The notes under the pieces: generated by a model | The model's input: only the letters and a program-made list of their open reading frames with translations | Told to the model about the DNA's origin: nothing | Database searches by the model: none | Shown: positions 1 to 64,000 of the stretch, piece by piece | Numbering within the stretch: the first letter of the stretch is position 1 | Layout of the letters: each line of letters starts with the position of its first letter | Made by a program: the position numbers and the translations under genes | Source: an uncultured Bacilli bacterium | GTDB taxonomy: Bacteria; Bacillota_I; Bacilli_A; RF39; UBA660 | Reading direction: 5' to 3' | Length of the DNA: 64,000 bases | Assembly: GCA_934130175.1 (NCBI GenBank) | Contig: CAKOXP010000004.1 | Location: 16,244 to 80,243, forward strand

Positions 1-1
1 A

Positions 2-349
2 AATGACTTTGATATCAGACTCTCTTTATTACTTCATGATATTGGTAAACCTTTTTCTTATCAGGATGATGGAAATATTAGACATTTTTACAACCATCCT
101 AAGGTCTCAGCTTCAATTTCTAGGAAGATATTAGAAAGAATAGGATTTAGTGAAAACTATATTGCCAAAATTATTTATTTAATAAGAGAACATGATTCTC
201 CAATTACTAAAAATGATGTTATTAAAAACTATGATTTGGAACTAAAAAGATATGAAATTCAAAGATGTGATATTCTTGCACATAATCCTGAAATGTTAGA
301 AAAACGGAAGAAATACCTAAAAAAGGTAAAAAGGTATTTTAATGATTAA
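2..349 (+). CDS. HD-domain phosphohydrolase, C-terminal part (5' end outside window)
   Basis: The frame is open from the window edge (codons from nt 2) to TAA 347-349. The translation ...LLLHDIGKPFSYQDDGNIRHFYNHP...LIREHDSP carries HD-superfamily metal-ligand motifs. Confidence 0.6.
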   Translation, partial: NDFDIRLSLLLHDIGKPFSYQDDGNIRHFYNHPKVSASISRKILERIGFSENYIAKIIYLIREHDSPITKNDVIKNYDLELKRYEIQRCDILAHNPEMLEKRKKYLKKVKRYFND

Positions 350-439
350 TATATGTAATATTTGAAAAGTTGGTTTAATATAAAAGTATTGGTATATATA
401 GTAAAAATTTTAAAATATATTGAAAATCATTAGTTTATT

Positions 440-1255
440 ATGTATTATAATAATCATTGTGAAAAAGTGGGTGATGATACGGAATTAATTAAAAGGGGAC
501 TAATAGAAAATATAAATTTAGAAAATTTAAGATTATTAAGTGAACAAGGTTCAGAATTTATAGTCTATAATGATGATAATAAAGTGTATAAAATATTTAG
601 GCCCAATTATAAATTAGAACATAAAAGTATAGAGGAATTAACCTATTTATCATCTATAAAGACATCAAGAATATTAATGCCTGATTCTCTTATAATCAAA
701 AATGGGAAATTAGTTGGATATTCAATGCAATATATATAAAAATCTAGTAATATATTAGACGACAAAATGAAAAATTTCATTAATGAATTGATTGTTATTA
801 CAAGTGATATAGACTTATTAAGTGACTTAGATGTTAGACTTATAGATATAAACAAAAACAATATAGTTTATAATGGTAGGTTATATTTAATTGATCCAGG
901 AAATTATTATATAAATTATATAGATGATTTATTGGTTTATTTAGATTACAAAGAACCGATTGAAGATGAAAAGAAAAACATTATAAAACCATGGAATTAT
1001 AATAAATTTAATAGATTAATAGAAGAGTTATTATTCATGGGTAATGAAAGACTTGATTTTTATTTATTACGAAAGGCAATTGAATTTTTTGAGAAAGAAA
1101 AACAAGGTAATAATTTGTTTTCAGATATTAGTATTTTGCAAAAGTACTTTGATTCAGAACTATCAGTAAAAGAGTCGATAAATAAATTCGTTAAGGAACA
1201 TATTAAAGTTGATGAAGATGAAAAAAGACTAATTATGTCTTTATGTAAAAAATGA
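440..1255 (+). pseudogene. Protein-kinase-like (APH/Kdo-kinase fold) gene interrupted by one in-frame TAA
   Basis: ORFs 440-739 and 767-1255 share one reading frame. They are separated only by TAA 737-739 plus nine sense codons. The N part has an N-lobe-like VYKIFRP. The C part has a catalytic-loop-like LIDINKNNIV and a DFG-like LIDPG. The stop falls at the hinge. Confidence 0.5.
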
Positions 1256-1571
1256 TAAAAACTTTAAAATAAAGAAAAATAAGATATTTAGATAGTAAAG
1301 AAATCGAATTACTTTTTATGGTGACGTAGAAGAGCTTGTTAATGCACTAAGAAAAGGAAAACTTTAGCTTATATGTGTATTTGTCATAAGGATGAAAAAG
1401 GAGAAATTGAAATTTCAGTTAATAGAGGAAAATATTTACAAAATAAGAATATTTGATCTTGAAGTTGGAAATAGAGAGTATGAAATTATTGATATAGATA
1501 ATTAATTGAATTAAATGGAAGACTATTTTTTCCATTTTTTGTGTTATAATTCTTATAAAAGGAGAGAAATA

Positions 1572-2033
1572 ATGAAAGATTTTAATTTAGAAATTGTAAC
1601 AGAAGAAGATTTGTTAAAATATGCTAATATAGTATTAAAGTTGTGTAAGGATCATTTTGTATTAAGAGAAAATATTGGATATATAGATTATGAGAACGAA
1701 AGTGAAAATTTTAATGTTTATAACATAGTAGGTGATTTTAAAAAAATGGGTGTAAATTATTATTTTATAAAAAATAATAATATTATAGTTGGTACAATTG
1801 CAAGCTATGAGAAAAAATCAGAAATTAATGGAGAACCTATTATATATGTTGACTCTTTTTACATATTCCCAGAATATAGAAATATGGGATTTGGTAAAAA
1901 ATCCATAAATGAAATAAGAAGAACAAATCCTGGCAAAAAAATAGAATTACATTGTCTTTATGGAAATAATGCAGAATTATTTTATGATAAAATTGGTGGT
2001 AAAAAAGTAAAAATAGTTTATACTTTTGAATAA
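1572..2033 (+). CDS. GNAT family N-acetyltransferase
   Basis: ATG 1572 follows AAAGGAGAG. The acetyl-CoA motif A is IFPEYRNMGFGKKSINEI. The longer ORF-track start at 1515 has no RBS. Confidence 0.75.
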   Translation: MKDFNLEIVTEEDLLKYANIVLKLCKDHFVLRENIGYIDYENESENFNVYNIVGDFKKMGVNYYFIKNNNIIVGTIASYEKKSEINGEPIIYVDSFYIFPEYRNMGFGKKSINEIRRTNPGKKIELHCLYGNNAELFYDKIGGKKVKIVYTFE

Positions 2034-2693
2034 AAAATACTTTAATGGTAAAGTTAAGGGTTAAAAATATTAATGAAGATGTAATAAAGTTATACTTAAT
2101 TTTATTAATATATATAAAAAAGTAATTCAAAATAAAAAATGTTTCTTAATTATATATGTACACAAATATTATGTATCATTAAGATAAAATAAAAATAATT
2201 ATATTAGAAAAAATGTAGTAATTGAATCATCTTCAAGTCTAAATAAGAATGATAGGAAAGATATATCTAAATTAAGTAACAAATTAAATATTGATGAAAA
2301 TGATTTAAAAGATGTTATTAATAAAGTATCTGAAATCACGAAAAATTATGGTATAATATTTTTTAGAAATGTCTTGAAAAAGATTCTAAAAAGGAGTGAT
2401 TATAATGGCTAATAATGAAAATAATAATGGTGTGGCAAAAACCGTAATCAACTGCTTGATATCGTTTTATCTAAACCTTCCCTAAAAGCCTTATAGAATA
2501 AGGGTTTTCTGAGATTTAGATCTTGCACGTTTTTCGTAAAAATGAACAAAAAATGGCAAAAAATCAGAAAAAATGATAAAAAATATGTTATTTTGTGGTT
2601 AGAAGTTAGCAGGTGATATCACAACCTAAACCCCGATTCATATGAACATCAATATGATGTTTTTTTTATGCAATAAATTTTAATGAAAGGAAG

Positions 2694-3131
2694 ATGAATA
2701 TGTACGAACATGAAAGGCAAGTACAAATCCATAAGAATGAAGGATTTACTGTACTAAGTAATGGATTTATTAGAGATAAAAATCTAAGTAATAGAGCATT
2801 AGGACTACTAACTTTTATGTTAAGTCTTCCTCCAAACTGGGATTATTCTATTGCAGGATTAACAAAAGTTAGAAAAGAAGGATATGAAGCAATAAAAAAT
2901 ACTATAAAAGAATTAATCGACCTTGATTACATTCGTAGAGACAAAATTAGGCTTAGTAATGGTAGATTTAAGCATATTTATCATATATATGATGAACCTG
3001 CTGCAAATGGGCTAAAAATGGAGTTTTTACCAGAGGGTACTTTTTCAGAGGTGGTTGAACCATCGGTGGTAAACCAGCAAGAAATAAATAAGGAAGAAAT
3101 AAGTAAAAATAAACAATTGATAAACCATTAA
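2694..3131 (+). CDS. Helix-turn-helix replication-initiator/DnaD-like N-terminal domain protein (probably truncated mobile-element gene)
   Basis: FTVLSNGFIRDKNLSNRALGLLTFMLSLPPNWDYSIAGL...IKELIDLDYIRR is the pattern I associate with plasmid/phage Rep HTH proteins. The 145-aa length is short for that family. The surrounding region carries gene fragments. Confidence 0.5.
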   Translation: MNMYEHERQVQIHKNEGFTVLSNGFIRDKNLSNRALGLLTFMLSLPPNWDYSIAGLTKVRKEGYEAIKNTIKELIDLDYIRRDKIRLSNGRFKHIYHIYDEPAANGLKMEFLPEGTFSEVVEPSVVNQQEINKEEISKNKQLINH

Positions 3132-3269
3132 AAGCATCTTTTTGTACAGATTTCAATATTATTTTCAGTGTCCCACCACATTAAACTTTGCATTTAGAAT
3201 ATATACACGATACCGTTTAACATATATACAACACTTTTTGACTGTGATATAATTTATTTGGTGATATAA

Positions 3270-4214
3270 ATGGATAGTCTAATTTCCAAAATTAAGTTTT
3301 TTAGTGATAATGCATCATTTGAAGTAATAAGTGATAGTAACTCTGGCTCTATACTGAGAAAGGTTAAGGATAATAACACTTATTTTTTAAAAATAATTAA
3401 GAGTAATAATATAAATATTAATAAAATAAAAAAAACAATAGAAATTTATAAAGAAAATGATATAAATACCATTGAGCTATTAGACTATGGATATATTAAT
3501 GATTATGTATATTTAATTTATAATTTTATAGAAGGACATGCATTGAATACTATTTATGATAAATATAATGTTTCTGATTATAGAGAAATGGGATTCAAAA
3601 TAGGTAATAGTTATAGAGTAATTAATTCAAATCATAAATATGATAAGTGTTTTTTTAATAATTATAGTATTAGTAATTTAACAAACCAAGTTATAGATTT
3701 ATTTAAAAAATTATACAATGGTGAATTATCTTATATAAAAAGCATAATGAAAGAAGAAAAAATAAATTGTATGATTAAGAGGATGAAAGAACTTGTTTAT
3801 TCTTTTGATGATGAAGAAAAGGTTTATATTCATTCTGATATACATCCTAAAAATATAGTTGTTGATAATGAACGTAACTTATATATAATTGACATTGAAT
3901 CATTTAGCCTTGACTATTTTATAATGAATGTGAGGTGGTCTATAATGGCAGCCTTTAGAAATAAAAAAAACAATGAATTTTTTAAAGGCTTTATTAATGG
4001 TTACTATAATAATGACATTCCATCAAAATTTAATAGACAATTAATATTTATTACAATACTTAATTTTATGGAACATACTATTGAGTTCAGTAAAACTAAA
4101 AATAAAGAGTTTATTACTGGTTATGTTTCTAAAATAAATTTAATATTCAATAATATAGATTTATTTATTGATAATAACATTTTAAGTGATATAAAAACAT
4201 TTGAAGAAGAATGA
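3270..4214 (+). CDS. Aminoglycoside/choline-kinase-like phosphotransferase (APH family)
   Basis: The catalytic segment is VYIHSDIHPKNIVVDNERNLYIIDIESF (HxDxxxxN ... D). An N-lobe Lys is present in YFLKIIK. Confidence 0.7.
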   Translation: MDSLISKIKFFSDNASFEVISDSNSGSILRKVKDNNTYFLKIIKSNNININKIKKTIEIYKENDINTIELLDYGYINDYVYLIYNFIEGHALNTIYDKYNVSDYREMGFKIGNSYRVINSNHKYDKCFFNNYSISNLTNQVIDLFKKLYNGELSYIKSIMKEEKINCMIKRMKELVYSFDDEEKVYIHSDIHPKNIVVDNERNLYIIDIESFSLDYFIMNVRWSIMAAFRNKKNNEFFKGFINGYYNNDIPSKFNRQLIFITILNFMEHTIEFSKTKNKEFITGYVSKINLIFNNIDLFIDNNILSDIKTFEEE

Positions 4215-4460
4215 GTTTCTAACTATATATAAGTTATAAGAAGACAATATTAATATAAAATTGCAAAATTGAAGAACCAAATACAAACTTTATAGATTGA
4301 TTTATCAATAATATATATACTAGTAATAATAATCATTTGATATTAACTTAATGGTTAAAAAATGAATATGTTGCTATACATAAACATCATAGAAATAAAA
4401 AATATGATATAATTATTCATGAATAAGTTTTATTTATAAAACATGAAAGGCGTGAAAATT

Positions 4461-5348
4461 ATGGAAAAAAATGAAAATAATTGGGGGTTTAGAAAAAACG
4501 ATATCAACTGGTACCCAGGTCATATGGCTAAAACTAAGCGAGAAATAAAAGAAAAGTTAAATTTAATAGATGTTGTTTATGAGGTTATAGATTCTCGTAT
4601 GCCAATATCTTCTAAAATTGTAGATATTGATGAATTGATTGGTGATAAAAAAAGAATTCTTATAATGACTAAATATGATATTTGTGATAAAGAAGAGACT
4701 AATAAGTTTGTTAAATATTATGAAAAACTTGGGTATATAGTTATACCAGTTGATTTAATGAATGGCAATGATACGTCTAAAATAATAGATAAGAGTATGG
4801 AGATTTTACAAGAAGAAAATAAAAAACGAATCGAAAAAGGTTTAAAACCTAGAAGCATAAGGGCTTTAATAGTAGGAGTTCCTAATGCTGGAAAATCAAC
4901 CTTAATAAATAGATTAGTTGGTAAAAAATCAGCTGGTGTTGGTAATAAACCAGGTTTTACAAAAAGTCTTTCATGGATTAGAATCCATAAAGATATAGAA
5001 TTGCTTGACTCTCCAGGAATCTTATGGCCTAAGATAGAAAATCAAGATAATGCTCATGTACTTGCTTCATTTTCTTCAATTAAAGAAGAGATTTTAGATA
5101 ATATGGATTTGGCTTGTTTTATTTTAAAAAAAATGATGAAGCTATATCCTAAAAACCTAGAAGAACGTTACGGTATTACTGAACTTGATGATGATTTTAT
5201 AGAAACATTTGATATTATTGGTAAAAAGCGTGGAGCTTTAACTAGAGGTGGAGTAGCAGATTATGAAAAAGTTTCTAATATTATAGTTCAAGACTTAAAA
5301 AACGGTTATTTAGGTAATGTTACCTTTGATAGATTAGAAGATGAATAA
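4461..5348 (+). CDS. rbgA: Ribosome biogenesis GTPase A (YlqF/RbgA)
   Basis: INWYPGHMAKTKREI is present. The GTPase is circularly permuted, with G4 (TKYD) preceding the P-loop GVPNAGKST. GAAAGG lies 10 nt upstream of ATG 4461. The position upstream of rnhB is conserved. Confidence 0.9.
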   Translation: MEKNENNWGFRKNDINWYPGHMAKTKREIKEKLNLIDVVYEVIDSRMPISSKIVDIDELIGDKKRILIMTKYDICDKEETNKFVKYYEKLGYIVIPVDLMNGNDTSKIIDKSMEILQEENKKRIEKGLKPRSIRALIVGVPNAGKSTLINRLVGKKSAGVGNKPGFTKSLSWIRIHKDIELLDSPGILWPKIENQDNAHVLASFSSIKEEILDNMDLACFILKKMMKLYPKNLEERYGITELDDDFIETFDIIGKKRGALTRGGVADYEKVSNIIVQDLKNGYLGNVTFDRLEDE

Positions 5349-5403
5349 TTAATTCATCTTTTAATTTTTCTCATTATTGGGTTATAATAGAAGAGGTGAT
5401 AAT

Positions 5404-6381
5404 ATGAATAAACAAGAAATATTTAAGAAATTAGATGAATTAGAGTTAGATAAAGATAAATATATTGTAATTAGTGGAGCAAGTTTAGTGGTTCAAGATA
5501 TGTTGGACGAAACTTCTGATATAGATCTTAGTTGTAGTAAAACATATTATGAAGAAATTAACTGGCCTGTTAAAGAGGGGTATTTTGGTATTGATATAAA
5601 GTATAAGGATATATATGAAATTAGTTATAACTTATATGATAATAGTCGCATTGTAGAAATAAATGGTTATAAGTTTATGAACTTAGATTTCTGTTTGGAG
5701 TTAAAACAATTAGAAAATAAAAAGAAAGATCAAAAACTTATTAAAAAGTTAGATTTAGAATTATGTTTAAAAGATAATTATCGTTATGAAAGGAAATTAA
5801 GAAGTAAAGGTATTAATCTAATAGGTGGAGTTGATGAGGTTGGTCGTGGACCTTTAGTTGGCCCTGTAGTAGCGGCTTGTGTTATTTTGCCAGATTCTTA
5901 CTGTCTAGACGGTTTAACTGATTCTAAAAAATTAAGTGAGAAAAAGCGTGAAGAATTTTATGATAAAATTATGGAGCAAGCCCTTGCAGTTGGGGTTGGT
6001 ATAATTGACGCTAAAAAAATAGATGAAGTAAATATTTATGAGGCTACAAAACTAGCCATGAAAGAAGCTATTTCTAACTGTAAAATAAAACCAGAACATA
6101 TCTTAATTGATGCCATGCCTCTTGAACTTGATATTCCTACTACCTCTATAATTAAAGGGGATTTAAAAAGTATTACAATATCAGCCGCAAGTGTCATCGC
6201 AAAAGTAACAAGAGATAGAATGTTAATTGAACTTGATAAAAAATATCCTATGTATGACTTTAAAGATAATAAAGGCTATCCTACTAAAAAACATTTAGAA
6301 GCTATAAAAGAGTATGGAATTTTAGAAAGTCATAGAAGAAGCTATGGTCCGGTAAAAGAATATTTGGAGGAACATTCATGA
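5404..6381 (+). CDS. rnhB: Ribonuclease HII with about 140-aa N-terminal nucleotidyltransferase-like extension
   Basis: The core [20 protein letters not shown]...DSKKLS...[10 protein letters not shown] is RNase HII. The N-terminal segment [21 protein letters not shown] fits the GS-x(10-13)-DxD minimal NTase motif. The RBS GAGGTG lies upstream of ATG 5404. Confidence 0.9.
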
Positions 6382-7304
6382 AAAATTTATTAATATCACA
6401 TATTTCAGATATCGATGGAGTAAGTCCTGTTATTTTACTAAAATTAGTTAAAATGGATTTTGATTATGTTTTAAAAGAACCTCATGAAATGGAAGAATAT
6501 ATTGAAGATTTATTAAAGACTGATCTTAGTATTTATCAAACAATTTATATAACAGATTTATCACTAACAGAAAAAACATATGATTTACTAAAGACAAGTA
6601 ACTATTTTGAAAAGTTTAAGATTTTTGATCATCATAAAACACATTTATTTGCTAATAGTTATGATAATGTAGTAATTGATACAAATGAATGTGCAACTAC
6701 ATTATTTTATACTTATTTAAGTAAAAGATATAGATTTAAAAGAATAGTTATAGATTATATAGAACATGTTAAGAACTTAGATTTATGGTTATGGGTATCA
6801 AAAAATGATTTATTTGCTAAAGAACTTGGTAACCTATTTGATTTATATGGCAAAGATATGTATATAGAGGAGATGTATCAAAAATTAAGAAAGAATCATA
6901 AGTTTAAATGGAATAAATTTGAATCTAAAATATTACAAGTAGAGAAAAATACAGTTGAGAGATATTTAGAAAAAAAAAATAATGAATTATATAAAATCGA
7001 GTATGAAAAATACAAAATTGGTGTAGTTTTTAGTGAAAGATATCGCAGTGAACTCGGTAATTATTTATCAGTTAGCCATCAAGAATTAGATTTAATTATT
7101 ATGATTAATATGTCTGGAGGTATGAGTCTAAGAACCTCTAAAGACATTGATATATCAGAACTTGCCAAAAAATTAAATGGTGGTGGTCACAAACAAGCTT
7201 GCGGTGCTCCAATTGATAGTGAAGTTAAAATAGATGTTATCAAAAATTTATTTAAGGATTGTAAGATAAAAGAGATTCCTAAAATAAATTATAAAGGAGA
7301 CTAA
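6378..7304 (+). CDS. DHH/DHHA1 family phosphoesterase (nanoRNase/pAp-phosphatase-like)
   Basis: Motifs HISDIDG, FDHHKTH (DHH) and [10 protein letters not shown] (DHHA1) are present. The ATGA start/stop overlap with rnhB indicates coupling. Confidence 0.8.
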
Positions 7305-7305
7305 T

Positions 7306-7782
7306 ATGAGAGATTTAAATATATATAATATTCCACTTGGTGAAATTAATTTAGAAAGAATAGATATAAGTAGTAGAGAACATAAAAAAGCAATTTCAAA
7401 ATTACGAGATTTTGAGGCAAAGAAAATGATGTTTGATGTAAAACAAACAGTTAACTTAATAAAGAATAATAGAGAAGTTGGTAATTCATATTTGATAAAG
7501 AAAAATAAAGACTATATTGGTTATATTTATATTTCAAACGTAGATAATAATGAAGGTCGTGTTATTTCTATGATGATAGAACGTTCCGTTAGAAATAAAG
7601 GTTATGGAAAAATAGTTTTAAATAGTATTAGTACTTATTTATTTGAAAAAGATTTAGCAAAGTCAATTTTTGTCTATATAAAAGATAAAAATACAAAAAG
7701 TAAGGCTATGGCGAGTTCATGTGGTTATTCTTTAATAGACAAAATGGATAATAATACGGGAATTTATGAAAGAAAAAGATAA
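7306..7782 (+). CDS. GNAT family acetyltransferase
   Basis: Motif A is VRNKGYGKIVLNSISTYLF. The start lies 2 nt after the preceding stop. Confidence 0.65.
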   Translation: MRDLNIYNIPLGEINLERIDISSREHKKAISKLRDFEAKKMMFDVKQTVNLIKNNREVGNSYLIKKNKDYIGYIYISNVDNNEGRVISMMIERSVRNKGYGKIVLNSISTYLFEKDLAKSIFVYIKDKNTKSKAMASSCGYSLIDKMDNNTGIYERKR

Positions 7783-7895
7783 TTTTCAAGAATTTATCAG
7801 TAATTTTTATTTAAGATAACTATAATATTAATAGTAAATGTTTTATTTGACAAAACATAAATTAGTATGTATAAATGTATAAGGAGGCGTTTTTC

Positions 7896-9926
7896 GTGAG
7901 TAAACATTTAGTAATTGTCGAAAGTCCAAGTAAAAGTAAGACTATAGAAAAATATCTAGGAAGTGATTATAAAGTTGTTTCTTCTAAAGGACATATTCGT
8001 GATTTAGCAACAACAGGTCAATATGGCTTAGGTGTTGATATTGAAAATGGATTTAAACCTAACTATATTCCAATTGCTGGTAAAAAGAAGGTTATTTCTG
8101 AATTAAAAAAAGATGTAAAAGATAGTGATATTGTCTATCTAGCAAGCGACCCCGACCGTGAAGGAGAAGCAATCGCATGGCATTTAAAAGATGCTTTAGG
8201 TATCAAAGACAACGAATATAAGCGAGTTCTTTTTAATGAAATAACTCATGATAAAGTACTTGATGCTATAAGTAAACCTACTGTTATTGATGATAATTTA
8301 GTTAGAAGTCAAGAAACAAGAAGAATTCTTGATCGTATAATTGGTTTTAGATTATCAAAATTATTACAAAGTAAAATAGGAGCTAAAAGTGCGGGACGTG
8401 TTCAAAGTGTAGCCTTGAAGTTAATTGTAGATAGAGAACGAGAAATAGAAGCATTTAAAGAAGAAGAATACTGGACAATAACATCTAGTTTTAATGAATT
8501 TGATGCGGATTTATTTAAATATAAAAATGATGATATTAAGCTTCATACAGAAGAAGAAGCTGATAATGTCCTAGAAAAATTAGGAAAAGATTACAAAATA
8601 GAAAGTATTAATCAAACTGCTAAAAACAAAAAAAGCAAGTTTCCTTTTATTACATCAACTCTTCAACAAGAAGCATCTACTAAGTTAGGTTTTCCTGCTA
8701 AGAAGACAATGAGTATAGCTCAAAAACTATATGAAGGTATTGAACTAGATAATGGTCCTGTTGGTCTTATTACTTACATGAGAACTGACTCTGTTCGTTT
8801 GTCAGATGACTTTACAAAACCAGCTTTAAAATATATCTCTGATAATTATGGAAGTGAATATGTAGGTTATATCAAAAAAAGTAAAAAGAAGGAAAACGTT
8901 CAAGATGCACATGAGACCATTCGTCCAACAAGTATTTTAAGAGAACCATTAAAAATAAAAGAATTTTTATCAAATGATGAATTTAAATTATATAGCTTAA
9001 TTTATAAAAGAACTCTTGCTTCATTAATGGCAGATGCTAAAGTAAAACAAACTTCTATTATTTTAGATAATAATGATTATAAGTTTAAAACTACAGGTCA
9101 AGTTTTAACTTTTGATGGATACTTAAAAGTTTATAAAGATTATGAATCTAGTGAAGATAAGATTTTACCAGAATTAGCTGATGCCAATATTTTATCTACT
9201 GATAAAGTTAATAAAGAACAACATTTTACAAAACCACCAGCAAGATATACAGAAGCTAAATTAATAAAAGAAATGGAAGAGTTAGGAATCGGACGACCAT
9301 CTACTTACGCAAAAATTATTGATACCATTAAAGAACGTGGTTATGTTGAATTAGTCGAGAAAAAGTTTAAACCCACTAAAGTTGGAATTGAATCTACTGA
9401 TAAATTACAAGAATTCTTTAGTGATTTAATAAATGTTGAATACACTCGTGATATGGAAGAAGATTTAGATAAAGTGGCTGATGGAAAATTAGTTTGGAAT
9501 GAAGTTTTAAAGAATTTCTATGCTTTATTTGAACCACGTGTTAAAAATGCTTTTACTGATATGGAGAAAAAAGAACCAGAAAAAACAGGCGAAGTTTGTC
9601 CTAATTGTGGTAATCCTTTAGTAATTAGAAAAGGTAAATATGGAGAATTTGTTGCATGTTCTAACTATCCAGAGTGTAAATACATCAAAAAGGAAGAAAA
9701 AGAAGTAGTTGAAGTTATGGATTGTCCAGAATGTTCTGGAAAGATAATTGAAAGAAAAACAAAACGTGGTAAAATCTTCTATGGATGTAATAACTATCCG
9801 AAATGCAAGTTTGCTTCCTGGGATAAACCAGTTGAAGGTAAATGTCCTGAATGTGGTAAGTATTTAGTTGAAAAAGATGGCAAAATAAAATGTAGTAGTT
9901 GTGAATATGTTAAAGAATCTGATTAG
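7896..9926 (+). CDS. topA: DNA topoisomerase I
   Basis: A Toprim segment LVIVESPSKSKTIEKYLG...ASDPDREGEAIAWH is present, along with the active-site region YMRTDS. There are three C-terminal CxxC..CxxC zinc ribbons. AAGGAGG lies 8 nt before GTG 7896. Confidence 0.95.
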   Translation: MSKHLVIVESPSKSKTIEKYLGSDYKVVSSKGHIRDLATTGQYGLGVDIENGFKPNYIPIAGKKKVISELKKDVKDSDIVYLASDPDREGEAIAWHLKDALGIKDNEYKRVLFNEITHDKVLDAISKPTVIDDNLVRSQETRRILDRIIGFRLSKLLQSKIGAKSAGRVQSVALKLIVDREREIEAFKEEEYWTITSSFNEFDADLFKYKNDDIKLHTEEEADNVLEKLGKDYKIESINQTAKNKKSKFPFITSTLQQEASTKLGFPAKKTMSIAQKLYEGIELDNGPVGLITYMRTDSVRLSDDFTKPALKYISDNYGSEYVGYIKKSKKKENVQDAHETIRPTSILREPLKIKEFLSNDEFKLYSLIYKRTLASLMADAKVKQTSIILDNNDYKFKTTGQVLTFDGYLKVYKDYESSEDKILPELADANILSTDKVNKEQHFTKPPARYTEAKLIKEMEELGIGRPSTYAKIIDTIKERGYVELVEKKFKPTKVGIESTDKLQEFFSDLINVEYTRDMEEDLDKVADGKLVWNEVLKNFYALFEPRVKNAFTDMEKKEPEKTGEVCPNCGNPLVIRKGKYGEFVACSNYPECKYIKKEEKEVVEVMDCPECSGKIIERKTKRGKIFYGCNNYPKCKFASWDKPVEGKCPECGKYLVEKDGKIKCSSCEYVKESD

Positions 9927-9938
9927 TAGATTCTTTTT
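9912..9938 (+). terminator. Rho-independent terminator after topA
   Basis: AAAGAATC / GATTCTTT stem followed by a T-run. Confidence 0.6.
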
Positions 9939-9994
9939 CATTGAAAAAAATTATCTTTTTTGATATTCTTGAAGTAAATATAAGAGGTGATTTT

Positions 9995-11089
9995 ATGGGA
10001 TATCGCATTTTAAATGTAAATTTCAATGAACAATTAGAAAGTGAGGTTTATAGAAAAACTAGACTGACCGAAAAAGAATTAAGATTTGACACTGGAAGAA
10101 AAAGTAAAAACGGTGAGTATAAGATAGAAGAACTAGATTATTTTACTGCTCAATATAAAAATGAAGAAGATTTTTATAATACATTAGTAGAACATAAATA
10201 TATTAATGAAAAAACAAGCACTACTAAAAGCATTACTATATCTCATACTAGTAGAGCTAGATTAATTCAAGATGAAGTAATTTATAACGATAAAACAGTA
10301 GTAAAAACAGCTATTGATTTTATTCTAAAGAAAAGAGAAGCCGTTTCTAATAAACGAAAAGAAGTAATTTTATTAGATAATAGTGATGAAGTTTTAGAAT
10401 TTATTGATTATATAAAAAATTTAGCTTTAGATGAAGTGTCTCGTAAATATTTGGTGGGTCCATATCCATTTTTTTCTGATATGGAGGAAGTGTCTTTAAG
10501 AGAAATGATTCCACAAGAAGTTTATGATGCAAATGGTGTTATAAAGACAAAAGGTCTTAAAGGATTATTAAAAGATTATATTAATTATACAGAAATTTAT
10601 AATGAAGCTGTAAAAAATAATGATGATGTTTTAGAAGCGTCTACTAATTTAGATGCTGTTAATTCTAAAATAGACAAATTAATTAGGGGAAACTATCGTG
10701 TATTTAGAAATTTAATAGTATGGGAAAGTAGATATGAAAAAATTTTAAAGAAGGAGTTAGCTCTTTCAACAGATGTTGTTACCAAAAATAAACTATCTGT
10801 TCTGCTTGAAGAGGTTAAATTTCAAAAATCATATAGAAATAAAAAAATTTCTAGAGAAGCGTTAGAAGCTTTTTATGAAGAAAAAAAAGATAGATTAGAA
10901 TATATTCCAGAAGAAGATAATCATATAAATAATGAGGAATTAGAAAGTATGTATCAAGAGGGTGGGATAGAAAACATCATGGCCAATGTTGATGCTGATA
11001 CCCTATATTCAAGAAATTCAAACATTAAAGATATAGAAGTGTTATCAAAAAAAGAACATAAAGCATCTTCTTTTTATGGGAAGAAGTAA
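9995..11089 (+). CDS. Hypothetical acidic, probably coiled-coil protein
   Basis: ATG 9995 is preceded by AGAGGTG. I recognise no motif. It sits between topA and xerC. Confidence 0.6.
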   Translation: MGYRILNVNFNEQLESEVYRKTRLTEKELRFDTGRKSKNGEYKIEELDYFTAQYKNEEDFYNTLVEHKYINEKTSTTKSITISHTSRARLIQDEVIYNDKTVVKTAIDFILKKREAVSNKRKEVILLDNSDEVLEFIDYIKNLALDEVSRKYLVGPYPFFSDMEEVSLREMIPQEVYDANGVIKTKGLKGLLKDYINYTEIYNEAVKNNDDVLEASTNLDAVNSKIDKLIRGNYRVFRNLIVWESRYEKILKKELALSTDVVTKNKLSVLLEEVKFQKSYRNKKISREALEAFYEEKKDRLEYIPEEDNHINNEELESMYQEGGIENIMANVDADTLYSRNSNIKDIEVLSKKEHKASSFYGKK

Positions 11090-11103
11090 AGAGGTAAGAG
11101 AAG

Positions 11104-12006
11104 ATGAAAGAGATAAAAAATGAACTTTTAGATAAGTATTTGGAATATTTAGAGTATCAGAAAGCATATTCAAATTATACAGTAGATAGTTATAGAGAAG
11201 ATATTTTAGAGTATTTAAACTATTTAAACAATGAAAAGATAGATTATTTAAAAATCAACTATAATCAGATTAGAGGATATTTAAGATATTTAAAAGATGA
11301 TTGTTCAAATAATAATAGTTCTATTGATAGAAAGTTAAGTTCTTTAAGAGGATTTTATAAATATTTATCTAAAAATAATTACGTTACAAATAATTACTTT
11401 TTACTAGTAAATGGTCCTAAGAAAGCTAAAAAATTACCTAGGTATTTTGAATATAATGAATTAGAAGAATTATTTAACTCTATTGATATATCAACACCTA
11501 AAGGAATGAGAAATTTGCTTATCTTGGAACTGTTATATGCTACAGGAGTTCGTGTTGGTGAGCTTGTAAATATAAAACTTAATGACATTAATTTTTCAAA
11601 TAGAACTATTAATATTTTAGGTAAAGGTAATAAAGAAAGAATTGCTAATTATGGAGATTATTGTGAAGATGCCTTAAAACTATATTTAAAAGAAGCAAGA
11701 TTAGTTTTTGATAAAAAGAATAGTCCTTATTTATTACTAAATCATTTAGGAAATGACTTAACAGAGCGAGGAATTCGTTATATTCTAAATGAGATAATTA
11801 ATAATACTTCCCTTAGCAAAAATATTTCTCCCCATATGATTAGACATTCTTTCGCGACGCATCTTTTAAATGAAGGATGTGACCTAATTACAGTTCAAAA
11901 ATTATTAGGACATGAAAGCATTAGTGCAACGCAAGTTTATACTCATGTATCTACTGATAGATTAAAAGAGGTTTATTATAGTAAATTTCCAAGGGCAAAA
12001 AGGTAA
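11104..12006 (+). CDS. xerC: Tyrosine recombinase XerC/XerD family (CodV-like position)
   Basis: A phage-integrase SAM-like N terminus is present. The catalytic region is ATGVRVGEL...HMIRHSFATHLL...LLGHESISATQVYTHV. Confidence 0.9.
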   Translation: MKEIKNELLDKYLEYLEYQKAYSNYTVDSYREDILEYLNYLNNEKIDYLKINYNQIRGYLRYLKDDCSNNNSSIDRKLSSLRGFYKYLSKNNYVTNNYFLLVNGPKKAKKLPRYFEYNELEELFNSIDISTPKGMRNLLILELLYATGVRVGELVNIKLNDINFSNRTINILGKGNKERIANYGDYCEDALKLYLKEARLVFDKKNSPYLLLNHLGNDLTERGIRYILNEIINNTSLSKNISPHMIRHSFATHLLNEGCDLITVQKLLGHESISATQVYTHVSTDRLKEVYYSKFPRAKR

Positions 12007-12080
12007 AACTTTGCAGGTTTTACTTTTCTTTTGGAAAATAATTAGATATAATAGAATTGGTTTAGAAATAGGTGATAAAG

Positions 12081-12329
12081 ATGGATTATAACTTTAATAC
12101 AAAAGAAGAATTGTATGTTAGAGTAAGGCCAGCATTAAATGCTAAACTTCAAGAATTAAGAAGACTTAATTATCCAAATATTACGGAAGAAGATATTTGG
12201 TCTTATTTAAGTGAAGTTAAGTGGACTAAATCAAAAGGATTAATGCTTTCAGATATTGTCAGTGATATTATTCATGTTGATAATAGAAGACTTAATTCAT
12301 ATGTAGAAAACAAAAGAAGAGGTGTATAA
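12081..12329 (+). CDS. ComN/YrzD-like post-transcriptional regulator family protein
   Basis: This small protein lies immediately upstream of secDF, as in Bacillus. The pattern ELRRLNYPNITEEDIWSYLSEVKW resembles that family, from memory. Confidence 0.5.
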   Translation: MDYNFNTKEELYVRVRPALNAKLQELRRLNYPNITEEDIWSYLSEVKWTKSKGLMLSDIVSDIIHVDNRRLNSYVENKRRGV

Positions 12330-12330
12330 C

Positions 12331-14586
12331 ATGAAAAAAAACATGAAGAAGAGTAAAAACAAAGTAATAAAATCATCAATTATTCTATTACTTTTAATAG
12401 TAGGGGTATGTTTCTTGTTTGTTCCAATCTTTAAAAATTTAAACTTTGGATTAGACTTACAAGGAGGGTTTGAGGTTTTATATAAAGTAGAAAGTATAGA
12501 TGGATCTAAAATGAATAAAGAAAAACTTACTGCTACTTATAAAACTTTAAGTAAAAGAATTGATGCTTTAGGTGTCAATGAACCAGAAATCATTTTAGAA
12601 GGAAATGATAAAATTAGAGTAAAACTTGCAGGAGTAAAAGATGCTGATAGTGCTAGACGTCAATTATCAACTGTTGCAACTTTATCATTTCGTGATACAA
12701 ACGATAAACTTTTAATGTCTAGTGACGTTTTAAAAGCAGGAGCAGCAAAGGTTTCTCAAGATTCTAGTGGTAATCCGGCTGTACTTCTTAGTGTTAAAGA
12801 TAAAGATAAATTCTATGATGTTACTAATAAACTATCTAAACAAAGTAATAATACTATGGTAATTTGGTTAGATTATGAAGATGGTGTTAATAGTTATCAG
12901 AGTGAGGGATCAACATGTGGTAGTGATTCATCTAGTTGTTTAAGTGCTGCTACTGTTTCTCAAGGATTTGCTTCAGATGTAATTATTCAAGGTAAATTTA
13001 GTGAAGAAGAAGTTGAAAATTTAGTAGATTTAATTAATAGTGGTTCATTACCATCTAAAGTTACAGAATTATCATCTAAAACTGTAGGAGCATCATTTGG
13101 TGATGCAACATTATCAAAAACTTTAGTTGCTGGAATAGTTGGAGTTTTAGCAATTATAATTTTAATGATAGTTACATATCATTTTGCAGGATTCATTTCT
13201 AGTATTGCAATTATCCTTTATACATTCCTAGTATTTGCAGTATTTTGGTTAATAGGAGGAGTTCTAACCCTTCCTGGAATTGCAGCTTTAGTATTAGGTA
13301 TTGGTATGGCAGTAGATGCTAATGTTATTACATTTTCACGTATTAAAGATGAGCTATATAGTGGTAAGAGTTTAAAACATGCCTTTAAAGAAGGAACTAA
13401 GACATCTTTAAGAGCAATACTTGATTCTAACCTTACAACATTATTAGTTGCTGTAATTATGTTCTACTTTGGAGAAAGTAGTGTTAAAGGTTTTGCAACA
13501 GTATTAATTATAACTATCATGGTTACAATGTTTACAATGGTGTTTATTACAAGAGTTTTATTAAAATTATTTATAAAGACAGGATTCTTTGATGATAAAA
13601 CAGAATTATTTATTAAAGTTAAAAAAGAAGATATTCCAGATGTAAGTAAAAATGAAGAAGTTAAGGTTGTTCCATTTAAAAATGTTAATTTCTTAAATAA
13701 GACAAAATTTTTCGCAACATTATCAGTGTTAATCATTTTAATTGGAACAGTTGTTTTTGCAACAAAAGGATTTAATTTAAGTGTTGATTATCAAGCTGGT
13801 AGTGATATTACTCTTGACTATGATAAGGCAGTAAAAGAATCTAGTTTAAAGAAAGATTTAAAAGAATTAAAACTTAATCTTACTGATATTACTGTTACTG
13901 ATAAAGAAGCAATTATTAAAGTAAATAATGTTCTAAGTACTAAAAAGATTAATGAAGTTCAAAAATATTTTGAAGAAAAATATGATGCTAAAGTTAATAT
14001 TGGTGTTGTTTCTAACGTAGTAAAAGAAGAACTTATTAAAAATGCTATCTTCTCAGTATTACTTGCAATGATAGGAATCGCTATATATATATCTATTAGA
14101 TTTAAATTTAGTTATGCTATTTCATCAGTTGTAGCTTTATTACATGATGTATTAATGATTTTTGCTTTATTTGCAATATTTAGATTAGAAGTATCAACTA
14201 TGTTCATTGCAGCAGTTTTAGCAATCATTGGATATTCAATAAATGATACAATTGTATGTTTTGATAGAATTAGAGAAAATATTGCTAAGGCTAAGAAAGT
14301 TACAAGTGAAAACTTATTAGAAATCTGTAATTTAAGTATTAGAGAAACATTTGCAAGATCACTATATACATCTATTACCACATTATTACCAATACTTGCT
14401 TTGATTTTCTTAGGATCAAGTGGTATTTTAACATTTAATTTAGCAATGTTATTTGGACTTATTTCAGGTACTTATTCATCTATTTTCATAGCAACAAGTT
14501 TATTTGCATATCTTGAAAGGAAAAGCATGAAAAAACCTATTAAGAAAAAAAGATTTATAAAGATGATTATGAAGAAAAAAGAGTAG
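12331..14586 (+). CDS. secDF: Protein translocase subunit SecDF (fused)
   Basis: An N-terminal TM is followed by a large periplasmic loop (GLDLQGG) and two 6-TM RND-like blocks. AGAGGTG precedes ATG 12331. Confidence 0.92.
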   Translation: MKKNMKKSKNKVIKSSIILLLLIVGVCFLFVPIFKNLNFGLDLQGGFEVLYKVESIDGSKMNKEKLTATYKTLSKRIDALGVNEPEIILEGNDKIRVKLAGVKDADSARRQLSTVATLSFRDTNDKLLMSSDVLKAGAAKVSQDSSGNPAVLLSVKDKDKFYDVTNKLSKQSNNTMVIWLDYEDGVNSYQSEGSTCGSDSSSCLSAATVSQGFASDVIIQGKFSEEEVENLVDLINSGSLPSKVTELSSKTVGASFGDATLSKTLVAGIVGVLAIIILMIVTYHFAGFISSIAIILYTFLVFAVFWLIGGVLTLPGIAALVLGIGMAVDANVITFSRIKDELYSGKSLKHAFKEGTKTSLRAILDSNLTTLLVAVIMFYFGESSVKGFATVLIITIMVTMFTMVFITRVLLKLFIKTGFFDDKTELFIKVKKEDIPDVSKNEEVKVVPFKNVNFLNKTKFFATLSVLIILIGTVVFATKGFNLSVDYQAGSDITLDYDKAVKESSLKKDLKELKLNLTDITVTDKEAIIKVNNVLSTKKINEVQKYFEEKYDAKVNIGVVSNVVKEELIKNAIFSVLLAMIGIAIYISIRFKFSYAISSVVALLHDVLMIFALFAIFRLEVSTMFIAAVLAIIGYSINDTIVCFDRIRENIAKAKKVTSENLLEICNLSIRETFARSLYTSITTLLPILALIFLGSSGILTFNLAMLFGLISGTYSSIFIATSLFAYLERKSMKKPIKKKRFIKMIMKKKE

Positions 14587-14616
14587 AGGGAGTTAATTGC
14601 TAAGGAGGTGATTTCC

Positions 14617-16779
14617 TTGACTAAACAAAAAGATAACGTAACCATTGATGACTTAGTAGTTAGATTAAAAACTTATATTGATAGTGAGGATGAAATTAAT
14701 GAAATAATTAGAGCTTATGAGTTTGCTGCTAAAATGCATAAAGAACAATTTCGTAAGAGTGGTGAACCATATATAATTCATCCTATTAATGTAGCAATTA
14801 TCCTAACTACAATATATGCTGATGCTGATACAATTAAAGCGGCACTTTTACATGATGTTTTAGAAGATACTGAGTGTACTTCAGAACAAATGGAAGAATT
14901 ATTTGGACCAGAAGTTACTAAATTAGTTCAGGGAGTCACTAAATTATCTAAAATTCACTTTTCTACTGAAAATGAATATTTAATTGACTACTACAAAAAG
15001 ATAATTGTAGGTATTAGTGAAGATGTTAGGGTAATTATTATAAAACTTGCTGATCGTCTTCATAATATGAGAACATTATGGGCTTTGCCTGAGGCTAAAC
15101 AAAAAATAAAAGCCAAAGAGTCGTTAGAAATTTTGGCTCCTATCGCACATCACTTAGGTATTCATAAAATCAAAAGTGAGCTAGAAGATTTATCTTTAAG
15201 ATACCTAAAACCAGATGTTTTCTATGATATAGCTGAAAAGCTAAATAAAACAAAACTAGAACGTGATAAAACTGTCTATGAAATGATGGATGAAGTTACT
15301 AGTTTATTAACAGAACATAATATTGTTCATGAAATAAAAGGACGTTCTAAGAGTATTTATAGTATTTATAATAAATTAAATAAAGGTAAAAAATTCAGTG
15401 ATATATATGATTTATTAGCACTTCGTATTTTAGTTAATACTGAACAAGAATGTTATTTAGCTCTTGGTATAATTCATTCTAAATTTAGACCTCTTCCTAA
15501 ACGATTTAAAGATTATATTGCTATGCCAAAACCAAATATGTATCAGTCTTTACATACAACTGTTTTTGGTCTTGATGGTTACTTATTCGAAATTCAAATA
15601 AGAACTTATGATATGGATGAAGTTGCTGAAAATGGTATTGCTTCTCACTGGGCATATAAAGAAAATAAAGATGCCAAAGCTAATATGCAATCAACAACAG
15701 AACAAAAACTACAATTTTTTAAAGCTATTATGGACTTAAATAACGATAAAATGAGTAGTGAAGACTTTGTACATAGTGTTAAAGATGAAGTTTTAAATAA
15801 TAATATTTATGTATTTACACCTAAAGGTGATGTTATAGAATTGCCTAAAGGAGCAACTCCAATTGACTTTGCTTATAAAGTCCATACTAAAGTTGGAGAA
15901 ACAACTGTAGGAGCAATTGTAAATAATAGTATCGTTCCTCTAAATTATGAATTAAAAAATAACGATATTGTAAAAATTAATACAAATAAAAATTCAACAC
16001 CTTCTAAAGAATGGTTAAATATAGTAAAAGCAACACAAACTAAAAATAAGATTAAGAGTTATTTTTCTAAGAATGAAAGAGAAATTTACATTGAAAGAGG
16101 AAAGTATGCCTTAGAAAAAGAATTACGTAAGAGAAAATTAAGTTTTTCGGAATTCTTCAATGATGAAAATACAAAAAAGATTATGGATACTCTTAAGGTA
16201 TCAAATATAGATGAAATTTATTTATGTGTTGGTAACAACAAAACAAGTGCAAATACTGTAGTAAATATAATTGATAAATACAAAGAAGTAGTTCCACCAA
16301 AAGTTGTAAAGATGGCACCTAAGACTAATTTTGATTCTGATACAGACTTGATTGTTTCTGGGATTGATAAGGTAAGGGTTAATCTTGCTAACTGCTGTAA
16401 TCCTGTATTTGGTGATGATATTATAGGATATATCACTAGAGGTAATGGAATTAGTGTTCATCGTTCAAATTGCCATAATATTTCTATGCTTGATGATAGA
16501 ATGGTCAATGTTAAATGGAATGAGCTATCAAATAAGGAAAAACGTTATTTAACATCACTTGTAATTTATACAGATGATTTAGATAATAGAATGGCTGATA
16601 TTGTAAGTAAAACATCAATGATGAATATTAATATTGATGGAATTAGAACTATCGGAAAAGAAAAAGGTATCATTTATGCGATAGATGTTTATGTTAGGGA
16701 TTTGGAACAGTTAGATAAATTATTAATGGAATATAATAAATTAACATATATTATAAAAGTAGAAAGGCTTATGAAATGA
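14617..16779 (+). CDS. relA: Bifunctional (p)ppGpp synthetase/hydrolase RelA/SpoT (Rel)
   Basis: An HD hydrolase segment (EPYIIHPINVA..LHDVLEDT) is present. The synthetase segment is DLLALRI...YQSLHTTV. TGS and ACT-like C termini follow. AAGGAGG lies 8 nt upstream of TTG 14617, and GTG 14608 is an alternative start. Confidence 0.93.
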   Translation: MTKQKDNVTIDDLVVRLKTYIDSEDEINEIIRAYEFAAKMHKEQFRKSGEPYIIHPINVAIILTTIYADADTIKAALLHDVLEDTECTSEQMEELFGPEVTKLVQGVTKLSKIHFSTENEYLIDYYKKIIVGISEDVRVIIIKLADRLHNMRTLWALPEAKQKIKAKESLEILAPIAHHLGIHKIKSELEDLSLRYLKPDVFYDIAEKLNKTKLERDKTVYEMMDEVTSLLTEHNIVHEIKGRSKSIYSIYNKLNKGKKFSDIYDLLALRILVNTEQECYLALGIIHSKFRPLPKRFKDYIAMPKPNMYQSLHTTVFGLDGYLFEIQIRTYDMDEVAENGIASHWAYKENKDAKANMQSTTEQKLQFFKAIMDLNNDKMSSEDFVHSVKDEVLNNNIYVFTPKGDVIELPKGATPIDFAYKVHTKVGETTVGAIVNNSIVPLNYELKNNDIVKINTNKNSTPSKEWLNIVKATQTKNKIKSYFSKNEREIYIERGKYALEKELRKRKLSFSEFFNDENTKKIMDTLKVSNIDEIYLCVGNNKTSANTVVNIIDKYKEVVPPKVVKMAPKTNFDSDTDLIVSGIDKVRVNLANCCNPVFGDDIIGYITRGNGISVHRSNCHNISMLDDRMVNVKWNELSNKEKRYLTSLVIYTDDLDNRMADIVSKTSMMNINIDGIRTIGKEKGIIYAIDVYVRDLEQLDKLLMEYNKLTYIIKVERLMK

Positions 16780-17210
16780 GAGTTTTAGTTCAAAGAAGTA
16801 AGTCTTCTTCTGTTTTAGTAGATGATAAAGTAGTAGGAAAAATTGATTTTGGATATGTTTTACTTGTAGGTTTTACTGATACTGATACAAAAGAAAAAAT
16901 TGATAAAATGGTTAGAAAAATCCTACATCTAAGAATTTTTGATGATAATAATGGTGTTATGAATGAGTCAATTCTAGATCATAATGGTAGTATTTTACTA
17001 GTATCACAGTTTACCTTGTATGCTGATGCTAAAAAAGGAAATAGACCTAGTTATATTAAGGCCTTAAATAGCAAAGAGGCTGTCAAATTATACGATTATT
17101 TTAATCAAGAACTAGGTAAATATATTAAAGTTGAAACAGGTATTTTTGGTGCTGATATGCAAGTAAATATTACTAATGATGGACCAATTACAATACTTTT
17201 AGAGGAGTGA
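16776..17210 (+). CDS. dtd: D-aminoacyl-tRNA deacylase
   Basis: MRVLVQR...SQFTLYAD..KGNRPSY...GADMQVNITNDGPITILL. There is a 4-nt overlap with relA. Confidence 0.93.
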   Translation: MRVLVQRSKSSSVLVDDKVVGKIDFGYVLLVGFTDTDTKEKIDKMVRKILHLRIFDDNNGVMNESILDHNGSILLVSQFTLYADAKKGNRPSYIKALNSKEAVKLYDYFNQELGKYIKVETGIFGADMQVNITNDGPITILLEE

Positions 17211-17215
17211 AGAAA

Positions 17216-18274
17216 ATGTTTTCTAATAAATTAAATTATAAATTAATTAATTTTACAGCTTTGATGCTACTTTTATATATTGGATTTTCCAATGTAGAAA
17301 TTTGGCTTGATGTTTTAAATGCTGCAACAGAAATGTTACTACCTTTTATTCTAGCTTTTGCTTTTGCATATGCTTTGGAACCAGTCATAAACATGCTAAA
17401 GAAAAAAGGATTAAAGGAAGGACTTGCAGTTCTTATAATTACTATGGCAGTAGTCTTAATAGTGGTAGCGCTTTTAGTTGTAACCTTACCACTTGTTTAT
17501 GATCAGTTAGTACTTCTTTCTAAAAATATATTACAAATATCAAAAGATTTTGGAGAACAATTTAATATTAATTTCGGAAATTTTGATTTAAAACTTGCAG
17601 ATTACTTAAATACAATGACTAAGGATTTAGGAAATATTTTAAGTCAAGGAACAGTAACTGTAGTTAATAAGTCTTTTGATTTTTTAGCTAAATTTATATT
17701 AGGATTTATTGCTTGGATTTACTTTTTAGCAGATATGGACAATATCAGGGATAAAGTTAAAGAATTTACTAAAACAATATCTGATAAATTCTTTAATTAT
17801 ATAAAATGTCTAGATACTGAAATTGGAAATTATATTAAGGGTTTATCAATATTTATGATAATTCAATTTGTAGAATATTCATTTCTATTTTGGTTAGTTG
17901 GACATCCAAACTGGTTATTACTTGGAATACTTGCTTGTGTTACAACTATAATCCCATACTTTGGTGGCTTAATTACTAATATTATTGGTATTATAACTGC
18001 CTGTGTTGTATCAAAACCAGTTTTAATTGGAACAATAATTATTTGTTTAGTATTCCCACAATTAGATGGTTATGTAATATCTCCTCGAATTTATGGTAAA
18101 ACTAATAATGTTAATCCTTTAATCACAATAATAGCCGTTTCACTTGGTGGTAGTTTAGGAGGAATACTTGGTATAGTAGCAGCTCTACCAATTTATTTAT
18201 TAATAAGATCAACATACCATTTTTATCATAATGATTTAAAAAAGAGTGTAAAAAACATCAAGAAAAGTATTTAA
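17216..18274 (+). CDS. AI-2E family (PerM/UPF0118) transporter
   Basis: This is a polytopic membrane protein of typical length and topology, with a Gly/Pro-rich C-terminal TM region (IPYFGG). AGAGGAG lies 8 nt upstream of ATG 17216. Confidence 0.7.
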   Translation: MFSNKLNYKLINFTALMLLLYIGFSNVEIWLDVLNAATEMLLPFILAFAFAYALEPVINMLKKKGLKEGLAVLIITMAVVLIVVALLVVTLPLVYDQLVLLSKNILQISKDFGEQFNINFGNFDLKLADYLNTMTKDLGNILSQGTVTVVNKSFDFLAKFILGFIAWIYFLADMDNIRDKVKEFTKTISDKFFNYIKCLDTEIGNYIKGLSIFMIIQFVEYSFLFWLVGHPNWLLLGILACVTTIIPYFGGLITNIIGIITACVVSKPVLIGTIIICLVFPQLDGYVISPRIYGKTNNVNPLITIIAVSLGGSLGGILGIVAALPIYLLIRSTYHFYHNDLKKSVKNIKKSI

Positions 18275-18545
18275 ACATTAAATATAGAGTAGAGGTAACA
18301 TCCCATAAAGAGAGGTTAGCTCTTTTTTAATGAAAAATTCCGTAAAACAAAGAAGAAAGTTGTTAAAAATTTAATGAGATGATGTGTTGTAGATCAATTC
18401 AACTTAAATTAGTGTATCAAAAAAGCGGAAAGTTAAATAATAATTTATCATTTTGTCTTTTGTCGTCAATTAAATAATTGAAATTGAAAATGATTGACTA
18501 ATAATAAAAAATTAGTGTATTCTAATACTAGAGGAAGTGTAGAAA

Positions 18546-19892
18546 ATGGAAGAAAAGAAAAAAATAGGAAATAGAAAACTATTAGTAATAGCTATAGTAC
18601 TAATCCTAGTAGTAATAATAGGTACTACATATGCATGGTTAAATATAACTAAAAAATCAGAGATAATTAATAAGATAACAGCAGGAAACTTAGAATTAAC
18701 ATTAGATGATACAACAAGTGAAGGAATAAAACTAACAAAAGAAATACCAAGAAGTTATCAACAAGGAATGACAACAAAAGAATATACATTTACATTAACA
18801 AATAAAAGTAGTACAAGTAGTTATACTTTATCATTAAAAGATCTAGATACTTATACAAATGATAATAATGAAGAAGTAGCAATAACAGATGCAGATAGAT
18901 TAGCTGATTCTAAAGTAAGATATATTTTATTAAAAGATGGAGAAGAAGCAACTGCAGCAAAATCAAAAATATTAACAGATAGAGTAATAGACTCAGGAAC
19001 AATAGAAAAAGGAAAAACTATTAAGTATAGTTTAAGAATTTGGATAGACTCAAAAGCAGGAGATAATAATACAGAAAAAGAAGTAATGGGAAAAGTCTTT
19101 AATGCCCAACTTAGTTTAGAAGCTACTCAAGAAGCAAAAGTTAAAATGGTAGATTTTAAAATCGGTGATTATGTAAATATGACACCAACATCTACAGAGT
19201 ACATTGTACAAAGTAATATTACAGGCTACTCATCTGATCAGACAATAAATCCAAGTGAATTGAGTTTATGGAGGGTAATAAATATTAATGACAACGATAC
19301 TATTGATTTAGTATCAGAATATGCATCTTCAGCTAGTGTATATCTTGATGGGAAAATAGGATATCAAAATTCAATCTCAGTTCTAAATAAAATAGCCTCT
19401 CAATATACAAATCCTAAATATACTGTAGCATCTAGACACATGGGATATAGTAATCAAACAGAGAAAATAATTGATACATTTGCATTAGACTCAACTAGCT
19501 CTCCATGGCCTAATAACACTTCTTCATCTACCACTTCATCGGATGAAGTAAAAGGTGGTGGAGATATGGGCTATGAAAGAGATTGTAATTTGGTAAGAAA
19601 TTCTGTTGGTACATTAGTAGCTAGTGATGTTAAAACTAAGTATAAATCATATTATTGGTTAGCATCACGTAATTATAATTATGGCACATCAAGAGGATGG
19701 CGTTTTGGTATTCGTTACATTTACCCAGGCGATGGTATGGATACTGATTTTATATATTTTTATAGTGATGGTGATTTTACAGGCTCGTCTAATTATTATT
19801 ATATGCGTTCAATTCGCCCTATAGTAACTATAAAAGCTGGACTCTTGCCAAATGGTTCAGGTACTAGTGATGATCCATATATATTAGATTAA
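18546..19892 (+). CDS. Secreted protein with SipW/TasA-type signal peptide and unassigned C-terminal domain
   Basis: The N terminus is KKIGNRKLLVIAIVLILVVIIGTTYAWLNITKK, followed by ITAGNLELTLDD. A beta-rich N domain ends in FNAQLSLEATQ. The C-terminal half is Tyr/Ser-rich (YYWLASR...MRSIRPIVTIK). Confidence 0.7.
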   Translation: MEEKKKIGNRKLLVIAIVLILVVIIGTTYAWLNITKKSEIINKITAGNLELTLDDTTSEGIKLTKEIPRSYQQGMTTKEYTFTLTNKSSTSSYTLSLKDLDTYTNDNNEEVAITDADRLADSKVRYILLKDGEEATAAKSKILTDRVIDSGTIEKGKTIKYSLRIWIDSKAGDNNTEKEVMGKVFNAQLSLEATQEAKVKMVDFKIGDYVNMTPTSTEYIVQSNITGYSSDQTINPSELSLWRVININDNDTIDLVSEYASSASVYLDGKIGYQNSISVLNKIASQYTNPKYTVASRHMGYSNQTEKIIDTFALDSTSSPWPNNTSSSTTSSDEVKGGGDMGYERDCNLVRNSVGTLVASDVKTKYKSYYWLASRNYNYGTSRGWRFGIRYIYPGDGMDTDFIYFYSDGDFTGSSNYYYMRSIRPIVTIKAGLLPNGSGTSDDPYILD

Positions 19893-19910
19893 ATAATTAT
19901 TTCATAAATT

Positions 19911-19934
19911 AGTAGTATTTTTACTACTTTTTTT
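19911..19934 (+). terminator. Rho-independent terminator
   Basis: AGTAGTA-tttt-TACTACT followed by T6. Confidence 0.7.
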
Positions 19935-19990
19935 AGTCTATTCTTGTTATAATATATATAAGTTGTAAAAATAGAAAGAGAGTTGATAAG

Positions 19991-20710
19991 ATGCCAACTG
20001 CACATATAGAAGCAAAGAAAGAAGATATAGCAAAAAAAGTATTAATGCCAGGAGATCCTTTAAGATGCAAATATATTGCTGATAACTTTTTAACTGATGT
20101 TAAAATAGTAAATAATGTTCGCAATATGACTGCTTATACAGGATTTTATAATGGAGAAAAGATAACAGTATTTCCATCAGGAATGGGTATTCCAAGTGTT
20201 GGAATTTACTCTTATGAATTATATAATATCTATGATGTAGAAGAAATAATAAGAATTGGTACAAGCGGATCTAATAACAAAGATCTAAAATTATTAGATG
20301 TTGTTTTAGCAGACAGTGCTTATACTATGTCATCATTTCCTAAAGCATTTGACGGAGATAATATCAATTATATAGAAAGTGATAAAAAACTAAATCAAAA
20401 AATTATTGAAACTGCTAAAGACAAGAACATAAACTTAAATGTAGGGCCGATAATTACTAGTGATATTTTTGATCCATATATTGATTTTACAAAGTATATT
20501 AAAAACTATGATCCTAATATAGATTATTTAGCATTAGAAATGGAAGCATTTGGACTTTTCTATATAGCCAAAAAATTTAATAAAAAAGCAGCAGCTTTAA
20601 CAACAATTGTAGATATTATTGGCACACATGAATCAATTAGTAGTAGTGATCGTCAAAATAGTTTAAATGATATGATAAAATTAGCATTAGATGCGATAAC
20701 TTTATCATAA
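19991..20710 (+). CDS. deoD: Purine nucleoside phosphorylase, DeoD type
   Basis: MPTAHIEAKKEDIAKKVLMPGDPLR...TVFPSGMGIPS...LEMEAFGLF. Confidence 0.92.
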   Translation: MPTAHIEAKKEDIAKKVLMPGDPLRCKYIADNFLTDVKIVNNVRNMTAYTGFYNGEKITVFPSGMGIPSVGIYSYELYNIYDVEEIIRIGTSGSNNKDLKLLDVVLADSAYTMSSFPKAFDGDNINYIESDKKLNQKIIETAKDKNINLNVGPIITSDIFDPYIDFTKYIKNYDPNIDYLALEMEAFGLFYIAKKFNKKAAALTTIVDIIGTHESISSSDRQNSLNDMIKLALDAITLS

Positions 20711-20749
20711 AAACTTCAAATAAATACATACTAAAAGAAGAGGTGGATT

Positions 20750-22021
20750 ATGGAATATATAAATAAAGACTTAGGTTCTTATCATTTACATATGATTAAG
20801 ACAGACAAATTTAAAACAATAAAAGTAAAAGTGGCTTTTAGAAGACCAATAGTAAAAGAAGAAATTACTCTTAGAAACATTTTAGCAAATATTCTTGTTC
20901 AAACTACTAATAAATATAAAACTAAAAGAGATTTAACGATTAAGGCACAAGATTTATATGCTGCTACTATTTCATCAAATAATAATCGTATTGGTAATTA
21001 TATAAATACTGAAATTGTTCTATCAATCTTGAATGATAAATATACTGAAGATGGTAACTTCAAAAAAGCTTTAGACTTTTTATATGATTTAATATATGAT
21101 CCCAATATTAAAGATAACGGTTTTGATGATGAACAATTACAGATAATCTTAAAGAATGCTAAAACTTCTCTTGAAAGTTTAAAAGAAGATTCTAATTATT
21201 ATAGTTTAATAAGACTTTTTGAAGTAATGGATAGTGATAGACCTTCTTCTTATAGAATGTCAGGTTATCTTGAAGATTTAGAAAAAATCAATTCTAAAAA
21301 TCTATACAAATATTATTTAGAACTTCTTCACAAAGATTTAATGGATATTATTGTTATAGGTGATATTGATTTTGAAGAATGCGAAGAATTAATTAGAAGT
21401 AAATTTGCTCAAAAAACTTTCAAAAAATGTCGTAGTTCTTACTACTTAGATGAAGTAAAACCACGTGTTAGAAAAAAAGTTATTATTGAAAAAGATGATA
21501 ATAATCAGTCTAAGCTTGCTATAGGTGCAAGACTTACTGGAATAACTAAGTATGAAAAGAATTATCCGCTAACTTTATATAACATTATATTAGGTGGAGG
21601 AGATGACTCTAAATTATTCAGAAATGTTAGAGAAAAAAATTCACTATGCTATTATATTAATTCTGTTCCCCAGAAACTTGATAATATTTTAGTAATAAGA
21701 GCAGGAATTGATAAGAAAAATATCAAAAAAACAGTAACATTAATAGAAAAAGAAATGAATAATATCAAAAAAGGAAAAGTAAATGAATCTGATTTAAAAA
21801 CAGCTAAAGAGTTTTTTGCAACAGCAATAGATTCTTTATTAGAAAGTCAAGCAGGTATTATGGATCATTATTATATGATGAGTTTATTAAAAACTGATGA
21901 TATAGAAACAAGATTAAAGAAAATGAATGAAGTTAGTCTAGCTGATGTTATAAAAGTATCTAAAAAAGTTAAGCTTGATACTGTTTATTGTTTGGAGGGA
22001 ATAAATAATGAAGAAGATTAA
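20750..22021 (+). CDS. M16 family peptidase-like protein lacking the HxxEH motif (non-catalytic partner)
   Basis: The length and C-terminal domain are those of insulinase-family proteins. No HxxEH motif is present. It overlaps the next M16 gene by 14 nt. Confidence 0.7.
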   Translation: MEYINKDLGSYHLHMIKTDKFKTIKVKVAFRRPIVKEEITLRNILANILVQTTNKYKTKRDLTIKAQDLYAATISSNNNRIGNYINTEIVLSILNDKYTEDGNFKKALDFLYDLIYDPNIKDNGFDDEQLQIILKNAKTSLESLKEDSNYYSLIRLFEVMDSDRPSSYRMSGYLEDLEKINSKNLYKYYLELLHKDLMDIIVIGDIDFEECEELIRSKFAQKTFKKCRSSYYLDEVKPRVRKKVIIEKDDNNQSKLAIGARLTGITKYEKNYPLTLYNIILGGGDDSKLFRNVREKNSLCYYINSVPQKLDNILVIRAGIDKKNIKKTVTLIEKEMNNIKKGKVNESDLKTAKEFFATAIDSLLESQAGIMDHYYMMSLLKTDDIETRLKKMNEVSLADVIKVSKKVKLDTVYCLEGINNEED

Positions 22022-23294
22022 TCTAAAGGGTCTTGACCAAGATGTTTATGTAGAAACACTTAAGAATAATTTAAATGTAATTATGGTTCCTTATACAAAC
22101 AAGAAGAATTATTTTATGACTTATGCAACTAGATACGGTAGTAATATTAATGCCTTTGTACCAGTTGGTTCTAAAAAAGGAATTACTGTTCCTAATGGAA
22201 TTGCTCACTTTCTAGAACATAAAATGTTTGAACAAGCTGATGGTGTTGATCCATTCACATTTTTTGCAGAATCAGGTACAGGAGCAAACGCCTCAACATC
22301 CTATACATCAACACAGTACATTTGTTATGGTACAAAAGAGTTTTCTAAAAATTTAGATTTTTTACTTAAATTTGTTAACGAACCATATTTTACAGATGAA
22401 AATGTTTTAAAAGAAAAAGGAATTATCAAAGAAGAAATAAAAATGTATGATGATATTCCAGAATCAGTCTTAGAAAATAAATTAAAGGAAAACCTATATC
22501 ATATTGACCCACATCGTATTGATATAGCAGGTGCATGTAGTGATATTGATAAAATTACAAAGGAAGATTTATATTTATGTTATAATACCTTCTATAATCC
22601 CAATAATATGTTTATAATTATTGCAGGAAACTTTAATAAAGAAGAAGCTTTAGATATTATCAAGAATAGATTAGATAAAAAAGAAAATAGACTATCTAAG
22701 ATAACAGTTAAGGATTACAAAGAACCTAAATCAGTTTATAAAAAAGAAGAAGAATTAAGTGTGAATATTAAAGTCCCAAAGATTGGTTTAGGATATAAAT
22801 TTTCTAAAGATGATTTAAAGCTAGATGATGAGTTAGAACTTGATTTATACTTATCTATGCTTACATCTTTACTATTTGGTTCAGCTTCACTTTTTAGAGA
22901 AAGAGTTAGAAAAGAAAACTTAATGACTAATTTTTACTATGAGTGGGATGACATAAAGAAATACAAAAGTTTACTTCTTTATGCTGAAACAGAAAATCCT
23001 GACCTTTTAGTAGCAGAAATAGAAAAAGAATTATCAAATATTATAATAACTCAAGAAGATTTTGAAAGAATGAAAAAAGTTTGGATTTCTAATGAAGTAA
23101 AAATGATTGATTATGTTGAAACTACAGTAAATAATTTATATGATGATATGATAAGATATAAAAAAGTTATTGATAATAAAGTTGAATTAATAAGAAATTT
23201 AGATTTTAATAAATTAAGTAAATTGCTTGGACAAATGAAATTTAATAATCGCTCTAAAGTAATCTTACTTCCGATGAAAATAATAACAAAGTAA
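22008..23294 (+). CDS. M16 family zinc peptidase (catalytic subunit)
   Basis: GIAHFLEHKMFE carries the inverted zincin HxxEH motif, and a downstream Glu-rich EE(I)K region follows. Confidence 0.85.
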   Translation: MKKINLKGLDQDVYVETLKNNLNVIMVPYTNKKNYFMTYATRYGSNINAFVPVGSKKGITVPNGIAHFLEHKMFEQADGVDPFTFFAESGTGANASTSYTSTQYICYGTKEFSKNLDFLLKFVNEPYFTDENVLKEKGIIKEEIKMYDDIPESVLENKLKENLYHIDPHRIDIAGACSDIDKITKEDLYLCYNTFYNPNNMFIIIAGNFNKEEALDIIKNRLDKKENRLSKITVKDYKEPKSVYKKEEELSVNIKVPKIGLGYKFSKDDLKLDDELELDLYLSMLTSLLFGSASLFRERVRKENLMTNFYYEWDDIKKYKSLLLYAETENPDLLVAEIEKELSNIIITQEDFERMKKVWISNEVKMIDYVETTVNNLYDDMIRYKKVIDNKVELIRNLDFNKLSKLLGQMKFNNRSKVILLPMKIITK

Positions 23295-23371
23295 CTAAAA
23301 TGCTTTGTTTTTTTCTTGAGTTATTATATAATAACAAACATATTTATTTTTATGGAAAGGGGTGTCGTAGA

Positions 23372-24229
23372 ATGAGTAAAACAAAATTAAAACAAGAAGA
23401 GAAGGAAAAAGTTAAAACATATTTAACTGATTGTATAAAAGAGTTATATATGCGTAAATCAGTAGTAGTTTTAAAATATATGTCTGTGAAAGAGGCAAAA
23501 TATGTTTTCAATCTTGTTAGAAATAATAAAAGCATTGTACCTAGAACTATAGAATATAAATCACATCCTACTGTATTTTTAAAATATCATAAACCTAGTA
23601 AAGATGCAGATTATGAAAAAATGTTGAGACAAGCCCAACAAGAGTATAATAAAGGATACTTAGATGAATCATTATATACTTACAAGCAAATAGTTAAAAA
23701 TTTCCCAAGACCAAATTCTTTTATATTTTATAGAATTGGGCTACTTTACCTAAGACATTGTCAAAGAAAACCAGCCTTATTATATTTAAACTTAGCTTTA
23801 GGATTAAGTAAGAAAGAAAATAGAGAACACACTGAAGAATTAGAAAATTTAATTTTTAACATTAGTAATTGTATTCCGCTTGAAGAACAAAAAGACACAA
23901 GATATATTGATATGACAGAATCTGATTTTTATGAAGAAAAACATGATTCTAAACTTGAAGATATTGCATCTTTAATAAAAGAAGATAACCTAGACTTTAG
24001 TGATACATGCAAAAAATATAGTTTAACTACTGAAGAGGTATTACTTGTAAAATTAATATCTGCAAGAAATAGTTATGCTTCTAAAAACTTCAGTAGAGGA
24101 GATAAATTCATGAAAGAAGTAGAAAAATCCCATGAAAAAACTGAAACTGTAAAAGAATTATTTAAAGAAATAACAACAAATAAAAAAATGTACCAATATA
24201 GAGAAGGAAAAACCAAAAAGAAAAATTAG
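23372..24229 (+). CDS. Hypothetical protein, TPR-like helical repeats
   Basis: ATG 23372 follows GGAAAGGGG. YKQIVKNFPRPNSFIFYRIGLLYLRHCQRKPALLYLNLALGL resembles TPR helices. Confidence 0.55.
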   Translation: MSKTKLKQEEKEKVKTYLTDCIKELYMRKSVVVLKYMSVKEAKYVFNLVRNNKSIVPRTIEYKSHPTVFLKYHKPSKDADYEKMLRQAQQEYNKGYLDESLYTYKQIVKNFPRPNSFIFYRIGLLYLRHCQRKPALLYLNLALGLSKKENREHTEELENLIFNISNCIPLEEQKDTRYIDMTESDFYEEKHDSKLEDIASLIKEDNLDFSDTCKKYSLTTEEVLLVKLISARNSYASKNFSRGDKFMKEVEKSHEKTETVKELFKEITTNKKMYQYREGKTKKKN

Positions 24230-24250
24230 CTTTTTTTTAGCTAATTTTTT
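24222..24250. terminator. Bidirectional terminator between convergent genes
   Basis: AAAATTAGC-T8-A-GCTAATTTT palindrome flanked by A/T runs on both sides. Confidence 0.7.
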
Positions 24251-25118
24251 ATTGATATAATTCTTGTTTTAATAAATCTAGATTTTCATTCATTAAGTCA
24301 ATATAATCTTTATTTTCATTACGATCACTATCAGAAATAACATCTAATTTGTTTAGTTTTAACTCTTTTACAGTAGGATTCTTAGCAATTAAATCACTTG
24401 CGACTGTATTAAGTTTACTTTCTTTGAAATTATAGATGTAGTTTACAGCCTTTTGCTTAATTAAATTATTAACCTCATATAATTCTTTATCTGTAGTATT
24501 ATTATCTATACAAATTACATTAAGACCAAATTTTTCTAAGAACTTTAAAGAAGAGTCAGCAACTAAAATAGTTTTATTATCTGTATTTTCAACAGTTAAA
24601 CGATAATCAGCATCAAGTTCAGAAAGTTTTATTTTTAAATCATTATAAGCAGAATCGACTTCTTTTGTTAAAACATTACTAGTAATATATTCCTTTAAAC
24701 CTAATCTAACATTTTGAGCCATCATAAGTAATGAAGATGGATTTAACCATAACTCTTCTGTTGAATAATCTGTTTCCAAAACATAAGATGTATCAATTAT
24801 TTTTAAACTACTATTTAAATCAAGCAAATCTACTGCTAGGCTTCGTTCTTTTTCAATTAATCCAGTATAAACAAATAAATCCATATTACTATAGTTCTTT
24901 TTTTGTGTCTTGGTAACCCTATATTTAGATATATCAATACCATCTGGATAAACTTGATTTATAGTAGCGTGTTTCCCATATAACTTATCAACTATATACT
25001 CATTTGGGTAATTAGTAACAGCTATTTCGATATCATCCATATTATCTTGTTTACATCCTGTTGTAAATAAAGTAAGTATCATTAATATTAATAATAAACT
25101 AATTTTTTTCTTTTTCAT
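24249..25118 (-). CDS. ZnuA/TroA-fold (cluster A-I) solute-binding lipoprotein-like protein, metal-ligand His residues apparently missing
   Basis: An internal ATG at 25118 is preceded by AAGGAG at 7 nt. The signal and lipobox are [31 protein letters not shown] occupies the place of the family's DPHxWLdP. Confidence 0.7.
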
Positions 25119-25337
25119 TTTATTCTCCTTTTTTATAACTGGGTCATAACCACTTGGACCAAAGGGATTACACCTTAATATTCTTTTTATGGCTAAAAAA
25201 CTACCTTTTAAAGATCCATATTCATTAATTGCGTCTATTGCATAATTACTACATGTAGGAATGTGTCTACATTTATAATGAAAATTTCCTGGTATCTTTT
25301 GATAGAGTTTTATCATTGAAATTAATAATTTCTTCAT
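25119..25337 (-). CDS. yidD: YidD (membrane protein insertion efficiency factor) module, with no stop codon of its own before the lipoprotein ORF
   Basis: [53 protein letters not shown] is the YidD signature. The frame runs on into 24249-25118. Confidence 0.8.
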
Positions 25338-25448
25338 ATACTCACCATATAGATATTCTACTATAAACCTAAAAAAATAGCAATTATATTTAAAAATAAA
25401 ACTATACTATTTTAATAATTTTTGATATACTTAATTACGGTGAAGATT

Positions 25449-26114
25449 ATGGAAGAATTATTTGAAATATTAAATATTGAACCTAAGGATAAGAGACTTT
25501 ATGAAATAGCTGTTTCTCATTCATCTTATGCTAACGAGCATAAAGCAAAAAAAGATTATGAAAGATTAGAATTTTTAGGAGATGCAGTAGTTGATTTAGT
25601 TGTTGCTGATTACTTGTATTCAAATCATAATGAAAATGAAGGTGAAATGACTAAGGTAAGAGCAAGCTATGTTTGTGAAAACGCTTTATACGAATATAGT
25701 TTAAAACTAGGATTATATCGTTTTATTAAAGTTGGTCATGGAGAAGAAAAAGAAGGTGGAAAGACTAAAAAGTCAATTGTTGCGGATATATTTGAAGCCT
25801 TAGTTGGAGCAATCTACATAGATTTAGGATATGCAACAGCTCGTCGTACTGTTTTAAACATTGTAACTCCATATATAGAAGATCCTAATATTATTTTCTT
25901 TAGTGACTATAAATCAGTATTACAAGAATATGTTCAAACAGAACAAAAATCATTAGTTTATGAAGTAGTTGACGAATATGGACCAGCTCATGATAAGACC
26001 TTTGAAGTAGAAGTTAAAATAGATGATATTATTTATGGAAAAGGAAAAGCGGGTAGTAAAAAAGAAGCCGAACAAAATGCTGCTAAAATGGCTTTAGAAA
26101 AACTGGCAAAATAG
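25449..26114 (+). CDS. rnc: Ribonuclease III
   Basis: The RNase III signature ERLEFLGDAV and ADIFEALVGAIY are present. A C-terminal dsRBD (GKGKAGSKKEAEQNAA) follows. Confidence 0.93.
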   Translation: MEELFEILNIEPKDKRLYEIAVSHSSYANEHKAKKDYERLEFLGDAVVDLVVADYLYSNHNENEGEMTKVRASYVCENALYEYSLKLGLYRFIKVGHGEEKEGGKTKKSIVADIFEALVGAIYIDLGYATARRTVLNIVTPYIEDPNIIFFSDYKSVLQEYVQTEQKSLVYEVVDEYGPAHDKTFEVEVKIDDIIYGKGKAGSKKEAEQNAAKMALEKLAK

Positions 26115-26126
26115 GGGGTTAGTGTT

Positions 26127-26540
26127 ATGAAAAAAGAAAAATCATGTGGCAATATTGTATTTAAAAAAGAAAATGGTGTTTTAAAAGTTTTACTTATTCA
26201 TCATAATTTAGGTCATTATGGTATGCCAAAAGGACATGTTGAGTTAGGTGAGACTGAAGAAGAAACCGCGTTAAGAGAAGTATTTGAAGAAACTGGTATA
26301 TCTTCGTACATAATAGATGGTTTTAGAGAAATGATTACATATAGTCCTAAAGAAAATGTTATTAAAGATGTAATTTATTTTGTGGGAGAAGCAAATGATT
26401 TTAAAACAACTCCACAGATAAGTGAAGTAAGTGAGGCTTTCTTTACTGAAACTTCAAAAGCAGTAGAGTTAGTCACTCATGAAGAAGAGAAGAAAGTTTT
26501 AGAAAAAGCAATAGAATTTTACAAAGGTTTAGAAAGATAA
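26127..26540 (+). CDS. Nudix hydrolase
   Basis: The Nudix box is GMPKGHVELGETEEETALREVFEETGI. Confidence 0.85.
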   Translation: MKKEKSCGNIVFKKENGVLKVLLIHHNLGHYGMPKGHVELGETEEETALREVFEETGISSYIIDGFREMITYSPKENVIKDVIYFVGEANDFKTTPQISEVSEAFFTETSKAVELVTHEEEKKVLEKAIEFYKGLER

Positions 26541-26613
26541 TTTGAAAAATAATTATTTTTTTGATATAATGTAGAAGTTTGTTAACTTAATTAAATAAAT
26601 GAAAGGAGAAATT

Positions 26614-28266
26614 ATGAGTAAAATAAAAATATTTAGTTTAGGTGGACTAAACGAAAACGGAAAAAATATGTATGTTGTTGAAGTAGATAAAGATATATTT
26701 ATTTTTGATGCGGGTTTAAAATACGATAACGATAGAAATTTAGGAATAGATTATATAATTCCTGATTTTACATATTTAGTTAAGAATAAAAAAAGAATTA
26801 AGGGTGTATTTTTAACACATGGACATGATAGTAATATGGGAGCAGTTCCAGATCTTTTAGAAACTATTCCAGAACTTCCTATTTACGCTACTAAATTAAC
26901 TTTAGATATTGTTAAGATGAAACTTAACCAAGAAAATATTTCCAAGTATAAACTAAATGAGATTAAACCTCATGTTAAGTTAAATTTTGGAAGAAATTCA
27001 GTCTTTTCAATTAGTGTAACTCATTCAATACCAGATGCAGTTTGTTATGTTTTATATACTAAAGATGGGGCAATCGTTTATACTGGTGACTTTGTAATGG
27101 ATGCAACTATGACAGAAAATTATAAGACAGATATAGGAAAACTTGCCTATGTTGGAAAACAAGGAGTTTTATGTTTACTTTCTGAATCAATTTATGCAGA
27201 AAAGCAAGGATATACTAGTCCTAACAATAGGGTGGCTTCATTTATTAGAGAAGTTTTATTGAAAAATGAAAATCGTATAATCGCAACAGTGACTCCAGCT
27301 CATTTTTATAGAATTCAAGAACTATTTAATGAAATTGAAAATACTCGTCGTAAAATAGTAATTATGGGAAAACAACTTCAACAAATAATCAATATGGGAC
27401 TTAAGAATGGTTACTTAAAATTAGATAGTAGTAAAATTGGAGATTTAACTAACTTAAACGATAAAGATTGTGTTGTTTTAATATCAGATGAAAAAGAAAA
27501 ACCTTTTGCTAATCTAGAACGAATTATTAAAGGTTATGATAAATATATTAAGTTAACAGATACAGATACAATCTTTTTAACAGAAGCAAGTTATCCAGGT
27601 ATTGAAAAGAGAATGGCTCTTATAATGGATGAAATTGCAATGCAAGGAGCAAATGCTGTTTCACTTTCTAGTAAGAAACATCTTCTTCATCATGCTTCTC
27701 GTGAAGATTTAATGATGATGATTAATTTGATGAATCCTAAATATTATTTCCCAGTAAAAGGAGAATATAGACATCAATACGCTAATGCTGAAATAGCTGA
27801 AAGTGTTGGTATTTCAAAAGATAACATCATCCTAAAAGAAAATGGAGATGTAGCTTTCTTCATTAATGGAGAATTAAAAGATACTAAGGAACATATTGAT
27901 ACAGATGAAGTATTAATAGATGGTAAAACTAGTGAAGATATTGGAGATTTAGTATTAAAAGATAGAGAAATGTTAGGTTCTAATGGTATTGTTATTATCA
28001 GTTGTACCCTTGATAAGAAAACAAAACAAATAGTAGGAGGACCTGAGATACTTACACGTGGATTTATCTATGTTAAAGAAAGCCAAGATTTACTAATTGA
28101 AACTAAAGCTCTTGCTAAAAGCGTTATAGAAGAAAATATCATTCCAAATAGTCAAAGAGTAGATTATTCTAAAATAAAGAATGATGTACGTGATATCTTA
28201 GGTAAATTCTTCTATAAAGAAACAGAATCTAAACCGATGATTATAACTGTAATTCAAGAAGTGTAG
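26614..28266 (+). CDS. rnj: Ribonuclease J family protein with degenerate metallo-beta-lactamase motifs (J2-like)
   Basis: The overall RNase J layout is present (IFSLGGLNENGKNMYVVE, SVTHSIPDA, YTGDF, beta-CASP, C-terminal domain). Motif II reads THGHDSNMG, and the late His motif reads PVKGEYR. Confidence 0.85.
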   Translation: MSKIKIFSLGGLNENGKNMYVVEVDKDIFIFDAGLKYDNDRNLGIDYIIPDFTYLVKNKKRIKGVFLTHGHDSNMGAVPDLLETIPELPIYATKLTLDIVKMKLNQENISKYKLNEIKPHVKLNFGRNSVFSISVTHSIPDAVCYVLYTKDGAIVYTGDFVMDATMTENYKTDIGKLAYVGKQGVLCLLSESIYAEKQGYTSPNNRVASFIREVLLKNENRIIATVTPAHFYRIQELFNEIENTRRKIVIMGKQLQQIINMGLKNGYLKLDSSKIGDLTNLNDKDCVVLISDEKEKPFANLERIIKGYDKYIKLTDTDTIFLTEASYPGIEKRMALIMDEIAMQGANAVSLSSKKHLLHHASREDLMMMINLMNPKYYFPVKGEYRHQYANAEIAESVGISKDNIILKENGDVAFFINGELKDTKEHIDTDEVLIDGKTSEDIGDLVLKDREMLGSNGIVIISCTLDKKTKQIVGGPEILTRGFIYVKESQDLLIETKALAKSVIEENIIPNSQRVDYSKIKNDVRDILGKFFYKETESKPMIITVIQEV

Positions 28267-28298
28267 AAATACACTTTTTTCGTATAAAAGGAGGATTT

Positions 28299-28802
28299 AT
28301 GAGAAAAAAATTAATTAGTAAAACATATTTAAGAGGGGTTAACAAATATGAATTGAAAATATATTTTAATTTAGAAGATTGTTATATTTCGGTTAAAAAA
28401 ATTATTGATATTAAGGAACCTTTTATATTATCAAATGGATTATGTATAATTGATAATAATTATTATATTATGGAGGTTATACCTAAAAACGAAAATTATG
28501 CAATGAGAGTCTTTTTTAATAATAAAAAAGAAATATTAGAGTATTACTTTGATGTTAGTTTAGAAAATGGAATGGATAAAGAAACTGGGATACCATATTA
28601 TGATGATTTATTTATAGATGTTACAAAAACAAAAGATAAAGTAGAGGTCTTAGATGAAGATGAATTAGAAGAGGCTCTAGATAATAATGAGATAAGTATA
28701 ACTGATTTTGAACTAGCTAATAAAATAAGAGATATATTGTTAGAACAAATTAATAATGGAAATAACCGATATATGAATATGAATTTAGAACAGTATTTAT
28801 GA
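28299..28802 (+). CDS. DUF402 family protein (nucleoside di/triphosphatase-like)
   Basis: GIPYYDDLFIDV resembles the DUF402 core as I recall it. A shortened paralogue lies at 42233-42457. Confidence 0.6.
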   Translation: MRKKLISKTYLRGVNKYELKIYFNLEDCYISVKKIIDIKEPFILSNGLCIIDNNYYIMEVIPKNENYAMRVFFNNKKEILEYYFDVSLENGMDKETGIPYYDDLFIDVTKTKDKVEVLDEDELEEALDNNEISITDFELANKIRDILLEQINNGNNRYMNMNLEQYL

Positions 28803-29043
28803 TAATAAAAAACAATCTAAAATTGTATATAATTCAAAATAAAAAACATGAATTATGTGATTATGATAATGAAATTTTTAATTTTATAATTTTAGTAATT
28901 AATAAATAAAATATGTAAATTTATGTAATATGAATAGATATTTTTGATAATGAGTTTTATAATTAAATAGCAAAGTGCTATAAAAACTTGCAATTTATGG
29001 CAAAATATGGTATAATTTGTCTAATTTTGAAGGGGGAATTAAA

Positions 29044-31527
29044 ATGGCAGTAGTAGGGTTAGATATTGATGGTGTACTTACTGATATACACAAGTTTCAA
29101 TTAGAAAAAGGAGAAAAATTTTTTAAAGAAAAATTTCAAAAAGATGTAATTAATCGTGATGCTCAAGAGATTGATGAAATTTTTGGGTGTGATGAAAAAG
29201 AAAGCAGAGCATTCTGGACTAAGTATTTAATGAAATATAGTATAGCGGAAAAGGCAAGAAATGGTGCAGGAACATTTACGAAGGCTTTACATGAAAAGGG
29301 AGACAAAATAGTTATCATAACTTCTCGTGTTTATACAGAAAGTAATTCAGTATTAGGAAAAACAATGAGATTCATTGTCGAAGAATGGCTTAAACAAAAT
29401 AATATTGAATATGATGAAATAGTTTATTGTGATGAAGAAAAAAAAGAAGCTATTAAATTAAATAATATTACTGTTATGATAGAGGATAGTCCTAAAAATA
29501 TAGAAGAATTAAGCAAGCTTACTAATGTTGTAGTTATGGATAATCCATATAATAAGGATATTTCAGGTCATAATATTAGTAGGATCTTTGGATTTGATCA
29601 GGACGCATTGAAAACAATGGATAAAATAAGAAATACTTATGATTCATTGATAGTTGATGAGATTAAACCATTGTCAGGGAAACCTTCAATAGATAAACCT
29701 TGGTTGAGATATTATACTTATGGACAAGTATCTGGAAGAATTCCTAATGTTAAAATTTATGATTATATGTATTTAAATAATAGATGGAATAGACATGGAG
29801 AAGCAATTAACTATTTTGATAGAAGTATTTCATTTGGTAAATTATTTAATGATATAGAAGTTTGCGCAAAGGCGCTAAAGGCAAATGGTATTGAAAAAGG
29901 TGATATTGTAACTATATGTATGCCTAATACTCCAGAAGTACTTGTTACCTTTTATGCATTAAATAGAATTGGTGCAATAGCTAATATGGTTCATCCCTTA
30001 TCAAAAAAGAATGCTATTAAGGATTTTGTTAATGAAACTGATTCTAAGATGCTATTTATGTTTGATGATTGTTATAATGAAGTAAAAGAAATTATTAAAG
30101 ATACTAATATTTCTAAGGCTGTTGTTATATCAGCAAAGGATTCTATGCCTATGCCTTTATCTCAAATTTATGGTATAAAACAAAAAGGTGAATGCAGTTT
30201 CTACAAAGAAAAACTTGACGATGTTTATGTGACTTGGAAAGAATTTATGAAAGATGCTAAAAATTATAAGAGTGATGGAGTTCTTGATACTGAATATGAA
30301 CCTAATACTCCAGCTGTTATTCTTCATACTGGTGGTACAACTGGTAAATCAAAGGGTGCAGTTTTATCTAACGATAATTTTAATGGTATGGTTCATCAAT
30401 ATGGTATAGCTGCAGATTTTACAAAGGGTGACAAAATGGTAGCTGTTATGCCAGTATTCCATGGATTTGGTTTATGTAATTCAATGCATATGCCAATGTG
30501 TTTAAGGGCGTCTACTATTTTGATTCCACAATTTAATAGTAAAACATTCCCACGTTTGGTTGAAAAACATAAACCAGAACATATTATGGGTGTTCCAACT
30601 TTATGGGAAGCTGTAACAAGTAATAAAAAATTTGATGGTATGGATCTTTCGTTCTTTAAATATGTAGTATCAGGTGGAGATACCATGAAAGACGATTTTG
30701 AACAAAGGGTCAATAAATTCCTAGAGGATCATAATTCTGCATCTAAAATAACAAAGGGATATGGCTTGACTGAAGCTGTTGCCAGTGCTACTTTTACTTT
30801 TGAAAATTGTAATAAAATAGGTAGTATAGGTATTCCTTTAGTAAGTAGTACTGTAAAAATAATTGAATATGATACAGAAAAACAGGACGAAGATGGTATT
30901 AATACTAAAGAAGAATTAGGTTATAATGAACAAGGTGAAATATGTATATCTGGTCCTACTGTGATGATGGAGTATTATAATAATCCTGAGGAAACGAGTA
31001 AAGATATTAGATTACATGATGATGGAAAGTTATGGTTACATACAGGTGATATTGGATATATAAAAGAAGATGGAACTTTATATTTTACAGATCGTTCCAA
31101 GAGAATGATTATTGTAAGTGGTGTAAATGTTTATCCTACTGAAATTGAACAAGTGATTACTGATAATGAAAAAGTAGATGCTTGTGCAGTAGTTTCGATG
31201 CCTCATAAATATAAACAACATGTTCCAAAGGCATATATTGTGCCAAATAAAGATAAAAATTTAGATGAGTCTGATATTGTTGATTTAATTAATGATTGTA
31301 ATGAAAAAATTCCAAATAATTATTATAGGCCTTATCAGTTTGAATTTGTTGATGCCTTGCCAAAAACTCCATTAGGTAAAGTAGACTTTTTGAAATTAGA
31401 AAAAGATGCTATAAAGGATGCAGATATGACTTATAGAAAAGTTAGTACTGATAGTATGGATTTAGAAATTCATGATAAGAATGTTAAGGTTTTAAAATAC
31501 AATCATTCTAAAGGCAGAGGAAAGTAA
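29044..31527 (+). CDS. Fusion protein: HAD-superfamily (5'(3')-deoxyribonucleotidase-like) domain + long-chain acyl-CoA ligase (AMP-binding)
   Basis: The N terminus is VVGLDIDGVLTD...VIITSR...IEDSPKN (HAD motifs I-III). From about aa 225 the adenylation motifs appear: LHTGGTTGKSKGA, GYGLTE, TGDIGY..DGTLYFTDRSKRMI, PKTPLGKVD. The RBS GAAGGGGG precedes ATG 29044. Confidence 0.85.
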   Translation: MAVVGLDIDGVLTDIHKFQLEKGEKFFKEKFQKDVINRDAQEIDEIFGCDEKESRAFWTKYLMKYSIAEKARNGAGTFTKALHEKGDKIVIITSRVYTESNSVLGKTMRFIVEEWLKQNNIEYDEIVYCDEEKKEAIKLNNITVMIEDSPKNIEELSKLTNVVVMDNPYNKDISGHNISRIFGFDQDALKTMDKIRNTYDSLIVDEIKPLSGKPSIDKPWLRYYTYGQVSGRIPNVKIYDYMYLNNRWNRHGEAINYFDRSISFGKLFNDIEVCAKALKANGIEKGDIVTICMPNTPEVLVTFYALNRIGAIANMVHPLSKKNAIKDFVNETDSKMLFMFDDCYNEVKEIIKDTNISKAVVISAKDSMPMPLSQIYGIKQKGECSFYKEKLDDVYVTWKEFMKDAKNYKSDGVLDTEYEPNTPAVILHTGGTTGKSKGAVLSNDNFNGMVHQYGIAADFTKGDKMVAVMPVFHGFGLCNSMHMPMCLRASTILIPQFNSKTFPRLVEKHKPEHIMGVPTLWEAVTSNKKFDGMDLSFFKYVVSGGDTMKDDFEQRVNKFLEDHNSASKITKGYGLTEAVASATFTFENCNKIGSIGIPLVSSTVKIIEYDTEKQDEDGINTKEELGYNEQGEICISGPTVMMEYYNNPEETSKDIRLHDDGKLWLHTGDIGYIKEDGTLYFTDRSKRMIIVSGVNVYPTEIEQVITDNEKVDACAVVSMPHKYKQHVPKAYIVPNKDKNLDESDIVDLINDCNEKIPNNYYRPYQFEFVDALPKTPLGKVDFLKLEKDAIKDADMTYRKVSTDSMDLEIHDKNVKVLKYNHSKGRGK

Positions 31528-31528
31528 T

Positions 31529-32320
31529 ATGAAAAATGATTTAAGAAAATATGATAAAACCTATCAGGCAAGCAGGATAGTTCTTACACCATTATTTAAA
31601 ATGGCATACCATCCGATTGTTTTAAATAAAGAAAATATTCCAAAAAATGGTTCAGCTATTTTATGTGGTAATCATCTACATGTATGGGATCAAGTGCCTG
31701 TTATTTGTTCAACTGATAGAGTTATTCATTGGATGGCAAAAAAAGAATATTTTGAATCAAAGTTGGCCTGGATGTATAAATTAACAGGGTGTATACCAGT
31801 CGATAGAGAAGGAGATGCTTCTATTGCTAAGAATACTGCTGAAGAGTATTTAAAAAATGGAGCAGTTGTTGGTATTTTCCCTGAAGGAACTAGAAACCAA
31901 TATCAGGTAGCTAAAAATAAGTTAGATGAGCTGTATTCTTTGTATCCGTTTTTGAAAAATGGAGATGATGATAATATTAAGAGTGATGAGATTGCTGAGC
32001 TATTTGAACAAAGAAAATTACTTTTGGAAAGAATGCAACAACAAGAACAAGTTTACTCTGATAAAGGTATAGTAATAAATAAAGAGGATGAATTGTTAGC
32101 ATTTCACTTTGGAGCAGTGTCTATGGCCCGTAAGACAGATGCACTTGTTGTACCATTTGCAGTAAATGGTAATTATAAAATGAATAATGATAATTTAATT
32201 GTTAATTTTGGTGAACCATATAAAGTTGAGTCTGATGACTTAGAATTTGAAAAGGATAAACTACAGAAAAAAGTAGCAGTCTTAATAAAAGAAAATAAAA
32301 AGTATACAGGAAAAAGATAA
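31529..32320 (+). CDS. 1-acyl-sn-glycerol-3-phosphate acyltransferase-like (PlsC family) with internal insertion
   Basis: The HX4D motif is [10 protein letters not shown], and FPEGTRN is present. About 60 extra residues separate motif III from the C-terminal block. The start lies 2 nt after the ligase stop. Confidence 0.8.
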
Positions 32321-32379
32321 TTCTTTCTTTTTCTTTTTTTTATGTTATAATGAAAGTAGTAGGATTGGAGAGAGTTGTG

Positions 32380-34245
32380 ATGAATAGTAGTATATTTTTT
32401 CAAATATGTAGTTTATTTTATATATCTTTATTATTAATAATATATTTTTCCAAGAGAAGACTTGGAATAGTAGAAAATAAAATATATATTATATTAGCTG
32501 TTACCAATTTAATTGGTTTAATTCTTGATATTAGTAGTGTTTATACAATTTCTAATATGGGTAGATATCCTATTCTAAACCAGTTTATATCTAAAGCATA
32601 TCTTGTTTATTTACTTAGTTGGATGTTTTTATTTACTATTTATGTATTTATAATATCTACGAATAAAAAAAGTGATAAAAACAAGACTGAGTTGCATTTA
32701 TCAGATTATAAAAATAAGGTATATCCTGCGACTATTTTATATTTTATATTTCTTATTCTGACAATTATATTGCCTTTATACTATAAAGATAATGGAAATG
32801 TTATATATTCTTATGGACCTAGTACTAATTTATTATATTTCGTTAGCGGATTATGTATATTTACTTGGCTTATATGTTTGCTTCTTAATTTTAAACAAAT
32901 AAAGCAAAAAAAATATGTTCCTATTTTTGCATTTTTGGTAATAGGTACTTTGGTAACTATTATTCAGGGGTCACATCCGGAATATTTACTTATGACATCT
33001 ATGGAAACATTTATAACATTTTTGATGTACTTCACAATTGAAAATCCTGATATGAAACTTATTAATGAATTAAATATAGCTAAAGATCAAGCTGTTAAAG
33101 CAAACAATGCTAAAAGTGAGTTTTTATCAAGTATGTCACATGAGATAAGAACTCCTTTAAATGCAATTGTTGGTTTTTCCCAAGCTTTACAAGAAGAAGA
33201 TTTACCAGAACAAGCAAAAGAAGAAGTAAAAGACATTGTTATGGCATCTAATGGTCTTCTTGAAATAGTAAATGGAATTTTAGATATTTCTAAAATAGAA
33301 GCCAATAAGATTGAAATAGTAAATAGTGAATATAATTTCAAAGATATATATGATAATTTACTTGCACTAACTAAAGCAAGACTTGGTGATAAACCATTAG
33401 AAATAAGAACTAGTTATGATCCAACTATTCCTACAACTTTATATGGAGATCACACTAGAGTTCAACAAGTAATATTAAATATATTAACAAATTCTATCAA
33501 ATACACTAGACAAGGTTTTATTGATTTTAGAGTTAGTTGTATCGTTAATGGCGAAATTTGTCGTTTAATAATATCAGTAGAAGACTCTGGTATTGGTATT
33601 AAACAAGAAAATATTTCTAAATTATTCTCCAAGTTTGAACGCCTAGACTTAGATAAAAACATAACTATTGAAGGAACTGGTCTTGGACTTGCGATTACTA
33701 AGAAATTAATTGAATTAATGCAAGGTACAATTGTAGTTCAAAGTGAATATGGCAAAGGTTCTAAATTTACTATTGCTATCGATCAAAGGATAATTAATAA
33801 ACCAAAAGAGGAACAAATTGATGTTATTGGAACGTCTTCTAATAAAGAAGCTAATACTAATACAGTTGTTGATGTTTCTGGTAAAAAGATTTTAATAGTT
33901 GATGATAATAAAATAAATTTAAAAGTAGCAGAACGTTTACTTGAAAAATATAATCTTGATATTACAACAGTAGATAGTGGTATGATGTGTATTCAAAAAG
34001 TAAATGAACCAAATAACTATGATTTAGTTTTAATGGATGATATGATGCCAGGTATGAGTGGTGTTGAAACTCTTCATAAATTAAAAGAAAATCCAAACTT
34101 TAATATTCCAGTAGTAGCGTTAACTGCTAATGCTATTAGTGGTATGAAAGAAAAGTATTTAAGTGAAGGATTTAATGATTATTTAGCAAAGCCAATCGAT
34201 AAAAATGAATTAAATAATATTGTCGTAAAATGGTTGAATAAATAA
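32380..34245 (+). CDS. Hybrid sensor histidine kinase (polytopic membrane sensor - HisKA - HATPase_c - REC)
   Basis: Six or seven N-terminal TM helices are present. The H-box is [14 protein letters not shown], the N-box [11 protein letters not shown]1 DSGIGI and G2 GTGLGLAI. The C-terminal receiver is ILIVDDN...[13 protein letters not shown]...ALTANA...KPI. Confidence 0.9.
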
Positions 34246-34286
34246 TTAATTATGCTATAATTTAGATAAGAATAAGGAGAGTATAT

Positions 34287-35114
34287 ATGGATAATACAAT
34301 GATTTTGAAAACAAATGGAATAGATGTAGATAAAGGTTTAGAATTACTTGGCGATATGTCTATGTATAATTCAATTTTAAAAGAGTTTTATGATGGTTAT
34401 TATAATAGAATGAAAAAAATAGAAGCTTTAAAACTAAGTTCTGATATGGCAAATTATGCAATAGAGGTTCATTCCTTAAAAAGTGATTCTAAATATTTAG
34501 GATTTACTAAGCTTGCAGAACTTGCATACAATCATGAAATGGCTAGTAAAGCAGGGGATATTACTAGTGTTAATCTTCATTATAATGAATTAGTAATTGA
34601 AGGTAATCGTGTAATTAGAGTTGTTCAAGAATACTTTATGAAAAACAGTGAAAATCCTGATTCTAATAGCGAAGCTTCTATTGATACTGCACCTTCTGAG
34701 GATGTAGTTATGATTTCTAAAGAAGATATAGATAATGCAGGTCAAGCTATTTTGGTTGCAGATGACTCTGTAATAATTCGTGATTTCGTAAAAGAAATTT
34801 TCCATGATAATTATAGTGTGTTAATGGCTAAAGATGGAAGAGAAGTAATAAATATAATTAATTCAAATTCTAATATAGCTGCCTTACTTTTAGATTTAAA
34901 TATGCCAGGAGTAGATGGCTTTGCAGTTCTTGATTATTTTAAGGAACATGATTTATTTAAAAAGATTCCTGTTTCTATTATATCTGGAGCAAATGATAAA
35001 GCGTCAATTGATAAAGCATTCTCATACAACATTGTAGATATGCTTAATAAACCATTTAATAAAAATAATGTTAAATTAGTAGTAGAAAAGACTATTGCAT
35101 CAAAAAGTATTTAA
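34287..35114 (+). CDS. Hpt-REC two-domain phosphotransfer protein (paralogue 1)
   Basis: The N-terminal Hpt has YAIEVHSLKSDSKYLGFTKLAELA. The C-terminal receiver is ILVADDS...LLLDLNMPGVDG...ISGAND...NKPF. No output domain is present. Confidence 0.85.
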   Translation: MDNTMILKTNGIDVDKGLELLGDMSMYNSILKEFYDGYYNRMKKIEALKLSSDMANYAIEVHSLKSDSKYLGFTKLAELAYNHEMASKAGDITSVNLHYNELVIEGNRVIRVVQEYFMKNSENPDSNSEASIDTAPSEDVVMISKEDIDNAGQAILVADDSVIIRDFVKEIFHDNYSVLMAKDGREVINIINSNSNIAALLLDLNMPGVDGFAVLDYFKEHDLFKKIPVSIISGANDKASIDKAFSYNIVDMLNKPFNKNNVKLVVEKTIASKSI

Positions 35115-35131
35115 TAGATAGGAGAATGTAT

Positions 35132-35929
35132 ATGTATGATGTAAATTTACTTACATCTAATGGAGTAGATGTAGCAAAAGCCTTAGAACTATTTGGTGAT
35201 ATGGATATGTATAATTCAACACTAAATGATTTTATAAAAGAGATTTATAATAGATTAGAAAGAATAAAGAAATTTAAAGAAATTTCAGATATGGCAAATT
35301 ATGCAATAGAGGTGCATGCTTTAAAAAGTGATTCAAAATACTTTGGTTTTACAAAACTTGCAGAACTTGCCTTCAACCATGAAATGGAAAGTAAGAAAAA
35401 TAATATGTTTTATATTATGGATCATTATGATGAATTAATGACTGAAGCTAAAAGAATAGTAGTTTTAATAGAAAAATACATGGGAATAGAATCAAGTGGT
35501 ATCAAACAAGAAGAAGTTGTTGATAATAGTAATGTAATTCTAAAAGATAAAACTATTCTAGTTGTAGATGACTCTAATGTAACAAGAAATTTTGTTCAAA
35601 AGATATTTTCAAGTCAATATAATTGTTTAGTTGCGACTGATGGTAATGAAGCAATTAATATTATTTCAAATAACCTAAATAATAAAATAGTTGCAGTTTT
35701 ACTAGATTTAAATATGCCAGGTTTAAATGGTTTTGATGTTTTAGAATATTTTAAAACAAATAATTTATTTTCTTTAATACCCGTTTCTATTATTACCAGT
35801 GATAATTCTAAAGAAACAAGAGATAAGGTATTCTCATATGGTGTTGTGGATATTTTGGTAAAACCATTTAATGAAAGAGATGTAAAACTAGTTCTTGATA
35901 AAACAATATATTTCAACGATCAACTATAA
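35132..35929 (+). CDS. Hpt-REC two-domain phosphotransfer protein (paralogue 2)
   Basis: The architecture matches 34287-35114, and the two proteins are colinear and clearly alignable (YAIEVHALKSDSKYFGFTKLAELA; ILVVDDS...LLDLNMPGLNG...VKPF). AGGAGA lies 6 nt upstream of ATG 35132. Confidence 0.85.
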   Translation: MYDVNLLTSNGVDVAKALELFGDMDMYNSTLNDFIKEIYNRLERIKKFKEISDMANYAIEVHALKSDSKYFGFTKLAELAFNHEMESKKNNMFYIMDHYDELMTEAKRIVVLIEKYMGIESSGIKQEEVVDNSNVILKDKTILVVDDSNVTRNFVQKIFSSQYNCLVATDGNEAINIISNNLNNKIVAVLLDLNMPGLNGFDVLEYFKTNNLFSLIPVSIITSDNSKETRDKVFSYGVVDILVKPFNERDVKLVLDKTIYFNDQL

Positions 35930-35943
35930 TAGTTGATTTTTTC
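35919..35943 (+). terminator. Rho-independent terminator closing the kinase/Hpt-REC operon
   Basis: ATCAACT-ataat-AGTTGAT followed by T6. Confidence 0.7.
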
Positions 35944-35987
35944 TTTTGGAGAATCTATAATATTATGAAAAAAGTAGGTGAAATATT

Positions 35988-36761
35988 ATGTATGGATATA
36001 GTGTAATTGAAACATTAGATTTTGAAATAGTTAATGTTCAAATATCAGATAATTATTTAAAAAATGGAAAAATTAGACTGTCTGATTATTTTATAAGAAA
36101 AGATGTCCTAACAGAAAGTGATATTATCGCTGATACCATTAGCAAAATGAAATGTAAGGAAAATATAGATGATGAGTATAATGAAAGGTTTAGTCATAAT
36201 TACTCAATTGACGATATTTTAGAACTACTTGTATTCGACTTAGATGCATATTCTCTATTATATAAAGTTCCACCTATCAAAATTTCTAACGTTGAATGGG
36301 AATTGTTATTTTATGAATTAGGAAAGTACTATCATAATAGAGGTATAGATGATTTCTATATTGAAGACATGATATCTCTAAATAAAATGGCTGTTTCAAA
36401 AGCAATGGTTTATGAAGATGATACAATTTCATTAAATACTTATATTTGGTCATTAAGATATTTAGAATCAAATATAATAACAGAAAGAAATTTGGAAGAT
36501 ATCACTTCACAACTTTCTTCTACATTTGGTATTGATGCTTTGAGTTTAATAAAAAACGAAACTGGAAAAGTTGGATGTCTTAATAAGTCTTTTGATTTTG
36601 AGTTTGATGTCGGTTCAAAGGATGAAATGATAAAGACTTTAGTTAATGATGGATATAAGATTGAAGATCCTAATCTTATAAAAAAAGATGATTCCTCAAC
36701 ATATGATAAACCTAAACAAAAAGTAGTTAAATTTAGTGATTATGCAAATAGTAAAAAATAA
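35988..36761 (+). CDS. Hypothetical protein
   Basis: The RBS GTAGGTG is followed by an ATG. I recognise no motif. The codon usage resembles its neighbours. Confidence 0.5.
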   Translation: MYGYSVIETLDFEIVNVQISDNYLKNGKIRLSDYFIRKDVLTESDIIADTISKMKCKENIDDEYNERFSHNYSIDDILELLVFDLDAYSLLYKVPPIKISNVEWELLFYELGKYYHNRGIDDFYIEDMISLNKMAVSKAMVYEDDTISLNTYIWSLRYLESNIITERNLEDITSQLSSTFGIDALSLIKNETGKVGCLNKSFDFEFDVGSKDEMIKTLVNDGYKIEDPNLIKKDDSSTYDKPKQKVVKFSDYANSKK

Positions 36762-36762
36762 T

Positions 36763-36792
36763 TTGACAGCATATATATTAATATGGTATAAT
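36763..36792 (+). promoter_or_regulatory. SigA-type promoter of the rplU operon
   Basis: TTGACA (36763-36768), an 18-nt spacer and an extended -10 TGgTATAAT (36784-36792). Confidence 0.7.
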
Positions 36793-36798
36793 CTTAAT

Positions 36799-36885
36799 GT
36801 TTGATGCCTCATGCTCAAACCGCATTGAAAAGGTAAAAACAGACTTTCTGTACCTTAAGAGCGAGTCTTAAGTTATATTAAAGGA
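36799..36885 (+). promoter_or_regulatory. Structured 5' leader of rplU (L21-leader-like ribosomal autoregulatory element)
   Basis: Three consecutive hairpins are present: TTTGA(t)GC..GCTCAAA, GGTA..ACAGA-ctt-TCTGT..ACC, and CTTAAGA-gcgag-TCTTAAG. They end just before the AAGGAGG RBS. The position matches the known Firmicute L21 leader. Confidence 0.55.
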
Positions 36886-36895
36886 GGTAAAAGAG

Positions 36896-37198
36896 ATGAA
36901 TGCAGTAATTAAAGTTGGTGGAAAACAATACTTTGTTAAAGAAAATGATGTAATTTTCGTTGAAAAATTAAATGCTGAAGCAGGAGATAAAGTAAGTTTT
37001 GATCAAGTATTAATGCTTGATAACAAAGTTGGAAATCCATATCTTGAAGGTGCTACTGTTTTAGGTGAAGTATTAAAGAACGGTAAGCAAAAGAAAATTA
37101 GAGTTTTCAAATATAAATCTAAAGATAGATCTAACCGTAGAACTCAAGGACATAGACAACCATATACTCAAATCAAAATTACAAAAATTAATGGATAA
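36896..37198 (+). CDS. rplU: 50S ribosomal protein L21
   Basis: MNAVIKVGGKQYFVKENDVIFVEKL...HRQPYTQIKI. Confidence 0.95.
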   Translation: MNAVIKVGGKQYFVKENDVIFVEKLNAEAGDKVSFDQVLMLDNKVGNPYLEGATVLGEVLKNGKQKKIRVFKYKSKDRSNRRTQGHRQPYTQIKITKING

Positions 37199-37200
37199 TT

Positions 37201-37503
37201 ATGATTAAGGTTAAAGTTGAAAAAAAAGGTGCAAACTATGATAAAGTATCAATTCTAGGTCATGCTATGTATGATGACTATGGAAAAGATATTGTTTGCA
37301 GTGCAGTTAGTAGTATTGTTACTACAACGGTTAATGGATTATTATCATTAAATAGAGAGTCTATTAATTATTTAGTTAGTAATAAAGGAATGGTTATTAC
37401 AGTATTAAGTAATGATAGGACTACACAAGTTCTAATTCATAATATGATTAGCTTATTAAAAGAGTTAGAAAGTAATTATAAAGATAACGTAGAAGTTAAA
37501 TAA
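37201..37503 (+). CDS. prp: Ribosomal-processing cysteine protease Prp (YsxB family)
   Basis: ILGHA...DIVCSAVSSIV carries the His/Cys dyad. The gene sits between rplU and rpmA. Confidence 0.9.
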   Translation: MIKVKVEKKGANYDKVSILGHAMYDDYGKDIVCSAVSSIVTTTVNGLLSLNRESINYLVSNKGMVITVLSNDRTTQVLIHNMISLLKELESNYKDNVEVK

Positions 37504-37515
37504 GGAGGAAAAGTC

Positions 37516-37806
37516 ATGAGATTTTTAAAGTTAGATATCCAATTATTTGCTCACCATAAAGGGCAAGGTTCTACTTCTAACGGACGTGATTCAATAGGAC
37601 GTAGATTAGGTGCTAAAGCTGCTGATGGACAATTTATTACAGCTGGTTCTATTATTTATCGTCAACGTGGTACTAAAATTTTTCCTGGTACTAATGTAAG
37701 ACGTGGTAATGATGATACCCTATATTCTACAGTTGATGGTATTGTTAAATTTGAACGTTTAGGAAGAGATAAGAAACAAGCATCAGTTTATACAGTTGCA
37801 GAATAA
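37516..37806 (+). CDS. rpmA: 50S ribosomal protein L27 with N-terminal propeptide
   Basis: [12 protein letters not shown]|[14 protein letters not shown] has a Prp-cleavable extension ahead of the conserved L27 N terminus. Confidence 0.95.
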
Positions 37807-37811
37807 GAATA

Positions 37812-37836
37812 AAATGGCATCTTGCCATTTTTTTTG
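37812..37836 (+). terminator. Rho-independent terminator after rpmA
   Basis: AATGGCA-tct-TGCCATT followed by T8. Confidence 0.8.
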
Positions 37837-37921
37837 TTTATAAATCTTCTATAAAAACTATGGTAAATATTTTTAATAAATGGTATACTGTATGTAATAT
37901 TTATAATATAAGGAGTAGAGT

Positions 37922-38674
37922 ATGAGATTAATAGAAAAAACATGCCCAAAGTGTGGTGCAAATTTAGAATTTGAACCTGGAGCAAAAGAAGTAAAATGTT
38001 CATATTGTAATAAAGGGTTCATAATAGAGGGAAATGAAAATAATATTGGAAGTGAGGAGCTTGCTCCAGAAAATATTAAGCTAGTTAGCAAATTTGGAAA
38101 ATTTATAAATATTCTGGCAATTGTCATTATATCACTTGTTGCTCTTTCAATAATTGGTACTGCTGCTTTTATGTTTAGTGACAAGTCTTTGACTACTAAG
38201 AGTGATGGTTGGTTTGAAAATTTCAATAATAATATTGATGATGAAGATTTAGATGATGATATATTAAAATCAGTAAATGATATTAGTACAGAAGACCAAA
38301 AGAAAATAGAGGAAAAAAGTTTAGCAATATTAAAAGAATGGAATGAAAAGCGCTCTGATATTTCATTAAATGAATATAAAAATTTAGGATACTATCTTGT
38401 GTATGATGATTTTGGTACTGATATTTATAATGTTTACGAATTAAATTATAATACAAATGGAACTAATCATGTGATTTATACTGCTGTAAAATATATGAAT
38501 GTCAATTATAATAATAAAACAGTAAATGTGGGAAAAGGATCAATATTCGGAAATATTTTAACTTATGATACGTATTATAGTCTATGGGGATATGAAAGTA
38601 TAAAAGAGTTATATGATGATATTGATTTATTAGATGAAAAGTTAGTCGCAAGTGATGGATTATATACAAATTAG
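37922..38674 (+). CDS. Zinc-ribbon / single-TM / extracytoplasmic-domain protein, function unknown
   Basis: AAGGAG lies upstream of the ATG. CPKCGANLEFEPGAKEVKCSYCN is followed by the TM FINILAIVIISLVALSIIGTAAFMF. The antisense ORFs at 37788-38226 lack such features. Confidence 0.65.
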   Translation: MRLIEKTCPKCGANLEFEPGAKEVKCSYCNKGFIIEGNENNIGSEELAPENIKLVSKFGKFINILAIVIISLVALSIIGTAAFMFSDKSLTTKSDGWFENFNNNIDDEDLDDDILKSVNDISTEDQKKIEEKSLAILKEWNEKRSDISLNEYKNLGYYLVYDDFGTDIYNVYELNYNTNGTNHVIYTAVKYMNVNYNNKTVNVGKGSIFGNILTYDTYYSLWGYESIKELYDDIDLLDEKLVASDGLYTN

Positions 38675-38770
38675 TTAGGAACAACCGCTGTTTCTTTTTT
38701 TCTTAAAATGTGATATTTTCTTTTTTTGTGTATTATGATATAATATCCTAACAAAGAAGGAAAGATAGCT

Positions 38771-39112
38771 ATGAATATAGATGAAAGGATAAGGTTACTA
38801 AATAAAGATATAGTTTGTAATCAGAAGAAAATTAGAAATTTAAGAATCAGAGATGATATAGTAGGTTTTTTACCATCTTTTATTTTGGTAGGAACAATTA
38901 CAACAATAACATTTAAATTTTGTAATTGTGAAGTAGTACAAGACCTTTATCCTGGTGCTGTTTTTGTTTCCTTAATTATAGGTGGAATTCCATCTAGTTA
39001 TTTACCTTCCGAAAAAACAAAACAAAAAATTAAGACTTATAAATACAATATTAAAGAAGCAATCAATGAATTACATTCTATAGCATTAGAAGAAAATAAA
39101 AAATATAATTAA
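38771..39112 (+). CDS. Small hypothetical membrane protein
   Basis: Two predicted TM helices are present (VGFLPSFILVGTITTITF; AVFVSLIIGGIPS). The RBS is GAAGGAAAG. Confidence 0.5.
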   Translation: MNIDERIRLLNKDIVCNQKKIRNLRIRDDIVGFLPSFILVGTITTITFKFCNCEVVQDLYPGAVFVSLIIGGIPSSYLPSEKTKQKIKTYKYNIKEAINELHSIALEENKKYN

Positions 39113-39153
39113 AGTTTATGATATAATAATTTTAGAAAAAGGAGGCTAGTATT

Positions 39154-40437
39154 ATGTTTGTAGATGAAGTAGAAATAAAGGTGACTGCAGGAAAAGGTGG
39201 AGATGGTTGTACTGCATTCAGACGTGAAAAATATATTTCAATGGGAGGACCATATGGTGGAAATGGTGGCCATGGTGGAGATGTAATATTTAAGGTTGAT
39301 CAAGGATTACATACATTATTAGACTTAAGATATCAAAAAAATATTAAAGCTAGTAAAGGTGAAAATGGAAGAGGTAAGAATCAACATGGTAAAAATGCTG
39401 AAGACTTAATTGTAAAAGTTCCTCAAGGTACTGTTATAACCGATTTAGATACAGGACTTATTATTGGAGATTTAAAAGATAAGGATAGTGAAGTTGTTGT
39501 TGCCAAAGGTGGAAGAGGAGGAAGAGGTAATACTGCATTTAAAACCCAAACAAATACTGCTCCTGATTTTTCAGAAAATGGTGAAGAAGGAGAAGAAAAA
39601 AATGTTAAAGTAGAAGTTAAAATGATTGCTGATGTTGGACTAGTTGGATTACCTAGTGTTGGAAAAAGTACCATAATTTCATGTGTTTCTAAATCAAAAC
39701 CAAAAATAGCTGCATATCATTTTACAACACTTACTCCAAATCTTGGGGTCACTAGAAGCTCCGATGGTAGAAGTTTTGTTTTAGCTGACTTACCAGGATT
39801 AATTGAGGGAGCTAGTCAAGGTGAAGGGTTAGGAGATAAATTCCTACGTCATATTGAAAGAACAAAAGTTATAGCTCATGTTATTGACATGAGTGGTAGT
39901 GAATTAAGAAATCCTTATGATGATTACGTTCTTATTAATAAAGAACTTGGTGATTTTAATAAGAAACTATTAAATAAACCACAAGTTATAATTGCCAATA
40001 AGATGGATATTCCTGAAGCAAAAGATAACTTAATAGAATTTAAGAAAAAACTAAATAATGATGATATTAAAATATTTGAAGTTAGTGCTATTACAAATGA
40101 AGGATTAACAAAAGTTATTGATTATCTTGCAGATTTACTTGAAACTACTCCGGATACACCTCTATTTGAAGAAGAGGCATTTGAAAGTCATGTTCTATAT
40201 AAATTTAAGCATGAAGAACCATATACTATTGAACGTGAAGCGGATGATTTATGGGTAATTAAAGGAAAAGAAATAGAAAAAATCTTTAAAATGACAAAAT
40301 TCTCATCAGAAGAAGGAATGCTTAGATTTGCTAAAAAGCTTCGTAGAATGGGAATTGATGCTAAATTAGAGGAAATGGGAGCAAAAGCAGGAGACCAGGT
40401 CAGAATCCTAGACTTCTATTTTGATTATAAAGATTAA
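39154..40437 (+). CDS. obg: GTPase Obg/CgtA
   Basis: MFVDEVEIKVTAGKGGDGCTAFRREKY is followed by Gly-rich Obg-fold repeats. The G1 motif is GLPSVGKST, DLPGLIEGA is present, and a C-terminal OCT domain follows. Confidence 0.95.
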   Translation: MFVDEVEIKVTAGKGGDGCTAFRREKYISMGGPYGGNGGHGGDVIFKVDQGLHTLLDLRYQKNIKASKGENGRGKNQHGKNAEDLIVKVPQGTVITDLDTGLIIGDLKDKDSEVVVAKGGRGGRGNTAFKTQTNTAPDFSENGEEGEEKNVKVEVKMIADVGLVGLPSVGKSTIISCVSKSKPKIAAYHFTTLTPNLGVTRSSDGRSFVLADLPGLIEGASQGEGLGDKFLRHIERTKVIAHVIDMSGSELRNPYDDYVLINKELGDFNKKLLNKPQVIIANKMDIPEAKDNLIEFKKKLNNDDIKIFEVSAITNEGLTKVIDYLADLLETTPDTPLFEEEAFESHVLYKFKHEEPYTIEREADDLWVIKGKEIEKIFKMTKFSSEEGMLRFAKKLRRMGIDAKLEEMGAKAGDQVRILDFYFDYKD

Positions 40438-40494
40438 AAAATTTTCATTAAGCCTTGCGCTTAAGAAAAAAATATGCTATTATTAAATAGCAAT

Positions 40495-40571
40495 GGACCC
40501 TTAGCTCAGTTGGTTAGAGCATCCGGCTCATAACCGGGCGGTCATAGGTTCAAGTCCTATAGGGTCCACCA
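40495..40571 (+). tRNA. tRNA with anticodon CAT, most like lysidine-type tRNA-Ile2 (alternatively elongator tRNA-Met)
   Basis: The cloverleaf was checked by hand. The acceptor is GGACCCT/AGGGTCC, the D stem GCTC/GAGC, the anticodon loop CTCATAA and the T stem ATAGG/CCTAT, and CCA is encoded. It lacks initiator features. The 5' half resembles tRNA-Ile2 sequences I recall. Confidence 0.9.
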
Positions 40572-40576
40572 ACTAC

Positions 40577-40661
40577 GCGGGTATGGCGGAATTGGCAGAC
40601 GCGCTAGACTTAGGATCTAGTGCCGCAAGGCTTGCAGGTTCAACTCCTGTTACCCGCACCA
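40577..40661 (+). tRNA. tRNA-Leu (anticodon TAG)
   Basis: The acceptor is GCGGGTA/TACCCGC and the anticodon loop CTTAGGA. A long variable arm GCAAG-g-CTTGC is present. The T loop is TTCAACT, and CCA is encoded. Confidence 0.92.
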
Positions 40662-40674
40662 TTTTGATTATTAG

Positions 40675-40696
40675 CCGTTGTTCATCAACGGTTTTT
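40675..40696 (+). terminator. Rho-independent terminator after the tRNA pair
   Basis: CCGTTG-ttcat-CAACGG followed by T5. Confidence 0.8.
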
Positions 40697-40880
40697 ATTT
40701 TGCTTAATTTTTTTGAACCTGTCTTAAAGATGAAAAAACAAACTATGATTTAAGAAAAAAGTAGTAAGTAGTAAGAAATCTATTTTTAATGAAAAAATAA
40801 AACAAAATTTTTACTTACTACTTTTATTTAATTGGTAGTTATAGTATAATTATAATCATGATAGATAGGAGGATGGTAGT

Positions 40881-41477
40881 ATGATTAACCAAAATAAAAA
40901 AAGAAACATTTCAGCAATAGTTATTATATTGTTAGTAGTAGTAACATTAACCGGTTGTAATAAGGGTACTGACAAAAAAAGTGTAGGACAAACTAAGCAT
41001 AACGGAAATTGTAGTTCAATAGACTGCATAAAAAAAATTAAGACAAATTCCACATTGAATGATATAAATAAAACAATTGGAATAGATGGAAAAGTTGTTG
41101 ATGAAGCAAGTCAACAGTATACTTGGAAGTTATCAGATGAAGAAAGTGTAAACATAACTTTTAATTCTGATAAAGATTTAAGTGGGAATGCAGTAAAAAA
41201 AGCAACAACAATTATAAGTATTGATTATGATGAGAAAGATTTAGAAAATAAAAACTTGGATTCTTCAAAATACAAATCTGTCAATTCGTCATTTAAGAGT
41301 GGAAAATCATTAACTTACGACCAGTTTAAAGAAAAACTAGGTGGTATTGAAGGGAAACTAATTGCTAAAAGCGATACTGAAGAACAATATATATGGATAG
41401 ATGAAAATGGACGCTATATAAAAGCAATTTTCTCATTAAAAGAAAAGAAATGTATAATGGTTAATGGAATAAATTAA
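40881..41477 (+). CDS. Lipoprotein, function unknown
   Basis: The signal and lipobox are ISAIVIILLVVVTLTGC. The RBS is AGGAGGA. Confidence 0.7.
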   Translation: MINQNKKRNISAIVIILLVVVTLTGCNKGTDKKSVGQTKHNGNCSSIDCIKKIKTNSTLNDINKTIGIDGKVVDEASQQYTWKLSDEESVNITFNSDKDLSGNAVKKATTIISIDYDEKDLENKNLDSSKYKSVNSSFKSGKSLTYDQFKEKLGGIEGKLIAKSDTEEQYIWIDENGRYIKAIFSLKEKKCIMVNGIN

Positions 41478-41538
41478 TAAAAAGTTATAGTTCTAATGAA
41501 TTTTATTTTGATATTTTAAATTAACAGGAGGGTTTAGG

Positions 41539-42258
41539 ATGAAAATAAAATTAATGCAAAATGATACCAAAACAACAGATATATATCTAATAGAGGGAAA
41601 TAAAACCTTACTTATCACGTTTGCTGGTAATGGTGATTTATATTGGATTATGCAAAATAAAGCTTGTGATGAAAACGTAAAATATTCATATGATTATTTT
41701 GATATAAGTAAGGAAAATTATGAAGTGTATTCATTATTTGAGCAATTATTATCAGATATAAAAAATATAAACATTCGTGAAAATAAAGAGTTTCCTTTAT
41801 ATGTAGAAACAGATGAAGAAAAAAAAGAATATTTAGAAAATTTAGAATTAGAAAAAGAAATGTATAGAAAGTCTAATATGTCCCATTATAATGACTTATA
41901 TGATGGGGTTAATACTATTACTTGGCATTCAGATGAGACTGCATACGAAGTTTCTAATATAGTAACAATAAAAAAGATGGATGATATATTTAGAGTTGAG
42001 TTTAGTTCTCAGCCACATATAGCTGGATACGATGAAGAGTTAAATCTGTTAGGTCATATGGCAATTAGATTCTGTAACTCTGGAAGTAGGTATCATCCGT
42101 TTAATATTTTATTTATGAAAATGTTTAATAAACTACAAGAAGCAGATGACGTAAATGATTATGGGCATCAAATTCATATAGAAGAGTATCTATATAATAA
42201 AAGTAAACAAAAAATAAAGTTAAGAAAGAAAAATGGTGAAAAGAAAGAAGATAACTAA
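41539..42258 (+). CDS. Hypothetical protein
   Basis: The RBS is CAGGAGGG. I recognise no motif. Confidence 0.55.
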   Translation: MKIKLMQNDTKTTDIYLIEGNKTLLITFAGNGDLYWIMQNKACDENVKYSYDYFDISKENYEVYSLFEQLLSDIKNINIRENKEFPLYVETDEEKKEYLENLELEKEMYRKSNMSHYNDLYDGVNTITWHSDETAYEVSNIVTIKKMDDIFRVEFSSQPHIAGYDEELNLLGHMAIRFCNSGSRYHPFNILFMKMFNKLQEADDVNDYGHQIHIEEYLYNKSKQKIKLRKKNGEKKEDN

Positions 42259-42457
42259 AACGTATTTAAGAGATGTATCTAAATATGAAATTAAATTATA
42301 TATAGATGAGGATGAATTAGAAGATGCTTTAGAAGAAAAAGATATAACAGAAGAAGATTATAAATTGGTAATGGAAGTAAAAGATAAATTATTAAATGAA
42401 ATTAAGACAAATACTAATAAATTAATGAAGCTAGATTATAATAAATATTTATTTTAA
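42233..42457 (+). pseudogene. Internally deleted paralogue of the DUF402 gene at 28299-28802
   Basis: The 74-aa ORF aligns to the first ~25 aa (KKITKTYLRDVSKYEIKLYI vs KKLISKTYLRGVNKYELKIYF) and the last ~50 aa (DEDELEDALEEKDITEEDY.. vs DEDELEEALDNNEISITDF..) of the 167-aa protein. The central core is absent. Confidence 0.55.
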
Positions 42458-42473
42458 TAAAGAGGATAAAAAT

Positions 42474-42860
42474 ATGAAAGTATTAACAATAAAAGAACCT
42501 TGGGCAACACTAATAATTGATGGTTATAAAAAGTATGAATTTAGAAGTTGGAAGTCAAATTATCGAGGAAAGATTTTAATTCATGCTGGTATGAGTTATG
42601 AGTCTGATATGTTAGAAATATTTAAGAATTATGATCTTTCATGCAGTAAGGGAGAAATAATAGGTGAGGCGGAACTAACAGATTGTATTTTAGTAGATGA
42701 AGAGTTTGAAAAAGAATTATTGAATTTAGATTCTACAGTATATGGTAGAAGTCCTAAAGTGGGACGCTATGCCTGGAAATTAGAAAATATAGTGAAATAT
42801 GATACTAAAATTCCTGTAAAGGGAAAGTTGGGATTATGGAATTATGAAATAGACGACTAG
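42474..42860 (+). CDS. ASCH (PUA-like) domain protein
   Basis: MKVLTIKEPWATLIIDGYKKYEFRSWKSNYRGKILIHAG is the typical ASCH N terminus. Confidence 0.65.
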   Translation: MKVLTIKEPWATLIIDGYKKYEFRSWKSNYRGKILIHAGMSYESDMLEIFKNYDLSCSKGEIIGEAELTDCILVDEEFEKELLNLDSTVYGRSPKVGRYAWKLENIVKYDTKIPVKGKLGLWNYEIDD

Positions 42861-42891
42861 TGTAAACTAGTTTTTTTATTTTTCTTTTTAC

Positions 42892-42946
42892 TTGACAATT
42901 GAATGAATATTCAACTATAATGTTAATAGGTTGAATAAGTATTCAA
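42892..42946 (+). promoter_or_regulatory. cad operon promoter with two CadC/ArsR-type operators
   Basis: TTGACA (42892-42897), an 18-nt spacer and TATAAT (42916-42921). The inverted repeat TTGAAT-N4-ATTCAA occurs at 42899-42914 (inside the spacer) and again at 42931-42946. Both copies are followed by CTAT. Confidence 0.7.
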
Positions 42947-42975
42947 CTATTACATATAATATTAAAGGTGATAAT

Positions 42976-43347
42976 ATGGCTAAAAATGAATTTGTGTGTG
43001 ATTGTAATGTTATCCATCAAGATGTAGTTGATAAAATTACATCTGAAATGTTAAAAGATGATCTATTTTATAAGATTGCTGACTTTTTTAAAATTTTAGG
43101 TGATACAACTAGAACTAAAATATTGTTTGCCCTTGATAAGGAAGAAATGTGTGTCTGTGATATAGCAAACGTTTTGAATATGAGCAAATCATCTATTTCT
43201 CATCAATTAGGAACACTCAGAAGAAGTGGTATTGTTAGATGTAGAAAAGAGGGTAAGGAAGTTTATTATATGCTAGATGATGATCATGTTAAAAAAGTTA
43301 TTGAAGTTGCAATTGAACATATAGAACATAAGGAAGGAAGAGGTTAA
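42976..43347 (+). CDS. cadC: ArsR/SmtB family metalloregulator, CadC-like
   Basis: An N-terminal Cys pair (VCDCN) and the alpha3 motif EEMCVCDIANVL are present, with the HTH SKSSISHQLGTLRRSGIV. AAAGGTG precedes ATG 42976. Confidence 0.85.
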   Translation: MAKNEFVCDCNVIHQDVVDKITSEMLKDDLFYKIADFFKILGDTTRTKILFALDKEEMCVCDIANVLNMSKSSISHQLGTLRRSGIVRCRKEGKEVYYMLDDDHVKKVIEVAIEHIEHKEGRG

Positions 43348-43349
43348 TT

Positions 43350-43574
43350 ATGAAAAAGAAAAAATATAATATTGAAGGATTAGATTGTGCTAATTGTGCA
43401 CGTGAGTTAGAAGAAGCTATTACTAAAATTGATGGTGTTTCTAGTGTAGTTATAAATTTTATGATGCAAAAAATGGAAATATCTTATGATGAAGAAAATG
43501 AAAAAGAAATACTTTCTAATCTTAAAAAAGTGATAAAAAAAGAAGAACCTGATGTTTCTTTAAGTGAGATTTAG
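43350..43574 (+). CDS. Stand-alone heavy-metal-associated (HMA) domain protein
   Basis: YNIEGLDCANCARELEEAITKIDGV carries a CxxC metal site. It is in the same frame as cadA, separated by TAG 43572-43574 and three codons. Confidence 0.8.
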   Translation: MKKKKYNIEGLDCANCARELEEAITKIDGVSSVVINFMMQKMEISYDEENEKEILSNLKKVIKKEEPDVSLSEI

Positions 43575-43583
43575 GAGAAACTT

Positions 43584-45422
43584 ATGAAAAAAAGAATTCA
43601 AAAAATAATAATAGCATTAATTTTATTTATATTAGGATTAATAATTAATGTTGACAATATTTGGATTAACAATACACTATTTATTCTTAGTTATATTTTA
43701 GTTGGTTATGATATCTTAAAAAAGGCTTTTAGAAATATTACAAGGGGAAAAGTATTTGATGAAAACTTTTTAATGGCAGTAGCAACAATTGGAGCATTCT
43801 TTGTTGGAGAGCTAGAAGAAGCAGTTGCTGTTATGTTATTTTATCAAATAGGCGAAGTATTCCAATCATATGCGGTTAATAAATCACGTAAATCTATTGC
43901 GTCTCTTATGGATATTAGACCAGATTATGCTAATTTATTAATTGGAAAAGAAATAAAAAAAGTAAGTCCTGAAGATGTAGAAATAGGTTCTACCATCTTA
44001 GTAAAACCTGGTGAAAAAATTCCTATTGATGGAATTGTTATAGATGGAGACTCTAGTTTAGATACTAAAGCTTTAACTGGAGAAGTAATTCCTAAGGATG
44101 TTTTAGTAGGAGATGAAGTTTTAAGTGGTTGTATCAATTTAAATGGATTACTTAAGATACAAACAGTTCAAAAATTTGAAAATTCTACAGTTAGTAAAAT
44201 CTTAGATTTAGTAGAAAATGCAAGTAGTAGAAAGTCAAAATCAGAAAATTTTATTTCTAAGTTTGCAAAATACTATACACCAATAGTAGTAATCATTGCT
44301 TTGTTTTTAGCAACAGCAGTGCCATTTTTTACTGATAAAAATTACTCAAGTTGGATTTATAGGGCACTATCATTTCTAGTTGTTTCATGTCCATGTGCTT
44401 TAGTTATTTCAATACCTTTAAGTTTCTTTAGTGGAATTGGATCTGCATCTAAGAAAGGTATTTTAATAAAAGGTAGTAATTATCTAGAATTACTTTCTAA
44501 GGTTTCAACAGTTGTATTTGATAAAACTGGTACTTTAACAAAAGGTGTTTTTAAGGTTCAAAAAATAAATGCTATTGATATTAGTAAAGATAAACTACTT
44601 TCTTTTGCAACAACAGCAGAAGCCTTCTCAACTCATCCAATTGCTAAAGCTTTAAAGGAAGAATATAAAAAAGATATTGATTTATCAAAAGTAGTTAAAC
44701 ATGAGGAGTTAGCAGGGTTTGGAATCCATGCAAAAATTCAAGAAGATGATGTTTTAGTTGGTAATGATAAACTCCTAACTAAAGAAAAAATTAAATTTGA
44801 TAAATCAGATGATATTGGAACAATTATTTATGTTGCGGTTAATAAAGAATTTAAAGGATATATTGTAATTTCAGATGAAATCAAAGAAGATACCTATAAA
44901 GCTATAAGTCTATTAAAGAAATCAGGTATCAAAAAAACTGTTATGCTTACTGGTGATAAAAAAGAAGTCGGAGAAAGTGTTAGTAATAAGCTAAAACTAG
45001 ATTCTTATTATACAGAATTATTACCACAAGATAAAGTTTGTAAAGTAGAAGAGTTAATGAGTCAAAATGATACTTTAGGAAAACTTGCTTTTGTTGGTGA
45101 TGGAATTAATGATGCTCCAGTACTAGCATTGGCCGATATTGGTATTGCTATGGGTGGAGTTGGTAGTGACAGTGCAATAGAAGCTGCAGATATAGTTATT
45201 ATGACAGATGAAATATCAAAAATATCTTCAGCAATAAAGATTTCAAAAAAAACAATGCTTATTGTAAAAGAAAATATAATCTTTGCTATAGCAGTTAAAA
45301 TCCTTGTTTTATTATTAACAGCCTTAGGTGTTTCTTCAATGTGGCAAGCAGTATTTGCAGATGTTGGGGTTTCAATTATCGCAATTCTTAATTCATTAAG
45401 AGTTTTACTATCTAAAAAATAA
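43584..45422 (+). CDS. cadA: Cd/Zn/Co-translocating P1B-type ATPase (lacking fused HMA domain)
   Basis: The TM6 motif is SCPCALVIS, the phosphorylation site DKTGTLT and the hinge GDGINDAP, with TGE in the actuator. Confidence 0.92.
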   Translation: MKKRIQKIIIALILFILGLIINVDNIWINNTLFILSYILVGYDILKKAFRNITRGKVFDENFLMAVATIGAFFVGELEEAVAVMLFYQIGEVFQSYAVNKSRKSIASLMDIRPDYANLLIGKEIKKVSPEDVEIGSTILVKPGEKIPIDGIVIDGDSSLDTKALTGEVIPKDVLVGDEVLSGCINLNGLLKIQTVQKFENSTVSKILDLVENASSRKSKSENFISKFAKYYTPIVVIIALFLATAVPFFTDKNYSSWIYRALSFLVVSCPCALVISIPLSFFSGIGSASKKGILIKGSNYLELLSKVSTVVFDKTGTLTKGVFKVQKINAIDISKDKLLSFATTAEAFSTHPIAKALKEEYKKDIDLSKVVKHEELAGFGIHAKIQEDDVLVGNDKLLTKEKIKFDKSDDIGTIIYVAVNKEFKGYIVISDEIKEDTYKAISLLKKSGIKKTVMLTGDKKEVGESVSNKLKLDSYYTELLPQDKVCKVEELMSQNDTLGKLAFVGDGINDAPVLALADIGIAMGGVGSDSAIEAADIVIMTDEISKISSAIKISKKTMLIVKENIIFAIAVKILVLLLTALGVSSMWQAVFADVGVSIIAILNSLRVLLSKK

Positions 45423-45445
45423 TACGTTGTTTTACGTATTTTTTT
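45421..45445 (+). terminator. Rho-independent terminator after cadA
   Basis: AATACGT-tgtttt-ACGTATT followed by a T-run. Confidence 0.75.
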
Positions 45446-45455
45446 AATTTTTGTG

Positions 45456-45509
45456 TTGACATATGACAACTTGTCATAATATAATGTAGTAGCATGTGAC
45501 AGCTTGTCA
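45456..45509 (+). promoter_or_regulatory. Promoter with two TetR-type palindromic operators
   Basis: TTGACA (45456-45461), an 18-nt spacer and TATAAT (45480-45485). TGACA-N3-TGTCA lies at 45464-45476 (in the spacer) and at 45497-45509 (downstream of the -10). Confidence 0.7.
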
Positions 45510-45531
45510 TGTGAAAAAGGAATGTGATAGT

Positions 45532-46113
45532 ATGCCTAGTAAAACTTTTTTAAATTTACCAGAAGAAAAAAGACAAAAATTACTTAAAGCAGCAACAGAT
45601 GAGTTTTCAAACACAAGTTTTTTTGACGCCTCAATTAACAAAATAATTAATAATGCTAATATTTCTAGAGGTAGCTTTTACATGTATTTTGAAGGAAAAG
45701 AAGAATTATTTGAATACATCCTCGATTCTTACAGTTCTAATCTTATAGAAATAGTCAAAAAAGAATTAATAAATAGTAATGGCGACTTAAGAGAAAGTTT
45801 TATTAATCTTTATGATGAACTATTAATAAGAATTAGTAAGATTAAGTATAAAATATTTTTTAGAAATGTATTCTTGTTTCTAAATTTGAAGCGTGAAAAA
45901 ATAGAAAATAAAGGAAAAATTTTATTTGAAGAAGTTAAATCTTATATTTCTACCTATAATATAAAAAATGCTGATTTAAATTTTGTTTTTCTAGTGTTAA
46001 TGCATAATTTATTTTTCTGTATAGCAGATGCGCTACGTACTGGTAAAAAAGAAGAAACTAAAGATGTATATTTAAAAAAATTAGATATGATTTGTTATGG
46101 ATTTTATAAATAA
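45532..46113 (+). CDS. TetR/AcrR family transcriptional regulator
   Basis: The N-terminal HTH is FFDASINKIINNANISRGSFYMYFEGKEELF. Confidence 0.85.
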   Translation: MPSKTFLNLPEEKRQKLLKAATDEFSNTSFFDASINKIINNANISRGSFYMYFEGKEELFEYILDSYSSNLIEIVKKELINSNGDLRESFINLYDELLIRISKIKYKIFFRNVFLFLNLKREKIENKGKILFEEVKSYISTYNIKNADLNFVFLVLMHNLFFCIADALRTGKKEETKDVYLKKLDMICYGFYK

Positions 46114-46127
46114 GAAAGAAGGTATAT

Positions 46128-46583
46128 ATGAAGTATTATCAAAAATTTTATAATTTCATGAGAAATAGATATGGTACTGACTTATTAGAAAAAGATTTGA
46201 TGAAGTTCTACTTTATCCTGATAATAATTGATTTGTTTGTAAATAGCTATGTTTTGTTGGGATTAGAACTACTTTTATTTATAATTATCATTTTTAGATT
46301 CTTTTCAAAGAATATTAAAAAAAGAAGAAAAGAAAATGATAAGTACTATAAGATTAAGGAAAAATTAAAGAAACCTTTTAAAAATATTTCTAGAAATTAT
46401 AAAGATAGAAATGATTATATTTATAGAAAATGTCATAAATGTAAGACAATTCTTAGATTGCCACTTCCTCCTAAAAGGGGATTTAGGTATGCTAAATGTC
46501 CAAAATGCAAAGAAAGAGTTAAGGTTTTTACCTTAAAAAAACAAAAACAAGAAATAATTAGGAAGGATGAAGTAAAATGTTAA
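46128..46583 (+). CDS. Small membrane protein with C-terminal zinc ribbon
   Basis: The TM is FYFILIIIDLFVNSYVLLGLELLLFIIIIF. The zinc ribbon is CHKCKTIL...CPKCKERV. It overlaps the ABC gene by 7 nt. Confidence 0.6.
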   Translation: MKYYQKFYNFMRNRYGTDLLEKDLMKFYFILIIIDLFVNSYVLLGLELLLFIIIIFRFFSKNIKKRRKENDKYYKIKEKLKKPFKNISRNYKDRNDYIYRKCHKCKTILRLPLPPKRGFRYAKCPKCKERVKVFTLKKQKQEIIRKDEVKC

Positions 46584-48337
46584 AATTATTAAAAACTTTC
46601 AAGAAAAAAGAATGGTTGTTAGCTATAATTAGTTTTCTTTTAATCTTTTTTCAAGTATGGTTAGAATTAAAGATGCCAGACTATATGTCCAAAATAACAC
46701 AATTAGTTCAAACTGATGGAAGTAGCATGAAAGCTATTTTAGAAAATGGTGGCTATATGTTAGCTTGTGCTTTTGGTAGTTTAATTGCTGCTATTATTGT
46801 TGGTTATTTAATATCAATTATTTCAGCAACTTTTTCAAAAAGAACGAGAAAGATGATATTTACAAAAGTAGAAGAGTTAGCTATCCATGAGGTGAAACAA
46901 TTCTCTACTAATAGTTTAATTACTAGAACAACTAATGATATTACACAAATAGAAATGTTAATAGCTATGGGTCTACAATTACTTATTAAGGCACCAATTA
47001 CAGCAATATGGGCAGTAACAAAAATTCTAAATAAGAGTGTAGAGTGGAGTATTATAACAGCTATTGCTGTAGTGATATTACTTTCCGTTATCGCAAGTTT
47101 AGTAATTATTGTGATGCCAAGATTTAAAATAGTTCAAAAATTAACAGATTCAATCAATGGTGTTACAAGAGAAAATCTAACTGGTATTAGGGTTGTAAGA
47201 GCGTTTAATGCTGAAAAATATCAAGAAGATAAGTTTGAAGATGTAAATAATAAACTAACAAACTTACAATTATTCAATCAAAAGAAATTTGCAATTATGT
47301 CTCCAATCATGTATTTGGTAATGTATTTCCTAACTTTATCAATTTACTTTGTAGGAGCAAAATTAATTGATAATGCTCTAATGGCTGATAAAATAGCTCT
47401 ATTTGGCGATATGGTAGTATTTTCATCATATGCTATGCAAATTATTATGTCATTTTTGATGCTTGCAATGATCTTTATGATGCTACCACGTGCTCAAGTG
47501 TCTGCTAAACGTATCAATGAAGTATTAGACACTGATATCACTATTAAAGATGGAGAGCTAGATAAAGATACAACGGACTTAAGAGGCTATGTTGAATTTA
47601 AAAATGTTTCCTTTAAGTATCCTGATGCTGAAGAGTATTTACTTGAAAATATTTCATTTAAAGCTAAAAAAGGAGAAACTATTGCTTTTATCGGATCAAC
47701 TGGTTCAGGTAAATCAAGTTTAATTAACTTAGTACCAAGATTTTATGATGCAACAAGTGGGGAAGTTTTAGTTGATGGTGTTAATGTAAAAGATTACAAA
47801 CAAGAATTCTTGCATCAAAAGATAGGCTATATTCCACAAAAGGCAGTAATGTTCAATGGTACTGTTAAATCAAATATCACATATGGTGATAGTGGTAAAG
47901 AAAAGACCGAGAAAACTGTAAAAGATGCAATCAGAGTCGCTCAAGCAGAAGAATTTGTTTCAAAAATGGATCACAAATATGATACACATATCGCTCAAGG
48001 TGGTACTAACGTAAGTGGTGGTCAAAAACAACGTTTAGCAATCGCACGCGCAATCGCAAGAGATCCAGAAATCTACATATTTGATGATTCTTTCTCTGCA
48101 CTTGACTATAAAACTGATAAAATTCTAAGACAAGAATTAAAGAAATATACTAAAGATGCTACTAATTTAATTGTTGCCCAAAGAATTGGAACAATTATGA
48201 ATGCTGATCAAATCTTAGTTTTGGACAATGGTAAATGTGTAGGTATTGGTACTCATAAAGAATTACTAAAAACATGTGATGTTTACAAGCAAATTGCACT
48301 TTCACAACTTTCAAAGGAGGAATTAGATTATGAATAA
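46577..48337 (+). CDS. ABC exporter permease/ATPase, degenerate-site subunit of a heterodimer (YheI/BmrC/LmrC-like)
   Basis: A 6-TM domain is followed by Walker A GSTGSGKSS, signature VSGGQKQR and Walker B IYIFDD, with Asp in place of the catalytic Glu. Confidence 0.88.
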   Translation: MLKLLKTFKKKEWLLAIISFLLIFFQVWLELKMPDYMSKITQLVQTDGSSMKAILENGGYMLACAFGSLIAAIIVGYLISIISATFSKRTRKMIFTKVEELAIHEVKQFSTNSLITRTTNDITQIEMLIAMGLQLLIKAPITAIWAVTKILNKSVEWSIITAIAVVILLSVIASLVIIVMPRFKIVQKLTDSINGVTRENLTGIRVVRAFNAEKYQEDKFEDVNNKLTNLQLFNQKKFAIMSPIMYLVMYFLTLSIYFVGAKLIDNALMADKIALFGDMVVFSSYAMQIIMSFLMLAMIFMMLPRAQVSAKRINEVLDTDITIKDGELDKDTTDLRGYVEFKNVSFKYPDAEEYLLENISFKAKKGETIAFIGSTGSGKSSLINLVPRFYDATSGEVLVDGVNVKDYKQEFLHQKIGYIPQKAVMFNGTVKSNITYGDSGKEKTEKTVKDAIRVAQAEEFVSKMDHKYDTHIAQGGTNVSGGQKQRLAIARAIARDPEIYIFDDSFSALDYKTDKILRQELKKYTKDATNLIVAQRIGTIMNADQILVLDNGKCVGIGTHKELLKTCDVYKQIALSQLSKEELDYE

Positions 48338-50696
48338 TGAAGAAGAAAAAGTAACTAAATCTCCTAGAAGAGGACCAGGTGGACATGGACCAGGAGGAAA
48401 CTTTGAAAAAGCAAAAGATTTTAAAGGTTCAATGCTTCGTCTAGCAAAAGAATTAAATAAATTTAAAGTCTTAATTATAATTGCTTTATTTTTAGCAGCA
48501 TTAGGTTCTGTTTTATCAATCATGGCACCTAATAAATTAAGTAAATTAACTGATGAAATATCAGAAGGATTAGTTATAAATAGTAAAAATTTAAAACAAA
48601 TAATTACTAAAACAACATCTTCCCTAAATGAAGAGAAAATGAAAGAAGTTATACCAAGTGTTTTAGAAATGAAACTAGACCAAAACACTATGGTAACAAT
48701 TATGACGTCTTCTCTAATTAGTGATGAAGATAAAGCTATATTTAAAGAAAAATTTGCAAACGTTGATCAAACTAATCAACAAGAAATGCTTAATATGTTA
48801 ACTTCATTACCCGAAAGTATTTTAAATGTAATACTTTCAACTACTACTTATAAGAACGTAGAAATTACAACAAGTGATAAAATAGCTTTATTAAAAGCTT
48901 CAACTAGTACTGATAAAAAAAATATTAGTTTACCAGATTCTATTTATCATGTAATGTTATCTGACTTTAAAATAGATAAACAACTTATTACAGTAGATGA
49001 TCAAATTAAATTTTTAAAAGTTATTTCTACAGTTTCAATGGATAAGAAAGATGCCACTAAACTTTATAAAAAGTTAGACGAAATGCCAAAGAGTATTAAA
49101 AAAGTAGTAGAACCAACCATGAATATGGAACGTATTAAAGATATTTCTTTATTCCTTGCTATTTTATATATTTGTAGTGCTATATTTACATATATTGAAT
49201 CTATTTCAATGACTACAGTTTCTAATAATTTTGCAAGAGGATTAAGAGCTAGAATTTCAACTAAGATTAATAAACTACCACTTAAATATTTTGATAATCA
49301 TTCAATTGGTGATATCTTATCTCGTGTAACTAATGATATTGATACTATTGCTCAATCAATGAATCAGTCTTTAGCAACCCTAGTTAGTGCTACAACTTTA
49401 TTTATTGGTTCTATAATCATGATGTTTTATACAAACTGGATTATGGCTTTAACTGCAATAGGTGCAAGTTTATTTGGATTTATCTTTATGTTTATAGTTC
49501 TTGGAAAAAGTCAAAAATACTTTATTCAAAGACAGAAAGAATTAGGTGAATTAAATGGACATATTGAAGAAGTTTATTCTGGACTTAATGTTGTAAAAGC
49601 ATACAATGGACAAAAAGAGTCTAATGAAAAGTTTGATGAATTAAATGAAGGACTATATGATGCTAACAGAAAAAGTCAATTCTTATCTGGGCTTATGATG
49701 CCAATGATGAACTTTATTGGTAACTTCGGATATGTGGCTGTATGTATTGTTGGAGCGCTACTTGTTTTGAATGATTATATTAGTTTTGGAGTAATTGTTG
49801 CTTTCATCTCTTATGTTAGATTATTTACTTCACCACTTTCTCAAATTGCTCAAGCCATGACTTCACTTCAATCAACTGCAGCAGCTTCAGAACGTGTTTT
49901 TGAATTTATTGATGAAGAAGAAATGTTAAAAGAAGAAAACTGTCAAGTCTTAGATAAATCTAAAGTCAAAGGAAAGATTGAATTTGATCACGTTGTATTT
50001 AAATATGATAACAATGATAAACCAACTATTAAAGACTTTAGCGTTAAAGTAAAACCAGGCCAAAAAGTTGCAATAGTAGGACCAACAGGAGCGGGAAAAA
50101 CAACTATGGTTAACTTACTTATGAAATTCTATGATATTAAAGACGGTGATATTAAAATTGATGGAGTCTCTATTAAAGATTTAACTAGAGAAAATATTCA
50201 TTCATTATTTACAATGGTTTTACAAGACACATGGTTATTTAATGGTACTATTAAAGAAAATATTATGTATAACCGTACCAACGTAGATGAAAAACGTATC
50301 AAGGAAGTTTGTAAAACTGTAGGACTTGATCATTTTATCAGAACCCTTTCAGATGGTTATGATACTGCATTAGCTGATAACGAAAGTATCTCATCAGGTC
50401 AAAAACAACTACTTACAATTGCTCGTGGTATGATTGAAGATTCTCCATTCTTAATTTTAGATGAGGCTACATCAAATGTTGATACTAGAACAGAAGAATT
50501 AGTTCAAAAAGCTATGGATAAATTAACAGAGGGAAAAACATCATTTATAATTGCTCACAGATTATCAACTATTAAAAATGCAGATGTAATCCTAGTAATG
50601 AGAGAAGGAAATATAATCGAACAAGGAAACCATGAAGAATTAATGAAAAAGAACGGTTTCTATGCTGATTTATACAATTCTCAATTTGAATTATAG
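48330..50696 (+). CDS. ABC exporter permease/ATPase, consensus-site subunit (YheH/BmrD/LmrD-like) with ~190-aa insertion after TM1
   Basis: The N terminus is GPGGHGPGGNFEKAKDFKGSMLRL. Walker A is GPTGAGKTT, the signature ISSGQKQL and Walker B FLILDEATS. A long hydrophilic segment lies between TM1 (aa ~45-65) and TM2 (aa ~265-285). Confidence 0.88.
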   Translation: MNNEEEKVTKSPRRGPGGHGPGGNFEKAKDFKGSMLRLAKELNKFKVLIIIALFLAALGSVLSIMAPNKLSKLTDEISEGLVINSKNLKQIITKTTSSLNEEKMKEVIPSVLEMKLDQNTMVTIMTSSLISDEDKAIFKEKFANVDQTNQQEMLNMLTSLPESILNVILSTTTYKNVEITTSDKIALLKASTSTDKKNISLPDSIYHVMLSDFKIDKQLITVDDQIKFLKVISTVSMDKKDATKLYKKLDEMPKSIKKVVEPTMNMERIKDISLFLAILYICSAIFTYIESISMTTVSNNFARGLRARISTKINKLPLKYFDNHSIGDILSRVTNDIDTIAQSMNQSLATLVSATTLFIGSIIMMFYTNWIMALTAIGASLFGFIFMFIVLGKSQKYFIQRQKELGELNGHIEEVYSGLNVVKAYNGQKESNEKFDELNEGLYDANRKSQFLSGLMMPMMNFIGNFGYVAVCIVGALLVLNDYISFGVIVAFISYVRLFTSPLSQIAQAMTSLQSTAAASERVFEFIDEEEMLKEENCQVLDKSKVKGKIEFDHVVFKYDNNDKPTIKDFSVKVKPGQKVAIVGPTGAGKTTMVNLLMKFYDIKDGDIKIDGVSIKDLTRENIHSLFTMVLQDTWLFNGTIKENIMYNRTNVDEKRIKEVCKTVGLDHFIRTLSDGYDTALADNESISSGQKQLLTIARGMIEDSPFLILDEATSNVDTRTEELVQKAMDKLTEGKTSFIIAHRLSTIKNADVILVMREGNIIEQGNHEELMKKNGFYADLYNSQFEL

Positions 50697-50721
50697 TATT
50701 ATTATTTAGAATAAACAAAAG

Positions 50722-50757
50722 ACAGTTAAGGCAAATATATCTTAACTGTTTTATTTT
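50722..50757 (+). terminator. Rho-independent terminator after ABC operon
   Basis: ACAGTTAAG-N10-CTTAACTGT followed by TTTTATTTT. Confidence 0.75.
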
Positions 50758-50845
50758 CTAATAATAACTAGATTAATAATTATTGAAAACATTCATATAA
50801 AGTGCTACAATACTACTAAATTTTTCTTTTACTAAGGGGGATTTT

Positions 50846-51784
50846 ATGGAAAATATAGAATATTGTGAAAGTATTAATTACTATAAAAATCAAAAATCGA
50901 ATATTCTTACTGCTGAAGAAGAAAGAGTTTTAATTATGCAAGCTTCCACCAATGAACAAGCAAGAGATAAACTTGTTCAAAGTAATATTCCATTCATTGT
51001 TTCGATAGCTAAAAAGTACAAAAATAATAACGTGACGTTAGATGATATAATACAAGAAGGAATTATTGGTCTTTTAATTGCAATCGATAGATTTGATATA
51101 AGTAACGAATGCAGATTACTTACCTATGCTGGACCATATATTAAAAAAAGCATTATTAATTTTCTTTCTGCTAATAGAACATTGAAAGTAGATACAAATT
51201 TATACTTTAAGATGAGAAAGTATGTAAGATTAAAAGAGTTATATAAAGAAAAATATAGAAGAACTCCATCAGATTCTGAAATGGCAAAAGAGTTGGATGT
51301 CACTATCTCGAAAATAAAAGACATAGAAAAGGCTTTAGTTGGTTTTGTAAATATTAATGATAAAATAAGAGAAGAGTGTGATGAAGAACTTGAAGAAATT
51401 ATTCCAAGCAACAGTGATTTGGTGGAAGATACAGTAATAGAATCTACATTAAAAGCAGAAGTAGAAAAACTATTTGAAGAAGTTGGTTTATCAGAACGAC
51501 AAAAAGATGTTCTAATTAAACATTGTGGACTAGACGGTAACAATAAGAAAACTTTTTTAGAAATTAGCAAAATATTAAATATTTCAAAAAGTAGGGTTGA
51601 ACAATTAGAATCTCAAGCAATTAAAAAAATAAGAAAGTCAAAACAAATTGATGATTTAGCAATATATCTAGATGACCCAATTCAAGCAGCAAAAAATCTT
51701 AGTGATTATCGTAAATTCTATATATTATCGAAAAATAAAACAAGAAAAATTAAGAATTTAGAAAAACTAAAATCAAAAATATAA
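50846..51784 (+). CDS. Sigma-70 family factor with SigA-like domain order (regions 1.2-4.2) but divergent region 2.3/2.4 and a C-terminal extension
   Basis: LTAEEERVLI (1.2), LVQSNIPFIVSIAKKY, DDIIQEGIIGLLIAIDRFD (2.1-2.2), LLTYAGPYIKKSIINFL (2.3-2.4), TLKVDTNLYFKMRKY (3.0) and ISKILNISKSRVEQLESQAIKKIR (4.2) are present. Confidence 0.8.
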   Translation: MENIEYCESINYYKNQKSNILTAEEERVLIMQASTNEQARDKLVQSNIPFIVSIAKKYKNNNVTLDDIIQEGIIGLLIAIDRFDISNECRLLTYAGPYIKKSIINFLSANRTLKVDTNLYFKMRKYVRLKELYKEKYRRTPSDSEMAKELDVTISKIKDIEKALVGFVNINDKIREECDEELEEIIPSNSDLVEDTVIESTLKAEVEKLFEEVGLSERQKDVLIKHCGLDGNNKKTFLEISKILNISKSRVEQLESQAIKKIRKSKQIDDLAIYLDDPIQAAKNLSDYRKFYILSKNKTRKIKNLEKLKSKI

Positions 51785-51807
51785 AACGACAAATTAGTCG
51801 TTTTTTT
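51784..51807 (+). terminator. Rho-independent terminator between sigma gene and spoIIGA
   Basis: AAACGAC-aaatta-GTCGTTT followed by T-run. Confidence 0.75.
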
Positions 51808-51834
51808 CGTGCTATATTTTTCTTGGTGATAGAA

Positions 51835-52614
51835 ATGACTGTCTACTTAGATTTAGTATTCTTTATTAATGTTTTCTTTGATTTTATATTACTTTATGGA
51901 ACTAAATACATCTTAAAAGAACATCCTAAATTTTATAGAATTGTTTTAGGAAGTCTAATAGGTGGAGGAAGTATTTTCTTTTTATTTTTAAATATTAACT
52001 CCTTAGAATTATTTATTCTTAAAATAATTATTAGTATCATGATGATTTTAACAACTTTTGGAAAAAATAATTTCTTTAAAACATATTTATATTTTTACAT
52101 AATAAGTATCTTTTTAGGAGGGTGTATGTATTTTCTTAACTATACATTTTCTTCTAAACATCAAGGATTAATCTTTTTTTCCAATGGACTATCAATTAAC
52201 TTTATTGTGATGCTGATACTTTCTCCTGTTATAGTCTATCTATATATAAAAGAATATAAAAACTATAAAATAGATGTTAATAATTATCATGATGTTACCA
52301 TTTATATCAGTAAGAATAAATATAATTTGAAAGGATATTTAGATACAGGAAATACTCTAACTGATCCTTACAAAAAAAGAGGAATAATTCTTATAAATTT
52401 AGATGAATACAAAATTTCAATAAAAAGTAAAAAAGTAATTTATGTTCCATATAAAACTATTACTGCTACAGGTGTTATTCCTTGTTACAGAATAGATAAA
52501 GTTTTAGTTGATAACAAGGAATTTAAGAATTTATTAATAGGAAATACTAAGAAAAATATAAAAATAGGAACAGCTAATTGTATATTACCAAATATAATTA
52601 AGGAGGATTTATAA
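51835..52614 (+). CDS. spoIIGA: Sigma-E processing aspartic peptidase SpoIIGA
   Basis: MTVYLDLVFFINVFFDFILLYGT is followed by five TM helices. The catalytic block GYLDTGNTLTDP corresponds to B. subtilis DSGN. The gene lies directly upstream of sigE. Confidence 0.88.
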   Translation: MTVYLDLVFFINVFFDFILLYGTKYILKEHPKFYRIVLGSLIGGGSIFFLFLNINSLELFILKIIISIMMILTTFGKNNFFKTYLYFYIISIFLGGCMYFLNYTFSSKHQGLIFFSNGLSINFIVMLILSPVIVYLYIKEYKNYKIDVNNYHDVTIYISKNKYNLKGYLDTGNTLTDPYKKRGIILINLDEYKISIKSKKVIYVPYKTITATGVIPCYRIDKVLVDNKEFKNLLIGNTKKNIKIGTANCILPNIIKEDL

Positions 52615-53306
52615 TGAAAAAATTTATTAATTTTATTAAAAGTTTATTCAGGAAAGTTGGAAATATTTTTTATGTAGGCGCAACTGATATTTTACCAGAA
52701 CCTTTAAGTAAAGAAAAAGAAGATTTTTATCTAGAATTACTTGAGGATGGAGATCAAAAAGCAAAAGATATTTTGATAGAACATAATTTAAGATTAGTAG
52801 TGTTTCTTTCTAAAAAGTACGAAAATACAGGAGTTGATTTAGAAGATTTAGTAAGTATAGGCACAATTGGATTAATAAAGGGAATTAATACATTTTCTAG
52901 AGGAAAAAATATTAAACTTGCAACATATGCATCACGTTGTATTGATAATGAAATATTAATGTATTTAAGAAAAACTAAGAAATTAAAGACTGAAGTTAGT
53001 ATTGATGCATCACTTTCATATGACTCTGAAGGAAATGAACTTCATCTAGAAGATGTTTTAGGAACAGATAAAGATATAGTTACAAAAGGAATAGAAGAAG
53101 AAAATGATAGAAAACTTATGCTTAATGAAGTTATGAGATTAAATCCAAGAGATAGAGATATTATTATTTTAAGATATGGTCTTATGGGACGTGAAGAACT
53201 TACTCAAAAAGAAGTTGCTGAAAAACTAGGGATTTCTCAGTCTTATATTTCAAGGATTGAAAAGAAGGTTATAAAAAGATTAAAGTCACTCGTTAACTAT
53301 ACTTGA
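52614..53306 (+). CDS. sigE: Sporulation sigma factor SigE precursor
   Basis: FYVGATDILPEPLSKEKE, NLRLVVFLSKKYENTGVDLEDLVSIGTIGLIKGINTF, KLATYASRCIDNEILMYLRK and GISQSYISRIEKKVIKRL align closely with B. subtilis pro-sigma-E, from memory. The gene is adjacent to spoIIGA. Confidence 0.92.
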   Translation: MKKFINFIKSLFRKVGNIFYVGATDILPEPLSKEKEDFYLELLEDGDQKAKDILIEHNLRLVVFLSKKYENTGVDLEDLVSIGTIGLIKGINTFSRGKNIKLATYASRCIDNEILMYLRKTKKLKTEVSIDASLSYDSEGNELHLEDVLGTDKDIVTKGIEEENDRKLMLNEVMRLNPRDRDIIILRYGLMGREELTQKEVAEKLGISQSYISRIEKKVIKRLKSLVNYT

Positions 53307-53332
53307 TTTTTTCATTCGGGGGGGGGTATAAT
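53303..53332 (+). promoter_or_regulatory. Putative promoter whose spacer contains a G9 homopolymer
   Basis: TTGATT (53303-53308), an 18-nt spacer ending in G9 (53318-53326), then TATAAT (53327-53332). The RBS AGGTGG and ATG 53367 lie downstream. Confidence 0.55.
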
Positions 53333-53366
53333 AGTCTTAGATATAGTAGAATAGGTGGTTTATAGG

Positions 53367-54179
53367 ATGAGAAAATCGGTCAAAATTACAATTATAATTG
53401 CAATGGTTGGATGTATTATTTCCATAAGTGGATCATATGCTGCCACAAATTACGTGATTAGCGCATCAAAAATTGGATATACAGATAATTCATCAATAGG
53501 TGCAGATAATGTTCAAGCAGCAATTGATGGTACTTGTACTAAGTTTTCTACTAAACTTAATAATATGATGGAACAGATGTATCCAATAGGAAGCATTTAT
53601 ATTACAACATCTATATCAGATTCTGATAAAGTCGCATCAACACTAGGAGTAGGAACATGGGAAGCATACGGAAAAGGAAAAACACTTGTAGGTGTAGATA
53701 AAAATGATAGTGATTTTGATACATCTGGAAAAACTTCAGGTTCTAAAACTGTCAAACTAGATAGTAAGAATATTCCTTCTATTACGTTTTCAGGTACCAC
53801 TGGTTCAACAGGTTCTGGTTATAGTATAGGCCATACCTGTGAAAATAGAGTCACTTCTACTGCAGGTGATCATACACACGCCTCTACAATAGGCGGTTCG
53901 TTCCTTATATTAGGAGGAAGTGTATCACATGCTCCTGCTTCTCAAGGTTTTGCATATAATACAAGTAGTGGTTGGTGGGTAAATCATAATAAGGCAATTG
54001 CTGGAATTGCTTCAGCCGGTAGTCACAACCATACAGCTACTGATTGCTATGCTTCAAGTATATCTGGTGTAGGAGCACATACACATACAATTAGTGCAAG
54101 TTACTCAAATACACAACAAACAGAAGTTAATATTATGAACCCTTATATAACAGTTTACATGTATAAAAGAACCGCCTAG
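53367..54179 (+). CDS. Secreted/anchored phage-tail-collar (tail-fibre tip)-like protein, orphan
   Basis: The signal/anchor is ITIIIAMVGCIISISGSYAA. ISASKIGYTDNSSIGADNVQAAIDG, YPIGSIYITTS...LGVGTWEAYGKGKTLVG...SGSKTVKLDSKNIPS and three GxHxH(T/A) motifs are present. The C terminus is NPYITVYMYKRTA. Confidence 0.7.
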   Translation: MRKSVKITIIIAMVGCIISISGSYAATNYVISASKIGYTDNSSIGADNVQAAIDGTCTKFSTKLNNMMEQMYPIGSIYITTSISDSDKVASTLGVGTWEAYGKGKTLVGVDKNDSDFDTSGKTSGSKTVKLDSKNIPSITFSGTTGSTGSGYSIGHTCENRVTSTAGDHTHASTIGGSFLILGGSVSHAPASQGFAYNTSSGWWVNHNKAIAGIASAGSHNHTATDCYASSISGVGAHTHTISASYSNTQQTEVNIMNPYITVYMYKRTA

Positions 54180-54188
54180 TTCTTTTTT
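54167..54188 (+). terminator. Rho-independent terminator
   Basis: AAGAAC-cgccta-GTTCTT followed by T-run. Confidence 0.6.
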
Positions 54189-54247
54189 CTTTTTCTCTTG
54201 TAAAATCATAAGATTTTACCTATACTAATATAAGGAGGATAGAAGTA

Positions 54248-54853
54248 ATGGCAAAATTATATTATAGATATGGAGCAATGAACTCAGGTAAAACAGCAAT
54301 TTTATTGCAAGTAGCTAATAATTATGAAGAACGTGGAATGAAAGTGTTGATACTAAAACCAGGAATAGACAGTAAAGGAGCCGATTTTTTAGTATCTAGA
54401 ATTGGTTTAAAAAGAAAAGTTGACCATATCATTTTAGAAGATGAAAATGTTTATAAATATTTAGAAAGTAATATTAAAGATGTAGCATGTGTTTTAATAG
54501 ATGAAGCACAGTTTCTTACAAAAAGTCAGGTAGAAGATTTAATGCAAATAGTAGTTGATTTTGATGTACCAATCATTTGTTATGGACTTCGTACTGATTT
54601 TAGAACAGAAGGGTTTGAAGGTTCAACCAGACTTTTAGAAATAGCTCATTCTATTGAAGAGATGAAAACTATTTGTAAGTGTGGAAGAAAAGCTATTTTT
54701 AATACTAGAAAAGTTAATGGAAAGTTTACATTTTCAGGTGAGAAAGTAGCAATTGATGGCTTTAGTGAAGTTACATATGAATCGCTTTGTCCAAAATGTT
54801 ATTATGAAAAATTAAGAAAGTATAAAAAGTTACAAGATTCATTATATAAATAA
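54248..54853 (+). CDS. tdk: Thymidine kinase
   Basis: The P-loop is YGAMNSGKT, IDEAQF is present, and the C-terminal zinc site is CKCGRKA...CPKCY. Confidence 0.93.
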   Translation: MAKLYYRYGAMNSGKTAILLQVANNYEERGMKVLILKPGIDSKGADFLVSRIGLKRKVDHIILEDENVYKYLESNIKDVACVLIDEAQFLTKSQVEDLMQIVVDFDVPIICYGLRTDFRTEGFEGSTRLLEIAHSIEEMKTICKCGRKAIFNTRKVNGKFTFSGEKVAIDGFSEVTYESLCPKCYYEKLRKYKKLQDSLYK

Positions 54854-54899
54854 TTTATTTTATGTTATAATTAGATAAGAATAAGAGGAGGCTATGTGA

Positions 54900-57536
54900 A
54901 TGAAATATGTATATTCATTTGATGAAGGAAATAAAGATATGCGTAATACTCTAGGGGGCAAAGGAGCTAATCTTGCTGAAATGACAGCATTAAATCTTCC
55001 TGTTCCAAGAGGGTTTACAGTATCAACAGATGCTTGTATTAAATATTATACTGATAATGAAACTTTAAGTAGTGAAATAGTTAGTGAAATATATGAAAAA
55101 TTAGAGGAACTAGAAATTAAAACTGGTAAAAAGTTAGGGGATTTAGAAAATCCATTACTAGTATCAGTTAGAAGTGGTGCAAGGGCATCAATGCCTGGAA
55201 TGATGGATACCATTTTAAATCTTGGTATGAATGATGAAGTTTGTGAAAGTATTGCGAAAAAGACTAATAATTTCCGTTTTGCATACGATTCTTATCGTAG
55301 ATTTATTCAGATGTTTGCAGACGTTGTTATGAGTTTTCCTAAAGAAGACTTTGAATATTTATTTGATTCTATTAAAGAGAAAAAACATATTGTTAATGAT
55401 ACGGATTTAACAAGTGATGATTTATTAGAAATAATTAATGAATATAAGATGCAATATAAAAAACATGCAGGAGTTGATTTTCCAACTGATCCTAAATTTC
55501 AACTATTAGAAGCAGTAAAAGCCGTATTTAGAAGTTGGAATAATGACCGAGCAATTACATATCGTAAGCTAAATGATATTCCATCAAGTTGGGGTACAGC
55601 CGTTAATGTCCAAGAAATGGTTTATGGTAATATGGGAAACACCTCAGGTACAGGAGTTGCATTTACTAGAAATCCTGCAACTGGAGAAAAGAAATTATTT
55701 GGTGAATATTTAATAAATGCTCAAGGAGAGGATGTAGTTGCTGGTATTCGTACACCTCAAAGTATTGAAACATTAAAAGATATTATGCCAGAATGTTACA
55801 GTGAATTTGAACGTATTTGTAAAGTGTTAGAAGATCATTATAAAGATATGCAAGATATGGAGTTTACTATTGAAAATGGAAAATTATTTATGCTTCAAAC
55901 AAGAAATGGTAAGAGAACTGCTCAAGCTGCTATTAAAATTGCTGTTTCATTAGTAAACGAAGGATTAATTGATAAAAATACTGCTTTAACAAGAGTAGAA
56001 GCAAAAAGTCTAGACCAATTATTACACCCAGTCTTTAATGAAGAAGAATTAAAGAAAGCTAAAGTTATTGCTAAAGGACTTGCGGCATCCCCTGGAGCAG
56101 CAACAGGAAAACTTTATTTTTCAGCTAGTGATGCCTTAAAAGCTTATAAAGCTGGAGAAGAAAAAGTTTTGTTAGTTCGTCGTGAAACTTCTCCTGAAGA
56201 TATTGAAGGAATGAATATCGCACAAGGTATATTAACTATTCATGGTGGTATGACATCACATGCCGCAGTTGTAGCTCGTGGTATGGGTAAATGTTGTATT
56301 ACAGGTTGCAGTAACTTAATTATAGATGAAGCTAAAAAAACAATCACAACAGAATCTTTAGAAACTTTTAAAGAAGGAGATTTTATTAGTTTAGATGGTT
56401 CAACTGGTAATGTTTATGGAACTTCTATTAAAACAGAAGATGCAAAGATATCAGGAGATTTTGAAACATTTATGAGTTGGGCAGATGAAGTTAGAACTCT
56501 TGGTGTAAAAGTAAATGCTGACACTAAAGAAGAAGCAACAGTTGCTAGAAATTTCGGTGCCGAAGGAATTGGTCTATGTCGTACAGAGCACATGTTCTTT
56601 GAACCTACTAGAATCTTTAACTTTAGAAAAATGATAGTAGCATCGACTAAAGAAGAACGTGAAAAAGCTCTAAACGATATTCTTCCATACCAAAGAGATG
56701 ATTTTTATAATCTTATGAAAGTAATGGAAGGATATGATGTTACAATAAGATTTTTAGATCCACCATTACATGAATTTTTACCAAAAACGAACAAAGATAT
56801 CAATGAACTTGCTCATGCTCTAAAACTTTCATTTGATGAGTTAAAACAAAGAATAGAGTCATTAAAAGAATTTAATCCAATGATGGGACATCGTGGTTGT
56901 AGACTTGACGTTACTTATCCTGAAATTGCTGCAATGCAAACAAAAGCTGTGATTGAAGCTGCAATTTTATTGGAAAAAGAAAATATTAAAGCAACTCCTG
57001 AAATAATGATTCCATTAATTGGGGATGTAAATGAGTTAAAATATGTTAAGAATATCATAAAAGAAGAAGCTGATAAATTAATTAATGATGCTAATTCTCA
57101 TATCGAGTATAAGATTGGTACTATGATTGAACTTCCTAGAGCTTGCTTAATTGCTGATAGTATAGCAAAAGAAGCTGAATTCTTTAGTTTTGGTACTAAT
57201 GATTTAACTCAATTAACTTATGGTTTTTCAAGAGATGATGCTTCTAAATTCTTAAAAGATTACTACAGCAAAAATATTTTTGAATCTGATCCTTTCGCAA
57301 CAATAGATGAAGAAGGTGTTGGTTCACTTGTAAAAATGGCTGTAGATAAAGGAAAATCTGTTAGAAAAGACATTAGTTTAGGAATATGTGGTGAACACGG
57401 AGGAGATCCAAAAACAATCGACTTTTGTAATAGAGTAGGACTTACTTATGTTTCATGTAGTCCATATAGAATTCCTGTAGCACGTCTTGCTGCAGCTCAA
57501 GCTGCAATAAAAACAAAAAATGATGTTTTATGCTAA
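54900..57536 (+). CDS. ppdK: Pyruvate, phosphate dikinase
   Basis: LGGKGANLAEM and the phospho-His segment GGMTSHAAVVARGMG are present, along with the PEP/pyruvate domain GLCRTEHMF...GICGEHGGDP. Confidence 0.95.
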   Translation: MKYVYSFDEGNKDMRNTLGGKGANLAEMTALNLPVPRGFTVSTDACIKYYTDNETLSSEIVSEIYEKLEELEIKTGKKLGDLENPLLVSVRSGARASMPGMMDTILNLGMNDEVCESIAKKTNNFRFAYDSYRRFIQMFADVVMSFPKEDFEYLFDSIKEKKHIVNDTDLTSDDLLEIINEYKMQYKKHAGVDFPTDPKFQLLEAVKAVFRSWNNDRAITYRKLNDIPSSWGTAVNVQEMVYGNMGNTSGTGVAFTRNPATGEKKLFGEYLINAQGEDVVAGIRTPQSIETLKDIMPECYSEFERICKVLEDHYKDMQDMEFTIENGKLFMLQTRNGKRTAQAAIKIAVSLVNEGLIDKNTALTRVEAKSLDQLLHPVFNEEELKKAKVIAKGLAASPGAATGKLYFSASDALKAYKAGEEKVLLVRRETSPEDIEGMNIAQGILTIHGGMTSHAAVVARGMGKCCITGCSNLIIDEAKKTITTESLETFKEGDFISLDGSTGNVYGTSIKTEDAKISGDFETFMSWADEVRTLGVKVNADTKEEATVARNFGAEGIGLCRTEHMFFEPTRIFNFRKMIVASTKEEREKALNDILPYQRDDFYNLMKVMEGYDVTIRFLDPPLHEFLPKTNKDINELAHALKLSFDELKQRIESLKEFNPMMGHRGCRLDVTYPEIAAMQTKAVIEAAILLEKENIKATPEIMIPLIGDVNELKYVKNIIKEEADKLINDANSHIEYKIGTMIELPRACLIADSIAKEAEFFSFGTNDLTQLTYGFSRDDASKFLKDYYSKNIFESDPFATIDEEGVGSLVKMAVDKGKSVRKDISLGICGEHGGDPKTIDFCNRVGLTYVSCSPYRIPVARLAAAQAAIKTKNDVLC

Positions 57537-57540
57537 ATTA

Positions 57541-57567
57541 AACTAAGATAGAAATATCTTAGTTTTA
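57541..57567 (+). terminator. Rho-independent terminator after ppdK
   Basis: AACTAAGATA-gaaa-TATCTTAGTT followed by Ts. Confidence 0.8.
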
Positions 57568-57680
57568 CTTTACTTTAATTTTTGCTAATAAAAATATTAT
57601 ATAATTAATTCTACCTTTAAGAAAAAATTGATGTTATAATTAAGTAAGATGATAGTATAATTTATGTATGAGGTGATTTT

Positions 57681-59636
57681 GTGAGAAAATATAAAAACTA
57701 TTTATTATTTGTGAGTCTATTTTTTATGCCAACTATAGTCTATGCAAGTTCTGGTGATAATTCTTTTTCACTTATAACAGCTTTAGGAATCGAAGCGTTT
57801 ATTTCTATTCATATGTCAATGTTTTTCCTATTGCCACTTGCTGAACTTATCTCCTTTGAAAAGAAAAAAGAAATATTTTGGAGAATGTTTATTTTAAGGG
57901 TAGTAATATTGTTATTTTGTGACTTCTTTATCTCAACATATATAGCAATATTTGACTGTATCTTTGTATTTGTAGGTGCTTTTATCATATACCCTATTGC
58001 TCTTGCGATAAAAAAGGCAATTGATAGTCGAAGTAACAAAGTATTCACTTCTTCCATAACTAATACTATATCAAGTCAGAAAGATATTAAAAATAACGAG
58101 GTTATGACTTGTGCCAAGTGTGGTGAAAAACTAGAACCTCCATATAATTTTTGTGGTAAATGTGGTGCTAAAATAGAAGAAGTTCAAACCATTGAAATCA
58201 AAGAAAAAACAAATACAGTTAAGGTATCAGATTTCGAGCCAATCTACGCTAAATCTGAAGATGAGGTATTAGAAGATTTTATCAATAAAGAAATGAAAAA
58301 AGCCAACTTTGAGATAGATAAGAAATTAGTTCCAAAAGAAGTAGTAAAAAGAAGAAGCATATTAAGTATTCTTTTTGCAATTTTACTTTTTGTATCTATT
58401 TCTCTAATCTTTTTCCATTTTCCAATCTATACATATATTATTGACCTTATAATACTAGTTATATTTTACATAATGAGTAAAAAATACAATCTGATTAGTT
58501 ATTTGAAAAAAGAAGCAAAATCAAGACCAGATGAAAAAATATCAAATATTGTAATGTCTACAAAAACATCTTTAGTCTATGATAATTATAAAATTTTAAG
58601 GGCTGTTTTATGCTTAATCGCAACAGTTGCGCCATTAATTATTTTTAAAGATCCAAAAATAATGTATGAAAAGCAAGACAATGGTTATGCAGTTAGATTC
58701 TATACTTTTGGATTGACAAACTACAAAACAGCTACTATCCCTGAGGTGTATAATAATAAGAATGTGATTAGCCTTAGAGGTAATGCTTTTTCTAATATGC
58801 CATTTCTAGAAAAAGTAACTTTGCCAGACACAATAGTTGAAATTAGAGGTCAAGCTTTTAAAAATGATGTAAAACTAACTTCTGTAAATATTCCTAAAGA
58901 ATTAAAGTATTTAGGTGGTGGTTCTTTTTATAATTGTAAATTAATTAAAAAGATAGAATTACCAGATACTTTAACATATATGGGAGGTGAGACATTCTAT
59001 AAAGCCTCAGCTCTAACTAATATCAAATTATCAGAAAACCTAAAAGAAATTAGAGGAGATTCTTTTGAATATTGTACATCTTTAAAAGAAATAACAATTC
59101 CCGACAAGGTAAGTCGAATTGGAGGACATGCTTTTTATGGGGCTTCTTCTTTAGAAAAAGTAGAGTTAACCGAAGATAGTAGTTTAAAAGAAATAGGATC
59201 ATCTGCTTTTAGAAGGTGTGACAACCTACATACTATAACTATTCCTAGTGATACTTATGTTAATGAAAGAGCCTTTAAAGAAAGTCCAACAGTAGTGAGA
59301 CATTTTAATCAAGTTGACTATGGCAGTAGTGTTGATAGATTTAACTATGATTATAGTTCATTTATGCTGTTATATACTAATCAAAAACAGAAAGTAAATG
59401 AATATCGTAGCTATGCTAAAGTTAAAGATGCTTATTTAGAACTTGAAAGTGTAGATGTATTAGAAGATGGTAATAACTTTAATCTAAAGTATATCAATGG
59501 AGATGAAGAAATATCATTTACTTTATCAAAAATGATGCCATATAAAGAAATAAGTGATGATTTAGCAGTTGAGGTAGCAAGTGAATATAATTTTTCAAGA
59601 GTAGGTAACGTCTCACTAAATATTTATTATAATTAG
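57681..59636 (+). CDS. Polytopic membrane protein with zinc ribbon and BspA-type leucine-rich repeats
   Basis: GAGGTGA precedes GTG 57681. An N-terminal signal and TM helices are followed by CAKCGEKLEPPYNFCGKCGAKI, more TMs and ~23-aa LRR units (e.g. LEKVTLPDTIVEIRGQAFKN; LKEITIPDKVSRIGGHAFYG). Confidence 0.8.
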   Translation: MRKYKNYLLFVSLFFMPTIVYASSGDNSFSLITALGIEAFISIHMSMFFLLPLAELISFEKKKEIFWRMFILRVVILLFCDFFISTYIAIFDCIFVFVGAFIIYPIALAIKKAIDSRSNKVFTSSITNTISSQKDIKNNEVMTCAKCGEKLEPPYNFCGKCGAKIEEVQTIEIKEKTNTVKVSDFEPIYAKSEDEVLEDFINKEMKKANFEIDKKLVPKEVVKRRSILSILFAILLFVSISLIFFHFPIYTYIIDLIILVIFYIMSKKYNLISYLKKEAKSRPDEKISNIVMSTKTSLVYDNYKILRAVLCLIATVAPLIIFKDPKIMYEKQDNGYAVRFYTFGLTNYKTATIPEVYNNKNVISLRGNAFSNMPFLEKVTLPDTIVEIRGQAFKNDVKLTSVNIPKELKYLGGGSFYNCKLIKKIELPDTLTYMGGETFYKASALTNIKLSENLKEIRGDSFEYCTSLKEITIPDKVSRIGGHAFYGASSLEKVELTEDSSLKEIGSSAFRRCDNLHTITIPSDTYVNERAFKESPTVVRHFNQVDYGSSVDRFNYDYSSFMLLYTNQKQKVNEYRSYAKVKDAYLELESVDVLEDGNNFNLKYINGDEEISFTLSKMMPYKEISDDLAVEVASEYNFSRVGNVSLNIYYN

Positions 59637-59651
59637 ATGGAGGCCTTAGAA

Positions 59652-61400
59652 ATGGAAAACAAATACATACATTTATTATATGTTCCAACAATGGCTTGTA
59701 ATATGGCTTGTAAGTATTGTTACTTAGAGGATAATACTAAAGATGAATTTATGAAACACGATTCTTTAGAAACACTAGATTATGCTATAAAGAAATTCAA
59801 AGGTGCCAATGTTATTCCTTTTAATATTTCTCTTCATGGAGGAGAAGTAACGACTCTTTCTCATGATGAATTTTATAATCTAATTAAATATATTGATACA
59901 TATTATAATACAAATAAGAAGCTAATTACCAATGCCGGTTTCAAAGTAGGAAGACCTCATATAAAAACTAATTTATATGGAATAGACAAACATATAGATA
60001 CAATAAGAGAGTTTAATGTATCTATATCCGGAAGTCTTGATTTGCCTCTTTCATTACACGATGAGTACCGAACTACTAAGGGTGGTAAAAAAACTTTAGA
60101 TAAAATTTTTGAAAACATAAAACTAATGGAAGATATTCCAAATAAAAAGAAAGTTTCTGCAACTATCTTTAAGGAGCATTATATTCATACTGATGAGATA
60201 ATTAAAGATATTAAATATTTAAATTCTAATACTTGCCTAGATATGAATGATTTCAATTTCATGATTGGTTTTGATTATAATTCAAATGGAATTTTACATC
60301 ACATTAGTGAAGATGAACAAGTTGATTTTTATAAAAGAATGCATAAAGAATTTGATGGTACTGATTTAGATTCTGGTGTGAATGGAGCTTGGTTTGACGA
60401 GTTTGGTCCAGACTATTGCTCAAATTGTGATAATTGTGGTGAAAAATTTTTCTTACTAGAAAAAAATGGTGATATCTACTCCTGCGTTAGAGGTCAAAAA
60501 AATCCTAATTACTATTATGGAAATATTTATAATAACTCAGTAGAAGAGATTCTTAATACAGCCTATTTAAAGATTTTCAAAAACCATAACCTTGAGAGAT
60601 TTAATGAAGACTGTAAGAATTGTGGTTACTTGTATCTATGTAAAACAGGATGCCCTTTCGTAAAAAACAATTATAATACTAATAAGAGTTATACTTGTAA
60701 ATTGCAACAACAAATGTATAAAGATAGAAATTATTTAAAAGATAGTTATAATGATGAATTTGTATATCAGTATATTTCAAAAATGAGATTAGAAGATGCC
60801 AGTAAATATATGCCTGAAAAGAATTCTAATAACAACTATCCAAAATTAGAAGAAATAATTGCAAAAGATTCCAATTTAAAGTATATATATGATGATGACT
60901 CATTTATTTTAAGTATAGATGGAGTTGATTATAAACTAGAGTCACAAATTATAAAGAAAACAAGGGATATAATCTACATTACACCTAAATCTAAAATAGA
61001 AATATATATGAAGAAAAATCTTATAAATAAATTATCAGATTACCCAGAAAATAATTCATTATATATAATGCTACTTTCTGGATCATTAGTAACATATGGA
61101 GATGAAAATAGAACTAAACAAAGACATATTTCAACACTACAAGTATATAAAGGCGTCCTTGATAAAACCGCTTCATCCAAGAAAGATTATTATAAATATG
61201 ATATAGCAGGCTTTTTAAAAGAGTATAAAGATATGTATTCTTCTATTAGTCCCAATAATATGTTTTTTACAACTTCAAGTTTAAGAGACTATCATTATAC
61301 AAAGCAAAAAAATAATGCATATTATCATATTCAGGCAATTAATTTGCCATTTCAAAATATTGAATTTTATTATTTAGATAAGGAGTTAAAAAATGAATAA
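59652..61400 (+). CDS. Radical SAM enzyme with SPASM domain and unassigned ~225-aa C-terminal domain
   Basis: CNMACKYC (CX3CX2C), HGGEVT, CGEKFFLLEKNGDIYSC (CX10GX4C) and CKNCGYLYLCKTGC (CX2CX5CX3C) are present. GGAGG lies 8 nt upstream of ATG 59652, and ATG 59637 is an alternative start. Confidence 0.88.
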   Translation: MENKYIHLLYVPTMACNMACKYCYLEDNTKDEFMKHDSLETLDYAIKKFKGANVIPFNISLHGGEVTTLSHDEFYNLIKYIDTYYNTNKKLITNAGFKVGRPHIKTNLYGIDKHIDTIREFNVSISGSLDLPLSLHDEYRTTKGGKKTLDKIFENIKLMEDIPNKKKVSATIFKEHYIHTDEIIKDIKYLNSNTCLDMNDFNFMIGFDYNSNGILHHISEDEQVDFYKRMHKEFDGTDLDSGVNGAWFDEFGPDYCSNCDNCGEKFFLLEKNGDIYSCVRGQKNPNYYYGNIYNNSVEEILNTAYLKIFKNHNLERFNEDCKNCGYLYLCKTGCPFVKNNYNTNKSYTCKLQQQMYKDRNYLKDSYNDEFVYQYISKMRLEDASKYMPEKNSNNNYPKLEEIIAKDSNLKYIYDDDSFILSIDGVDYKLESQIIKKTRDIIYITPKSKIEIYMKKNLINKLSDYPENNSLYIMLLSGSLVTYGDENRTKQRHISTLQVYKGVLDKTASSKKDYYKYDIAGFLKEYKDMYSSISPNNMFFTTSSLRDYHYTKQKNNAYYHIQAINLPFQNIEFYYLDKELKNE

Positions 61401-61749
61401 AGAACCAGTTACATATGCAGAATTAATAAGAAAAAAAAGATGTATTGAATTAACTAATTACTATGATTTAACAGAAGAAGATTTAGATAAAATTTATACA
61501 TTTTTAGAAGAAAATAAAAAAGGAATTGTTAGATGTGGTGATCAAAATATTGCCCTAGTAGTTAATAACGACATTAAAAATGCCACTTTTATAATCGCAA
61601 GTAAAATTTCCTCATCAGTCGATGGAATTGTGATGAGTAACGATGCATTTAAAATAATACCACATTATGAACCATCCCCATACGATGGACATAGTGGTGG
61701 TTCATCTTCTAATAATAACAATAACAACAATAATAATAACAATAGATAG
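61393..61749 (+). CDS. 118-aa protein with C-terminal Gly/Ser linker and N11 tail (candidate radical-SAM substrate or partner)
   Basis: AAGGAG lies 7 nt upstream. The ATG overlaps the rSAM stop (ATGAATAA). The C terminus is PHYEPSPYDGHSGGSSSNNNNNNNNNNNR. Confidence 0.7.
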   Translation: MNKEPVTYAELIRKKRCIELTNYYDLTEEDLDKIYTFLEENKKGIVRCGDQNIALVVNNDIKNATFIIASKISSSVDGIVMSNDAFKIIPHYEPSPYDGHSGGSSSNNNNNNNNNNNR

Positions 61750-61761
61750 GAGGTATAAAAA

Positions 61762-62772
61762 GTGCCATTAATATCTGAAAAGTTTCATGAAGAAAAATTA
61801 AAAAAACTTGGTATCAATATCAAAACAAGTTATATAGTTGAAAATAATATTTTAGAAATGAATACTAATAGTAATCATAATGATAATGTTGTTAAGGGAT
61901 TAAGATGTAAAAAACAATATTATATTAATAATAAGCTAAAACATGAAGAATTTAAATTTGATACTAGAATAGAATATACTTTCCTTTCAAGTAAAGAAGA
62001 AGATAAAGAATATAGTTGTCCTAATTGCGGAATGCATTCAAAGCTAAAAGATTTTCTTGATGGTTGTCCATACTGTGGAACCTGTTTTAACATTGATTAT
62101 GTAGATAAAGATATGGGAAGCAAATACTACTATGACAGAGTTTTAAGAAATCCAACCTATAGATTAGTAACGGCCTTAGTTGATATTATTATCAGTCTAT
62201 TACTATCATTTCTTTTCATAAGATATACTTCACGTACCTTTAATTCATATGATATATCCAAAATTTTTATCTATGGTATGATTTTAGCACTTATTCTTTA
62301 TTACTTCTTTTATATAATTGATGCTTATATCGTACTTGAACCAATAAAAAGATATAAAGATAGAGAAAACCAAAAACAAATAGAATTCTTTGACAGAACA
62401 AAAATAGATAAAAAAGAATTTTTCAATAATTTAAATTATGAAATAGCAAACAAATACTACAATAATTCTGATATTATCGACTATGATATCTTGGATTTTG
62501 ACAGTTATAATGAATTTATGAAAAATGATTCTTTATATATTTTAGTAAAAGCTTATGTAAGAATTGTTAGTTTTAAAAATGATAAATTTATATCTAAGTA
62601 TATAACCGATACTTATTTATTAAAAAGGGTTAATGATTCTATTGAGTTAAAAGATAACGTAAATGTTATAAGCTGTCATAATTGTGGAGCATCTATTGAT
62701 ATTACTAAGAAAGAGTGTGACTATTGTCATTCTAAAGTTAAATATTTCCAAAAATGGATATTAGAAAAATAA
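61762..62772 (+). CDS. Membrane protein with N- and C-terminal zinc ribbons flanking two TM helices
   Basis: AGGAGG lies 8 nt upstream of GTG 61762. CPNCGMHS...CPYCGTCF is followed by two TM helices (LVTALVDIIISLLLSFLFI; IFIYGMILALILYYFFYIIDAYIVL) and CHNCGASI...CDYCHSKV. Confidence 0.75.
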   Translation: MPLISEKFHEEKLKKLGINIKTSYIVENNILEMNTNSNHNDNVVKGLRCKKQYYINNKLKHEEFKFDTRIEYTFLSSKEEDKEYSCPNCGMHSKLKDFLDGCPYCGTCFNIDYVDKDMGSKYYYDRVLRNPTYRLVTALVDIIISLLLSFLFIRYTSRTFNSYDISKIFIYGMILALILYYFFYIIDAYIVLEPIKRYKDRENQKQIEFFDRTKIDKKEFFNNLNYEIANKYYNNSDIIDYDILDFDSYNEFMKNDSLYILVKAYVRIVSFKNDKFISKYITDTYLLKRVNDSIELKDNVNVISCHNCGASIDITKKECDYCHSKVKYFQKWILEK

Positions 62773-62794
62773 TTATTATATATATTAAAAGTTA

Positions 62795-62818
62795 AAAGCT
62801 AAATCTAGCTTTTTTTTA
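62795..62818 (+). terminator. Rho-independent terminator closing the rSAM operon
   Basis: AAAGCTA-aatc-TAGCTTT followed by a T-run. Confidence 0.8.
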
Positions 62819-62851
62819 TTTTTTTGTTTATAATGATAATGGTGATGATAA

Positions 62852-63763
62852 ATGAAATTTGTATGTGTTGGACACGCTACTTATGATATTACACTTCCAG
62901 TTGAAAATTATCCAGTTGAAAATAAAAAGCAAAGAATAAGTCAAAAGATAGAGTGTGGGGGAGGTCCTGCTTGTAATGCTAGTTACTTACTTGGTAAATG
63001 GAATAGTGATGTTTCATTTGTAGGGGTAGTGGGAAATGATTACTATGGACAACAGATAATAAAAGAACTTAATTCAATCGGTGTAAATACAGAGTATGTA
63101 GAAAAAAATTCTTCTACTGATACAGATAGTAGCTACATCGTAAGTAACTTAAGTAATGGTACCAGAACAATTTTAACTACAAAAAAGAAAGAAATTGCAT
63201 CTCTTGATAACCCAGTTGATATAACCGATGCATCTTACGTACTAGTAGATGGTGAACATTATATAACTGCTAAAGAGGTTCTTCTAAGAAATCCAAAAGC
63301 TATTAGTGTTTTAGATGCAGGAAGGTTTACTAAAGAAGTTGTTAGTTTAGGTCAAATAGTTAACTATGTGGTTTGTTCTAAAGAATTTGCAGAGAATTTT
63401 TCTAAAATTAATGTTGATTACAACAATACAAATTCTATAATAGAAATATATAAAGTATTGAAATCATTTTATAAAGATCAAACGGTAATTATTACTTTGG
63501 AAGACAAAGGAAGTTTTACTTGTATAAATAATAATTATCATTTGATTCCAAGTATTAAAGTTAAAACTGTTGATTCTACAGGTGCTGGAGATATATTTCA
63601 TGGAGCATTTATCTATTTTCTTTCCCAAAATTACCCATTAGAAAAAGTCATTAAACTTGCCTCAATTACCTCAGCCTTGTCAGTTACTAAAATAGGTTCA
63701 AGATTATCTATTCCTGAATTAGAAGAAGTTTCAAAGGTCTATTCTAATTATGAAACTATATAA
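62852..63763 (+). CDS. PfkB family carbohydrate/nucleoside kinase (ribokinase-like)
   Basis: GGGPACNASY and the pfkB signature DSTGAGDIFHGAF are present. Confidence 0.85.
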   Translation: MKFVCVGHATYDITLPVENYPVENKKQRISQKIECGGGPACNASYLLGKWNSDVSFVGVVGNDYYGQQIIKELNSIGVNTEYVEKNSSTDTDSSYIVSNLSNGTRTILTTKKKEIASLDNPVDITDASYVLVDGEHYITAKEVLLRNPKAISVLDAGRFTKEVVSLGQIVNYVVCSKEFAENFSKINVDYNNTNSIIEIYKVLKSFYKDQTVIITLEDKGSFTCINNNYHLIPSIKVKTVDSTGAGDIFHGAFIYFLSQNYPLEKVIKLASITSALSVTKIGSRLSIPELEEVSKVYSNYETI

Positions 63764-64000
63764 TAATTATCCAAAAATAGATCTGCATGGAATAGATAGA
63801 GACTATGCTAAAATCTTGGTAAGAGACTTCATAAACGATCAGTATTTTCTAAAGGAAGAAGCAATTTTAATAATACATGGAATTGGAACCGGTATTGTAA
63901 AGAAAGCAGTTCATGAAGAATTAAAGCACAATAAAAAAGTAAAAGAATTTAAACTTGATAATTTTAATCCTGGATGTACCATTGTCAAATTAAATATAAA
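63750..64000 (+). CDS. Smr domain protein (3' end at or beyond window edge)
   Basis: ATG 63750 overlaps the kinase end by 14 nt. The translation MKLYNNYPKIDLHGIDRDYA...ILIIHGIGTGIVKKAVHEEL...NPGCTIVKL matches the Smr pattern. This ORF is not in the supplied track because it runs off the window. Confidence 0.7.
   Translation, partial: MKLYNNYPKIDLHGIDRDYAKILVRDFINDQYFLKEEAILIIHGIGTGIVKKAVHEELKHNKKVKEFKLDNFNPGCTIVKLNI

Follow-up and report, generated by a model that had tools for sequence, protein, structure and literature searches.

A run of nine guanines lying between the two hexamers of a predicted promoter, immediately downstream of the sporulation gene sigE, is probably a slippage-driven contingency spacer for a gene of a putative surface-protein family, as judged from its sequence context and from comparison with its paralogues. 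The run was noticed in a 64-kb stretch of DNA with a G+C content of 27 %, the whole of which is referred to here as the window. In the proposed mechanism, a promoter read by the housekeeping sigma factor (sigma-A/sigma-70 type) would drive one gene out of a multigene family whose products are tail-fibre-head-like surface proteins, and the G9 would be the hypermutable portion of this promoter's spacer. Slipped-strand mispairing during replication would add or remove a G, shift the distance between -35 and -10 by 1 bp and thereby change the strength of the promoter, such that the cells of one population would differ heritably and reversibly in the family members that they express. With many paralogues switching, combinatorial surface variation would follow. 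From the sequence and its analysis, we infer that the segment 53303-53332 functions as a promoter, that expression depends on the length of its spacer, that switching occurs often and reversibly, and that it also takes place at the sigE locus itself.

The predicted promoter between sigE and the family gene

The family gene is preceded, in this order, by an ABC transporter, an extra sigma-70-family gene, spoIIGA and sigE, and is followed by tdk and ppdK. The open reading frames of spoIIGA and sigE abut at 52614, and their arrangement, the SpoIIGA protease followed by SigE, is that of the spoIIG operon. The coordinates of all features are listed in Table 1. The extra sigma-70-family gene, placed between the ABC transporter and spoIIGA, is shared by the window, L002-L006 and L008 and is missing in strain L001. 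L002 and L005 contain an additional open reading frame of 264 aa; the region looks like a strain-variable islet.

Reading of the sequence at 53303-53332 gives TTGATT-TTTTCATTC-GGGGGGGGG-TATAAT. This confirms the layout described in the first-pass annotation, namely TTGATT-N18-TATAAT with the G9 at 53318-53326, in an intergenic gap of 60 nt between the sigE stop codon and the next ATG (53367). The stop codon itself (TGA, 53304-53306) falls within the -35 hexamer of the following promoter. The same annotation had regarded the tract as the only G or C run longer than five in the window and as unlikely to be compositional noise, and both statements hold: the next longest runs are G5 (six of them) and C4, and the number of G runs of nine or more expected in the window is 0.005 under mononucleotide and first-order Markov models alike.

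The promoter-like site is by itself unremarkable. Bare matches to the -35/-10 consensus number 38 in 4.5 kb as against 30 +/- 5 in shuffled sequences, as may be seen in AT-rich DNA, and the significance of the site therefore comes from its conservation across paralogues and species. The proposed placement of the tract between a -35 and a -10 element agrees well with this conservation, in that both putative hexamers are kept in 17 cassette copies of the window clade and in about 85 copies across the family, with the spacer between them varying. An Rfam scan of the window detected two tRNAs only, and no known RNA element in the 5' region of the gene.

The -10 consensus of sigma-F is G-rich, and a promoter for a sporulation sigma factor was accordingly considered; it was set aside because paralogues without the G run have a canonical TTGAC(T/A)-17-TATAAT at the same position.

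Table 1. Positions of the predicted promoter elements and of the neighbouring genes in the window
Feature	Position	Strand	Remarks
Extra sigma-70-family gene	50846-51784		312 aa; regions 2-4; RpoD-like; far under every NCBIfam cut-off
spoIIGA	51823-52614		Pfam Peptidase_U4, E 7.5e-42; directly 5' of sigE
sigE, sporulation sigma factor gene	52614-53306	+	Best NCBIfam matches are SigE equivalogs, 315 bits, slightly under the cut-off of 339
-35-like hexamer TTGATT	53303-53308	+	Unchanged in 17 window-clade cassette copies; TTGACA at the same position in rabbit and other clades
Whole promoter spacer, 18 nt	53309-53326	+	Final 9 nt all G
Non-G portion of the spacer, TTTTCATTC, 9 nt	53309-53317	+	Sequence varies among copies; length 8-12 nt, offset by the length of the G run
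G9 homopolymer GGGGGGGGG, proposed slippage-prone part of the spacer	53318-53326	+	G7-G11 equivalents in 85 promoter copies
-10 hexamer TATAAT, touching the G run	53327-53332	+	Unchanged in the window clade; TATAAT, TATTAT or TATACT in other clades
Predicted transcription start, 7-9 nt past the -10	53339-53341	+	Placed by the usual sigma-70 geometry
Ribosome-binding site AGGTGG, 8 nt 5' of the ATG	53353-53358	+	AGGTG(A/G) kept in the 5' UTR of the cassette
Family gene, 270-aa protein	53367-54179	+	N-terminal hydrophobic helix, conserved N-domain, T4 gp10 C-terminal-like domain, HxH motifs, hypervariable centre

The protein product and its multigene family

The product had been described as a secreted, tail-collar-like protein. 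This description is partly retained: the protein has an N-terminal hydrophobic helix and is tail-fibre- or collar-like, but its Pfam match is to Gp10_C (PF21939; E 2.8e-25, 90.3 bits against a gathering cut-off of 27) and not to the Collar family. Since the AlphaFold2 model is poor (pLDDT 62, pTM 0.22), probably because the protein is an obligate trimer, evidence for the fold was taken from a profile-to-PDB sequence search in place of a fold search on the model. The family profile matched 2fkk (T4 gp10) with an E-value of 6.7e-15, and also 5hx2; the product further matches PHROG tail-fibre and baseplate families, and the family alignment reveals a conserved C-terminal motif, PYITVYMYKR. The hydrophobic helix, predicted at residues 3-22 in the model, is a putative export signal or membrane anchor. 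Together with the tail-fibre-like domain and the hypervariable centre it may indicate surface exposure; hypervariability of this sort is typical of surface proteins under diversifying selection. Although the window protein contains the sequence MVGC, this cysteine is not conserved in the family alignment; as a conserved lipobox cysteine is lacking, the family does not belong to the Vlp lipoproteins and is only analogous to them. Scanning the 270-aa product against NCBIfam assigned it to no family and an exact-sequence look-up returned no record; the queries used for comparison were sigE and the family homologues.

A prophage origin of the gene was rejected, as viral contigs provide only five distant relatives of the collar domain, devoid of the N-terminal module and of G runs, and the gene is situated between sigE and tdk.

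At least three alleles occur at the sigE locus (window 53367-54179, L001 3755-4609 and L089 1501-2277 were compared). They are only 25-45 % identical in the centre, as against 95-98 % in the flanking sigE and tdk, which suggests cassette replacement or gene conversion among paralogues. In L149, DUF4186 and His_Phos stand downstream in place of tdk. Several assemblies break inside the family gene at this locus.

Altogether 907 homologues were found, none of them named. A scan of one genome per species yielded 159 encoding stretches, nearly all from metagenome-assembled genomes (MAGs) of uncultured 'Bacilli bacterium' of rabbit and human gut. The number of copies per genome is high, with more than 25 loci in one rabbit MAG and at least seven in the human MAG HGM10839. 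The host genomes carry the sporulation genes spoIIGA, sigE, spoIIIAH, yabP, yqfD and gerE, which fit the uncultured sporulating orders of Bacilli discussed in PMC10868615. Copies of the family are repeatedly seen beside sporulation genes, namely sigE, rpsU-X-yabP-yqfD and efp-X-spoIIIAH-gerE-gerM (L098-L102, L107-L116, L133 and the window); this neighbourhood may be coincidental, the sporulating genomes being small, or may be a hint of a function connected with the spore.

In the family comparison, about 150 loci were fetched and 541 kb were scanned for G or C runs of seven or more. All 67 runs detected are on the sense strand of a family gene, and 66 of them are in its promoter cassette, which consists of TTGACA or TTGATT, 8-12 nt, the G run and then TATAAT, TATTAT or TATACT. 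Counting all fetched loci, 85 promoter copies comprise one G7, 11 G8, 49 G9, 18 G10 and six G11; runs of G12 occur at contig ends. The G run directly touches the -10 in 44 of 44 parsed copies, and a single T is present between the two in three window-clade cassettes (L098, L117 and L128). The coding sequences examined have no such tracts, all of which are in promoters. The poly-G spacer is thus family-wide and polymorphic in length, as a slipped-strand switch predicts, and each paralogue with a tract carries it in a promoter of its own, within a 5' cassette that is conserved, a feature of Vlp-type families.

Some loci differ in their arrangement. Family genes also form tandem arrays in which each gene has its own poly-G promoter, for example at L037 1118, 2013 and 3004 (G10, G11 and G9, respectively) and at L124/L125. 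Paralogues without the G run carry TTGACT-17-TATAAT about 100 nt 5' of the family gene, inside inverted or direct repeats that are specific to the copy (L014, L030, L041, L059, L061, L065, L066, L069, L075 and L081), such as TAGTCTA..TAGACTA, CGACAT..ATGTCG, AACACATGTGTT and ATCTGTAATACAGAT, and a divergent gene often adjoins them. Judged by sequence, each of these repeat-flanked promoters seems to be served by a repressor-operator pair of its own, which would be a second way of controlling genes within the family. In L035, L049, L053 and L063 of Lapin-028 bin25, the poly-G promoter is found 160-220 nt 5' of the family gene and is followed by a short degenerate open reading frame (MNKKLSKILIF...) resembling a truncated signal peptide.

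Spacer geometry, tract length and competing explanations

The non-G and G portions of the spacer occur in the pairs (8,11), (9,10), (10,9) and (12,7), each of which totals 19 nt. As the two portions compensate for each other, the distance between -35 and -10 appears to be the constrained quantity. Poly-G spacers measure 17 nt in one copy, 18 nt in three, 19 nt in 24 and 20 nt in eight. Paralogues of the same genomes that lack the G run (TTGACT-17-TATAAT type) have spacers of 17 nt in 18 of 29 cases and of 18 nt in a further five; the difference between the two groups is significant by the Mann-Whitney test (p = 2e-8), the copies not being independent. Copies whose tract has decayed retain the same hexamers and 5' UTR, and their spacers are mostly 18 nt long. 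This is the length seen in L011, which has no G run, in L012 (GGGGTGGG), in the second copy of L010 (GAAGAGGGG) and in the P0079 lineage of seven assemblies (GAGGGAGGG); the decayed copies of the L124-L132 lineage (GGGGAG) have 16 nt, and the spacers with an interrupted tract, in L112 (GGGGAGGGG) and in the second copy of L023 (GGACGGA followed by G7), have 19 nt.

On these grounds 17-18 nt would be the active geometry, and unbroken tracts would mostly rest one or two steps too long. The modal spacer of 19 nt is unusual for an active sigma-70 promoter and hence the assignment of particular lengths to the ON state is a guess. The window spacer has 18 nt, as do most decayed copies, and so probably represents an expressed state. 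It had been suggested that the loss of one G would give the optimal 17 nt; the 18-nt spacer on which this was based is correct, but 18 nt may already be the active length. At the sigE locus, G10 (19 nt, the mode of the family) would be expected to weaken the promoter and G8 (17 nt) to strengthen it.

Comparison of tract length among relatives, which the first-pass annotation had put forward as a check, gave a divided answer, positive elsewhere in the family and largely invariant at the sigE locus. At the efp-X-spoIIIAH locus, assemblies encoding an identical protein carry G8 (eight), G9 (two), G10 (two) or the interrupted GGGGAGGGG (one), and at another window-clade locus L104 has G10 and L150/L151 have G9 with identical flanks. 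The sigE locus has G9 in 19 assemblies, covering three alleles, and G8 in one contig of 1.8x coverage, and two other window-clade loci are uniformly G9 (5/5 and 7/7 assemblies). Many of the assemblies are from overlapping sample sets, mostly re-assemblies of the Hadza cohort, so that these counts are not independent. Length polymorphism is therefore real in the family, and the consensus at the sigE locus is stable. The differences at efp-X-spoIIIAH, between L104 and L150/L151 and in the one G8 contig of the sigE locus suggest that the tract is hypermutable; neutral slippage should nevertheless vary more than is seen at the uniform loci, and G9 itself may be selected.

A competing explanation is that the G run would be a fixed promoter element and not a switch, kept for its sequence or structure or for the binding of a regulator, with changes of length as rare deleterious accidents. 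A rigid A-like G.C tract needing a 19-bp spacer would be one example. Considering both sides, we regard this explanation as unlikely, though it deserves to be taken seriously. In the window clade the G9 is nearly invariant over loci, alleles and assemblies while the adjoining 9-10 nt of the spacer have gained substitutions and indels; however, strains with an identical protein carry G8, G9 or G10, and the tracts of paralogues span G7 to G12. The total spacer is held at 19 nt, compared with 17 nt in ordinary promoters of the same genomes, and the tract touches the -10 in most copies of every lineage, apart from the few window-clade cassettes with one intervening T. Copies in which the G run has been replaced or interrupted nonetheless keep the -35, the -10 and the 5' UTR, which argues that the Gs are dispensable. 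The poly-T of M. agalactiae (PMC2268961) is a precedent for an element of this kind, yet runs of G9-G11 are intrinsically prone to slippage, and for a function that depends on fixed length an interrupted tract would be the better solution.

A further explanation, and an improbable one, is that transcription reaches the gene mainly from the spoIIGA-sigE operon, by read-through, and that the poly-G cassette is a remnant of the mobile 5' module of the family, with little effect at this locus. The overlap of the -35 with the sigE stop codon is in keeping with it, and no terminator is predicted between sigE and the family gene, the 36 nt across the junction folding at only -2 kcal/mol. The cassette at other loci opens with a terminator-like hairpin (-12 to -13 kcal/mol) and a U run behind it; the -35 is part of the 3' arm of this hairpin, and the 5' arm is missing from the cassette at the sigE locus. 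Read-through from the spoIIG operon may thus add to expression here, whereas at loci with the upstream hairpin the poly-G promoter would be the only evident source of transcription. Even so, the -35, G9, -10, 5' UTR and ribosome-binding site are intact and kept over three divergent alleles, and the tract shows none of the decay found in some other copies; moreover, read-through and an own promoter are compatible with each other. That the run could be a sequencing or assembly error, for instance the poly-G of two-colour Illumina chemistry, is effectively refuted by its recurrence across independent assemblies. Nine MAG contigs do end in the G run, and no fewer than seven others stop within 11 nt of such a run, but in over 80 copies, which derive from independent projects, assemblers and hosts, the tract lies inside the contig between the same conserved flanks. 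Its promoter position is always the same, and the terminal runs continue into genuine cassette sequence.

Conservation of TTGATT merely as the 3' arm of the terminator hairpin was rejected as the sole reason for its retention: the sigE copy keeps the hexamer without the hairpin, and TTGACA of other clades is outside any hairpin.

Assemblies of these genomes break repeatedly at the tract. The nine contigs that end inside the G run are L015, L027, L034, L039, L041, L044, L052, L071 and L077; such ends are expected if reads disagree or if the cassette is repeated, and are evidence neither way. Near contig ends, at L020 4911-4931 and L037 3004-3024, the G9 is followed by AGGCTGTCCGAG or AGACTGTCCGAG with no -10 hexamer, possibly reflecting chimeric contig ends.

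Significance and relation to known systems

Promoter switches based on simple repeats are textbook examples in pathogens of the genera Neisseria, Haemophilus, Campylobacter and Mycoplasma, and phase variation of gut commensals is known mainly from methylation switches and from the DNA inversions of Bacteroidales. The proposed slippage-driven spacers and the allele differences may together constitute an undescribed, two-layer system of combinatorial surface variation in gut Bacilli related to Mollicutes, a proposal that we consider evenly balanced. In such a system, dozens of tail-fibre-head proteins would be toggled by their own poly-G spacers, resting one step from the active length, and whole alleles would additionally be replaced at fixed loci. 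Walled commensals of humans and rabbits would then have a counterpart to Mycoplasma Vlp, with immune (IgA) or phage pressure as its possible target. If true, homopolymer promoter switches would act on a large family of phage-derived, receptor-binding-like proteins in an uncultured, AT-rich, sporulating branch of Bacilli that is frequent in the guts of humans and rabbits, and the length of the G tract would serve as a marker for reading expression states directly from metagenomes. It would also explain the recurrent assembly breaks in these MAGs and link the antigenic variation of wall-less Mollicutes to their walled relatives.

Phase variation through a homopolymer in the promoter spacer, on which the original proposal leaned, is indeed well documented. 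The slipped-strand mechanism is established for the poly-G spacer of porA in N. meningitidis (PMC3899988), and spacer tracts with the same mechanism are known for vlp of Mycoplasma, maa2 of M. arthritidis and vmm of M. mycoides (PMC2268961). As in porA (poly-G) and opc (poly-C), a G/C homopolymer here forms part of the spacer of a predicted sigma-70-type promoter, that of a gene for a putative outer surface protein. The present hosts differ in being Gram-positive-type, spore-forming, very AT-rich uncultured Bacilli with dozens of paralogues, each having its own tract; in addition, the tract touches the -10 (with a single T between in a few copies), and the spacer rests at 19 nt.

In the vlp family of M. 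hyorhinis, the homopolymer in the promoter spacer of each gene switches transcription ON and OFF by slippage (PMC2268961, citing Citti & Wise 1995). Both systems consist of a multigene family of variable proteins, known in vlp and putative here to be at the surface, with a promoter tract for each gene, as do maa2 and vmm in kind, and in both the 5' cassette (promoter, UTR and signal peptide) is conserved and the body variable. The hosts, moreover, belong to the same broad lineage, the present Bacilli being related to Mollicutes. In contrast to vlp, maa2 and vmm, the tract here is poly-G and not poly-A or TA. Unlike in vlp, the products are not lipoproteins, the cysteine not being conserved, but contain phage tail-fibre-like domains; the copies are scattered among housekeeping and sporulation operons, besides the tandem arrays, and some family members rely on ordinary or apparently operator-flanked promoters.

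The poly-T of the vpma promoters in M. agalactiae calls for caution, as experiments showed it to have no role in variation, for which the Xer1 recombinase is responsible (PMC2268961). Like the vpma tract, the one described here is a homopolymer directly 5' of the -10, in the predicted promoter of a putative variable surface protein, and the vpma case warns that position alone is not proof. In contrast to vpma with Xer1, the family loci showed neither a recombinase nor an inverted-repeat switch.

Tracts of G8-G11 stand out in the AT-rich genome of Campylobacter jejuni and are concentrated in genes for surface structures. The tracts of the present family are similarly conspicuous in AT-rich genomes, but most of those in Campylobacter are intragenic and act through frameshifts, whereas all tracts here are in promoters. 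An example of a Campylobacter gene with a homopolymeric tract is given in PMC3068675.

The family shares with the C-terminal domain of phage T4 gp10 and with tail-fibre head domains its matches to PF21939, 2fkk/5hx2 and PHROG tail families, and differs from T4 gp10 in that the gene is chromosomal and single, lies between sigE and tdk and encodes an N-terminal hydrophobic helix. Literature searches retrieved no account of the family, nor of poly-G promoters in the Bacilli concerned. Within the literature searched, the mechanism is already known from the systems above, whereas its occurrence in this host group and gene family, on this scale and with a resting spacer of 19 nt, is undescribed.

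Follow-up and report, generated by a model that had tools for sequence, protein, structure and literature searches.

A previously undescribed pairing of a radical SAM/SPASM enzyme with a protein whose C-terminus is a Ser-(Asn)n tail occurs in many bacterial phyla and in some phages, and points to a protein modification of an unfamiliar kind. It came to light in a four-gene operon (g1 to g4) of the window, by which we mean the whole 64,000-nt stretch of DNA analyzed (27 % GC). From the co-occurrence across genomes, g2 is probably a SPASM maturase whose cognate target is the tail of the neighboring protein, here g3, and the functional core of the system appears to be this enzyme together with the tail, rather than the four genes.

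Layout and conservation of the cassette

The four genes are tightly coupled on the + strand, and all open reading frames of the operon set out in an earlier note on this DNA were found where they had been placed. The features of the locus are as follows.

57540..57565, + strand: upstream hairpin, AT-rich, 11-bp stem and then a T-rich stretch
57632-57640, + strand: possible promoter TGTTATAAT, extended -10-like, by direct reading of the sequence
57656-57661, + strand: second TATAAT, possible promoter, by direct reading of the sequence
57681..59636, + strand: g1, 651 aa, polytopic membrane protein with BspA-type LRR
59652..61400, + strand: g2, 582 aa, radical SAM/SPASM enzyme, equivalent to phrog_1802
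60417..60698, + strand: SPASM region of g2, residues 256-349 (PF13186 and TIGR04085 above cut-offs)
60729..61397, + strand: family-specific C-terminal domain of g2, residues about 360-582
61393..61749, + strand: g3, 118 aa, predicted cytoplasmic, with a folded N-terminal domain (residues 8-90) and a tail predicted to be disordered
61708..61746, + strand: g3 tail Ser106-(Asn)11-Arg118, proposed substrate or recognition element of g2
61762..62772, + strand: g4, 336 aa, two TM segments and two zinc ribbons
62794..62825, + strand: downstream hairpin and tail, 8-bp stem (62794-62813) and then a U8AU7 tract

The start of g2 was set at 59652, with GGAGG 7 nt 5' of the ATG, and not at the mechanical ORF start 59637, because homologues support the former. 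The g2 stop and the g3 start overlap by 8 nt (ATGAATAA), and g3 terminates in SGGSSS-N11-R (S106-N107..N117-R118), both as read earlier. The 115-nt gap upstream of g1 contains the two -10-like elements, and 57632..57661 might perhaps be the promoter region of the cassette; in a promoter scan of the region before g1 neither TGTTATAAT nor TATAAT was listed, and no -35 element is evident there. The operon is flanked by genes for thymidine kinase, PPDK and a PfkB kinase, of which the last two had already been named. The claim that two clean intrinsic terminators bound the cassette stands in part. Both hairpins exist, the upstream one at -10.8 kcal/mol (z = -4.1; 0/200 shuffles fold as well) and the downstream one at -6.5 kcal/mol (z = -1.5), but their stems are AT-rich and a consensus terminator scan called neither, and they are plausible rather than proven terminators. 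The upstream hairpin probably terminates ppdK and marks where the cassette is bounded on that side, and the downstream hairpin is the likely terminator and boundary at the other end.

Among 80 related Firmicutes-type loci, the g1, g2, g3 and g4 families are kept in 79, 79, 77 and 70, while the next family is present in 9. The g1-g2-g3-g4 order is essentially always preserved although the flanking genes vary, and the g2/g3 overlap is retained in 66/72 loci, an arrangement far beyond chance. Identity of g2 in these 80 closest loci is 67-92 %, with neighbors far less conserved.

The membrane partners also agree with their earlier descriptions. In g1 we found five TM-like segments, a CxxC..CxxC ribbon (C144/C147/C158/C161; Zn_Ribbon_1 at 23.2 bits against a Pfam cut-off of 25) and, after the last TM segment, a BspA-type LRR region at about residues 340-540 (LRR_5, E 2.6e-47); the predicted topology would place the zinc ribbon (C144-C161) in the cytoplasm and the LRR outside the cell. 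The two zinc ribbons of g4 (C86/89/102/105 and C305/308/319/322), both putatively cytoplasmic, lie one in each soluble part, with TM segments at 135-153 and 168-186, and the soluble domain at the C-terminus bears a weak resemblance to NTF2/Tim44, with matches at E of at least 0.05 and a moderate structure model (pLDDT 71.5). By their distribution, g1 and g4 are clade-specific partners and not the functional core. g1 is confined to Firmicutes-type loci and was not found in the proteobacterial, Bacteroidota and actinobacterial loci compared; g4 occurs only in a subset of Firmicutes-type loci, labeled Bacilli, Tenericutes, Clostridium or Lachnospiraceae. In other phyla unrelated small membrane proteins take their place, and in every cellular clade membrane proteins accompany the enzyme-tail pair. 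Thus, of the four-gene system proposed earlier, the central position of the SPASM enzyme held up, but not the inclusion of g1 and g4 in the core; the putative roles that we assign to these two below have no homology behind them.

Association of the enzyme with Ser-(Asn)n tails

In 122 of 130 non-redundant enzyme homologues, an adjoining same-strand ORF ends in N9-N28 (median 13), and the residue preceding the run is Ser in 118 cases, Thr in 3 and Ala in 1. Of the other 8 enzymes, five lie at contig ends, one is accounted for by an IS insertion and two are prophage forms. Tail-paired enzymes span Firmicutes, Proteobacteria, Myxococcota, Bacteroidota and Actinobacteria at 22-70 % GC; their spread across phyla is patchy, their genomic contexts differ, and only one plasmid match to the enzyme was found. 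Such an Asn-run end is present in 140 of the 7333 ORFs in the loci, and all 140 adjoin the enzyme. The association was also read in reverse by a genome-wide scan for (AAY)10-GGN-stop, which returned 80 loci, 71 of them assessable: a strong enzyme-family match on the same strand and within 610 bp accompanied the pattern in 62, and a partial one in 2 more, giving about 64/71 (about 90 %). A few tail genes (L182, L211, L234) have no enzyme in the 8-kb block examined. Within the Asn run, AAT and AAC are interspersed at every GC content from 22 to 70 %, with at most about 3 identical codons in a row, which indicates that selection acts on the protein. The window is AT-rich and Asn runs are frequent in AT-rich genomes, from which one might take this run for meaningless low complexity and the operon for a chance juxtaposition. 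We give this reading practically no credence, the ORF background, the codon mixing in genomes up to 70 % GC and the reverse scan having refuted it.

The system centers on the Asn tail. The 96 g3 homologues are without exception unnamed or 'hypothetical', and a fold search with g3 gave no match. The AF2 model of g3 is confident for residues 10-95 (pLDDT about 96) but not for the tail (51-56), which is predicted to be disordered. The N-terminal domains of tail proteins from different phyla have no detectable homology (hhalign probability 4 %), and the tail alone is shared. In L114, a natural fusion, the enzyme is joined to a g3-like end and N10G. The sole PDB matches to the tail are to the Ser3-Asn10 linker of crystallized MBP fusion proteins, which we take to be an engineered flexible spacer.

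The enzyme (phrog_1802) of Campylobacter and Helicobacter phages lies within the tail module, 3' of tail fibers that end in ..SSNNNNY or ..STGNNF. Taking the phage forms together, the enzyme follows tail fibers with the ends ..STNNNNY, ..SSNNNNY, ..SCNNNNN, ..STGNNF, ..SMGNNS or ..SSGNNF, or small ORFs ending in ..SSNNNNNNRG. The residue before the run is in these forms Ser, Thr, Cys, Gly or Arg, and one phage locus (L173) has the enzyme and no Asn-run neighbor. The phage forms manage with 2-7 Asn, and the long cellular run therefore needs further explanation. The earlier note had quoted the Asn tail only in passing, and these phage tail-module members of the family are additional to it.

The enzyme family and known maturases

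As had been proposed, g2 is a radical SAM/SPASM enzyme, matching Radical_SAM, Fer4_12 and SPASM, each above cut-off. The radical-SAM cluster motif CX3CX2C corresponds to C16/C20/C23, and in the family alignment eight invariant Cys fall in the SPASM region (C256, C262, C278, C321, C324, C330, C334 and C349), with no invariant Cys besides these 11 cluster-motif positions. The C-terminal domain (~220 aa) carries the invariant motifs YGDE.R.K..H and NA[FY]YH.Q..N.P and is still conserved among homologues at 29 % identity; it matched nothing in Pfam at E <= 1 and lies outside every PDB match. Alignments of g2 begin at positions 80-97 of the CefB, HxsB, TIGR04463, not_ScfB and StsB profiles, and g2 is without the ~80-95-aa N-terminal region present in these five SPASM maturase families. 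This region is presumably the RRE, and by these profile alignments g2 has none at its N-terminus. Taken together, the sequence comparisons place g2 in what appears to be a previously uncurated radical SAM/SPASM family with a C-terminal domain of its own.

Searches of g1-g4 against curated Pfam, NCBIfam and PADLOC reached no family beyond generic domains, and the literature searched for poly-Asn linked to radical SAM, SPASM or RiPPs gave no link. Together with the synteny of the four families, this supports the view of the locus as an undescribed SPASM modification system.

The nearest structure is anSMEcpe (4K36/4K37, E 8e-19), to which the SPASM region aligns. The anSME/AtsB family (TIGR03942; PDB 4K36-4K39) shares with g2 the radical-SAM core, SPASM and two fully Cys-ligated auxiliary clusters, has, like the proposed g2, a folded protein and not a small peptide as its substrate, and has no N-terminal RRE. 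However, the 93 bits of g2 fall far short of the curated cut-off of 349, the Asp that anSMEcpe uses in catalysis, following the cluster Cys, aligns with Val or His in the g2 family, and the conserved 220-aa domain is an addition. The partner also differs, a Ser-(Asn)n tail standing against the C/S-x-P/A-x-R sulfatase motif; no sulfatase gene lies near g2, as previously noted.

The weak NCBIfam matches of g2 are nearly all peptide maturases (DynA, DarE/DarW, PapB, CefB, GrrM and HxsB). The repeat-modifying SPASM maturases (PapB; GrrM/OscB; HxsB; CefB; CXXX-repeat family) are encoded beside a short-repeat substrate of which each copy is modified, and an Asn homopolymer is the limiting case of such cores, with a period of one residue. 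We take TvgB, a poly-cyclopropylglycine synthase, to be another SPASM maturase on repeated motifs. In contrast with these systems, g2 reaches 54-64 bits with the models, all far under cut-offs, the proposed substrate, the tail, offers no Cys, aromatic or His residue as partner, leader/RRE logic, protease and exporter are missing, and the enzyme is paired with a folded protein or with the tail fiber of a phage.

QhpD (TIGR03906) cross-links a small same-operon subunit, the gamma subunit of quinohemoprotein amine dehydrogenase, and is a precedent for a small protein, not a natural product, as target. The g2 match to it is weak (43.8 bits); QhpD works on a Cys-containing subunit of a periplasmic enzyme, in which it makes Cys-to-Asp/Glu thioethers, whereas the g2 cassette has no dehydrogenase genes and a tail without Cys. 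The second-best NCBIfam match is to the DynA (dynobactin)/DarE (darobactin) maturases (88 bits, cut-off 450). DynA makes a C-C bond to the Asn beta-carbon and an N-C bond, so that Asn C-beta is feasible as a radical-SAM target; the DynA/DarE substrates are short aromatic-rich cores, while the Asn tails have no aromatic partner. Proteusin epimerases of the PoyD type make D-Asn in polytheonamides and would resemble the proposed g2 in iterative radical-SAM action along an Asn-rich peptide. They differ in a non-ligand Cys as hydrogen donor, for which the g2 family has no invariant candidate, and in a substrate with an NHLP leader. Finally, phrog_1802 (PHROGs v4, 'radical SAM domain-containing protein') has the full-length architecture of g2, C-terminal domain included, matching g2 of the window at 133.6 bits over residues 11-581 and the enzyme of Campylobacter phage CAM-P21 at 475 bits; it is a phage family of category 'other' without assigned function or substrate, whose partners carry only short Asn runs.

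Proposed mechanism and alternative readings

In the mechanism that we propose, g3 would be made in 1:1 coupling with g2, and the family-specific C-terminal domain may dock its disordered tail, replacing the missing RRE. The CX3CX2C cluster would cleave SAM to a 5'-deoxyadenosyl radical, as expected from the superfamily, a hydrogen might be abstracted from Asn C-beta or C-alpha or from the preceding Ser, and the two fully ligated auxiliary clusters would remove electrons as in the sulfatase maturase. The outcome would be oxidative, with the modification probably recurring along the run as either a cross-link or a desaturation. We favor oxidative modification of the tail; what chemistry this would be is guesswork, since the tail offers neither Cys nor an aromatic residue as partner in the known SPASM cross-links. 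In Firmicutes-type cassettes the modified protein may work at the membrane with g1 and g4, in other clades the unrelated small membrane proteins may take part instead, and in some phages the same enzyme could act on the short Asn-run ends of tail-fiber proteins. The membrane partners in cells and the tail-fiber Asn ends in phages suggest a structural or binding role rather than synthesis of a diffusible antibiotic.

The folded 118-aa g3, translationally coupled 1:1 to g2, is unlike a typical RiPP precursor and could be a subunit, not a substrate. As an obligate accessory subunit or adaptor, it would use the tail as a hydrophilic, flexible tether, as a plug or as a pseudo-substrate, and the enzyme would in truth act on g1, g4, a component of the phage tail or a small molecule; the enzyme-tail fusion and the MBP linker fit this too. 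We nevertheless regard it as unlikely, since an adaptor should conserve its folded part, whereas here the tail is universal and the N-terminal domains are non-homologous among phyla, a spacer needs neither a near-invariant Ser nor the extreme C-terminal position, and in phages the run terminates the structural protein itself. It is rather more doubtful that the locus is a classical RiPP cluster, in which the Asn-rich end of g3 would be a core peptide, modified, cleaved and exported as an antimicrobial or signal, with g1 and g4 for export or immunity. SPASM maturases on repetitive cores are common, and both the maturase-dominated weak matches and the adjoining membrane proteins would suit it; but protease, ABC exporter and RRE are conserved in no clade examined, the precursor gene would lie 3' of the enzyme gene and overlap it, an invariant tail behind a variable 'leader' is the opposite of RiPP logic, and the tail-fiber setting favors modification of an intact protein.

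An anti-phage defense, abortive-infection or toxin module, whose enzyme and membrane proteins kill or protect the cell, would accord with the patchy spread, the varied contexts, the small membrane proteins and a weak pVip match to the radical-SAM core. We consider this improbable: PADLOC gives nothing except a generic 30.9-bit core match, the enzyme is conserved far above its neighbors, the plasmid match is single, and phages themselves carry the enzyme in tail modules. The chance is slighter still that g2 is a divergent anSME making formylglycine, on a sulfatase encoded elsewhere or on the Ser before the run. Its best NCBIfam match (nearly full length) and best PDB match are to anSMEs, which oxidize Ser and Cys, and Ser precedes the run in cellular forms, with Ser, Thr, Cys, Gly or Arg in phage forms; against this stand the low score, the altered catalytic position, the lack of sulfatase and sulfatase motif nearby, and an extra domain and Asn run that would stay unexplained. 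Modification of the tail by g2 is the reading that we prefer, and a Ser-to-formylglycine version remains a sub-case of it.

The four-gene cassette and its conservation

Four plus-strand open reading frames, which the earlier note had put forward as an undescribed protein- or peptide-modification system around a SPASM radical SAM enzyme, were confirmed in the window:

57681-59636, + strand: g1, membrane protein with leucine-rich repeats
59652-61400, + strand: g2, the 582-aa radical SAM/SPASM protein (the enzyme)
61393-61749, + strand: g3, 118-aa tail protein ending in Ser106-(Asn)11-Arg118 (the tail)
61762-62772, + strand: g4, membrane protein with zinc ribbons

The ATG of g2 at 59652 stands 15 nt past the stop of g1 with GGAGG 7 nt upstream of it, and the ATG of g3 does overlap the stop of g2 (ATGAATAA); g4 starts at a GTG, again with GGAGG 7 nt upstream. 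The protein features ascribed to these genes were recovered as well: in g1, LRR_5 repeats of the BspA type (E 2.6e-47) occur together with a CxxC..CxxC ribbon and five TM-like segments; Radical_SAM, Fer4_12 and SPASM all exceed their Pfam cut-offs in g2; and g4 has two CxxC..CxxC ribbons and two TM segments. The flanks are indeed housekeeping genes, for thymidine kinase (tdk), pyruvate phosphate dikinase (ppdK) and a PfkB kinase (pfkB). As for the two boundary terminators, AT-rich hairpins and U tracts are present where they had been proposed, but they were not called by a consensus scanner and are plausible terminators only. The upstream hairpin (-10.8 kcal/mol, z = -4.1) folds far better than shuffled sequences; the downstream one (-6.5 kcal/mol, z = -1.5), followed by U8AU7, does not stand out from its shuffles to that degree. 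The cassette has a GC content of 26% against 27% for the window, and no Rfam element was detected in or before it at E <= 1.

Relatives of g2 in the databases number in the thousands and are mostly unnamed, those listed being full-length at about 580 aa. In bacterial assemblies taken as one genome per species, 219 stretches with a g2 relative were found, and gene-family conservation was assessed by tblastn and clustering of open reading frames over the best 80 of these 219. Exactly four gene families are conserved, in 79, 79, 77 and 70 of the 80 loci, counts that are not phylogenetically independent and whose shortfalls from 80 are due, at least partly, to contig ends; the next commonest family occurs in 9. 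The order g1-g2-g3-g4 is kept in essentially all of these loci while the flanks change, which bears out the idea that the four genes belong together. Identity across the best 80 is highest for g2 (67-92%), followed by g4 (46-82%), g3 (38-80%) and g1 (37-73%), and the start-stop overlap of g2 and g3 is kept in 66 of 72 loci. The 80 are for the most part MAGs or CAG bins assigned to Bacilli, Tenericutes, Mollicutes, Mycoplasma or Clostridium, and human gut metagenomes are the source of many; Lachnospiraceae (Waltera, Acetatifactor) account for some. Labels are unreliable for many loci, these being MAG-derived. Bins labelled Roseburia, Acidaminococcus, Paratractidigestivibacter or Muribaculaceae contain RF39-like cassettes that look out of place. 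Contig JAUDUO010000003.1 (loci L151 and L196; L-numbers denote loci collected around the enzyme or an Asn-tail gene), labelled Staphylococcus chromogenes M79.2, has 58% GC and a gene content like that of Corynebacterium loci, and is probably a contamination or a mislabel. Plasmid carriage was indicated by one hit only, on a Campylobacter megaplasmid.

The enzyme family and its C-terminal domain

The CX3CX2C motif of g2 (C16, C20 and C23) is invariant in the family, and the protein is assigned to the radical SAM enzymes by PF04055 (41.4 bits versus a cut-off of 29.5) and to the SPASM proteins by PF13186 (28.2 versus 21.5) and TIGR04085 (44.1 versus 27). Eight invariant cysteines (C256, C262, C278, C321, C324, C330, C334 and C349) align with the SPASM region of the anaerobic sulfatase maturase anSMEcpe. 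These three and eight cluster-motif positions, whose role as ligands is assigned by motif, are the only invariant cysteines in the family. Peptide epimerases of the PoyD/YydG type need a non-ligand Cys as hydrogen-atom donor, so the lack of an invariant Cys outside the cluster motifs is a weak argument against such an activity. All distant homologues carry a C-terminal domain of about 220 aa with the invariant motifs YGDE.R.K..H and NA[FY]YH.Q..N.P; Pfam has no match to it at E <= 1, and it lies outside every PDB hit obtained by sequence or profile.

Among the curated SPASM families, the maturases DynA, DarE/W, PapB, CefB, AmcB, YhhB, HxsB and GrrM were all rejected for g2, as were CbpB, QhpD, MftC, SCIFF and the others, each scoring below its cut-off; the best peptide-maturase score was that of DynA (88.4 versus 450), and the distant homologues P0341, P0345 and P0352 also fall below every curated peptide-maturase cut-off. 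The g2 protein begins at its cluster motif (residue 16) and aligns from profile positions 80-97 of CefB, HxsB, TIGR04463, not_ScfB and StsB. The part of these five profiles that lies before the start of g2 we take to be an RRE, so that g2 has no N-terminal RRE. More generally, no PqqD-like RRE was detected, either within g2 or encoded apart from it. Neither the enzyme family and its C-terminal domain nor the tail proteins and their partners have a model in Pfam (2025), NCBIfam (June 2026) or PADLOC; PHROGs lists the enzyme solely as an unannotated radical SAM protein (phrog_1802).

Pairing of the enzyme with poly-asparagine tails

Essentially every aligned g3 homologue keeps the end SGGSSS-N(11-15)-R, even where the folded part of the protein is only 30-40% identical. 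The AlphaFold2 model of g3 has a pLDDT of 86.6 overall and about 96 for residues 8-90, which form two helices and five strands, and the tail is modelled as disordered. Foldseek of this model against PDB and BFVD returned nothing with E < 0.05, and against PDB no match with E < 0.6; an RRE/PqqD fold and a tail-fibre fold were both rejected for g3. The sole PDB sequence hits to the tail are engineered MBP fusions (e.g., 4jkm_D, 3hst_A and 1y4c_A), whose Ser3-Asn10 linker mimics the natural SSS-N(n) motif.

An exhaustive profile-free search recovered full-length distant homologues of g2, from 51% down to 29% identity, in loci of Betaproteobacteria, Archangium, Maricurvus, Pseudoalteromonas, Psychromonas, Epsilonproteobacteria, Bacteroidales, Corynebacterium and Oscillospiraceae, and in nearly all of them a small open reading frame adjoining the enzyme ends in [S/T]-N(10-20)-G. 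After removal of duplicates, 130 distinct enzymes remained, and 122 of them have a same-strand neighbor whose product carries, at its C-terminus, a run of 9-28 Asn (median 13). The run is preceded by Ser in 118 cases, Thr in 3 and Ala in 1; it is followed by Arg in 76 (the clade of the window), Gly in 19, no residue in 13 and Ser, His or Ala in 10, and is interrupted by G in 4. The eight exceptions comprise five contig ends, two prophage forms and one IS insertion directly 3' of the enzyme gene. In the latter (L087, 7800-8978, Bacteroidia MAG JAUIJC010000039.1), a transposase-like open reading frame stands right after the enzyme at the position expected for the Asn-tail gene, and it looks as if the insertion had removed or displaced this partner. 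The loci contain 7333 open reading frames of 40 aa or more; a C-terminal Asn run of this kind was found in 140 of them, every one adjoining this enzyme. We define an Asn-tail radical SAM system as an enzyme with the family C-terminal domain and an adjacent same-strand open reading frame ending in [S/T]-(Asn)n, n at least 9, with 0-1 residue after the run and, rarely, an interruption by G. The cassette of the window falls under this definition through the C-terminal domain of g2 and the S-N11-R end of g3, as do the 122 homologues.

The association was also tested from the side of the tail. The DNA pattern (AAY)10-GGN-TRR, scanned in 185,579 genomes, returned 80 loci, 62 of which have a strong same-strand hit to the enzyme family within 610 bp. 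As to the other 18, two have partial hits at the block edge, nine lie too near the edge to be assessed, three look like orphaned members of the system and only four are unrelated proteins. In 8-kb blocks with no enzyme gene, L182 (6394-6876) has an Asn-tail gene with an N-terminal part of the proteobacterial type, and L234 (5399-6605) an Asn-tail gene with a 286-aa membrane partner; these are orphans, remnants or split systems. Once the tails are removed, N-terminal parts from different phyla have no detectable homology (hhalign probability 4%), and the tail is the only element common to the tail proteins across phyla. An apparent 'IDG...SN..F' motif in the N-terminal domains was rejected by the same tail-free comparison. 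In Oscillibacter sp. MSJ-31 (L114, CAVCDZ010000025.1, 5944-8031), a single 695-aa open reading frame joins the enzyme, including its C-terminal domain, to a g3-like segment and ends in SFT-N10-G; this is a Rosetta-stone fusion or else an artefact of assembly or of a frameshift. In two Clostridia loci from Acutalibacteraceae/Eubacteriales MAGs (L101, 8010-9878; L211, 5470-7481), a potassium channel-like membrane protein follows the Asn-tail gene; L101 has, after that, another radical SAM/SPASM gene of shorter length (346 aa), and L211 appears to lack the main enzyme.

The family extends to phages. The enzyme g2 belongs to phrog_1802, 'radical SAM domain-containing protein' (E 1.9e-38, 133.6 bits, residues 11-581 on positions 49-555 of 556), which is also the family of the enzyme that tblastn against phage genomes found inside the tail module of Campylobacter phage CAM-P21. 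The gene order there is tail fibre, phrog_10241, enzyme, tail assembly chaperone, second fibre-like protein and tail sheath, and the tail fibre ends in APSGSTNNNNY. Related fibres from prophages and IMG/VR end in GSSNNNNY, YSCNNNNN, YSTGNNF, TSMGNNS, PSSGNNF or SCNNNNGG and differ in their receptor-binding parts yet keep Asn-type ends. On a group of viral IMG/VR contigs of 94-263 kb, small open reading frames two genes 5' of the enzyme end in FSNNNNNNLAGNV, NNNGNNNNSCSGGW or SSNNNNNNRG. These ends of fibres and small proteins indicate that the enzyme family tracks Asn-run C-termini in phage structural proteins too. Only one phage locus, L173 (IMG/VR UViG_3300010935_000101), has the enzyme and no Asn-run neighbor; its upstream 172-aa open reading frame (3746-4264) ends in a Cys-rich stretch (CALCASCSGCPCSYSFPACKRD) and may be a different type of substrate. 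A complete cassette of g1-like, enzyme, g3-like (N14R) and g4-like genes lies on L175 (IMG/VR UViG_3300029664_000120, 44.9 kb, 45% GC), a contig classified as viral whose neighboring genes look like AAA ATPases and not like phage structural genes. A paper on CP220/CPt10 deals with other radical SAM genes, and a search for work linking radical SAM with Campylobacter prophage tail fibres returned nothing relevant. In the window itself, three genes 5' of the cassette, a secreted protein (53355-54179, + strand) with an N-terminal hydrophobic segment contains a phage baseplate Gp10 C-terminal domain (PF21939, E 3e-25), also matches PHROG tail-fibre and baseplate families and has no Asn-run end.

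Many cellular loci have, as a recurrent third component, a membrane protein of one sort or another, and its family is not conserved. The gene g1 is limited to Firmicutes-type loci and g4 to a subset of these; some Firmicutes-type loci (labels Clostridia, Clostridium, Oscillospiraceae, Lachnospiraceae or Bacilli) combine g1, the enzyme and g3 but lack g4. In other clades, the corresponding position is taken by a membrane protein of 153-212 aa in beta- and gammaproteobacterial and Bacteroidales loci, by one of about 270 aa in Pseudoalteromonas, Psychromonas and some others, and by a 229-265-aa protein with an N-terminal TM segment in Corynebacterium loci; such a partner was assigned in 15 of 25 non-Firmicutes loci. 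Homology among g1, g4, the two proteobacterial families and the actinobacterial family was looked for and rejected, save for the zinc ribbon of g1 and g4. Tails accompanied by g1 and g4 end in Arg and those lacking them in Gly, so that the terminal residue goes with the set of partners, a relation that is confounded with phylogeny. Judging by the order of the TM segments, a cytoplasmic location is expected for the zinc ribbons of g1 and g4 and an extracellular one for the LRR domain. The model of g4 is moderate (pLDDT 71.5), and the resemblance of its soluble C-terminal part to NTF2/Tim44/VirB8 (E 0.05-1) is weak and may serve as a lead, not a result. In Uliginosibacterium sp. 31-16 (L082, 4858-5987), the small membrane partner is duplicated in tandem 5' of the enzyme (164 and 212 aa), with 'GPRY[LV]ICG' in both copies and 'ERFPTGARK' only in the 164-aa copy.

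Proposed function and competing readings

We consider it rather probable that g2 is a protein maturase whose substrate is the Ser-(Asn)n tail of g3, and rate any particular chemistry much lower. This reading is based on the cluster motifs, the disordered and accessible tail, the association in both directions, the translational coupling, the fusion and the phage parallels. The C-terminal domain would dock the tail in place of an RRE; a hydrogen atom may be abstracted from Asn C-beta or C-alpha, or from the preceding Ser, with a net oxidative outcome such as a cross-link or desaturation, probably repeated along the run, and electrons would leave via two auxiliary clusters, as in the sulfatase maturase. 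The modified protein may then work with the membrane partners, and the phage tail-fibre context points to a structural or binding role, not to a secreted antibiotic. TqqB reportedly makes a Thr-Gln ether in 'TQQ' peptides and dynobactin is said to contain an Asn C-beta link, which would make a Ser/Asn motif chemically reasonable. The wider proposition, that a dedicated radical SAM/SPASM family, equipped with a docking domain for its substrate, iteratively modifies Asn homopolymer tails into cross-linked or desaturated poly-Asn, as a new post-translational modification spanning phyla and used in membrane-associated complexes of bacteria (here with the LRR surface protein) and at phage tail-fibre tips, seems to us evenly balanced between true and false. 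On that proposition, a run of a single amino acid would be a genetically encoded substrate for radical chemistry, and the modification would have a structural or receptor-binding role in cells and viruses alike.

Against the tail as substrate, g3 could be a non-substrate subunit with the tail as a tether, a reading that recalls the use of SSS-N10 as a linker in MBP fusion proteins that were crystallised, and one that we regard as unlikely. A classical exported RiPP is somewhat less likely again, as the usual cluster layout of a conserved leader and a variable core is reversed here, with variable, non-homologous N-termini and an invariant tail, and neither a leader peptidase nor an ABC transporter is conserved around the enzyme. 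A defence or toxin module is improbable, since PADLOC-DB 2.0 gave no assignment to a defence system, its only matches being a pVip hit (30.9 bits, residues 1-95 of g2) and a hit of 12.5 bits for g3.

That g2 could be a divergent sulfatase maturase is suggested by its closest curated family and closest solved structure, both of the anaerobic sulfatase maturase (4K36/4K37, E 8e-19, residues 10-361 only), but this reading is hardly credible: the score for TIGR03942 is 93.1 bits against a cut-off of 349.45, and 'PCDF' of 4K37 aligns with 'C-[H/V]-R-x-Q' in the family (C278-V279-R280-G281-Q282 in the window), so that the catalytic Asp, which we take to be D277 of C276-D277 in anSMEcpe (4K36-4K39 study), is replaced by Val or His, after which Arg-x-Gln is invariant. 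Near g2 there is no sulfatase gene with a C/S-x-P/A-x-R motif, no further gene family is conserved around the enzyme in the best 80 loci, and the maturase has no counterpart to the C-terminal domain of g2. Finally, the idea that the Asn run is a compositional artefact is refuted. The runs occur at 22-70% GC with AAT and AAC codons interspersed throughout (AAC fraction 0.36, 0.46 and 0.57 in the low, middle and high GC classes; longest same-codon stretch about 3 on average), and therefore are not a by-product of composition; such a codon pattern would be expected if slippage were selected against and the Asn homopolymer selected for.

Substrate modification by g2 would be of a kind already known, a SPASM maturase with its cognate substrate. 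It would differ from the known SPASM systems in the homopolymeric substrate, the new docking domain, the lack of RiPP accessories and the use in phage tail fibres. Radical SAM/SPASM enzymes have yielded thioethers, cyclophanes, ethers, epimers and cyclopropanes; to our knowledge, none targets a homopolymer or an Asn run, and we know of no precedent for radical SAM chemistry in phage tail-fibre maturation. A full-text literature search covering few of the subscription journals found nothing linking radical SAM, SPASM or RiPPs with poly-asparagine. Should the tail prove to be modified, this would define a protein modification and an enzyme subfamily that are both new, explain an abundant and conserved cassette of uncultured human-gut Bacilli, and tie radical SAM chemistry to the maturation of phage tail fibres. 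The system is compact (enzyme and tail), its association is statistically tight in both directions, and it has carriers in culture, namely Waltera, Trichlorobacter thiogenes, Archangium violaceum, Corynebacterium amycolatum, Pseudoalteromonas luteoviolacea and Campylobacter phage CAM-P21. For annotation, a C-terminal S-N(at least 9) end beside a SPASM protein of about 580 aa can serve as a rule.

Elsewhere in the window, two adjacent tRNA genes lie on the + strand at 40495-40568 and 40577-40658 (Rfam, 72 and 58 bits), and coding is strongly biased towards that strand in 1-54000, where it carries 40 of the 41 open reading frames of 150 aa or more.
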